Positions 1 through 34,348 of a stretch of 34,348 nt of DNA are shown here, one piece after another (within the stretch, counting starts at the first letter, position 1; every line of letters starts with the position of its first letter). A program made the position numbers and the translations under genes. Source of the DNA: Kiritimatiellia bacterium (GTDB lineage: Bacteria > Verrucomicrobiota > Kiritimatiellia > RFP12 > JAZUKQ01); NCBI GenBank assembly GCA_045643325.1, contig JAZUKQ010000044.1, forward strand, positions 1-34,348. The letters are read 5' to 3'. The notes beneath the pieces were generated by a model. It saw only the letters and a program-made list of their open reading frames with translations. It had not been told where the DNA came from and made no database searches.

Positions 1-134
1 GGCGGCGTTGCCGCCACCCCCCGCGCGGCGGGGGGCGGGCTTCGCCCCGCCAACGCGAAGTCGGAATGACGACGCCTCTGCGTGTGTCTTGGGCTGCGCG
101 GCTCCACGCGTCGCTTGGGCGCCGCGCGTCCACG

Positions 135-257
135 ATCGGGCGGAGCCCGGCCCCCCCGAGGGGGCTGCCGCTTGCGGCTGGGGGTGTTTTTTCCTCTCTG
201 CGGCAACACCCTCCGCCCCTTCGGGGCACCTCCCTCCAGGGAGGCGCCTGCGGCGGG
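135..257 (-). repeat. REP/REPIN-like palindromic repeat doublet (copy of 24295-24419)
   Basis: The reverse complement of 135-257 aligns almost base for base with 24295-24419. It contains hairpins GCCCC-TTC-GGGGC, CCTCCCT-CC-AGGGAGG and GCCGC-TT-GCGGC. Further GC hairpins lie at 1-50. Confidence 0.85.
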
Positions 258-861
258 ACTCGTCGTCAACCAGCCCGGCGCCGTATGGGAATGGGGATCC
301 GGGTTCAACTGGGCCACGCCGGACACGACGGCCACCGGCTATCAGCTCGGCAACGAGCGCGCGTGCGTCATGCTCCCGCTCGTCAGCACCAACAACTACG
401 TGAAGCCGCGCAAGATCAAGGTCGACGCGACCTTCGAGTACATCAGCGGCATGTGCCTCGCCGGATTCTGGTCCGCCAACCCCTTCCTGGCCACCGGCGG
501 CGACCTCAACGTCTACAACGGCTTCACAGGCTTCCGCTTCAACGCCCACAAGGGGACGCTGCAGCTCTACGCCGACGGCGCGGCCCGGGGCGAGCTGCTC
601 TCGATCCCCTTCCTCGACCCGAAGGGCGAATACACGCTCTCGTTCCTCATCGACACGAAGCATGGCACGGTGAGCTATGTGACGTGGAACGGCTTCCTCG
701 TCGGCGAGTTCGACACGACGGCCTTCACGGACGCGGCGACCGCGTACGTCGGAGTCGGCACCGGCGCCAACGGCGACTCCGGCGGAGCCAATTCCCGCGG
801 ACGCTTCTCGTATCTCGAGGTCTCCACGCCGATAGAATGCACCATGTTCCTGATCAAGTAG
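256..861 (+). pseudogene. 5'-truncated exported beta-rich protein (C-terminal fragment), ending ...STPIECTMFLIK
   Basis: Gene-like codon bias (GTC/GGC/TTC/AAC) starts abruptly at ~256 (GLVVNQPG...). The ORF-track N-terminus (82-255) is mostly translated repeat DNA, and an in-frame TGA lies at 67-69. No signal peptide or RBS is visible. Confidence 0.55.
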
Positions 862-865
862 CCGG

Positions 866-925
866 GGCGCGACCGCGTCGCGTCAGGGATGAGGGGCAGG
901 CAATGAGATGCGACTGCGTCGCGTC
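866..925. repeat. Two direct copies of a 19-bp hairpin G(G/A)YGCGAC-YGC-GTCGCGTC (REP-like)
   Basis: ggcgcgaccgcgtcgcgtc at 866-884 and gatgcgactgcgtcgcgtc at 907-925, between convergent genes. Confidence 0.6.
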
Positions 926-1038
926 AAAGGGGAGGCGTCAGGGGGAGACGTCAGGCAACAGGGGTGGAATTCTCTCCTTCAAATATTGCCCATAGCCTAC
1001 CCCTGACCGCCGCGCGGCATTCTCCGGTAAGCCGCGTC

Positions 1039-2655
1039 CTACCAGACGTTTTCGTTCCGAAACTCGGTGCCTCGGAGGGCGGCGCGCACGAACGAGCCCC
1101 AAAACGGCGTCGGGGAGAAATTGTCCCAGTCGGAAAGGACACACGGAGAGGCGCCGGTATGGAAACTCCAGGCGGTCCAATGGATTTTATGCTCCTGGAT
1201 GCACGAAAGAATCGCGGGCGCCCATTCGTACGGATCTTGGAGATCCTTCTCGAACTCCATCTTCTCGAGCTGGCAGCCGACCTCGCCCATAAACACGGGG
1301 ACTTTCTCCAGCGCTTTGATGAAATTCCCTTCCCAGTCCCGTTTCCACGGATACACATGGGTGGAATAGACGATGCCGTTTCCTCCGGGATCCTTCAGCG
1401 CATAGCCGTCCAGCACGCCCGAAAGATCGTACGCCCAGTCGAGCCCTCCGCACACCACCACATTTTTCGCGCCTGTGGAGCGGACCGCGTCGACCAGCGC
1501 CTGCATTCCGATGGAGACCTGGACTTCCGCCGCCTCGTTGTTCTCCGCAATCGCCGTCGCCGCGCCTCCGTCGGACAGAGTGCCGCCGTCGCGCCATTCG
1601 CGCCAAGAGATGTCGTGCGGCTCGTTGAGAAGGTCGAACATCACGCCCGGCCTGTTCGCGTAGCGAGAGGCGGCGCTCTTCCAGAATTCGGCGTGCGATT
1701 CGGTCGGCGCCTTGTACTCGTGAAGATCAAGAAGGATGTAGCATCCGTTCCGGTTCGCGTAGTCGATGATCCGGTCCACGTGCGCACGGTAGCCGGCGCC
1801 GCCGTCGTCGCGCCGGTTGAAGGGCTCCGGACTCCGTCCGAACCAGTGCACGGACTTGAGAGAGAGGCGGATGACGTTCGCGCGCCAGTCCTCGACCGCC
1901 CGGACGACGGACTCGTCGAGATGGTCGCCGTCGACCAGCCAGTCGAGACTGGGGCAGCAGACACCCTGGAGCCAGAGCTCGCGGCCGTCGAGCGTGACAA
2001 GCTTGTTTCCCTTCACAACCGGCGTGTCGAACTTCGTAATCGGATTCATTTCGGTCTCCGGAAACGCGGGCGTCTTCTTCTGTTCTTTTGACCCATCGGG
2101 AGCGGACGCCACGTCTTCGCCCTCCGCGAGCGCCGTGAGGCGTATGTCGTCAAGATCGAAGGTGCCGGCCGCCGCGCAGAAAAGGGTCGGCATGAAGACG
2201 AGAAGTGTCGTTCCCTCCGGAATCGGATAGCGGGCCTCGCGCGTCGTCCATCCGGACGTGTCGCCGTTGAAATAGACCGGCTCGAGTTCATGATCGCCCG
2301 ACGCGTCGCGGGTTTTCGCGATAATCCGGGCATCGTGCCATTTCTCGGCGCCGAGCTGAAGTCCGGCGACACGAGCACGGAACGAGAGCGCGACCTTCCG
2401 GGTCCCTTCGGGAAGCGGGAACTCGCAGTACAGGTTATGCATCTCTCCGGGCCGTTCGCATACGATGCGCGCGAAATGATTCCCGTCGGCGTCTTTTTCC
2501 CACCGGACCGGACCGCCGACCGGCCATCCCTCGGGACCTGTTCCGGAAGCGTCGGCCTTCTCGAACGACGGATTCCGGACAAGCTCCGTCGCGGCGGACG
2601 CGAGCAGCGCGGACAAGGCGAGAGCGGTAAAGGCGATTCGTCGGAGAGAGATCAT
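1039..2655 (-). CDS. Secreted glycoside hydrolase family 5 with N-terminal CBM4/9-like domain
   Basis: Signal peptide MISLRRIAFTALALSALLASAA and AGAAGGAG RBS upstream of ATG 2655. 'LVRNPSFE...PEGW' is a CBM-like start. GH5 motifs are ILLDLH, FDLLNEP (acid/base), YSTHVY, FMGEVG (nucleophile) and WTAWSF. Confidence 0.85.
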   Translation of the reverse strand: MISLRRIAFTALALSALLASAATELVRNPSFEKADASGTGPEGWPVGGPVRWEKDADGNHFARIVCERPGEMHNLYCEFPLPEGTRKVALSFRARVAGLQLGAEKWHDARIIAKTRDASGDHELEPVYFNGDTSGWTTREARYPIPEGTTLLVFMPTLFCAAAGTFDLDDIRLTALAEGEDVASAPDGSKEQKKTPAFPETEMNPITKFDTPVVKGNKLVTLDGRELWLQGVCCPSLDWLVDGDHLDESVVRAVEDWRANVIRLSLKSVHWFGRSPEPFNRRDDGGAGYRAHVDRIIDYANRNGCYILLDLHEYKAPTESHAEFWKSAASRYANRPGVMFDLLNEPHDISWREWRDGGTLSDGGAATAIAENNEAAEVQVSIGMQALVDAVRSTGAKNVVVCGGLDWAYDLSGVLDGYALKDPGGNGIVYSTHVYPWKRDWEGNFIKALEKVPVFMGEVGCQLEKMEFEKDLQDPYEWAPAILSCIQEHKIHWTAWSFHTGASPCVLSDWDNFSPTPFWGSFVRAALRGTEFRNENVW

Positions 2656-2814
2656 CGGGTGGCTCCTTCTAGGCGAGGAACACGGATTCCCGCGCGGTAA
2701 ACGAGTTGTGAGGGTTGAGAAACGGAACATCGGAAGAGGGAGGAAACGAGCCCCCGCCTTCCCGCGTCGAACCGAACACTCCGCGAAAACGCGGCGGGCA
2801 TTGGAGAATCGGTG

Positions 2815-4623
2815 TTATTTTTCCTCGTCGGTGTTGGTCCGGAGGACGGCGATGAAGGCCTCCTGCGGGACATTGACCTGTCCACAGAGCTTCATCCGCT
2901 TCTTGCCTTCCTTCTGCTTGTTGAGAAGCTTCATCTTGCGTGTGACGTCGCCTCCATAGAGTTTCGCCGTGACGTCCTTCCGGAACGGGCGGATGTCCTC
3001 GCGGGCGATGATGTTCGCCCCGAGCGCCGCCTGAATCGGAATTTTGAACATGTGCGGAGGAATGACCTCTTTCAGCGCGGCGCACATCTGGCGGCCGCGG
3101 GCGACGGCCTTGTCCTTGTGGACCATCGAGGAAAACGCGTCGACGGGCTCTCCGTTGAGCAGGATATCCATGCGGACAATGTCGCTCCGCTGATAACCGC
3201 AATACTCGTAGTCCATGGAGGCGTAGCCGTGGGAGACCGCCTTCAGCGTGTCATGGAAATCGATGAGAATCTCGTTGAGAGGCAGCGTGCAGGTGAGGAT
3301 GACGCGCGTGGCGTCAAGACTGTCGGTCTTGTCGACCGTGCCGCGGTGCTCCATCACGACGCGCATGATGTCGCCGATGACAGAGGAAGGCGTGATAATC
3401 GTCGCCTTGATGAGAGGCTCCTCGATGAAATCGGTCTGCGTCGGGTCGGGCATCCGGATCGGATTGTCGATCTCCTCGGTCTTTCCGTTGGAAAGCGTGA
3501 CTCGGTAGACGACGGCGGGATGCGTCGAGATGATGTCCACGCCGAACTCGCGGCGGAGGCGCTCCTCGACGACCTCCATGTGCAGAAGTCCGAGAAATCC
3601 GCACCGGAATCCGAAGCCGAGCGCTACGGAACTCTCCGGATGGAATGTGAAGGCGGCGTCGTTGAGACGAAGCTTGTCGAGACTCTGGCGGACCTTCTCA
3701 TATTCGTCGGTACTGACGGGATAGACGCCGCTGAAGACCATCGGATGGATGTCCTTGAAACCGGCGAGAGGCTCTTCCGCGGGAGCGCCTCGGCTCGTCA
3801 CGGTGTCGCCGATGCGAATTTCTCGGGGATCTTTGACCGTGCCGATGATGTAGCCGACCTGACCGACGCCGAGTTCGTCGACGACGGTCATCTGCGGGGA
3901 AAAGATTCCGACCTCTTTGAGCTGCGTCTCAATACCGGTCCCCATGAATTGGACGTTGTCTCCGGCCCGGAGCGAACCGTCCACCACACGGACGTAGGTG
4001 ATGACGCCGCGGTAGGCGTCGTAGACGGAGTCGAAAACGAGCGCGCGGACGCCTTTTCCGGCGCTTTTCGGGGGCGGGACCTGCGCGACGATGCGCTCCA
4101 TGAGCTCCGGAACGCCGACGCCCGTCTTCGCGCTCACATGGATGGCGTCGTCCATCGGGATGGCGAGCGCCTCCTCGATCTGGTGCGAGGTGCCCTCGAC
4201 ATCGGCGCTCGGAAGATCGACTTTGTTCAGAACAGGAATGATTTCGAGCAGATGCTCCTGGGCGAGGTAGGTGTTGGCGACGGTCTGCGCCTGAACGCCC
4301 TGGGCGGCGTCGACGAGAAGGACGGCGCCCTCGCAGGCGGCCATGCTCCGGGAGACCTCATAGGTGAAATCGACGTGCCCCGGGGTGTCGATGAGATTGA
4401 ACTGGTACTCTTCGCCGTTTTGAGCGACATATTTCATCGTCACAGGGTGCGACTTGATGGTGATGCCGCGCTCCCGCTCGAGGTCCATGGCGTCGAGCAT
4501 CTGGTCACGGAACGTCCGTTCGTCGACCGACTGCGTAAGTTGGAGGATACGGTCGGCGAGAGTCGACTTTCCATGATCGATATGGGCGAAAATGCAGAAG
4601 TTCCGGATATGGTCTGGATTCAT
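2815..4623 (-). CDS. lepA: Elongation factor 4 (LepA)
   Basis: IRNFCIFAHIDHGKSTLADR, ERERGITIK, NLIDTPGHVDF, GFRCGFLGLLH and RKDVTAKLYGGDVTRKMKLL. Start moved to MNPDHIRN (4623). Confidence 0.98.
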   Translation of the reverse strand: MNPDHIRNFCIFAHIDHGKSTLADRILQLTQSVDERTFRDQMLDAMDLERERGITIKSHPVTMKYVAQNGEEYQFNLIDTPGHVDFTYEVSRSMAACEGAVLLVDAAQGVQAQTVANTYLAQEHLLEIIPVLNKVDLPSADVEGTSHQIEEALAIPMDDAIHVSAKTGVGVPELMERIVAQVPPPKSAGKGVRALVFDSVYDAYRGVITYVRVVDGSLRAGDNVQFMGTGIETQLKEVGIFSPQMTVVDELGVGQVGYIIGTVKDPREIRIGDTVTSRGAPAEEPLAGFKDIHPMVFSGVYPVSTDEYEKVRQSLDKLRLNDAAFTFHPESSVALGFGFRCGFLGLLHMEVVEERLRREFGVDIISTHPAVVYRVTLSNGKTEEIDNPIRMPDPTQTDFIEEPLIKATIITPSSVIGDIMRVVMEHRGTVDKTDSLDATRVILTCTLPLNEILIDFHDTLKAVSHGYASMDYEYCGYQRSDIVRMDILLNGEPVDAFSSMVHKDKAVARGRQMCAALKEVIPPHMFKIPIQAALGANIIAREDIRPFRKDVTAKLYGGDVTRKMKLLNKQKEGKKRMKLCGQVNVPQEAFIAVLRTNTDEEK

Positions 4624-4630
4624 AGGCGGA

Positions 4631-4639
4631 AGTATACCA
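4631..4639 (-). promoter_or_regulatory. Extended -10 promoter (TGgTATACT) for lepA, probably leaderless
   Basis: The minus strand reads TGGTATACT-TCCGCCT-ATG, so the -10 hexamer ends 7 nt before the start codon. No SD sequence. Confidence 0.6.
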
Positions 4640-4764
4640 TAGACCATGCGCGCGCGGAAGCGGAGGAGCGACCGGGATTTCACACTCAAAAAAGGGGGTA
4701 TCCGGCGTATTTTTTCTGATGGACGGGCGTGTATGATTCTTTAACGAAATTCGAAAAAAGGGGG

Positions 4765-4793
4765 TTGCGCTCACATCCGGGGTATGGTATCCT
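4765..4793 (+). promoter_or_regulatory. Sigma70-type promoter of tRNA-Asp
   Basis: TTGCGC-17 bp-TATCCT with an extended TG and an upstream A-tract, ending 16 nt before the tRNA. Confidence 0.65.
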
Positions 4794-4809
4794 ATCGCAC
4801 ATCACCCGC

Positions 4810-4886
4810 GGGGGTGTAGCTCAATTGGTTAGAGCACCGGACTGTCGATCCGGCGGTTGCGAGTTCGATCCTCGTCGCTCCCGCCA
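4810..4886 (+). tRNA. tRNA-Asp (GTC)
   Basis: Cloverleaf with acceptor GGGGGTG/CGCTCCC, D-arm TAGCTCAATTGGTTAGAGC, anticodon arm CCGGA-CTGTCGA-TCCGG, T-loop GTTCGATC and encoded CCA. Confidence 0.97.
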
Positions 4887-4893
4887 CTCTTCT

Positions 4894-4930
4894 AAAGGGC
4901 GGCTTCTCTCGGAGAAGCCCCCCTTTTTCT
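4894..4930 (+). terminator. Rho-independent terminator after tRNA-Asp
   Basis: Stem GGCTTCTC-TCG-GAGAAGCC followed by a T-rich tract. Confidence 0.7.
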
Positions 4931-4945
4931 GTTTTCTCGTCTCCC

Positions 4946-5740
4946 ATGATTTCCCAATTTCTCAAAGTTCTGATTCTGGCCGTCATTCAAGGTATCGCGG
5001 AATTCCTTCCCATCAGCAGTTCGGGGCATCTGGTTGTCGGAAAAACGCTCTTCCAACTCAATTCGCCTGGAACGCTCTTAGAAATCGCCCTGCACGCAGG
5101 TACATTGCTCTCCGTCTGCGTCTTCTACGCGAAAGATATCGGAGAATTGGTCTCCGGTCTTTTTAAAGGCGAGAAGTCCGCATGGCGTTACGCCGGCGCG
5201 GTTCTTCTCTCGATGATTCCCTGCGGGCTTGTCTATGTGTTTTTTGGCGACAGGCTGGAGAGCTTTTTCGGAAAGGCCTCCTGGATCGGTCCATTCTGGA
5301 TTCTCACCGGCGTTCTTCTCCTCACCATGCGGAAAAAGTCCGGTGATTTGAGTATCTCCCCGCTCCGAGGACTTCTCATCGGCATCGCGCAGGCCGTCGC
5401 GATGCTGCCCGGAGTCAGCCGTTCCGGAACGACCATCTGGGCCGCGGGCCACCTCCATGTCAAATCCGGCGAGGCGGCGCGCTTTTCGTTTCTTATGAGC
5501 GTTCCCGTCCTCGCGGGAGCGGTCCTTATGATGGTCAAAGACGTCGTTTTCGGCGATCCGGACCCCTCGGGAGAACGTATTCCTCTCTGGATACTCGCTT
5601 CCGGCGCGCTGATCGCCGCTGTGGTCGGCTATTTGGCGCTCTCGCTTCTTGTTCGCATGCTTAATCGAGGCCGTTTCTGGGTGTTTGGAATCTACTGTCT
5701 CGTCATCGGCATCGCCGCGACGCTCGCGTTCGCCCTATAG
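4946..5740 (+). CDS. uppP: Undecaprenyl-diphosphate phosphatase
   Basis: IQGIAEFLPISSSGHL and AMLPGVSRSGTTI BacA motifs, 'AARFSFLMSVP', and multiple TM segments. Confidence 0.95.
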   Translation: MISQFLKVLILAVIQGIAEFLPISSSGHLVVGKTLFQLNSPGTLLEIALHAGTLLSVCVFYAKDIGELVSGLFKGEKSAWRYAGAVLLSMIPCGLVYVFFGDRLESFFGKASWIGPFWILTGVLLLTMRKKSGDLSISPLRGLLIGIAQAVAMLPGVSRSGTTIWAAGHLHVKSGEAARFSFLMSVPVLAGAVLMMVKDVVFGDPDPSGERIPLWILASGALIAAVVGYLALSLLVRMLNRGRFWVFGIYCLVIGIAATLAFAL

Positions 5741-5798
5741 CGCGGAATTCGTTGGTCTGGTTTTGAAAACACGGAATCCGGTCTAAACTCTTGGATTT

Positions 5799-7265
5799 AT
5801 GATGAAAAAAACTACTCTTGGCTCCTCTGTGAAAGAACCGACCGTCGGTTTTGTCAGTCTCGGATGCGCGAAAAACCAAGTCGATCTTCAAGTTATGGCG
5901 GGAGAATTGCTCCACGCGGGTCTTCGACTCGCCCCCTCTCCCGAAAAAGCGGACGTTATCCTTGTCAACACGTGCGCGTTCATCGAGAGTGCCAGAGAGG
6001 AGGCCGCGGACCAGATTCTTTGGGCTTGCGAACGAAAGGCGAAGGGCGCCTGTCGGGCAGTTGTCGTTTCCGGATGTCTTCCCCAGCGGTATGCGGACAA
6101 AATGCACGAGGCATTCCCCGATATCGACGCGATTCTCGGGGTTGACGATCTCGACAAACTCCCTGAAATTGTTAAACAAATTATTAATAACGATTGCAAT
6201 AGTAACTATAAAGAGAAACAGTCTTCCAAGACAGAAACAGCCAAAAAAGTAAAAAAAATCGGTGTTTCTTCCTCGTTTTTCACGAACGGGGTATCCTCCG
6301 GGACACCATGCAGAGTGTTCGATCCGAAAGAGCCTGGTCTTATCCTTTCCGGGGGGCCGTTCGCCTATCTGAAAATCGCGGAAGGTTGTTTTCATGCCTG
6401 CGCGTTTTGCGCCATTCCGGGAATCCGGGGAAAATTCAGGTCTCGGTCTATCGACGCGATTCTCGACGAGGCGCGGGGCATTCTCGACGCGGGGATTCAT
6501 GAGATCAACCTTGTCGCGCAGGATGTCACAGGATTTGGAAAAGATATTCCGAAGGGACCGCGTCTTCCGGATCTCCTGAAAGAATTGGATAAACTTGAGG
6601 GTGATTTCAAAATTCGGCTGCTTTACGGCTATCCTGCGACGGTGACAGACGAGCTGCTGGAATGGATGGTCACAAGTCCGCACGCCTGCCGCTATCTGGA
6701 TATCCCGATCCAACACTCCGATCCGGACATTCTTCGGGCCATGCGCCGCGCGGAAACGGTTTCGGCGGTTGAAGGATTTGTAAAAAAAGCCCGCGAGAAA
6801 GTCCCGGGGATCACACTTCGGACAACCGTGCTCGTGGGTTTCCCAGGAGAAACAGAGGAGCATTTCAAACATCTCCTCAACTACATCAAGGACTCGGAAT
6901 TCGACCATTTGGGGGTCTTTCCTTTCTACCCAGAAGAAGGAACCGCCGCTTTCGAAATGGGTGACGACCCCGACGCGGAGACCGGAAACGTCCGCGCCGA
7001 CAAGGTGATGGCCGTTCAAAAGAAAATTTCGACCAATCGGTTGAAAGCCTTGGTCGGCACACGCGGCGAGGTGATTTTGGAGGCTCCTTCGGAAGAAAAC
7101 GGTCCGGATGTATGGATCGGCCGCTCGACCTCCCAGGCGCCGGACGGCATTGATGGTTCGACCTATATTTTCGGTGTCCCGGAAAACGCCGAACCAGGTT
7201 CTTGGATTCCTGTCACGTTCACCGGTGTGGACGAGTACGACCTCTTGGCGGAATACCTTGGATAG
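5799..7265 (+). CDS. rimO: Ribosomal protein S12 methylthiotransferase RimO
   Basis: SLGCAKNQVD, VNTCAFIESAREE, SGCLPQRY, radical SAM motif YLKIAEGCFHACAFCAIP, YLDIPIQH, VGFPGETEE and a C-terminal TRAM domain (APDGIDG). Confidence 0.93.
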   Translation: MMKKTTLGSSVKEPTVGFVSLGCAKNQVDLQVMAGELLHAGLRLAPSPEKADVILVNTCAFIESAREEAADQILWACERKAKGACRAVVVSGCLPQRYADKMHEAFPDIDAILGVDDLDKLPEIVKQIINNDCNSNYKEKQSSKTETAKKVKKIGVSSSFFTNGVSSGTPCRVFDPKEPGLILSGGPFAYLKIAEGCFHACAFCAIPGIRGKFRSRSIDAILDEARGILDAGIHEINLVAQDVTGFGKDIPKGPRLPDLLKELDKLEGDFKIRLLYGYPATVTDELLEWMVTSPHACRYLDIPIQHSDPDILRAMRRAETVSAVEGFVKKAREKVPGITLRTTVLVGFPGETEEHFKHLLNYIKDSEFDHLGVFPFYPEEGTAAFEMGDDPDAETGNVRADKVMAVQKKISTNRLKALVGTRGEVILEAPSEENGPDVWIGRSTSQAPDGIDGSTYIFGVPENAEPGSWIPVTFTGVDEYDLLAEYLG

Positions 7266-7274
7266 TCATAAAAA

Positions 7275-9287
7275 ATGTCAGATACGATTTTTGATGTCTT
7301 GGTCGTCGGTGGCGGACATGCCGGATCGGAGGCCTCGCTTTCCGCGGCGAGAATGGGATGCAAGACTCTTCTGGTCACTCTCCGTAAAGACAAAATCGCG
7401 TCCATGCCATGCAATCCGTCTGTAGGCGGCATCGCAAAATCGCATCTTGTGACGGAAATCGACGCGCTTGGCGGCGAAATGGGTAAAAACGCGGACTTTT
7501 CCGCGCTCCAATACAGGCTGCTGAACACTCGGCGCGGTCCCGCCGTCCAGTCGACCAGACTGCAATGCGATAAACCGCGCTACGCGGCCAGGATGCAGGC
7601 CGTTATGGCTTCTACAAAGAATCTCACGGTGCTGGAAGACGAAGTTGTCGCCTTCCGAATGGACGGTAATCGTGTCACTGGCGTTCATACCGAGAAAAAT
7701 GGTGAGATTCTCTCGAAAACAGTTGTTTTGACCGCAGGAACATTCCTGCGCGGAACAATTCATATCGGACATGAGACCGTCAGCGGCGGAGGTAACGGAC
7801 AGCCGGCTGCGAATGCGCTCGCCGACCAACTGCGAAGCGCTGGACTCTCTGTCTCAAGACTGAAAACAGGTACGCCGCCGCGCTTGAATCCGAAAAGCCT
7901 TCATTATGACAGGATGATGAGACAGGACGGCGACATTCCTCCTCCTTTTTTCTCCTGGAAAGCCAAAAAAAGATGGAAGGATACTGTTCAAACGACTGAA
8001 TTGTTCCACGTGGAACAATCTAGGGCTGAAGATAAGGAGGAGAATAGCGCCTCCTTTCAAGAAATGTTCCACGTGGAACATTTGCAAGACATCATCCATC
8101 GAGGACTGTTCCACGTGGAACAATCAAATCAAGAAGAACTCTCGCTGTCTGGTCAACTATCTCTCGATCGGTTATTCCACGCGGATAATCAAATCCCGTG
8201 CTATGTCTCCCATACAACAGAGGTCACTCACAGGATTGTACAAGATCACCTGAAGGACTCCGCGCTCTATGGCGGGGATATTTCGGGGGTCGGCGCCCGA
8301 TATTGTCCTTCGTTTGAGGACAAGGTCGTCAAATTCTCTGACAAAGAGTCGCATCATGTCTTTGTCGAGCCTGAATCCGCCGACCCGGAACTCAATATGT
8401 CCTACCCGAACGGGTTGTCGTGCTCGCTTCCGCGCGAGGTACAGTTGGAGATGGTCCACAGTGTCCCTGGTCTCGAGGACGCCGAGTTTCTCGCCTGGGC
8501 CTACGCCATTGAATACGACTTCTATGATCCCCGGGACCTGTTCTCGACGTTGGAGTCGAGAAAGATGCCTGGCTCTTTTTTCGCGGGACAGGTCAATGGG
8601 ACGACCGGATACGAAGAAGCTGCCGCGCAAGGATTTTTGGCCGGTGTCAATGCCGCCGCGTCCGTGCTTGGAATCGAACCGCTTGTTTTCGACCGCGCGG
8701 AGGCCTATCTCGGAGTTATGGTCGACGACCTCATCACGAAAGGAACCGATGAACCATACCGGATGTTCACTTCCCGGGCGGAACGTCGACTTCTTCTTCG
8801 TCAGGACAACGCACGATACCGCCTCTTCGACGCGTCCCGGCGCATCGGGATCTCCAATCCGGAATTTCTCGCGGAAACCGAATCCTTTGCTACGGCAATC
8901 CGGAAGGAGACGGACCGACTTTTCAACGAAAAAACGCAAGGACAGTCTCTTGCGACCTTGCTCTGCAAGACCGGTATCGAATATCCGGACCTTCCCGGCG
9001 CGCGGACAGATCTTCCGGAAGAAGTCGTCTACGAGGCCGTCCTCAACGCGCGCTATCATGGATATCTCGAGCGGGAGGAGCATCTGGCGGAAAAGATGCG
9101 GCTTGCTGAAAAAATCAGAATTCCATCCGATTTGGACTACCAATCGATTTCCGCGCTGCGTTTCGAATCTCGTGAGAAATTGACGCGCGTTCGCCCGGAG
9201 AATCTCGGACAGGCCGGACGCATCCCCGGCGTGAATCCGGCGGATATCGCCATCCTTTCCGTTGTCATTCAACGAAGAAAGAGATAA
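7275..9287 (+). CDS. mnmG: tRNA uridine-5-carboxymethylaminomethyl(34) synthesis enzyme MnmG (GidA), with a parS-containing insertion
   Basis: [73 protein letters not shown] and IPGVNPADI. Confidence 0.97.
8002..8017. other. parS site 1
   Basis: TGTTCCACGTGGAACA is a perfect palindrome matching the widespread parS consensus, extendable to 20 bp (8000-8019). Confidence 0.9.
8065..8080. other. parS site 2
   Basis: TGTTCCACGTGGAACA, extendable to a 22-bp palindrome (8062-8083). Confidence 0.9.
8107..8122. other. parS site 3
   Basis: TGTTCCACGTGGAACA. Confidence 0.9.
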
Positions 9288-9289
9288 TA

Positions 9290-9540
9290 CCTTCGTTTAT
9301 ATGTTCATAGGGTGTCAGTAAATAGACAACGGATAGTGGATGATATGAAAATCGCTGTGAACGGTTCTTAGGAATTGTTTATAACAGCTTCCTTGTTCTC
9401 CACGTTCTTGCCGGGTTATTCATGGGTTCAACATTTCATAAGTCCATGAATGAAAGCGTGGATTCTTCATTTTCAACAATATTGACAAGGGTACTGTCTA
9501 CTGTTTCATTTCTCTCTTTAAAATAATATACATCTATCCG
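9290..9540. other. Putative chromosomal replication origin (oriC)
   Basis: An AT-rich gap downstream of mnmG, ~1.2 kb from three parS sites. DnaA-box-like 9-mers are AGTGGATGA 9335, TGTTTATAA 9376, TTCTCCACG 9396, TTATTCATG 9416, TTTTCAACA 9470 and ATATTGACA 9479. These are followed by AGGG, TACTGTCTACTG (trio-like) and TTTAAAATAATATA. Confidence 0.7.
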
Positions 9541-9650
9541 GAACATGCGGGGGAGCCGCGCGGAAAAGAATCGGGAAAGACGATTTTCGGAGAATGTCCT
9601 GTCCATTGATCCTTCGCGGAATGAGCCATCCGCGCGCACCCATAGATGTT

Positions 9651-9679
9651 TTGACTTTCCGGCCGACCGCTCGTATAAT
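9651..9679 (+). promoter_or_regulatory. Near-consensus sigma70 promoter of the AKR operon
   Basis: TTGACT-17 bp-TATAAT, with a GGAG RBS at ~9695 before ATG 9707. Confidence 0.85.
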
Positions 9680-9706
9680 TCCAAAACAATTTGTGGAGAA
9701 AACCTT

Positions 9707-10705
9707 ATGAAACCCTATCTTCCCTCCGACAATCGCTACGGCTCGCTCCCTGTCCGGCGCTGTGGACGCACCGGTGTCCGTCTTCCCGTTCTCTCCCTCG
9801 GTCTCTGGCACAACTTCGGCAGTGTCGATGTCTACGACAACTGCCGCGAGATGGCGCGCACCGCGTTCGATCACGGCATTTTTCATTTCGATCTTGCCAA
9901 CAACTACGGTCCCGAGCCCGGCTCGGCGGAGCGTACGTTCGGACGCATTCTCAAAGACGATCTCGCCCCATACCGCGACGAACTCGTCATCTCCTCCAAG
10001 GCCGGATATTGGATGTGGCCGGGACCCTACGGCGATTTCGGTTCCCGCAAGTACCTGGTCGCGAGCTGCGACCAGAGCCTCAAACGCCTCGGGCTCGACT
10101 ATGTCGATATCTTCTATCACCATCGGCCCGATCCGGACACCGACCTCGAGGAGTCGATGCTCGCGCTCGACTATATCGTCCGCTCCGGACGCGCCATGTA
10201 CGCGGGCATCTCCAACTATAACTGCGAGCAGACGAAAAAGGCCGTCGCCATCCTCCGCGAGTTGAAGACCCCGTTCGTCATCCATCAGCTCCGGTACAAT
10301 CTCTTCGACCGCCGCTTCGAGCAGGACGGACTCCTGAAATGGCTTGCCGACAACGGCGTGGGCGGCATCGCGTTTTCTCCGCTCGATCAAGGCTTCCTTG
10401 CCGGACGCTATCTCGACGGAACGATTCCCGCCGACTCCCGCGCCGGAAAAGGCGGCTTCCTCAAGCCCGCGAATGTCACCGCCGAGAAGGTAGAGAAGAC
10501 CCGCCAGCTCAACGAAATCGCCAAACGCCGCGGCCAGACGCTCGCGCAGATGTCCCTCGCATGGCTTCTTTCCCGTACGGGCATCACCGCCGCGCTCATC
10601 GGCGCGAGCCGTCCCGCGCAGATTCTCGACAGTCTCGGCGCCGTTCAGAATCTTGAGTTCTCCGCGGAGGAGCTCAAAGAAATGGACGCGATCACCTGCG
10701 GCTAG
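9707..10705 (+). CDS. Aldo/keto reductase (YghZ/Gpr, L-glyceraldehyde-3-phosphate reductase-like)
   Basis: LSLGLWHNFG, HFDLANNYGPEPGSAE, SSKAGYWMWPGPYGDFGSRKYL and YVDIFYHHRPDP. Start MKPYLPS follows the RBS. Confidence 0.92.
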   Translation: MKPYLPSDNRYGSLPVRRCGRTGVRLPVLSLGLWHNFGSVDVYDNCREMARTAFDHGIFHFDLANNYGPEPGSAERTFGRILKDDLAPYRDELVISSKAGYWMWPGPYGDFGSRKYLVASCDQSLKRLGLDYVDIFYHHRPDPDTDLEESMLALDYIVRSGRAMYAGISNYNCEQTKKAVAILRELKTPFVIHQLRYNLFDRRFEQDGLLKWLADNGVGGIAFSPLDQGFLAGRYLDGTIPADSRAGKGGFLKPANVTAEKVEKTRQLNEIAKRRGQTLAQMSLAWLLSRTGITAALIGASRPAQILDSLGAVQNLEFSAEELKEMDAITCG

Positions 10706-10712
10706 CGGAAAT

Positions 10713-11261
10713 ATGAAACTGCTTATCGCAAGCGACATCCACGGCTCGATACCGAGCTGCCAGAAGCTGCTGGAGGCGTACGCGCGCGAGAAGGCCGACA
10801 AGATGGTCCTTCTCGGCGACTACCTTTACCACGGTCCTCGCAACAGTCTGCCGGAGGCATACGGCCCCGACAGCGTCATCGGAATGCTCAACGGGGCGCG
10901 CGAGCATATCCTCGCCGTCCGGGGAAACTGCGACGCGGAGATCGACCAGATGCTCCTCAAGTTCCCCACGGGCTCCGATTCGATGACTCTTTTCATCGAC
11001 GGGCTTACGCTCTTCGCGACGCACGGCCATCTGTTCAATGAAGACTGCCCTCCGCCGCTCCGTCCCGGCGAAATTCTCCTGCACGGCCATACGCACATCT
11101 GCATGATGAAAAAAGCAGATTCCGGAACGTTCTGGGTTCTTAATCCGGGATCGGTCAGTCTTCCCCGCATGAACAATCCGCGCACCTACATGACGTACGA
11201 GAATCATGAGTTCGCGTTGAAGACGCTCGACGGGGAAATGATTCAGCGGATGGAAATATAA
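10713..11261 (+). CDS. yfcE: YfcE-family metallophosphoesterase
   Basis: ASDIHGS, LLGDYLYHGPRN, VRGNCDAEIDQM, THGH, HGHTH and NPGSVSLP. Confidence 0.9.
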   Translation: MKLLIASDIHGSIPSCQKLLEAYAREKADKMVLLGDYLYHGPRNSLPEAYGPDSVIGMLNGAREHILAVRGNCDAEIDQMLLKFPTGSDSMTLFIDGLTLFATHGHLFNEDCPPPLRPGEILLHGHTHICMMKKADSGTFWVLNPGSVSLPRMNNPRTYMTYENHEFALKTLDGEMIQRMEI

Positions 11262-11290
11262 GGTCAGGGACTCTGATTCTCCGCACAGTC

Positions 11291-11875
11291 ATGCCCATCA
11301 CAAACGAATCGCTGTCTCCCACGTTTTGGCGTACCTGCCGCGTGCTCGCCAACGAGCGCAGGCTGAAGTGTCTGAAAACGGTGCTCAAAGCGCCGGGGAG
11401 CACGGTCGGAGAAGTCGCCGGGCTTACGGGACTGCCCGAGTGCCAGGCGTCGACGGGGCTTCGTCTGCTTCAGTCCCGCGGACTTCTCGAAGTCGAACGG
11501 GAAGGTGTCCATATCCGCTACTATCCGATTCCCGATCCGCTCGTGCGGTCCGCGAAGCCGATTCTTCTCGCGCTTCAAAAAGCGCTTATTACGCGGAAAA
11601 TGTCGCTTCCCGCGATCGTCGAAGAGCTCCGGGCGTTCCGTCACGAATGCCGCCTGCGCATTCTCGACCTTCTTTCCGACCGCCGCCGCGGAGCGGACGA
11701 GCTTCAAGTCCTTCTCCGCATCAGCCATACCGGAGTCCTCCGGCACATTCACGTTCTTGAGGAACTTCACCATATTCAGCATCTTGTGACCGACGAGTAC
11801 GAACTCCGTACGCCGGCCGTCGCGCTCGCCGCCGAACTGCAGCTCGCGCTGCTTCACCGTCATAGTCCGAAATAG
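11291..11875 (+). CDS. Transcriptional regulator with two tandem ArsR-like winged-HTH domains
   Basis: Two repeats of the ArsR pattern: 'RVLANERRLKCL...TVGEVAGLTGLPECQASTGLRLLQSRGLL' and 'RAFRHECRLRILDLL...ADELQVLLRISHTGVLRHIHVLEE'. Confidence 0.75.
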   Translation: MPITNESLSPTFWRTCRVLANERRLKCLKTVLKAPGSTVGEVAGLTGLPECQASTGLRLLQSRGLLEVEREGVHIRYYPIPDPLVRSAKPILLALQKALITRKMSLPAIVEELRAFRHECRLRILDLLSDRRRGADELQVLLRISHTGVLRHIHVLEELHHIQHLVTDEYELRTPAVALAAELQLALLHRHSPK

Positions 11876-11940
11876 CGGCCCGCGTTGAATTTTTCTCGTC
11901 AAGTGCCGACAAACTGAAAACACTTCTGTTTCCTTCTCAC

Positions 11941-12645
11941 ATGCCTTCTTCCTCCCGTTTCAAAGCCGTCCTGTTCGATCTCGACGGGACACTCTACGAC
12001 TATAATCGCGCGGAAACCGCGGCATTGCGCGAGCTCGCGCTCGTCGCGGGAGAGGAGTGGGGACTTTCCGAGCAGGAGTTCACCGATCTTTCACAACGCG
12101 CGTTCGACGTGCAAAAGCGCAGGATCGGAACGAAGAGCGGTTCCATCCATAACCGGCTTATGCGGATTCAGATTTCGTTGGAGATGCTCGGGCGCATGGA
12201 CCTTTTTCCCCGTGCCATGTACTATACCCGCCGCTATCTGGATAAGTATCTCGATTCGATGGTGCCCTCTCCGGGCCTCTTCGAGACGTTGGACGGGGTC
12301 CGGGCACGCGGCATCGTCTCGTGCCTCGCGACGAATTTCATTCTTTGGGTTCAGTATGAGAAAGCGTCCCGCCTCGGCATAACTGGAAAGTTCGATTATT
12401 GGGTGACGAGCGAGGAGACCGGACTGGACAAGCCCGAGCCCCGCTTTTTCAGGCAATGTGTCGAAAAAGTCGGATGCGCGCCGGAGGAATGCCTTTTTGT
12501 CGGCGACTCCTTCCGCAATGACATCGAAGCGTCGATCGCTTCGGGTATGGAGGCGCTTTGGTTTGCCCCCGATCCCGAAATCCGTGCGAAACATCCGGAG
12601 GCACGGGCCATCAGCGCGCTTCCGGAGGTGTTGGACTTCCTCTAG
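11941..12645 (+). CDS. HAD-superfamily hydrolase (YjjG-like nucleotidase)
   Basis: LFDLDGTL, ATN, SEETGLDKPEP and FVGDSFRNDI. Confidence 0.88.
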   Translation: MPSSSRFKAVLFDLDGTLYDYNRAETAALRELALVAGEEWGLSEQEFTDLSQRAFDVQKRRIGTKSGSIHNRLMRIQISLEMLGRMDLFPRAMYYTRRYLDKYLDSMVPSPGLFETLDGVRARGIVSCLATNFILWVQYEKASRLGITGKFDYWVTSEETGLDKPEPRFFRQCVEKVGCAPEECLFVGDSFRNDIEASIASGMEALWFAPDPEIRAKHPEARAISALPEVLDFL

Positions 12646-14243
12646 TCCGACGTCTGGCTTTCCAGCAGGTCCGTCGCGACAAGAGCGCGTTCCCCGATAC
12701 GCCACGCCGCGCGGTCTCCGGCCTCGGCATGAAGAAACGCGGCGGCCTTCGCGGTCCGGAAACCGTCCAACCCCTGCGCGAAGAGCGCGCCGGTCCAACC
12801 GGCGAGAATGTCGCCGCTTCCTCCGGTCGCCATGCCTGGATTTCCTCCCCGGACGATTGCCGGAGTCTTTTCCGGCGCGCCGACGAGCGTTCCACATCCT
12901 TTTAGAACCACGACCGCGCCGGACGCCATGACCAAGTCACGCAGCGCGCCGGAACGGTCGGCGTCGAGTTCGTCCACGGGCCGTCCGAGAAGCCTGGCGG
13001 CTTCCGCCGCGTGAGGAGTCAGGACGAGCGTATCGCCGAATTTCATGGAGCGGAGCCGCGCCATGTCGTCGGATACTGCCCACAGTCCGTCCGCGTCCAA
13101 AACGACGGGAAGACGGCGCGTTCTGGCCGTTTCCAGAAGGTCCCAAACCAGGTTCCGTGTATCCGGCGACCGCCCGAGGCCCGGACCCACGACGAGGACG
13201 GTCGCGCGTTTCGGAATAAGGTCCGGTTCCGCGCGGACGAGCGCTTCCGAGGAAAGAAATCCGGTCTTACCAGACACATTCTCCGGAGCAGTGTCTTCCA
13301 TCTCGCTCACCATGACTTCCGGCGCGGCGATCCGGATGCCCGCGGCGGCTTTCGGCGTCGTGAGAACGGACACGAGACCGGCCCCGCCGCGAAGCGCCGC
13401 GCGGGCGGCCATTCCGATGGCGCCGGGGAAGGCGTCGCTTCCGCCGATGAGCGCCACATGACCGAAATCCCCTTTATGGGCGGTCCGGGAACGGCGGCCG
13501 AGCCAGGACCGGACTTCTGTCGATGTCACAAGGTCGAACGGGACGGTGTCCGGCGGAATGGACGCGCGCGTCTGTTCCGTCATGAGTTCTTTTGAGCTCA
13601 GTCCGAGCGGCGCGACATCGATCCGCCCGCAGTACTCCGCCACGGCGTCTTCTTTTTCTCCGGGCCCCCGCGCGATTTGGACCATTCCTTTTTTCGGAGC
13701 TTCCAGCGCGATGGTCCAGTCGGCCGTTACACAGCCTTCGGGGAAGATGCCGTCGTCCGCCGACATGCCGGACGGGATGTCGATCGCGATGACGAACGCG
13801 CCGCGGAGATTTCTCCACCGGTTGACCGCGGAGGCGAGTTCGCCGTCGCGTCCGCGCGGGGAACCCGAAACCCCGGTGCCGAGGATTCCGTCGACGACGA
13901 TACTTCCCCGGGGCGGTTCGAACGAGTCCCAATCCGTTTCGAGGGACAGGCCTTCCGCCATGCGTCTCGGAAGCGGTTTCAACGTTTGAGGGATTCCGAC
14001 GGAGAACACCTTGACCCGGTATCCCCAGTCGAGCAGGTCATGCGCCGCGACAAAAGCGTCTCCACCGTTGTTTCCGCGGCCCGCGCAAAGAATCACGGGG
14101 AGGTCGGCGACGCCGCGCAGGCGTGCGGCGGTCCGGACGGCTTCCGCGACGGAGAGCCCGGCCCGGCGCATGGCGCGCTCCAACCCGCCGGCTCCCGCGG
14201 CGGAATCAAGTTCTCGAAGTTGTTGCACGGAAAGTGGTTTCAT
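12642..14243 (-). CDS. nnr: Bifunctional NAD(P)H-hydrate epimerase/dehydratase (YjeF/Nnr)
   Basis: CAGRGNNGGDAF, VDGILGTG and IDIPSG (epimerase domain); HKGDFGH, GPGLG, VLDADGL, LTPHAAEAARL and MATGGSGDILAG (dehydratase domain). Confidence 0.93.
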   Translation of the reverse strand: MKPLSVQQLRELDSAAGAGGLERAMRRAGLSVAEAVRTAARLRGVADLPVILCAGRGNNGGDAFVAAHDLLDWGYRVKVFSVGIPQTLKPLPRRMAEGLSLETDWDSFEPPRGSIVVDGILGTGVSGSPRGRDGELASAVNRWRNLRGAFVIAIDIPSGMSADDGIFPEGCVTADWTIALEAPKKGMVQIARGPGEKEDAVAEYCGRIDVAPLGLSSKELMTEQTRASIPPDTVPFDLVTSTEVRSWLGRRSRTAHKGDFGHVALIGGSDAFPGAIGMAARAALRGGAGLVSVLTTPKAAAGIRIAAPEVMVSEMEDTAPENVSGKTGFLSSEALVRAEPDLIPKRATVLVVGPGLGRSPDTRNLVWDLLETARTRRLPVVLDADGLWAVSDDMARLRSMKFGDTLVLTPHAAEAARLLGRPVDELDADRSGALRDLVMASGAVVVLKGCGTLVGAPEKTPAIVRGGNPGMATGGSGDILAGWTGALFAQGLDGFRTAKAAAFLHAEAGDRAAWRIGERALVATDLLESQTSD

Positions 14244-14254
14244 TTCGGCGCGTC

Positions 14255-14283
14255 ATCCTATTGAAACTCATCGTTCAAGTCAA
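14255..14283 (-). promoter_or_regulatory. Sigma70 promoter of nnr (very short leader)
   Basis: The minus strand reads TTGACT-17 bp-TAGGAT, ending 11 nt before ATG 14243. Confidence 0.6.
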
Positions 14284-14385
14284 GGAAACTTCGCGACAAA
14301 ACAAAGAATCCCAAACGCGGGGAGCGGAGCGACGAAATAGTGCCGCGCCCCGCTTTTTTGATTCTCTGTTCCGTATCCATCAGGT

Positions 14386-14415
14386 TTGACTTTTTGGGTT
14401 ATGATATTTTACAAT
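14386..14415 (+). promoter_or_regulatory. Sigma70 promoter of the two-gene secreted protein/GH5 cassette
   Basis: TTGACT-18 bp-TACAAT within an AT-rich stretch. Confidence 0.55.
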
Positions 14416-14487
14416 AGAAACAATGGGTAAGTTATGTGTGTTTTTTTTGAATAATTCACGAAAGTCATGTATAAAGGAAGACGTTTG

Positions 14488-15756
14488 ATGACAATCAGGT
14501 CGATGGCAGTTTTTTTTGCCTTGGTCACAGGATGCGCGTGGGGTGCCGATCCGTTTCTCAAGATCGATGTCAACGCGGGTGTGCAGGGCGGCGCGACACA
14601 GGACGGCTGGAGTAATTTCGGTTGGTCGGTGGTGAATGTCGCGGGCCCGGTGACGAATCGTTACTATACGACCTCTTCCGCCGTCGCCGGCAAGAATGTG
14701 GACGTAGTGATCGCCGCCGGTTCCTCGGAAGAAGATACGAGCACGCTCACGGCCCGCGACCGGACGGGGGCGCAGGTGATCGGATCTGGATTTCCGCTCG
14801 CGGATCTTTACCGCGATTTACTGAACCCCAACAACAATGTCCCGGTCTGGATCAAGATTCTCGGGCTGAAACCGGGCGCCGCCTACGAGTTCAAAGCCTA
14901 TGGCTATGACGACAACAACACGAGCACGGTGACGGTCTCCCCGATGGCGGACGGGTCTCCGGTCGGAATCTCCGGCGCGCTGTCCTATACCGCCGGAACC
15001 GTGTTTTCCGCGGAAACCGATCCCGACCTCTGCGCGGCGGCCGTGACGGCCGTGTCGGACGAAGAGGGCACGTTGACGTTCCGCTTGACCGGAAATCCCA
15101 AGCCGCCGGTTCTCGGAGGGTTTACGCTGGCCAAATCCGATCACGACGTGTTTTCGCTGTTTATCGATTTCGGCGACAACTCGTCGTCCAAAGTGGCCGC
15201 CGGCGCGCAGCTGTTCTATTACACCGAGTCGACCGAACCGCGTTCGGTCTCCTACGCCGGCCAGCTCCATAACGGAAGCACGGGCCGCGTCACGATCACC
15301 CTGACGCAGGGAACCGGATTCGAGTCCAAGAAATTCATTGTCCGGGACCGGAATCCGACGGCGTACGCCGATGTGTTCCCGGGGTATCAGGAATACCGCG
15401 ACTGCGCCATCCTGTCGTATGCCACGTCCATGTGGGTGGATATCGACGGGCTGCTGCCGAACGCCAAGTACGACCTGGTTGTGTGTCCCTACGACTACAA
15501 CAACGGGCGCACCTCGACGTTGACCGACTGGACGTCCGGATCCGCCGGCAGCACCCAGACATTCAAGACCACGTCGAAAACCGCCCTTACTGCCGACACG
15601 CCGCTGGATCTCTATACCGCCAGTTTCCGGCTTTTCAGCGACGAAAACGGGAGAATCCGCCTTCTCAACTCGGTTGCGAGCGGCGAAGTCGCCCTGGCCT
15701 GGCTTAAAATACAGTATGTTCCGCAGGTCCGCGGACTTCAAATGATCGTCTTTTAG
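14488..15756 (+). CDS. Secreted protein with two internally duplicated beta-sandwich-like domains and C-terminal tail VPQVRGLQMIVF
   Basis: Signal peptide (MTIRSMAVFFALVTGCAWGA) after AAGGAAG. Internal repeat: LKIDVN...ARDR...LYRD...WIKILGLKPGAAYEFKAYGYD versus LFIDFG...VRDR...EYRD...WVDIDGLLPNAKYDLVVCPYD. Confidence 0.75.
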   Translation: MTIRSMAVFFALVTGCAWGADPFLKIDVNAGVQGGATQDGWSNFGWSVVNVAGPVTNRYYTTSSAVAGKNVDVVIAAGSSEEDTSTLTARDRTGAQVIGSGFPLADLYRDLLNPNNNVPVWIKILGLKPGAAYEFKAYGYDDNNTSTVTVSPMADGSPVGISGALSYTAGTVFSAETDPDLCAAAVTAVSDEEGTLTFRLTGNPKPPVLGGFTLAKSDHDVFSLFIDFGDNSSSKVAAGAQLFYYTESTEPRSVSYAGQLHNGSTGRVTITLTQGTGFESKKFIVRDRNPTAYADVFPGYQEYRDCAILSYATSMWVDIDGLLPNAKYDLVVCPYDYNNGRTSTLTDWTSGSAGSTQTFKTTSKTALTADTPLDLYTASFRLFSDENGRIRLLNSVASGEVALAWLKIQYVPQVRGLQMIVF

Positions 15757-15778
15757 TGTCGTGGATAAAATGGGAAAA

Positions 15779-17383
15779 ATGCGGGGAATCCACATTCTGT
15801 TGGCGACCGTGGCGCTTTCGGCGTCCGCGGGCGAGCACCATCTTTTCGACGGCGGAAACTATCCTTGGCGGCCCAAGGCCTTCAAGGGAGCCGAGGTCGG
15901 AGACTACGCAAAGACCCGCGTGATGGACATCCGGTTTGCCGCGGCGGAGTCCGGCGTGCAGATACAGGCGCTGCGCGGAGACCGGCAGTCGAGCGTCGCC
16001 GAGTGGATGACGGAAGGTGCCGAGCTCATTGTCGAGCTGAAGGAGACGCCGAACGCGCCTCCGCCCGCCGTGCGCGTCGAAGTGGCCGCGCAGGACCGCA
16101 CGGTCCAGCCCTCGGAGAAACGGATAATGACCGGCGGACCGGTGGAGACGTCGGAGGCGGCGGTCCGCGGCGGCGCGCGCGAGCTGCGCTTCAAGATGTC
16201 CGGCAAGGACGTCGGACCGAATTTCGCCCCGGCGTCCGTCAAGCTGGTCGGAACGGGCCCGGGACGGCTCGTCGTGACGCGGGTGATTGTCCGCGGTCCG
16301 AAAATTACAGACGACCGCCTTCCCGCGCCGCCGCGGGGGGACGACCGGCATGTGTGGCTTCGGGTGAAGGGGCGCCGGATTGTGACGTCCCCGCTGGCCG
16401 AGGGAGGCGAGCGTCCGTTCGTTCCGGTCGGCGTAGGGTATGGGAAAGACGTGATTCTGCACGGCTACGACGAGGAAGTCGCGGCCTATTGCAAGAGAAT
16501 GGGGTTCAACACAATCCGGTTGGCGTTCTACCACCGCACGTTCAACTCCCGGCCGGACGAGCCGCTGGAGTTCCGCGACATCGTCGGTTTCATCGATCCG
16601 TTGGTCGCGGCGGCGCGGCGGCACGGCCTGTATGTGATTCTCGACGATCATGCGTACTTCAAAAACGAGATCGACGAGGCCAACGCCCGCGGCGAGCAGG
16701 CGTCGGGCGGCTGGACGACGGCCGCGTTCGAGCAGTGGGTCCGGCGTTGGGGAGAGGTTGCCGAATACTATCGCGACGAGCCCTACGTTCTCGGCTACGA
16801 ACTGTGCAACGAGCCGGTGTGCGAGCCGGAGGTGGCGCGCAAATGGTATCAGCGCGCGATCGCCGAGATACGGCGTCACGACCGCCGGCACATCGTCATC
16901 GTGGGGACGCACCATTGGAGCCATTCGCGGGCGATGGAGGCGACATGGGCCGGAATCGCCGACAAACTGGACGAGCCCTACGGGAATGTCGTCTTCGCGT
17001 TTCACGACTATCCTTTGGACGACACGCCGCAGAAGGTCCGTCGGTACCTCGCGGATTTCCAAAACCGTTACGACGTGCCGGTGATGTGCACGGAATTCGG
17101 ATGCGGCGGCACGCCGGAACCTGTCCATCGCGAGACGCAGGCGGGGATGCTGGCGCTGTTCGCGCAGGAGGGCATCGGCTGGATGATCTGGACGCTGCAG
17201 GATGTCCATGGAAAAGGACGGAGTTTTCCGACACGCGCGGAGAAGACGCCGGACAAAAAGTGGCGCGTTCTGGACGGTCCCGGTCTGCGGTACGATATCC
17301 CCTATGTGGACATTTGGGCGCCGGTCGCGTCCATCGTCGCGAGTCCGTTTCCCCGTCCCGCCGAGAAAAAATCCGCCGACTAG
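15779..17383 (+). CDS. Secreted glycoside hydrolase family 5 with N-terminal accessory domain
   Basis: Signal peptide MRGIHILLATVALSASAG; GFNTIRL, YVILDDH, GYELCNEP, FAFHDY, MCTEFG and GWMIW. The start could be 15761 or 15770. Confidence 0.85.
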   Translation: MRGIHILLATVALSASAGEHHLFDGGNYPWRPKAFKGAEVGDYAKTRVMDIRFAAAESGVQIQALRGDRQSSVAEWMTEGAELIVELKETPNAPPPAVRVEVAAQDRTVQPSEKRIMTGGPVETSEAAVRGGARELRFKMSGKDVGPNFAPASVKLVGTGPGRLVVTRVIVRGPKITDDRLPAPPRGDDRHVWLRVKGRRIVTSPLAEGGERPFVPVGVGYGKDVILHGYDEEVAAYCKRMGFNTIRLAFYHRTFNSRPDEPLEFRDIVGFIDPLVAAARRHGLYVILDDHAYFKNEIDEANARGEQASGGWTTAAFEQWVRRWGEVAEYYRDEPYVLGYELCNEPVCEPEVARKWYQRAIAEIRRHDRRHIVIVGTHHWSHSRAMEATWAGIADKLDEPYGNVVFAFHDYPLDDTPQKVRRYLADFQNRYDVPVMCTEFGCGGTPEPVHRETQAGMLALFAQEGIGWMIWTLQDVHGKGRSFPTRAEKTPDKKWRVLDGPGLRYDIPYVDIWAPVASIVASPFPRPAEKKSAD

Positions 17384-17538
17384 CCCCGGACGCGCCCGCG
17401 TCCGCGACATGCGGCCGGAAGCGGCGTTCCCGTCCAGACCACCGTCGTGCCCCGCGCGGTGTTTGGAAGAGACGGAACGGCGCGTTTTATGATATGCTAG
17501 CGCCGGACGTGTGGGGAATGTATGAAGCGAGCTGCGCG

Positions 17539-18450
17539 ATGAGCGAAAACACAGAATCGAGAAAAAAAAGCGGTATGGCCGGTTCCCGGTTCCTCCCGGT
17601 TGCCGGACTCGTCCTTTTGACCGTCCTTCTGGCGGCGGTCGTCTGGGGCGGACTCCGGTATCGGCGGACCTCCGTCGGCGCAGAGTCGTCGATGACGGCC
17701 GTGATTCCGGTCGGAGGGGCGAACTACACCGCGGACGGTGTCCGGATTCACGGCGCCGCGCCCGGCGAATGGTCCCATGATGTCGACGCCGTGTTCGCCA
17801 AGGCCGCGGAGGAGAAACTTCCCGTTCTCGCCGTCTTCACAGGAAGCGACTGGAACGACTGGCACAAGCATACCTGGAAGCACGTCATCGACACCCCGGA
17901 ATGGAAAGAGTGGTCCGGGTCTCGGCTGATGCTCGCCTGGATCAACTTTCCGAACGACGCCTCGCTTGTCCCGAAGGAGTATGAGTACCGCAACATCAAG
18001 CTGTCCCGCGAGACCGGCGTCGACGGCTATCCGACGTTCGTCGTCTACCGCGGCGCGAACAAGGATGTTTTCGGGCATATCTCCGCGCGCGGCGACGCGA
18101 CGCCCGCCTCGTTCATCGCCCAGGTGGCCCGCACCTATCTCGACCATATGCCCGGCGGCGTGAAGGCCTCCCTCGGCGAGGCGGACATCGCGGCCGTCGA
18201 GGCGGTCCGCAAGGCCGTCGAACAGCCTCGTAAAGACCTGAACGCCGTCTTGGTCAAGGCGAACGAGGAATACAACGAGCTGGTGAAAAAAGGGACGAAG
18301 AAAGAGGAGATGGACGCCTGGAGAAAAGCCTCCGACGCGGAACTCGCGCCGCTTCAGGAGCCTGTGAGGCGTCTGACCGAGCAGGAGGACGCGTTCTACC
18401 TGAAGGCGTTCGACGCCTGCCTCGCCCGTCTGCGGGAGGAGACGAAATGA
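17539..18450 (+). CDS. Membrane-anchored thioredoxin-fold protein lacking CxxC, with C-terminal coiled coil
   Basis: The real gene is the 3' part of ORF 15865-18450. It has an N-terminal TM helix, 'W..D.D...AKAAEEKLPVLAVFTGSDWNDWH', the cis-Pro loop 'GVDGYPTFVV' and a helical K/E-rich tail. Confidence 0.75.
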   Translation: MSENTESRKKSGMAGSRFLPVAGLVLLTVLLAAVVWGGLRYRRTSVGAESSMTAVIPVGGANYTADGVRIHGAAPGEWSHDVDAVFAKAAEEKLPVLAVFTGSDWNDWHKHTWKHVIDTPEWKEWSGSRLMLAWINFPNDASLVPKEYEYRNIKLSRETGVDGYPTFVVYRGANKDVFGHISARGDATPASFIAQVARTYLDHMPGGVKASLGEADIAAVEAVRKAVEQPRKDLNAVLVKANEEYNELVKKGTKKEEMDAWRKASDAELAPLQEPVRRLTEQEDAFYLKAFDACLARLREETK

Positions 18451-18923
18451 AACGGATTCTGACAGCGGAGGAGATGCGCGCCGAGCGCGACCGGCTCCAC
18501 GCGGAGGGCAAGACCCTCGTCTTCACCAACGGCTGCTTCGACATTCTTCACCGCGGCCACGTCACCTACCTCCAGTTCGCCCGCGACCAGGGCGACGCGC
18601 TCTGCGTCGGGCTCAACTCCGACGCCTCCGTCCGGCGCGCCAAGGGGCCGTCCCGTCCCGTTGTCGGGCAGGAGGACCGCGCGGTCGTCCTCACGGCGCT
18701 CCGGTGCGTCGACTATGTCGTCATTTTCGACGAGGACGAGCCGAAGCGCCTCATTTCCGATATCCTTCCCGACGTTTTGGTGAAAGGCAGGGACTGGGCG
18801 CACTATGTGAGCGGCCGCGAGGTAGTCGAGGCGCACGGAGGCCGTGTCGTTCTCGCGGACATGGTCGAGGGCCGGTCGACGACCAACATCATCAAAAAAG
18901 CGCAGGGAAACACACCGAATTGA
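18447..18923 (+). CDS. rfaE2: D-glycero-beta-D-manno-heptose 1-phosphate adenylyltransferase
   Basis: VFTNGCFDILHRGHV, VGLNSDASVRRAKGPSRP, PDVLVKG and GRSTT. ATGA overlap with the upstream gene. Confidence 0.92.
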   Translation: MKRILTAEEMRAERDRLHAEGKTLVFTNGCFDILHRGHVTYLQFARDQGDALCVGLNSDASVRRAKGPSRPVVGQEDRAVVLTALRCVDYVVIFDEDEPKRLISDILPDVLVKGRDWAHYVSGREVVEAHGGRVVLADMVEGRSTTNIIKKAQGNTPN

Positions 18924-19098
18924 TTTGGTTTTCGGGCCGATACGGAGTAGAATCTCCGGCGGCGGCGGGAATACCGTCCGTCCCTTCCCGGAAGGAGGAG
19001 GCGCCTTCCTCCTCCCGCGCTCCGCGCGACCCGCCGACGTGATTTTTCCGACACACTCCCCGACCTCTCGCACCGTCCAACCGCCCACCTCTTCGAGC

Positions 19099-20661
19099 AT
19101 GCACACACTGATTCCCGCTCCGCGCGAACTCGTCGAACATTCGGGTTCCTTCCCGTTTTTCCAGACCAGCACCATCGGCTACAACGGCACGATGGAGACG
19201 TTGGAAGTCGCGACACTTCTCGCGGACTACCTCCGCCCCGCGACCGGTTTTCCTTGGCCTGTCGCCGAGGGCGACGGATCCATCACGCTTGTCCAGACAG
19301 GCGATCCGCTTCCCGACTCCTGCGGATTCGTTCCCGAGAACTACACCCTCGTCGTGTCGCCGGAGAAAGGCGTCCGGATCGAGGCGCTTTCCGCCGCCGG
19401 CCTCGCCCGCGGCATCCAGACGCTCCGTCAGTTGTTCCCCGCGGAGATTTTCTGCGACAAGCTCGTCCAGCGCCCGTGGAGCGTTCCGGCCGTGGAGATC
19501 CGCGACAGTCCGGAATTCCGGTGGCGCGGGCTGCATCTCGACGTCGGCCGCCACTTCTTCTCGGTCGACGAGGTCTGCCGGTACATCGAGCTGCTCGCGC
19601 AGCACCGCATGAACATGTTCCACTGGCATCTCACCGAGGACCAGGGATGGCGGATCGAGATCAAGAAATATCCCCGTCTCACAAGCGTCGGGTCCGTGCG
19701 TAAGAAGACGCTTGTCGGCCATCATGGGACGTATCCGCACACCTTCGACAACACCCCGTACGGCGGATTCTACACGCAGGAGGAGGTCAAGAAGGTCGTC
19801 GCCTTCGCCGCGCGCCGTCATGTGACCGTCATGCCGGAGATCGACATGCCCGGGCACATGGGCGCCGCCATTGCCGCGTATCCGGAATGGGGCAACGGCA
19901 TCGTCGCGTGTCCGGAGGTCCGTCCGATGTGGGGCATCTCGACCTTCGTCCTCAATTTGAACGACGCCACGGTGAAGGCCTGCGAGGAAATCTGGAGCGA
20001 GCTGTTCGACCTCTTCCCCTCGAAATTCTTCCATTTGGGAGGCGACGAGGCCCCCACGAACGAGTGGGAGCTCTCCGACGAGGCGCAGGAGGTGATGCTT
20101 GCCCGCGGACTTCATTCGCCGCGCGCGATGCAGTCGTGGTTCACCCGGCACATGATCGGGTTTTTCGCGGCGCATGGCCGCCGTCTGGTCGGCTGGGAGG
20201 AGATTCTCGACGGCGAAAATCTCGACACGGCGGCCACTGTCATGAGCTGGCGCGGAAAGGGACGCGAGTTCGACGCCGTCCGGACGGGGCACGATGTCGT
20301 CATGGCGACCAACCAGTTCCTGTACTACGACTATTACCAGGAGGATCCAGAGCCCGGCGCCACGGTGCGCATCGGCGGACTCTGCCCGCTTTCCCGCATT
20401 TATAACGGGTTCAAGCCCGTTCCCGACGGGATGACCGCCGCCGACGCGAAACACATCCTCGGCGCGCAGGGACAGCTTTGGACGGAATATATCCCGACGA
20501 TGAAAGACCTTGAGGAGATGGCCTATCCGCGCGCCTGCGCCCTTGCGGAAACCCTGTGGATTCCGCACGGACAGCGCGACTACACGGACTTCCTCCGCCG
20601 TCTCTCCGCGCACCGCGGGCGCCTCGCCGCCCAGTCCGTCGCAGCGTTCCCGCGTCCGTAG
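19099..20661 (+). CDS. Beta-N-acetylhexosaminidase (GH20), no signal peptide
   Basis: LIPAPR, WRGLHLDVGRHF, FHWHLTEDQGWRIEIKKYP, PEIDMPGH, catalytic HLGGDE and LWTEYI...YPRACA. Confidence 0.93.
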   Translation: MHTLIPAPRELVEHSGSFPFFQTSTIGYNGTMETLEVATLLADYLRPATGFPWPVAEGDGSITLVQTGDPLPDSCGFVPENYTLVVSPEKGVRIEALSAAGLARGIQTLRQLFPAEIFCDKLVQRPWSVPAVEIRDSPEFRWRGLHLDVGRHFFSVDEVCRYIELLAQHRMNMFHWHLTEDQGWRIEIKKYPRLTSVGSVRKKTLVGHHGTYPHTFDNTPYGGFYTQEEVKKVVAFAARRHVTVMPEIDMPGHMGAAIAAYPEWGNGIVACPEVRPMWGISTFVLNLNDATVKACEEIWSELFDLFPSKFFHLGGDEAPTNEWELSDEAQEVMLARGLHSPRAMQSWFTRHMIGFFAAHGRRLVGWEEILDGENLDTAATVMSWRGKGREFDAVRTGHDVVMATNQFLYYDYYQEDPEPGATVRIGGLCPLSRIYNGFKPVPDGMTAADAKHILGAQGQLWTEYIPTMKDLEEMAYPRACALAETLWIPHGQRDYTDFLRRLSAHRGRLAAQSVAAFPRP

Positions 20662-20716
20662 GTTTTCCGGATACGCGAAAAACGATACAACCTGACGAAA
20701 CGGAGCGCATCCCGCC

Positions 20717-21817
20717 ATGACGGACTTTGATCTGGAGAAATTCTGGGCGAACGATGAAGCCGCGCACCGCGACAACTGTTTCTGCGACGGCCCCCAAGTC
20801 GCGTTCGGCGTCCGCATGAGCGGGGAATGCGTCTTCGCCGAGCTCGGCGAGGAGGGGGAGCCTTGGGGGCGCACGCCCCTTGCCCGCCGCCGCGACCTCA
20901 ACCGCCGCTATAACGACAAGGCCGAGAAAATCGTCGGCCGCCGCCTGTTGCAGGAGGAGTTTCTTCCAGAAGACGCCGCGCTGCCCTATGTGAAACGCAT
21001 CGGCGAGGTGTTCGGCGGCACGTACGCGATGCGGAACGGCACCGAGTGGCTCGAGGCGTGCATCTCCGGTCCGGAGGAGCTTGTGAAAGTTCTGGACCGC
21101 GTGGAGAAGATGGACCTCCGCGAGTTCATGCTCCCGAAGAATTGGGAGTCGGAGAAGCGGCGCGTCTTCGAGACGTACGGCGTCAAACCGCGCGGGATGC
21201 ACGGAATACGCGGCCCCGTGACCCTCGCCTGCTCGCTGATGGGGACCACCGAATTCCTGTATTTTCTTGTCGACGAGGAGGAGCTCGCGAAGCGCTGGTT
21301 CTACGACATCGGCGAGGTGGCCATCCGCATGGCGGAGATCATGGACGAGGAGGCCGGGACCGTCGGCGCGCGCGGATTCGGCTTCTACGACGACAACTGC
21401 TGCCTTCTCTCCCCCGAGATGTACGAAATCACGGGCTATCCTGTGCTCAAGCGCGTCTTCGAGCGCTTCTCCCCCGACCCGGGAGACTGGCGTTTCCAGC
21501 ACAGCGACAGCGCGATGGGGCATCTCCTGCCGATTCTCGGACGCCTCGGCTTCCACGGCGTCAATTTCGGTCCGACCGTTCTCGTGCCGGAAATCCGGAA
21601 ATATCTGCCGTGTGCCCGGATCGACGGCTGCGTCGCGCCCTATACATTCATGCGCAACGACCGCGAGGGCCTTGTCCGCGAGGTCCGGCGCGACTGCGAG
21701 GCGGGACTCCGGTACGGCGGCGTCAACATCACGACCGCGGGCTCCATCAACAACGGCTCAAGCTTGGAGAGCATGCGCCTCATGATGGAGACGATTTGGG
21801 AGTACGGACGTCGCTGA
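20717..21817 (+). CDS. Uroporphyrinogen decarboxylase (UroD/MtaA)-fold protein of unknown function
   Basis: GPVTLACSLMG..EFLY, DDNCCLLSPEMY, HSDSAMGHLLP and IDGCVAP follow the URO-D/CIMS-like barrel pattern. It lacks the HemE RQAGR motif. Confidence 0.7.
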   Translation: MTDFDLEKFWANDEAAHRDNCFCDGPQVAFGVRMSGECVFAELGEEGEPWGRTPLARRRDLNRRYNDKAEKIVGRRLLQEEFLPEDAALPYVKRIGEVFGGTYAMRNGTEWLEACISGPEELVKVLDRVEKMDLREFMLPKNWESEKRRVFETYGVKPRGMHGIRGPVTLACSLMGTTEFLYFLVDEEELAKRWFYDIGEVAIRMAEIMDEEAGTVGARGFGFYDDNCCLLSPEMYEITGYPVLKRVFERFSPDPGDWRFQHSDSAMGHLLPILGRLGFHGVNFGPTVLVPEIRKYLPCARIDGCVAPYTFMRNDREGLVREVRRDCEAGLRYGGVNITTAGSINNGSSLESMRLMMETIWEYGRR

Positions 21818-21981
21818 GCCGCGTCGTCTGGAAATCGTGATTTTCCGGAGCAGTCCGTATCGCCGCCGCACTCCGGAGAGGAAAGAGGTGTTCCGCCTGT
21901 TCCGGCCGGAGTCACGGAAATTGCTTAGTAATTTGTATTCCCGACGTCAAAGCCGTCCTCACCGTCAGTTTTCCCTTTTCC

Positions 21982-24222
21982 GTGAAATCCATCCGCTTTT
22001 TCTTGTCGTCCCGCGCCGCCTTCCTCGCGTGTGTGTGCGTACTCGCGTGTGCATCCGTGTCGTCTGCCGAGGACGCACCCGCGGCTCCTTCGTTCACTCC
22101 GTCGCCGGCGTGGCGGGAGGATTCCTCCCCGGTCCGCTATGTGTTCGGCAAACCGGAAGGGGCGCAGATTTCGCTTCTTTCGTTCCCCGGCTCGCTGAAT
22201 GACGGCGGGGCCGTTCAAGAATTCGCCGCGCGCTCCGGCGATGTCGAGTTGGCGACCCGGATTATTTCGAACGACGGGACAAACGCGCATGTGTTCGTCC
22301 ATTCGGGCCCTGTTTCCGACGGCGGTTTGATCGAAGTCTATCCGCTCGCCGTCAAAGTTCGCCCCGACACGAATCTGACGGACGGTCTTCCGATCGACTG
22401 CGCCATCCGGGGAGTCGACATTCAGGATGTTCCGGCCGGTTGGAAAGAGTATCAGTTTCTTCGGAACAAGCTTCCCGGTCCCTACGCGCGCTATAAAGCC
22501 CGGACGTTCGAGGAATGTGTCTCCAACGAGGTTTTCAACAACAACGACATTCGCCGCGCGATGTTCCGTCATGTGAACAGTTTCGAGTTCACGACCACGC
22601 TGAACATCCCCGAGGCGGGCGACTACCGGTTCGATCTCGCCGGCCGCAATACCTGTATTCTGGTCATCGACCCGGAGGAGAGAGTCATCGCCGAGTCTTC
22701 GGTCCCCTTGCCTTTCGGTGGACGTCGTCATGACAACTCCGAGGCGCTTCCCGAGAACTGGATTCCGGGCGAGACCGTCCATTTGGAACCGGGGCCTGTC
22801 CAACTTCGGTGCATCCAGCTTACCCGCCGTCACCCCAATGTGCGCGTCCGCTGGCTCCGCCCCGGGAATACCGATACGACTCCCGTTCCCGCGGACGTGT
22901 TTTTGACCGGATCGCGCGTCGAACCGGTCGTCCGGGAGGAGCGCAGGGATCGCCCCGTTCATGTCGGAATCAAGGCGACCGCGTCCGCCCCCTTCCAGTT
23001 CCACCGCACCGAGGGATTGTTCGTCCTGCTTGATCTCGAGGCTCATCCCGCTGTTTGGAACGGCGGAAGCCCCGATGATTTGTCGTTCGAATGGAGTGTC
23101 GACGGCGAGCCCGTGGGAAAGGGGAAGACGCTTCGCACGGTCATCTCCTCGGGACGCCGTGTCATCCGTGTCACCGCCGTCTCTCCCGACGGACTGTCTG
23201 TCTCGGCGGAGAAAATCCTCGAGAATCCTCCCATCGCCCGGACGGAATATCGGATCGACGCGGCGATCCGCGGCGTTCCGGGGCTTCTTCGGGAGACCGA
23301 TCTCGTGTGGCCCGACTTGTGGGTCCGCGGAACGCTTCCCCGTCAGATTCCGGTCTCCGCCGAGCTTCGGGTTTTCGGAAAAGACGGCTCCACCCTGTTC
23401 GAAAAGACGGATTCCGTCCGCCTCGTCAAAAGTTGGGGAAGGCTTCTGGGCGACCCCGTCCGGGTTTCCGACGCCTTGGAAATCTCGTGGAAACTCTTTA
23501 TCGGTCCGTGTCTGCTCGCCTCGAATACTGTGACGCTCGTCCGCGATCCCGCCGATGCCGTCCCGACGGGCGCGTTCGGCGATCAGTTGATGGCCGGCGA
23601 CCGCCCGGTGTCGCTGGTGCTCCGGCATGAGCGGACCGAAGACGACGGACGCGCCGTCGAACGCCTCCGCGCCGCCGAGCGCGTGGTGTGGCTCGACGAC
23701 ACGTTCACACCCCTTACCGCCGTCGCGGCGGACACCAAACCGCCTCTGACCTCCGAACTGGAGAAATCGCTCGGAAAACCGGTGGAGTTTCTCGCGCCGG
23801 AGGCGCTTTCCGACTCCACGGCGCCGGAGGCCCTGCTGCCGCTCTCCCCGCTGGGCGGACTCCGGACGATTCCCGACAAGACCGCGGTGGTTCTCTCGCT
23901 CGGCCGGGACACGTATCTCAACCGTGTTCCCGCGGAGGAGTTCGAACTCCGCCTTTCCGCCTACTGCGCCATCCTCTCGCGCGGACTCGGGCATTCCGTG
24001 CTGCTTGTGACGCCTCCGCCGTTTTCCGAGGATCCCGCGGCGTTCCGCCCGTATGCCGAGGCCGTGCTCCGCGTGGCCGACGCCTACGCGATCCCGGTGG
24101 CCGACGCCTATTCCGCGTTTGCCGCCGCGTCCGGTAAAAAGGCGTTGACAGACGGACTGGATGTCGGACCTGACGGAGGGTCGCTCGCCGTCAGGCTGCT
24201 TCTGCGGTTTCTTGGAAAGTGA
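21982..24222 (+). CDS. Large secreted multidomain protein (PA14-like, PKD/Ig-like, degenerate SGNH-like C-terminus)
   Basis: Signal peptide; 'FTTTLNIPEAGDYRFDL...VHLEPGPVQL...VRWLRPG' (PA14-like); 'FEWSVDG...GKTL...VIRVTAV' (PKD-like); 'VLLVTPPP...YAEAVLRVADAYAIPVADAY' (SGNH-like). Confidence 0.65.
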   Translation: MKSIRFFLSSRAAFLACVCVLACASVSSAEDAPAAPSFTPSPAWREDSSPVRYVFGKPEGAQISLLSFPGSLNDGGAVQEFAARSGDVELATRIISNDGTNAHVFVHSGPVSDGGLIEVYPLAVKVRPDTNLTDGLPIDCAIRGVDIQDVPAGWKEYQFLRNKLPGPYARYKARTFEECVSNEVFNNNDIRRAMFRHVNSFEFTTTLNIPEAGDYRFDLAGRNTCILVIDPEERVIAESSVPLPFGGRRHDNSEALPENWIPGETVHLEPGPVQLRCIQLTRRHPNVRVRWLRPGNTDTTPVPADVFLTGSRVEPVVREERRDRPVHVGIKATASAPFQFHRTEGLFVLLDLEAHPAVWNGGSPDDLSFEWSVDGEPVGKGKTLRTVISSGRRVIRVTAVSPDGLSVSAEKILENPPIARTEYRIDAAIRGVPGLLRETDLVWPDLWVRGTLPRQIPVSAELRVFGKDGSTLFEKTDSVRLVKSWGRLLGDPVRVSDALEISWKLFIGPCLLASNTVTLVRDPADAVPTGAFGDQLMAGDRPVSLVLRHERTEDDGRAVERLRAAERVVWLDDTFTPLTAVAADTKPPLTSELEKSLGKPVEFLAPEALSDSTAPEALLPLSPLGGLRTIPDKTAVVLSLGRDTYLNRVPAEEFELRLSAYCAILSRGLGHSVLLVTPPPFSEDPAAFRPYAEAVLRVADAYAIPVADAYSAFAAASGKKALTDGLDVGPDGGSLAVRLLLRFLGK

Positions 24223-24249
24223 CCGAGCGCGAGACGGCCGCCTTCGCGC

Positions 24250-24599
24250 CGGTGTACTCCCTCGGCCGCAACGGTAGCCTCCCCGCGCTCGTCGCCCGCC
24301 GCAGGCGCCTCCCTTGACGGAGGTGCCCCGCAGGGGCGGAGGGTGTTGCCGCAGAGAGGAGAGAAAACACCCCCAGCCGCAAGCGGCAGCCCCCTCGAGG
24401 GGGCCGGGCTCCGCCCGATTGCGGCGCCGCATCTTTGCGGCGCACGGTGTACTCCCCCAGCCGCAAGCGGCAGCCCCCTCGAGGGGGCCGGGCTCCGCCC
24501 GAAAGCGGCCGCGTGGCGCCATCGCCCCCCCGCGCCCGTCGCCCGCCGCAGGCGCCTCCCTCGAGGGAGGTGGCGCGAAGCGCCGGAGGGTGTTGCCGC
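24250..24599. repeat. Composite array of REP-like palindromic units (BIME/REPIN-like)
   Basis: Unit X (49 bp) is exactly duplicated at 24370-24418 and 24454-24502, with a degenerate partial copy at 24250-24284. Unit Y lies at 24281-24352 and 24527-24599. The Y-X pair recurs inverted at 135-257. Confidence 0.88.
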
Positions 24600-24607
24600 G
24601 AAGAACC

Positions 24608-24641
24608 AAAAAAAACGCGGACTCCTTACGGAATCCGCGTT
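24608..24641 (-). terminator. Rho-independent terminator of the Spy/CpxP-like gene
   Basis: The minus strand reads AACGCGGATTCC-GTAA-GGAGTCCGCG followed by a T8 tract. Confidence 0.8.
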
Positions 24642-24714
24642 GGATCATGAAACGTCCTGGAATGTGGCGGACGAGCGCCGTCGCACCCGTTCCGGGCGTC
24701 AGGCCAAAGGGTCG

Positions 24715-25437
24715 TTACATCTGCTCGGGGGCGGGACGGTTGGTTCCGTCGCCGGCGGGGGCGGGGGCACCGCCGTTCCGGTTTCCGCGGTTACCGCGCG
24801 GGCCGCGGGCATTGTTTCCTCCGGGTCCGAAACCGCCCTGACCTCCCTGACCGAAACCGCCCTGACCTCCGCGACGGCGGTTGAAGCGCTCCTGGATGTT
24901 CTTCTGGTACTCGGTGAGTTTCGCGGACTGTTCGGGAGTGAACTGGGCGCGGAGGGCGAGTAGACGCTTCACCTGGAGTTTGGTGATCTCGGTGCGGATA
25001 CCGCAGGTCTCTTCGACGGCCTTAAGAATGGCCTCTTCGTCGAGAGGCTGGGCGGCGAGAAGCTCGGTCTGCTTTTTGGTGGCCTCGTCGAGCATCTGCA
25101 TCAAGGGCTGGAGAAGCTCGTCGAAGGGCTTGACGGCCTCCTGCATCTGGGCATACTGCTCGTCGGTAATGCCGATTTCTTGACGGAAGCGGGCGCTCTG
25201 GACAGGAAGGTTGAGTTGCATGTCGCTCATCATTCCGCCCATCATGCCGCCCATCATGCCGCCCATCATGCCGCCGCGCCCGAATCCACGGCCGGGGTTC
25301 GGGGGCGGAGGCTGCTGTTCGTTCATCTGAGCGCCGCCGGCGGGAGGCGGGGGCGGAGGAGCGCCGGCGGGGGCGTCTTGCGCGAGGACGGACGCTGCGG
25401 CGAGAGAGAGAAACAACGAGGAAAGAATCGTCTTCAT
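24715..25437 (-). CDS. Spy/CpxP-family periplasmic helical protein with Met/Gly-rich low-complexity arms
   Basis: Signal peptide; LTxxQ-type motifs 'IGITDEQ' and 'QFTPEQ'; 'LDEEAI'; (GGMM)x3 and GGQGGFG repeats. Confidence 0.75.
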   Translation of the reverse strand: MKTILSSLFLSLAAASVLAQDAPAGAPPPPPPAGGAQMNEQQPPPPNPGRGFGRGGMMGGMMGGMMGGMMSDMQLNLPVQSARFRQEIGITDEQYAQMQEAVKPFDELLQPLMQMLDEATKKQTELLAAQPLDEEAILKAVEETCGIRTEITKLQVKRLLALRAQFTPEQSAKLTEYQKNIQERFNRRRGGQGGFGQGGQGGFGPGGNNARGPRGNRGNRNGGAPAPAGDGTNRPAPEQM

Positions 25438-25517
25438 AGTGCGTTGGTTAGGGGTTGATGGATGGATGGAACACGTCAGACTGATGATAGAACGAAAAAA
25501 TCCGAAGCGATATTTTG

Positions 25518-25549
25518 AAAAAACCTCCAGGAGGACATCCTGGAGGTTT
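25518..25549 (-). terminator. Rho-independent terminator of the lipoprotein gene
   Basis: The minus strand reads AAACCTCCAGGA-TGTCC-TCCTGGAGG followed by a T6 tract. Confidence 0.75.
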
Positions 25550-25594
25550 CATGCAGTCGGTCAAAGCCTTTGCGAATCTGAAAGAGCGCGTTTC

Positions 25595-26452
25595 CTAGTT
25601 GGAGGATTCGACGTTGTTGCGGCCGGAACCGGAGCAGGAGCCGGAGAACGGAACCGTCTTCTTTCCGCTGTTGATGACGCCGTCCATCGTGCGGCTGGAC
25701 TGGAGGCTGTTGAAGGTGCCGGAAATTGAGCCCTTGCTGCCGGAGGCGTTGTATTTCGCGATGATCTGGGTCGAGGAGGCGATCTGATCGGAATTATAGT
25801 CGACACCGGAGATTTTTCCGTTGTAGACGGAGCCGTCGCTTCCGACAATCGTGATGTTCTGGCCCATCTGCTGGACGGAGAAGGAGGTCAGCACCGTGAC
25901 GGCCTTCGAGCCGGAGGACGTCGAGGACGTCGTGACGGACGTCGTGGTGAACGTGATGGAGCCGCCGGTGAAGACCGCGCCGGAATAGCCGGTGATGTTG
26001 ATGTTGTACGCGCCGGAGGCGTGGGTGACGCCCGCGGAGCAGTTGGGGTCGGAGGAGTCGAGGGTGCTGCTTCCGCTGTCCGTGAAGGTCGCGGAACCAG
26101 AATGGGTGGTCGGAGTGACGACCTGCTTGAGGCCGACCTTGTTCGTCACATACGTCACATAGGAGAAGTTGACGGCGATGGCGACGGAGCCGGGGACCAT
26201 GGAGGCGCCGGTGGAGCCGGAGAACGCTTTGAGGCTCAGCGTCTTAATCTCCCCTCCCGTTGTGGACGACGAGGTGACGCCCGCGGCGTTCTCGCCCTCG
26301 GTGATGTTCGCGGCGAGGCCGTACGTGCCGGAGAAGTTGACCAGATTGTAGGAATCGTTCCAGGACGAGCCGGAATCGGACGAGGACCACTCGCAACCGG
26401 AGATGAAGGCGACCGCCGCGAGAGAGGTGAGAAGAAGGGCTTTGGAATGCAT
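25595..26452 (-). CDS. Ser/Thr/Gly-rich lipoprotein of unknown function
   Basis: GGAG RBS; signal peptide with lipobox ISG-C; beta-strand-rich sequence; strong TCC/ACC/GGC codon bias. Confidence 0.8.
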   Translation of the reverse strand: MHSKALLLTSLAAVAFISGCEWSSSDSGSSWNDSYNLVNFSGTYGLAANITEGENAAGVTSSSTTGGEIKTLSLKAFSGSTGASMVPGSVAIAVNFSYVTYVTNKVGLKQVVTPTTHSGSATFTDSGSSTLDSSDPNCSAGVTHASGAYNINITGYSGAVFTGGSITFTTTSVTTSSTSSGSKAVTVLTSFSVQQMGQNITIVGSDGSVYNGKISGVDYNSDQIASSTQIIAKYNASGSKGSISGTFNSLQSSRTMDGVINSGKKTVPFSGSCSGSGRNNVESSN

Positions 26453-26751
26453 GGCGAAAACGTACTCCTAATATGGAACCGAATAACGGGTTGCCGTGTA
26501 TTTTAGCGGAAAGACGATGCGGACGCAACGGGATTTTTGGGTTGATGAAAAGTAGTTCGCTATCCGCGCGGAGCGTCCCCGCGTCCGTCCATGTTTTGGA
26601 GCGCGACTCCGGCGGCCGGAACCAGAAAAACACGACGCCCGGAACCTTCTGCCGGAAATTCTCGTTGTCCTTGTCAGGAAGCGAACTGGATTCCAAGGTT
26701 TGGGCAACCCGGCGGTTTTCGGCGCGCGGGCCCTTCCCGGCGTTTGCTCTC

Positions 26752-26780
26752 TTGACGCACACGCGGAAAATCACGATAAT
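26752..26780 (+). promoter_or_regulatory. Sigma70 promoter for the ankyrin/MORN-znuCB operon
   Basis: TTGACG-17 bp-GATAAT. Confidence 0.6.
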
Positions 26781-26844
26781 GACCCGAAGTTTTTAAGCGA
26801 TCAGCGACTTTCGCGCCGTTTTTCCGAGACTCACCCAGCGTCCG

Positions 26845-28092
26845 ATGAAGCGTACGATTTTTCTTCTCCTTTTCTCCCTTTTCTCCGCCGTCTCCGTCAT
26901 GGCCGACCCGATGGATATTTTTGTATCCATCTATAATAACGACATGAAAATGTTCCGCGCGGTCCTGAAAAAAGAGAAAAAAGCCGCTCTGACGGTCCGC
27001 CTCGACAACGGCGACACGCCGCTCATGTATGCCGTCACCCACGACCGGCCGCTGATGGTCCATACCCTTCTCAAGGAGGGATGCGACATGAATCTTACGG
27101 GCGAGAAGAATTTCACTGCGCTTCATTTCGCCGTATACCATGAGAAGAAGGACTGTCTCCGCCTGTTGCTCGAGAACGGAGCCGATCCGAACCGGCAGTC
27201 CGACGGCGGATGGACGCCCTTGCTTCTCGCGGTCCGGAAAAAGAACGCCGGAATCGTCCGGAACCTGCTGGACGCGGGCGCGGATCCGGAGATCCCTGTC
27301 CATGGAGTGACAGCGATCCAGCTCGCGGAGAAATCCGGAGTCCCCGAGATCGCCGAAAGTCTCCGCAAGGCCGTCGCGAAACGGTCCGCCGCCTCCGCGA
27401 AGGCGCCTCCGGAAAATGCCGCGCCTCCCAAGGCGCCGTCTGCGAAGCCGGTTTCTCCGGCGCCGAAACCGGCCCCGAAACCTCCTGTCGCGACAACGCC
27501 TTCCGCGAAACCCTCGGCCCCGAAACCCTCGGCCCCGAAACCCTCCGCGAAAAATCCGGCCCCGAAGCCTTCCGCGAAACCTTCGGCGCCGAAACCGCCC
27601 GCGCCAGCCAAGCCGTCAGCCGCTTCCGTTCCGAAACCGCCCGCGCCCCCGCGACCGTCCACGGAGAAAGGACAGAAACTCCGGGAAGAGGTTCTCGAAG
27701 AGGTCCGCGGAAAGGTCCGGGGGCAGGTCCACGAGATGACCGGCTTCGACGGCGAGACATATATCGGGGAGATGTCCGGAGGAAAATTCCAGGGATACGG
27801 CGCCATGCTGTATCGGAACGGCTCGCGGTACGACGGCTCCTGGCACCGCGGAAAGAAGAACGGGACCGGCACGTTCTTCTATGCGAACGGGGATTCCTAT
27901 GTCGGTGAATGGTCCGGCGACGCCCCGCACGGCCCCGGAGAATTCTTCTATAAGAACGGAGGGTTCGTGAAGGGCACCTGGCGCAATGGAATCCTCCGGG
28001 ACGGAGCGGGCGAGTTTGTCGATACCAAAGGCAGGCGTTTCCGCTGCGTCTGGACGGACGGAAAATGCGAACGGACGCCGATGGATGAGTAA
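26845..28092 (+). CDS. Secreted ankyrin-repeat / Pro-Lys linker / MORN-repeat protein
   Basis: Signal peptide; ankyrin repeats GDTPLMYAV, FTALHFAV and GWTPLLLAV; (PSAPK/PSAK)n linker; MORN repeats YIGEMSGGKFQGYG, YDGSWHRGKKNGTG and YVGEWSGDAPHGPG. Confidence 0.88.
   Translation: MKRTIFLLLFSLFSAVSVMADPMDIFVSIYNNDMKMFRAVLKKEKKAALTVRLDNGDTPLMYAVTHDRPLMVHTLLKEGCDMNLTGEKNFTALHFAVYHEKKDCLRLLLENGADPNRQSDGGWTPLLLAVRKKNAGIVRNLLDAGADPEIPVHGVTAIQLAEKSGVPEIAESLRKAVAKRSAASAKAPPENAAPPKAPSAKPVSPAPKPAPKPPVATTPSAKPSAPKPSAPKPSAKNPAPKPSAKPSAPKPPAPAKPSAASVPKPPAPPRPSTEKGQKLREEVLEEVRGKVRGQVHEMTGFDGETYIGEMSGGKFQGYGAMLYRNGSRYDGSWHRGKKNGTGTFFYANGDSYVGEWSGDAPHGPGEFFYKNGGFVKGTWRNGILRDGAGEFVDTKGRRFRCVWTDGKCERTPMDE
27500..27600 (+). 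repeat. Intragenic 12/15-bp tandem repeats encoding PSAK/PSAPK
   Basis: ccctcggccccgaaa occurs twice exactly in tandem (27511-27540), with variants such as ccttccgcgaaa. Confidence 0.75.
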
Positions 28093-28876
28093 TCCCGCCG
28101 ATATCCGGGTGGAGGACGTCTGCTTCGCCTACGGGGACCGGGAGGTTCTCCATAACGTGGCGTTCGAGATCCCTCGCGGCGCGTTCGTCGCCGTGGTCGG
28201 TCCGAACGGCGGCGGAAAGACGACCCTGATGCGGCTTGTCCTGGGCGAACTGCAGCCGCTCTACGGTCAAATCCGGCTGTTGGGCGGCTCCGTGCCGGCG
28301 AACCGTCCGCGGGTGGGATATGTCCCGCAGCAGATGGCGTTCGACTCCGCGTTTCCCGTGACGGTCTCCGACGTGGTTGTGATGGGGACCGCGGGCGCCC
28401 GATGGGGCGGCTACCGCGCCGCCGAGCGCGCCCGGGCCGCCGCGGCGCTCGGGCGCGTCGGGCTGGACGGTTTCGGACCGCGCCCGTTCCACGCGCTCTC
28501 GGGCGGCCAGCGCCAGCGGGTCCTCATCGCGCAGGCGCTGGTCGGAGACCCGGAGATGCTGGTCCTCGACGAGCCGACGGCGAATGTCGACGAGAAGAGC
28601 GAGGCGGACATCTACGCGCTGCTCACCGGATGGAACCGGGAGGGACGCACCGTGGTCGTCGTCTCGCACAATCTTTCCGTCGTCACCGCGCAGGCGACGC
28701 ATGTCCTTTGCGTGAACCGCGCCGCCGCGCTTCACCGCATGGAGGAGTTGACGGACGGTTGGATCGAGGCGCCCGGAGGCGGGCGGTTCGTCCTCATCCA
28801 CCACCGGGAGGAATGTCAGGTGAACCATGTGGGCGAGGCCCACACGCCGCACAGGGGAGAGCACGGCCATGGATGA
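28085..28876 (+). CDS. znuC: Zn/Mn ABC transporter ATP-binding protein
   Basis: GPNGGGKTT, VGYVPQ, LSGGQRQRVLIA, LDEPTANVD, VSH and a His-rich C-terminal tail. The start overlaps the upstream stop. Confidence 0.88.
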   Translation: MSNPADIRVEDVCFAYGDREVLHNVAFEIPRGAFVAVVGPNGGGKTTLMRLVLGELQPLYGQIRLLGGSVPANRPRVGYVPQQMAFDSAFPVTVSDVVVMGTAGARWGGYRAAERARAAAALGRVGLDGFGPRPFHALSGGQRQRVLIAQALVGDPEMLVLDEPTANVDEKSEADIYALLTGWNREGRTVVVVSHNLSVVTAQATHVLCVNRAAALHRMEELTDGWIEAPGGGRFVLIHHREECQVNHVGEAHTPHRGEHGHG

Positions 28877-29732
28877 GTTCCTTTCCGGACTTGCGGCGGC
28901 GGCGTTTCTTCGGCGGGCCGTCGTGGCGGCGCTGCTGGCGTCCGTCGTCTGCGGCGTCCTCGGCACGCTCGCGGTCGTGCGCCGCTCGACGTATGTGGCG
29001 GGCGCGGTGTCGCATTCCGTGCTCGCGGGCATCGGGTTCGCGCGGTACGCGGCGGTCGTCTGGGGATGGACCTGGATGACGCCCCGCGTCGGCTCTATGG
29101 CCGCGGCGCTCGTCGTGGCGGCGATCCTCGGGTCGGCCGCGCAGCGGGAGCGGGTGCGCGGCGATACGGTGCTCAGCATCGTATGGACCGTCGGGATGGC
29201 GGTGGGACTCGCGTTTCTGGCGGGGGTCCCCGGATACAAGGCCGACTTGATGAACGCGTTGTTCGGCAACATCCTGCTTGTGACGGAGACGGATCTCGTC
29301 TGGATGGCTTCGTTCGGCGTCGTGGCGGTCGCGGCGCTCGCGGCGACGTGGCGCTGGGTGCTCGCGACGTGTTTTCACGCGGGTCTCGCGCGACTTCGCG
29401 GAGTGCCCGTCCCGGCGGTGGAGACGATGCTCTCGGTGCTGGAGGCGCTCGCGGTGGTGATGCTCGTCAAAATCGTCGGCGTCGTCTTGATCATCGCGTT
29501 GTTGGCGATTCCGGCGGCCGCGGCCGGGATGATGACGCGGCGGCTCGTCCCGATGATGTTCGTCGCGACGGGACTTTCCGTGTTCGTGACGGTCGGCGGG
29601 CTCGCGCTCGCCTACGCCCCCGACTGGCCCGTCGGCCCGACCATCGTATTGCTTTCCACGGCGGTGTACGGAGCCGTCGCCCTGGCCGCGCACGCGCTCC
29701 GGAAAAAAAACGCCTCCCGTACGGTCCGTTGA
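28869..29732 (+). CDS. znuB: Zn/Mn ABC transporter permease
   Basis: RRSTYVAGAVSHSVLAG, LFGNILLV and KIVGVVLIIALLAIPAAAA (ABC-3 family pattern). Confidence 0.88.
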   Translation: MDEFLSGLAAAAFLRRAVVAALLASVVCGVLGTLAVVRRSTYVAGAVSHSVLAGIGFARYAAVVWGWTWMTPRVGSMAAALVVAAILGSAAQRERVRGDTVLSIVWTVGMAVGLAFLAGVPGYKADLMNALFGNILLVTETDLVWMASFGVVAVAALAATWRWVLATCFHAGLARLRGVPVPAVETMLSVLEALAVVMLVKIVGVVLIIALLAIPAAAAGMMTRRLVPMMFVATGLSVFVTVGGLALAYAPDWPVGPTIVLLSTAVYGAVALAAHALRKKNASRTVR

Positions 29733-29810
29733 GACAACCGTCCTTCTCATTCCGGCCTTTCGGACCGCTCCAACCTCCCGCATATTTTTAACCTTTCAAA
29801 CTGTCCGCCG

Positions 29811-30656
29811 ATGCATCCCATTTTTCTCCGTATAGGCTCGTTCGTCATTCATTGGTACGGCGTCTGCATGGCCGCCGGGTTTGTCTGTTTCCTGCTGACG
29901 CTCCAGCACTTCGGAAAAGGGACGCGCCGTACCGGCGACTACATCTCGAACCTTGTGACGCTTCTGATCGTCTCCGCGATCGGAGGCGCGCGCGCCGCGT
30001 ATGTCATCGAGCACTGGACGAGCGGCGGATACGCGACGAATTTCTGGAGTGTGTTCAATATCCGCGAGGGCGGATTGATGTTCTACGGAGGTCTGCTCTG
30101 CTGTTGGGCGGCCATCACCGGGTTCGTCCGTTGTCATAAGGAGCGGTATTTCGACTTTCTCGATTTTCTCGTCACCGCGCTGCCGATCGGCCACGCCTGC
30201 GGGCGGGTCGGCTGCTTTCTGGAGGGATGCTGCTTCGGCGCGTTGACCGACGGACCGCTCGGCGTGCATTATCCCATCGGGTCCCATCTCTGGACGCATC
30301 AGGTTGAGATCGGGCTGATCGACAAGGCGTCGGCCCCGCTGCCCGTCTATCCGAGCCAGTTGTTCGAGGCGGGGCTTCTCGTCATGCTCTACGTCGTGCT
30401 TTTCCGGCTCTATCGCCGCCGCCGGTTCGAGGGCCAGTCTCTCGCGACGTATTTTGTCGGCTACGCGGTCATCCGGTACGTCATCGAGTTATTCCGTTCC
30501 GATGTCCGCGCGATGGTCGGACCGTTCACCATTTCCCAGTTTATCAGCGTCTGCCTCTTCGTATTCGGCGCGGGGCTGTGGATTGTCGGAACACGGTCCA
30601 AACGGCTGCGGATCGGGCGGGAAGACGTGACGGAGGGCGGGACGCCCCGCGCCTGA
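29811..30656 (+). CDS. lgt: Prolipoprotein diacylglyceryl transferase
   Basis: MHPIF..IG...IHWYG, IGGARAAYV, GGLMFYGG, GRVGCFLEGCCFG, YPSQLFE and RYVIELFR. Confidence 0.9.
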   Translation: MHPIFLRIGSFVIHWYGVCMAAGFVCFLLTLQHFGKGTRRTGDYISNLVTLLIVSAIGGARAAYVIEHWTSGGYATNFWSVFNIREGGLMFYGGLLCCWAAITGFVRCHKERYFDFLDFLVTALPIGHACGRVGCFLEGCCFGALTDGPLGVHYPIGSHLWTHQVEIGLIDKASAPLPVYPSQLFEAGLLVMLYVVLFRLYRRRRFEGQSLATYFVGYAVIRYVIELFRSDVRAMVGPFTISQFISVCLFVFGAGLWIVGTRSKRLRIGREDVTEGGTPRA

Positions 30657-30671
30657 CGAAGGCCGGACGCG

Positions 30672-31787
30672 CTATTTCGCCGAGGGAATCGGACAGGTCG
30701 CGAGGGGTTTTCCTCCGGACGGAGTGACGACGACCGTGTCCTCGATGCGGACGCCGCCGAGACCGGGATAGTAGAGACCCGGCTCGTCGGTCACGACCAT
30801 GTTTTCGGCGAGCTCGTTCTTGACGCGTCCGAGAACGGGATTCTCGTGGATCTCGAGTCCGACACCGTGGCCGGTTCCGTGGAAGTATCCGACCATGCGC
30901 CCGTCTTCCATATAGGTCTTGTAGCCGGCTTTCGCAAACGTCTCCTCGACGAACGCGTGAATCCGCGCGCCGTCGGCGCCGGGGACGACGAGCCGTTTCA
31001 CGGCGGTCTGGACCTTGCGGACCGTCTCGTACATCTTCCGCTGTTCGTCCGAGAGGTCGCCGCGCCAGTAGGTCCGGGTCAGATCTCCCCAATAGCCTGT
31101 CGTCAGCGAGCGCGGGAAGAAGTCGATGACGATGAATTTTCCGGCCTTGAGCGGTCCGTGTCCCATCTCGTGCGGGTCGACGGCCTGGTCCCCGCAGGCG
31201 ACAATGGTGTCCTCGTCGATGCAGTCGAGCGGAAGAATTTCCGCGCGCATGGCGGCGCGGACGCGTTCCGCGGTGAGAGGCTTGCCGTCGAGGAGAAGCG
31301 TATTCCGCGGACCGATTTCCGAGCGGTCGATCATCTCCTTGGCGCGGAGCATTCCCGCGACGGCGGCGCGCTGGGTCGCGCGGAGTTTCTTGAGTTCGTC
31401 CGCGGTTTTGACGACGCGCTGCGGCCGGAGACCCCGCGACGGGAACGAGGTCAGGTCCAGACCTTCCTTTTCCAGCGATTTCGCGAGGCCGAACGGAAAC
31501 TCCGACCCGACGGCGAGCCGGCGGAGTCCGCGCCGGCGGCAGAGCGCGACAATCTGGTCCGCGAGCGAGGAACGGCCCTGAAAACCGAGTTTTCCGGCCG
31601 ACCATACCGTCGCGTGCGGCACTTGGCGCGACGCGCGGCCGAGTTCGAGCTCGGAGACGACAAGGTCGAGCGTTCCGTCGGGATGGACCAGAAGGGTGAC
31701 GGGATCCGATGCGGAGAAGCCGGTCGCGTGAAAGATGTCGGGACACGCGCGCGGCGCGCCGTAATAGAGAATGGAAAGCGCTTGCAT
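30672..31787 (-). CDS. Xaa-Pro peptidase (M24 family)
   Basis: KTADEL, DPHE, IDFFP, GYWGDLTRT, HGTGHGVGLEIHE and EPGLYYPGLGGVRIED. AAGGAG RBS before ATG 31787. Confidence 0.9.
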   Translation of the reverse strand: MQALSILYYGAPRACPDIFHATGFSASDPVTLLVHPDGTLDLVVSELELGRASRQVPHATVWSAGKLGFQGRSSLADQIVALCRRRGLRRLAVGSEFPFGLAKSLEKEGLDLTSFPSRGLRPQRVVKTADELKKLRATQRAAVAGMLRAKEMIDRSEIGPRNTLLLDGKPLTAERVRAAMRAEILPLDCIDEDTIVACGDQAVDPHEMGHGPLKAGKFIVIDFFPRSLTTGYWGDLTRTYWRGDLSDEQRKMYETVRKVQTAVKRLVVPGADGARIHAFVEETFAKAGYKTYMEDGRMVGYFHGTGHGVGLEIHENPVLGRVKNELAENMVVTDEPGLYYPGLGGVRIEDTVVVTPSGGKPLATCPIPSAK

Positions 31788-32008
31788 GCGGATAGTATAC
31801 TCCTTATTCGCTCCACATGCTCTCCGGACTTTGCGGACATTGTCCGAATTCAAAGATTTAATGTCGGAAAAAAGGGCTCAAAAGAGTCGAGAAAAAGGAT
31901 AGAATGTCGGGCGACAGCGATTGTTGCAGCATTTTCGCACCTTCAAAGAAGGCGCTGTTCTGCGGAATCGTGTCTCTCGGTTGGCGACTATACATCGGAA
32001 GTAAAGAA

Positions 32009-32950
32009 ATGAAAGTCAGTTTCGGAGTCGACATCGGCGGTACGAACGTGGTGGTCGGAGTCGTCGCGGAGGACGGGCGGATTCTTTCCAAGCGGAGCTT
32101 CCCGACCCGTGGCCCGCGTCCGGCGGCGGAGGTTTGCTCCGACATCGTCGCCACAATAGACTCTTTGAAACCGGACATTTCTCCGCAGGATGAGATCTGC
32201 GGTATCGGTATCGGGTCTCCGGGCATCATTTATGGAGGAGTCGTCCAGTCCGCGTCCAACCTGCAATGGAAGGAGGTCCCGCTCGCGGAGATGCTGAAGG
32301 AGCGCACGGGGCTTCGAGTGGAGCTCGGCAACGACGCCAACGTCGCCGCGTTCGGCGAATACCGCGTCGGCGGCGGCCATGGAGCGAATTCGCTCGTCAT
32401 GGTGACCATCGGGACGGGAATCGGCGGGGGCATGGTCTTCGACGGGAAGATTCAGGCTGGTTTCAACGGGGGCGGAGGCGAGTTCGGACACATGTCCATC
32501 GTCGCGGGAGGCCGCGAGTGCAGTTGCGGCCGGAAAGGCTGTTGGGAGATGTACGGCTCGGCGACGGCGCTCGTGCGCGCCTCGCGCGAGAAGATGGCCC
32601 GGCGGCTTGACAGCGCGATGTGGCAGGTCTGCGGGGGCGATATCCGCAAAGTGGACGGACGGACGGCGTTCGACGCGATGCGGCTCGGCGACACCGCCGG
32701 CGCCGAGGTGGTCGACGAGTTCGTCGGGTATCTTGCCGAGGGAATCCGTTCCATTGTCACGCTTCTGCAGCCGGAGATTCTCTGCATCGGCGGAGGCGTC
32801 TCGGCCGAGGGCGATTTTCTGATGAAACCGCTCGCGAAGAAAATCAACGAGGACGTGCTGTTCACATGGTTTCCGCGGAAAACGAAAATCGTCGCGGCGG
32901 CGTTGCGGGGCGACGCGGGACTTGTCGGCGCCGCGTTGCTTGTCATGTAG
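32009..32950 (+). CDS. ROK-family sugar kinase (glucokinase-like)
   Basis: GVDIGGT, GIGSPG, NDANVAAFGE, TIGTGIGGG, GEFGH and the Zn motif CSCGRKGCWE. No N-terminal HTH. Confidence 0.92.
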   Translation: MKVSFGVDIGGTNVVVGVVAEDGRILSKRSFPTRGPRPAAEVCSDIVATIDSLKPDISPQDEICGIGIGSPGIIYGGVVQSASNLQWKEVPLAEMLKERTGLRVELGNDANVAAFGEYRVGGGHGANSLVMVTIGTGIGGGMVFDGKIQAGFNGGGGEFGHMSIVAGGRECSCGRKGCWEMYGSATALVRASREKMARRLDSAMWQVCGGDIRKVDGRTAFDAMRLGDTAGAEVVDEFVGYLAEGIRSIVTLLQPEILCIGGGVSAEGDFLMKPLAKKINEDVLFTWFPRKTKIVAAALRGDAGLVGAALLVM

Positions 32951-32989
32951 GCGCCACGGCCGGAAGAATACGCGGAGAGGAAAATCGTC

Positions 32990-33985
32990 ATGACGACCGT
33001 CGACCGATTCCGTTCCGTTTTCGCGTTTGAAAAGCCGGACCGCCTTCCGGTCACCGAATGGGCCGGATGGTGGAACAAGACGTTGGACCGCTGGTACGGC
33101 GAGGGGCTTCCGAAAGAGCTTCGCGACCAAGCGGACATCGACGCGTACGTGGGGCTCGACTCGCTCGTCCGCCTGTGGCCGCCCACGATGCGGCCGGACT
33201 GTCCCCAGGCGCCGTCGCACGGCGCGCCGATCATCTTGGACGAGGCGGGCTACGAGGCGCTCCGTCCGCGTCTCTATCCGGAACTCACGCCGGATCATTG
33301 GATCGTCCAAAGGCTTCAGCGTCTCGTTCCGGCGCACGAGTCCGGAAAGACGGCGGTGTGGATCTCCTACGACGGATTCTTCTGGTTCCACCGGAAACTG
33401 CTCGGCATCGAGAACCATCTTTATTCCTTCTATGACCAGCCGGCGCTCTATCACCGGATCTCGGACGATCTGGAGGAGTATACGCTCCGGTGCCTTGAGA
33501 CACTGTTCGACATCCTGAAGCCGGATTTCTATTGCATGTCCGAGGACATGAGCTATAACCTCGGTCCGATGATCGGTGAGGACCTGTTTGACGAGTTCAT
33601 GCTGCCGCACTATCGGAAAATCAACGACTATGCGCACTCCCGGGGCGTTCCGGTCCTTATCGACTCCGACGGAGATGTGACGAAGATGATTCCATGGTTC
33701 CAGCGCGGCGGAATCGACGGCGTGCTTCCGTTGGAGCGTCAGGCTGGCGTGGACATCCATGCCCTCCAGAAGGCCTATCCGAAATTCCTGTTTCTCGGCG
33801 GATACGACAAAATGGTCATGCCGCGAGGAGAGGAAGCGATGCGGCGCGAGTTCGAGCGGCTGCTTCCGGCGGTCCGCCACGGCGGCTTCATCCCCGGTGT
33901 CGACCACCAGACACCTCCCGGAGTGTCCTTCGAGAACTACAAAACCTATCTTCGCCTTTTTAAGGAATACGCGGAGAAGGTGTAG
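32990..33985 (+). CDS. Uroporphyrinogen decarboxylase (UroD/MtaA)-fold protein of unknown function
   Basis: MT..DRFRSVFAFEKPDRLP, LLGIENHLYSFYDQP, EDMSYNLGPMIG, IDSDGD, PLERQAG and GGFIPGVDHQTPPGVSFENY. Confidence 0.8.
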   Translation: MTTVDRFRSVFAFEKPDRLPVTEWAGWWNKTLDRWYGEGLPKELRDQADIDAYVGLDSLVRLWPPTMRPDCPQAPSHGAPIILDEAGYEALRPRLYPELTPDHWIVQRLQRLVPAHESGKTAVWISYDGFFWFHRKLLGIENHLYSFYDQPALYHRISDDLEEYTLRCLETLFDILKPDFYCMSEDMSYNLGPMIGEDLFDEFMLPHYRKINDYAHSRGVPVLIDSDGDVTKMIPWFQRGGIDGVLPLERQAGVDIHALQKAYPKFLFLGGYDKMVMPRGEEAMRREFERLLPAVRHGGFIPGVDHQTPPGVSFENYKTYLRLFKEYAEKV

Positions 33986-34257
33986 GACGGGGAAAAGCAG
34001 ACGCGGCGTGACGCGCGCGTTGGACACGCGCCGTCGAAACTCTGTTTTCGCGGAGGAAAGAAACTTCTCGCCGGGTGCCGATTTCTTCGGTTAGTTGTGG
34101 TTTTTCGCCCCTTCTTTTCCTGATTTTCGTTTCGGAGAAACCCTTCCAAGGGTCTGTACAGGACCCTCAGACCCCGTCCCCGCGTCTTTTCATCGACACG
34201 TAAGATGCTTTTATTCAGCGAGATATAAACTATTTTCACATTCCCGAAAATTCCCTC

Positions 34258-34286
34258 TTGCCAATCCGGCGCGGAAAGTCCATACT
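34258..34286 (+). promoter_or_regulatory. Sigma70-type promoter directed out of the window
   Basis: TTGCCA-17 bp-CATACT preceded by an AT-rich UP-like stretch. Confidence 0.55.
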
Positions 34287-34348
34287 ACACCCCCGTTGCC
34301 GCACGACAGGCGGGGCCATTCATCCGGCTCCCCTCGCCGCGGGGGCGA

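Follow-up and report, generated by a model that had tools for sequence, protein, structure and literature searches.

The mnmG gene on this contig carries three perfect copies of the 16-bp palindrome TGTTCCACGTGGAACA within its coding sequence, and these are very probably chromosome centromere sites (parS) that lie in a tolerated, disordered loop of the enzyme and are maintained by selection at the DNA level. The preliminary description of this DNA had proposed that the loop hosts DNA-level sites and that one sequence thereby does two jobs, and this idea is supported by the uniqueness of the sites, their conservation in relatives, their appearance in different reading frames and the predicted disorder of the loop. 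Throughout, the window is the whole 34,348-nt stretch that was analysed, which is contig C44 of a 429-contig, 3.34-Mb MAG that is 92.7% complete. Mis-binning of this contig was considered and rejected, its GC content (0.61) and tetranucleotide profile lying within a unimodal bin, beside the contig that encodes ParB. The features discussed below are as follows.

7275..9287, + strand: mnmG (gidA) open reading frame, 670 aa with no stops, matched by Pfam and TIGR00136
7959..8186, + strand: MnmG expansion loop hosting the parS array, residues 229-304, delimited by structure alignment
7998..8159, + strand: predicted disordered stretch, residues 242-295 with pLDDT <50, encoding all three parS sites
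8002..8017, no strand assigned: parS-1, perfect 16-bp palindrome, translated (L)FHVEQ
8065..8080, no strand assigned: parS-2, perfect 16-bp palindrome, translated (M)FHVEH
8107..8122, no strand assigned: parS-3, perfect 16-bp palindrome, translated (L)FHVEQ
8173..8188, no strand assigned: possible decayed parS copy (weak), 12/16 match, translated LFHADN

The palindromes and the MnmG loop that carries them

The three sites, each of which matches exactly the 16-bp inverted repeat TGTTNCACGTGNAACA that characterizes chromosomal parS, were described beforehand as perfect palindromes at 8002, 8065 and 8107 in a common frame. Scanning the window confirms that all three copies are exact and that they occupy one phase of ORF 7275-9287, giving LFHVEQ, MFHVEH and LFHVEQ. 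There is no further match to TGTTCCACGTGGAACA with three or fewer mismatches within the window, and three or more matches were reached in 0 of 100 dinucleotide shuffles of it. A genome-wide scan, also called for in the preliminary description, finds these three as the only sites within two mismatches of parS in the 3.34-Mb assembly, and weaker matches number five with three mismatches and 127 with four. The many scattered copies that define a dispersed repeat, MITE or REP element are absent, no copy being found outside mnmG in the assembly. An Rfam scan of this stretch returns no family at the gathering threshold, and none of the terminator-like sites (a hairpin followed by a T-run) coincides with a parS site.

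The proposal of a degenerate fourth site was upheld only in part. The 12/16 match at 8173-8188 is real (86% identity over 14 nt), but it is not a clear parS copy, since matches of the same quality are found genome-wide and its flank resembles that of parS-3 at the background level, with 15 of 28 positions identical in an ungapped comparison. This same value rules out duplication of site 3 together with its flank as the source of the fourth site. By arithmetic from the genome count, about 0.01 sites of 12/16 quality are expected per 230-bp stretch, and position in the loop, which is the one point that speaks for it, suggests a decayed parS. The spacings of 63 and 42 bp between the perfect sites had been read as six and four helical turns, and this part of the preliminary description does not hold. 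Inter-site spacings in relatives (n=40) show no 10.5-bp phasing (Rayleigh p 0.70), so that helical phasing of the sites is rejected, and in 12 cases the spacing is not divisible by three. That 63 and 42 are both multiples of 21 is a coincidence.

The identity of the host gene is clear. ORF 7275-9287 matches Pfam GIDA with an E value of 3.7e-141, the match falling in two stretches, and scores 688.9 bits against NCBIfam TIGR00136, for which the cut-off is 524.85. The FAD-binding motif GGGHAG (GxGxxG) is kept, with G12, G14, H15, A16 and G17 invariant in the 34-sequence alignment A1. Cys46 and Cys344, which we take to be the catalytic cysteines, are likewise invariant across this alignment. In the window, mnmG has rimO upstream and an aldo-keto reductase gene downstream, and none of dnaA, parAB or rsmG is present within the 34,348 nt.

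Alignment with MnmG orthologues and solved structures delimits the insertion. It lies between PPPFFSW and IPCYVSHT, where MnmG residues 228 and 305 align with residues 250 and 265 of the Aquifex structure 2zxh and with residues 250 and 258 of the E. coli structure 3cp2. The loop is therefore 76 residues long here as against 7-14 in the solved structures, in keeping with the earlier statement that this loop is short in typical MnmG. The expansion itself was correctly recognized, although at approximately 62-69 extra residues it is slightly larger than the 50-60 that had been estimated. The segment between PPPFFSW and QIPCYVSHT is also AT-richer, as had been noted, with a GC content of 0.44 compared to 0.54 for the mnmG gene and 0.65 for the genome. 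An AlphaFold2 model of MnmG computed with a 34-sequence alignment has a mean pLDDT of 87.3 and a pTM of 0.88, and contains two segments with pLDDT below 50, namely residues 496-500 and residues 242-295, the only long one. Disorder of the loop, for which an AlphaFold check had been suggested, is thus predicted by the model, and MnmG seems to accommodate the array as a flexible, disordered loop.

Conservation in relatives and selection on the DNA word

We sampled 40 relatives of the same order, representing 12 families, and recovered the mnmG locus in 36 of them. In all 36 a single open frame runs through the loop, and in all 36 the same MnmG loop contains parS-type palindromes, which are canonical in 31 genomes and of the symmetric variant form TGTGCCACGTGGCACA in five. 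These genes carry one to three parS sites each. The loop, bounded by the anchors ..PPPxFSW and xPC[YWF]xTHT, varies in length from 18 to 302 aa, and its peptide is unalignable between families. Among the matches listed, no perfect canonical site in 39 of the 40 relatives falls outside the mnmG contig, where such sites occupy the loop or sit a short way upstream of the gene; one-mismatch matches elsewhere, again among those listed, are single sites that occur at about the frequency of a reversed-pattern control. The exception is G035, whose five perfect sites fall within an apparently non-coding, repeat-structured stretch of 800 bp between two ORFs, and in whose 92%-complete assembly mnmG was not found. 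Neither mnmG nor parS was found in three further assemblies from the order (G001, G007 and G026), which are 73-77% complete.

The reading frame in which the palindrome is translated is not conserved. Perfect loop sites in the same-order relatives are read as CSTWN in 27 cases, as FHVE[QH] in 26 and as VPRGT in six, and in eight genes from these relatives different frames are mixed within one gene. Mixed frames are also seen in loci labelled Opitutia, Puniceicoccales and Kiritimatiellales. Codon choice was compared in 64 mnmG genes, comprising that of the window, the order set, nine of ten titled loci and the phylum set. FHVE is encoded by TTCCACGTGGAA in 63 of 63 occurrences, for each of which gene-wide codon usage predicts a frequency of 3.5%. 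Parallel counts for the other peptides give parS-compatible codons without exception (STWN 32/32, VPRG 15/15 and ATWH 8/8). Because synonymous variation is absent at the palindrome codons, selection acts on the DNA word. The data hence support the view that the 16-mer is selected as DNA and that the loop peptide would be whatever the frame gives.

These findings bear directly on two expectations in the preliminary description. It had asked whether relatives keep the DNA 16-mer, including its synonymous positions, while the flanking peptide diverges, and they do so even across shifts of reading frame. It had further named freely varying codons for FHVEQ as the observation that would speak for selection on the protein; the opposite is seen, with one codon string in every case. 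One consequence for annotation is that FHVEQ, CSTWN and VPRGT peptides in MnmG are to be read as by-products of the palindrome, as is the antisense ORF at 7854-8123.

ParB, the origin and the spread of the arrangement

A ParB should be encoded in the genome if these are parS sites, as the preliminary description had pointed out, and contig C71 encodes one of the chromosomal type. It scores 183 bits against TIGR00180, has 7bnk as its best solved relative (E 2.9e-51), and contains the motifs GERRxRA, ENLQR and ...SVANAMRLL. A 267-aa Soj-like ATPase on C238 has the sequence KGGVGKTT and matches Pfam AAA_31 with 192 bits. This ParA candidate, which is not adjacent to parB, falls below the NCBIfam ParA cut-offs (98 bits against 180 for NF041546). 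A ParB could be identified in 39 of the 41 genomes. In the five genomes searched, parB and mnmG are on different contigs in every case, and there is no ParA-like gene within approximately 1.2 kb of parB at any of 37 parB loci in relatives.

Additional evidence comes from the variant sites. In TGTGCCACGTGGCACA, T4 is replaced by G and A13 by C, so that symmetry is preserved (TGTT..AACA becomes TGTG..CACA). This form occurs in the loop of G014 and G021, which belong to genus g14 of family f5, and in that of G028, G039 and G009, which belong to genus g10 of family f9. ParB residue 238 is Asn in all 31 genomes with canonical parS and His in all five with the variant. The residue lies in the second helix of the helix-turn-helix (HTH), which the accessible text on the Caulobacter ParB co-crystal identifies as the recognition helix and describes as inserting into the major groove (PMC7383237). 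Five other ParB columns also separate the canonical and variant groups. A ParB tree built without the six co-varying columns follows the family codes and requires two label changes, two changes are still needed when these columns are included, and the AU test rejects a single clade of the five variant genomes (p 0.023). Two independent symmetric changes in the site, each accompanied by the same change in the recognition helix, are what would be predicted if ParB reads these sites, and as a comparison of sequences they are indirect evidence that it does. With two events and five more co-varying columns, it is not established that the Asn-to-His substitution is the one responsible. The pattern provides a directly testable hypothesis of ParB specificity, in which Asn or His in the recognition helix is matched to TGTT or TGTG half-sites, respectively.

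Proximity of the loop to the replication origin is seen in relatives only, as in the genome under study dnaA is on C408, separate from both parB on C71 and mnmG on C44. In four of four relatives with long contigs, dnaA lies on the mnmG contig at distances of approximately 2.8, 10, 22 and 26 kb. The G061 assembly consists of one 2.95-Mb contig, with dnaA at position 28 and the site in mnmG at 23.4 kb, which places the two genes about 22 kb apart, and in G050 the distance is 84 kb. In three further genomes the two genes are on different contigs. Altogether, dnaA shares a contig with mnmG in six of nine relatives tested, 2.8-84 kb away.

To place these observations in a wider frame, a GTDB-wide scan for two perfect sites 13-43 bp apart yielded at least 120 loci. 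Among the 120 loci listed, the pair lies inside mnmG in nine, always in the same loop and with mixed frames; five of these nine are titled Verrucomicrobiota (including Opitutia and Puniceicoccales), three are titled Kiritimatiellota (including Pontiella) and one is untitled. The pair is within 300 bp of mnmG in another 29 of the loci listed, among them 19 of the 25 from Bacteroidota, while mnmG is further off in seven and no mnmG is present inside the 8-kb stretch in 75. The insert peptide of one Kiritimatiellia-titled locus is identical to that of a same-order relative, by which the order to which the window belongs can be assigned to Kiritimatiellia. In Rubritalea (Verrucomicrobiales), a 27-aa loop contains one 15/16 site, and two perfect sites lie 80-120 bp upstream of the gene.

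We also examined a phylum sample of 37 genomes, each at least 90% complete. A perfect site occurs in 18 genomes of this sample from outside the order, and in 16 of the 18 it is in the same MnmG loop, which in many of them is 28 aa long and has just one site. In G053 the site falls near residue 534 of MnmG, and in G068 it is outside mnmG. The perfect canonical site is absent from 16 of the 37 genomes. Ten of these 16 were inspected: three, from the same class, have an expanded loop with sites of one or two mismatches only, five (families f22 and f29) have an ordinary loop of 14-16 aa and nothing parS-like, and two have no MnmG match. The arrangement is thus the rule in the class and common, though not universal, across the phylum. 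Embedding is not obligatory, the exceptions being G035, G053 and G068 together with f22 and f29.

Alternative readings and comparison with known systems

A protein-level explanation would treat FHVEQ/FHVEH as a motif of MnmG itself, for example a binding or regulatory repeat, with the palindrome as a by-product. The single frame shared by the window's three sites is consistent with such a motif, as is the 28-aa one-site loop of families f21, f26 and f27, which always reads FHVE and has semi-conserved flanks. The idea is already contradicted by the frame data, however, the same 16-mer being read in three ways, at times within one gene, and it must also contend with the lack of any synonymous codon in FHVE, with a flanking peptide that is unalignable between families in loops of such different lengths, and with the predicted disorder of the segment. 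We regard it as scarcely credible. It is also very unlikely, if slightly less so, that the palindromes serve another factor, such as a CACGTG-reading regulator or a restriction-modification enzyme, or belong to a REP/MITE-like mobile repeat, and are no centromere at all. For many dimeric regulators and for repeat elements a short perfect palindrome is typical, ParB binding is deduced here from sequence, and no Rfam family reached threshold. Against this, the palindrome is that of the canonical parS consensus, dnaA is close to it in relatives, its symmetric variant and a residue in the recognition helix of ParB have changed together on two occasions, and the sites are free of both the terminator-like structures and the copies elsewhere in the genome that dispersed repeats would have.

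It is harder to dismiss, though still improbable, that these are real ParB sites whose embedding is itself functional. ParB clamps might act as a roadblock that tunes mnmG transcription, or transcription and translation might reset ParB loading, and either effect would couple segregation to an enzyme of translation fidelity. The embedding has persisted across the class and several families although intergenic DNA is available, parS stays in mnmG even where parB is on another contig (5/5) and has no adjacent parA-like gene (37/37), and Rubritalea keeps its 15/16 loop site despite two perfect sites upstream. On the other hand, the exceptions (G035, G068, f22 and f29) indicate that the cell can do without it, and no additional function is needed to explain its persistence if the sites have simply become entrenched in a conserved gene close to the origin. 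A bolder version, which we consider a long shot but would not rank below the narrower proposal, holds that the embedding has been selected in its own right because ParB clamps meeting RNA polymerase and ribosome traffic couple segregation to the level of MnmG, and that the twice-evolved Asn-to-His change is a natural specificity switch to a new centromere word.

Centromere sites kept by DNA-level selection in a tolerated surface loop that is specific to the lineage remain the preferred explanation, from which we infer ParB binding, a function in segregation and the reason for keeping the site in the gene. An old gene with a stable position near the origin, mnmG has parS beside it in many phyla, and under this model the loop may have arisen as a permissive place in a gene already neighbouring parS. 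The sites would then have moved into this permissive loop in Kiritimatiellia and in several families elsewhere in its GTDB phylum. Location in a conserved origin-proximal gene could have protected them from loss, with parB coming onto another contig. In the cell, ParB dimers would nucleate on the mnmG sites and load as CTP clamps, and the loaded ParB would form a partition complex acted on by ParA and SMC. As the arrangement suggests, placement in a tolerant loop of a conserved gene close to the origin can keep a centromere anchored over very long periods, even when parB is on another contig. The arrangement is also an unusually clean natural case of one DNA stretch under two constraints, in which the cis site is letter-perfect and the protein is free in frame and sequence.

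Much of the background to this arrangement is textbook knowledge, including parS, ParB and the origin-linked gidA-par cluster, and parS sites that overlap codons are known as well. What appears to be new is the housing of a parS array in the expansion loop of MnmG; parS, ParB and the linkage of gidA to par genes are not. In 1998 Lin and Grossman reportedly found that the coding sequence of spo0J in Bacillus subtilis contains a parS site, and the likeness is that the site also encodes protein. The B. subtilis site, however, is a single one placed over ordinary codons of a par gene, whereas here the sites occupy a disordered insertion in an unrelated enzyme, and across the class the mnmG loops carry from one to several sites in any frame. 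In the literature we found no description of a parS array in an MnmG expansion loop or of its peptides, although Livny et al. 2007 or supplements may contain an earlier mention; the papers examined that mention both parS and gidA do not, in their accessible portions, place parS in gidA.

Chromosomal ParABS systems, as represented by Caulobacter ParB-parS (PMC7383237) and by a review (PMC7022226) in the text accessible for both, share with the present case the consensus of the 16-bp palindrome, its presence in few copies, an origin-proximal cluster (here in relatives) and a cognate ParB with HTH and CTP-binding boxes. They differ in that here all perfect sites lie in one protein-coding gene, within a dedicated expansion loop, and in that parB is on another contig than the sites and has no parA-like gene beside it. 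In Pseudomonas aeruginosa, the accessible part of PMC13438810 describes a gidA(mnmG)-gidB-parA-parB cluster at the origin, with parS1-4 at approximately 10-20 kb from parAB, and the likeness to our system is the linkage of mnmG to the origin and to par functions. The sites of P. aeruginosa and the parS pairs that flank mnmG in other phyla are outside the gene, however, whereas here they are inside. Finally, Jalal et al. 2020 report, in the portion of their paper that is accessible, that a change of DNA specificity between ParB and Noc is associated with a small number of residues within or close to the recognition helix (PMC7383237). The change that may have occurred here would be of the same kind, with positions 4 and 13 of the site altered together with Asn to His in ParB, and the sequences point to its having happened twice in nature.

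Antisense reading and base composition around mnmG

The parS palindromes carried in frame by the expansion loop of the window's mnmG are also crossed by an open frame on the opposite strand:

Window 7854-8123, minus strand: antisense ORF of 89 aa, reading MFHVEQ...MFHVEH...LFHVEQ

Because the same peptide is obtained from either strand of the palindrome, ORFs antisense to parS, such as this one, are likely to be spurious gene calls. The bacA-rimO-mnmG stretch (window 4000-10000) has a GC content of 52-57%, below both the contig value of 61% and the genome value of 65%. The low GC of this stretch is not general among relatives, in which the GC content of mnmG ranges from 0.36 to 0.70.

Host genes and unusual loci

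Among the matches listed for the GTDB sample (L085-L204, each with a close pair of perfect parS sites), the pair lies at most 300 bp from mnmG in 19 of the 25 Bacteroidota loci. A stop-free frame of at least 200 aa spans the pair in 27 of the 75 listed loci lacking mnmG, and genes other than mnmG may therefore host parS pairs, as judged from these frames, although high GC could instead explain some of them.

In family f28, the sole perfect parS of genome G053 (L222) is located at about MnmG residue 534, outside the usual loop, and is read as MFHVEH; the usual loop of this protein ends in HFIAQQ, a sequence that looks decayed. In G068 (L223), of the same family, the parS site is not within mnmG but at the beginning of another open frame, of 684 aa. 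The MnmG open frame of L035 (G005:C36) is 991 aa long, with an acidic, low-complexity loop of 302 aa in which two parS sites lie 543 bp apart. Its alignment is also interrupted from query residue 126 to residue 134, and the approximately 240 bp separating the two aligned parts suggest a second insertion. Locus L205 (G035:C84) has five perfect parS sites at 2650-3600, within a repeat array that is apparently non-coding, with a repeat length of roughly 140 bp and TCGACCAAA- and GGGACTAAA-type microsatellites; mnmG was not found in this assembly, which is 92% complete.

ParB residues and the dispersed par genes

Five columns of the ParB alignment, in addition to the Asn238-to-His change, separate genomes with the variant parS (TGTG..CACA) from canonical ones in both variant lineages. 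These correspond to residues 147, 151, 160, 200, and 335 of the ParB encoded by the window's own genome; one of them, changing from E/A/K/Q/R to D, is within the ENLQRxDL box, and another, changing from A/G to C/S, is immediately N-terminal to GERR. This genome also has a second, short candidate:

G000:C347:4374-4682: ParB_N-like open frame of 178 aa, scoring 31 bits on Pfam and falling under the TIGR00180 cut-off

The parA-like gene (C238), parB (C71), and parS (C44) of the same genome are on three separate contigs. No ParA-like gene is present within approximately 1.2 kb of parB in any of the 37 parB loci of relatives (L048-L084), and parB and mnmG are on different contigs in 5/5 genomes. 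The common arrangement is a parAB operon; relative to this, the layout described here is unusual.
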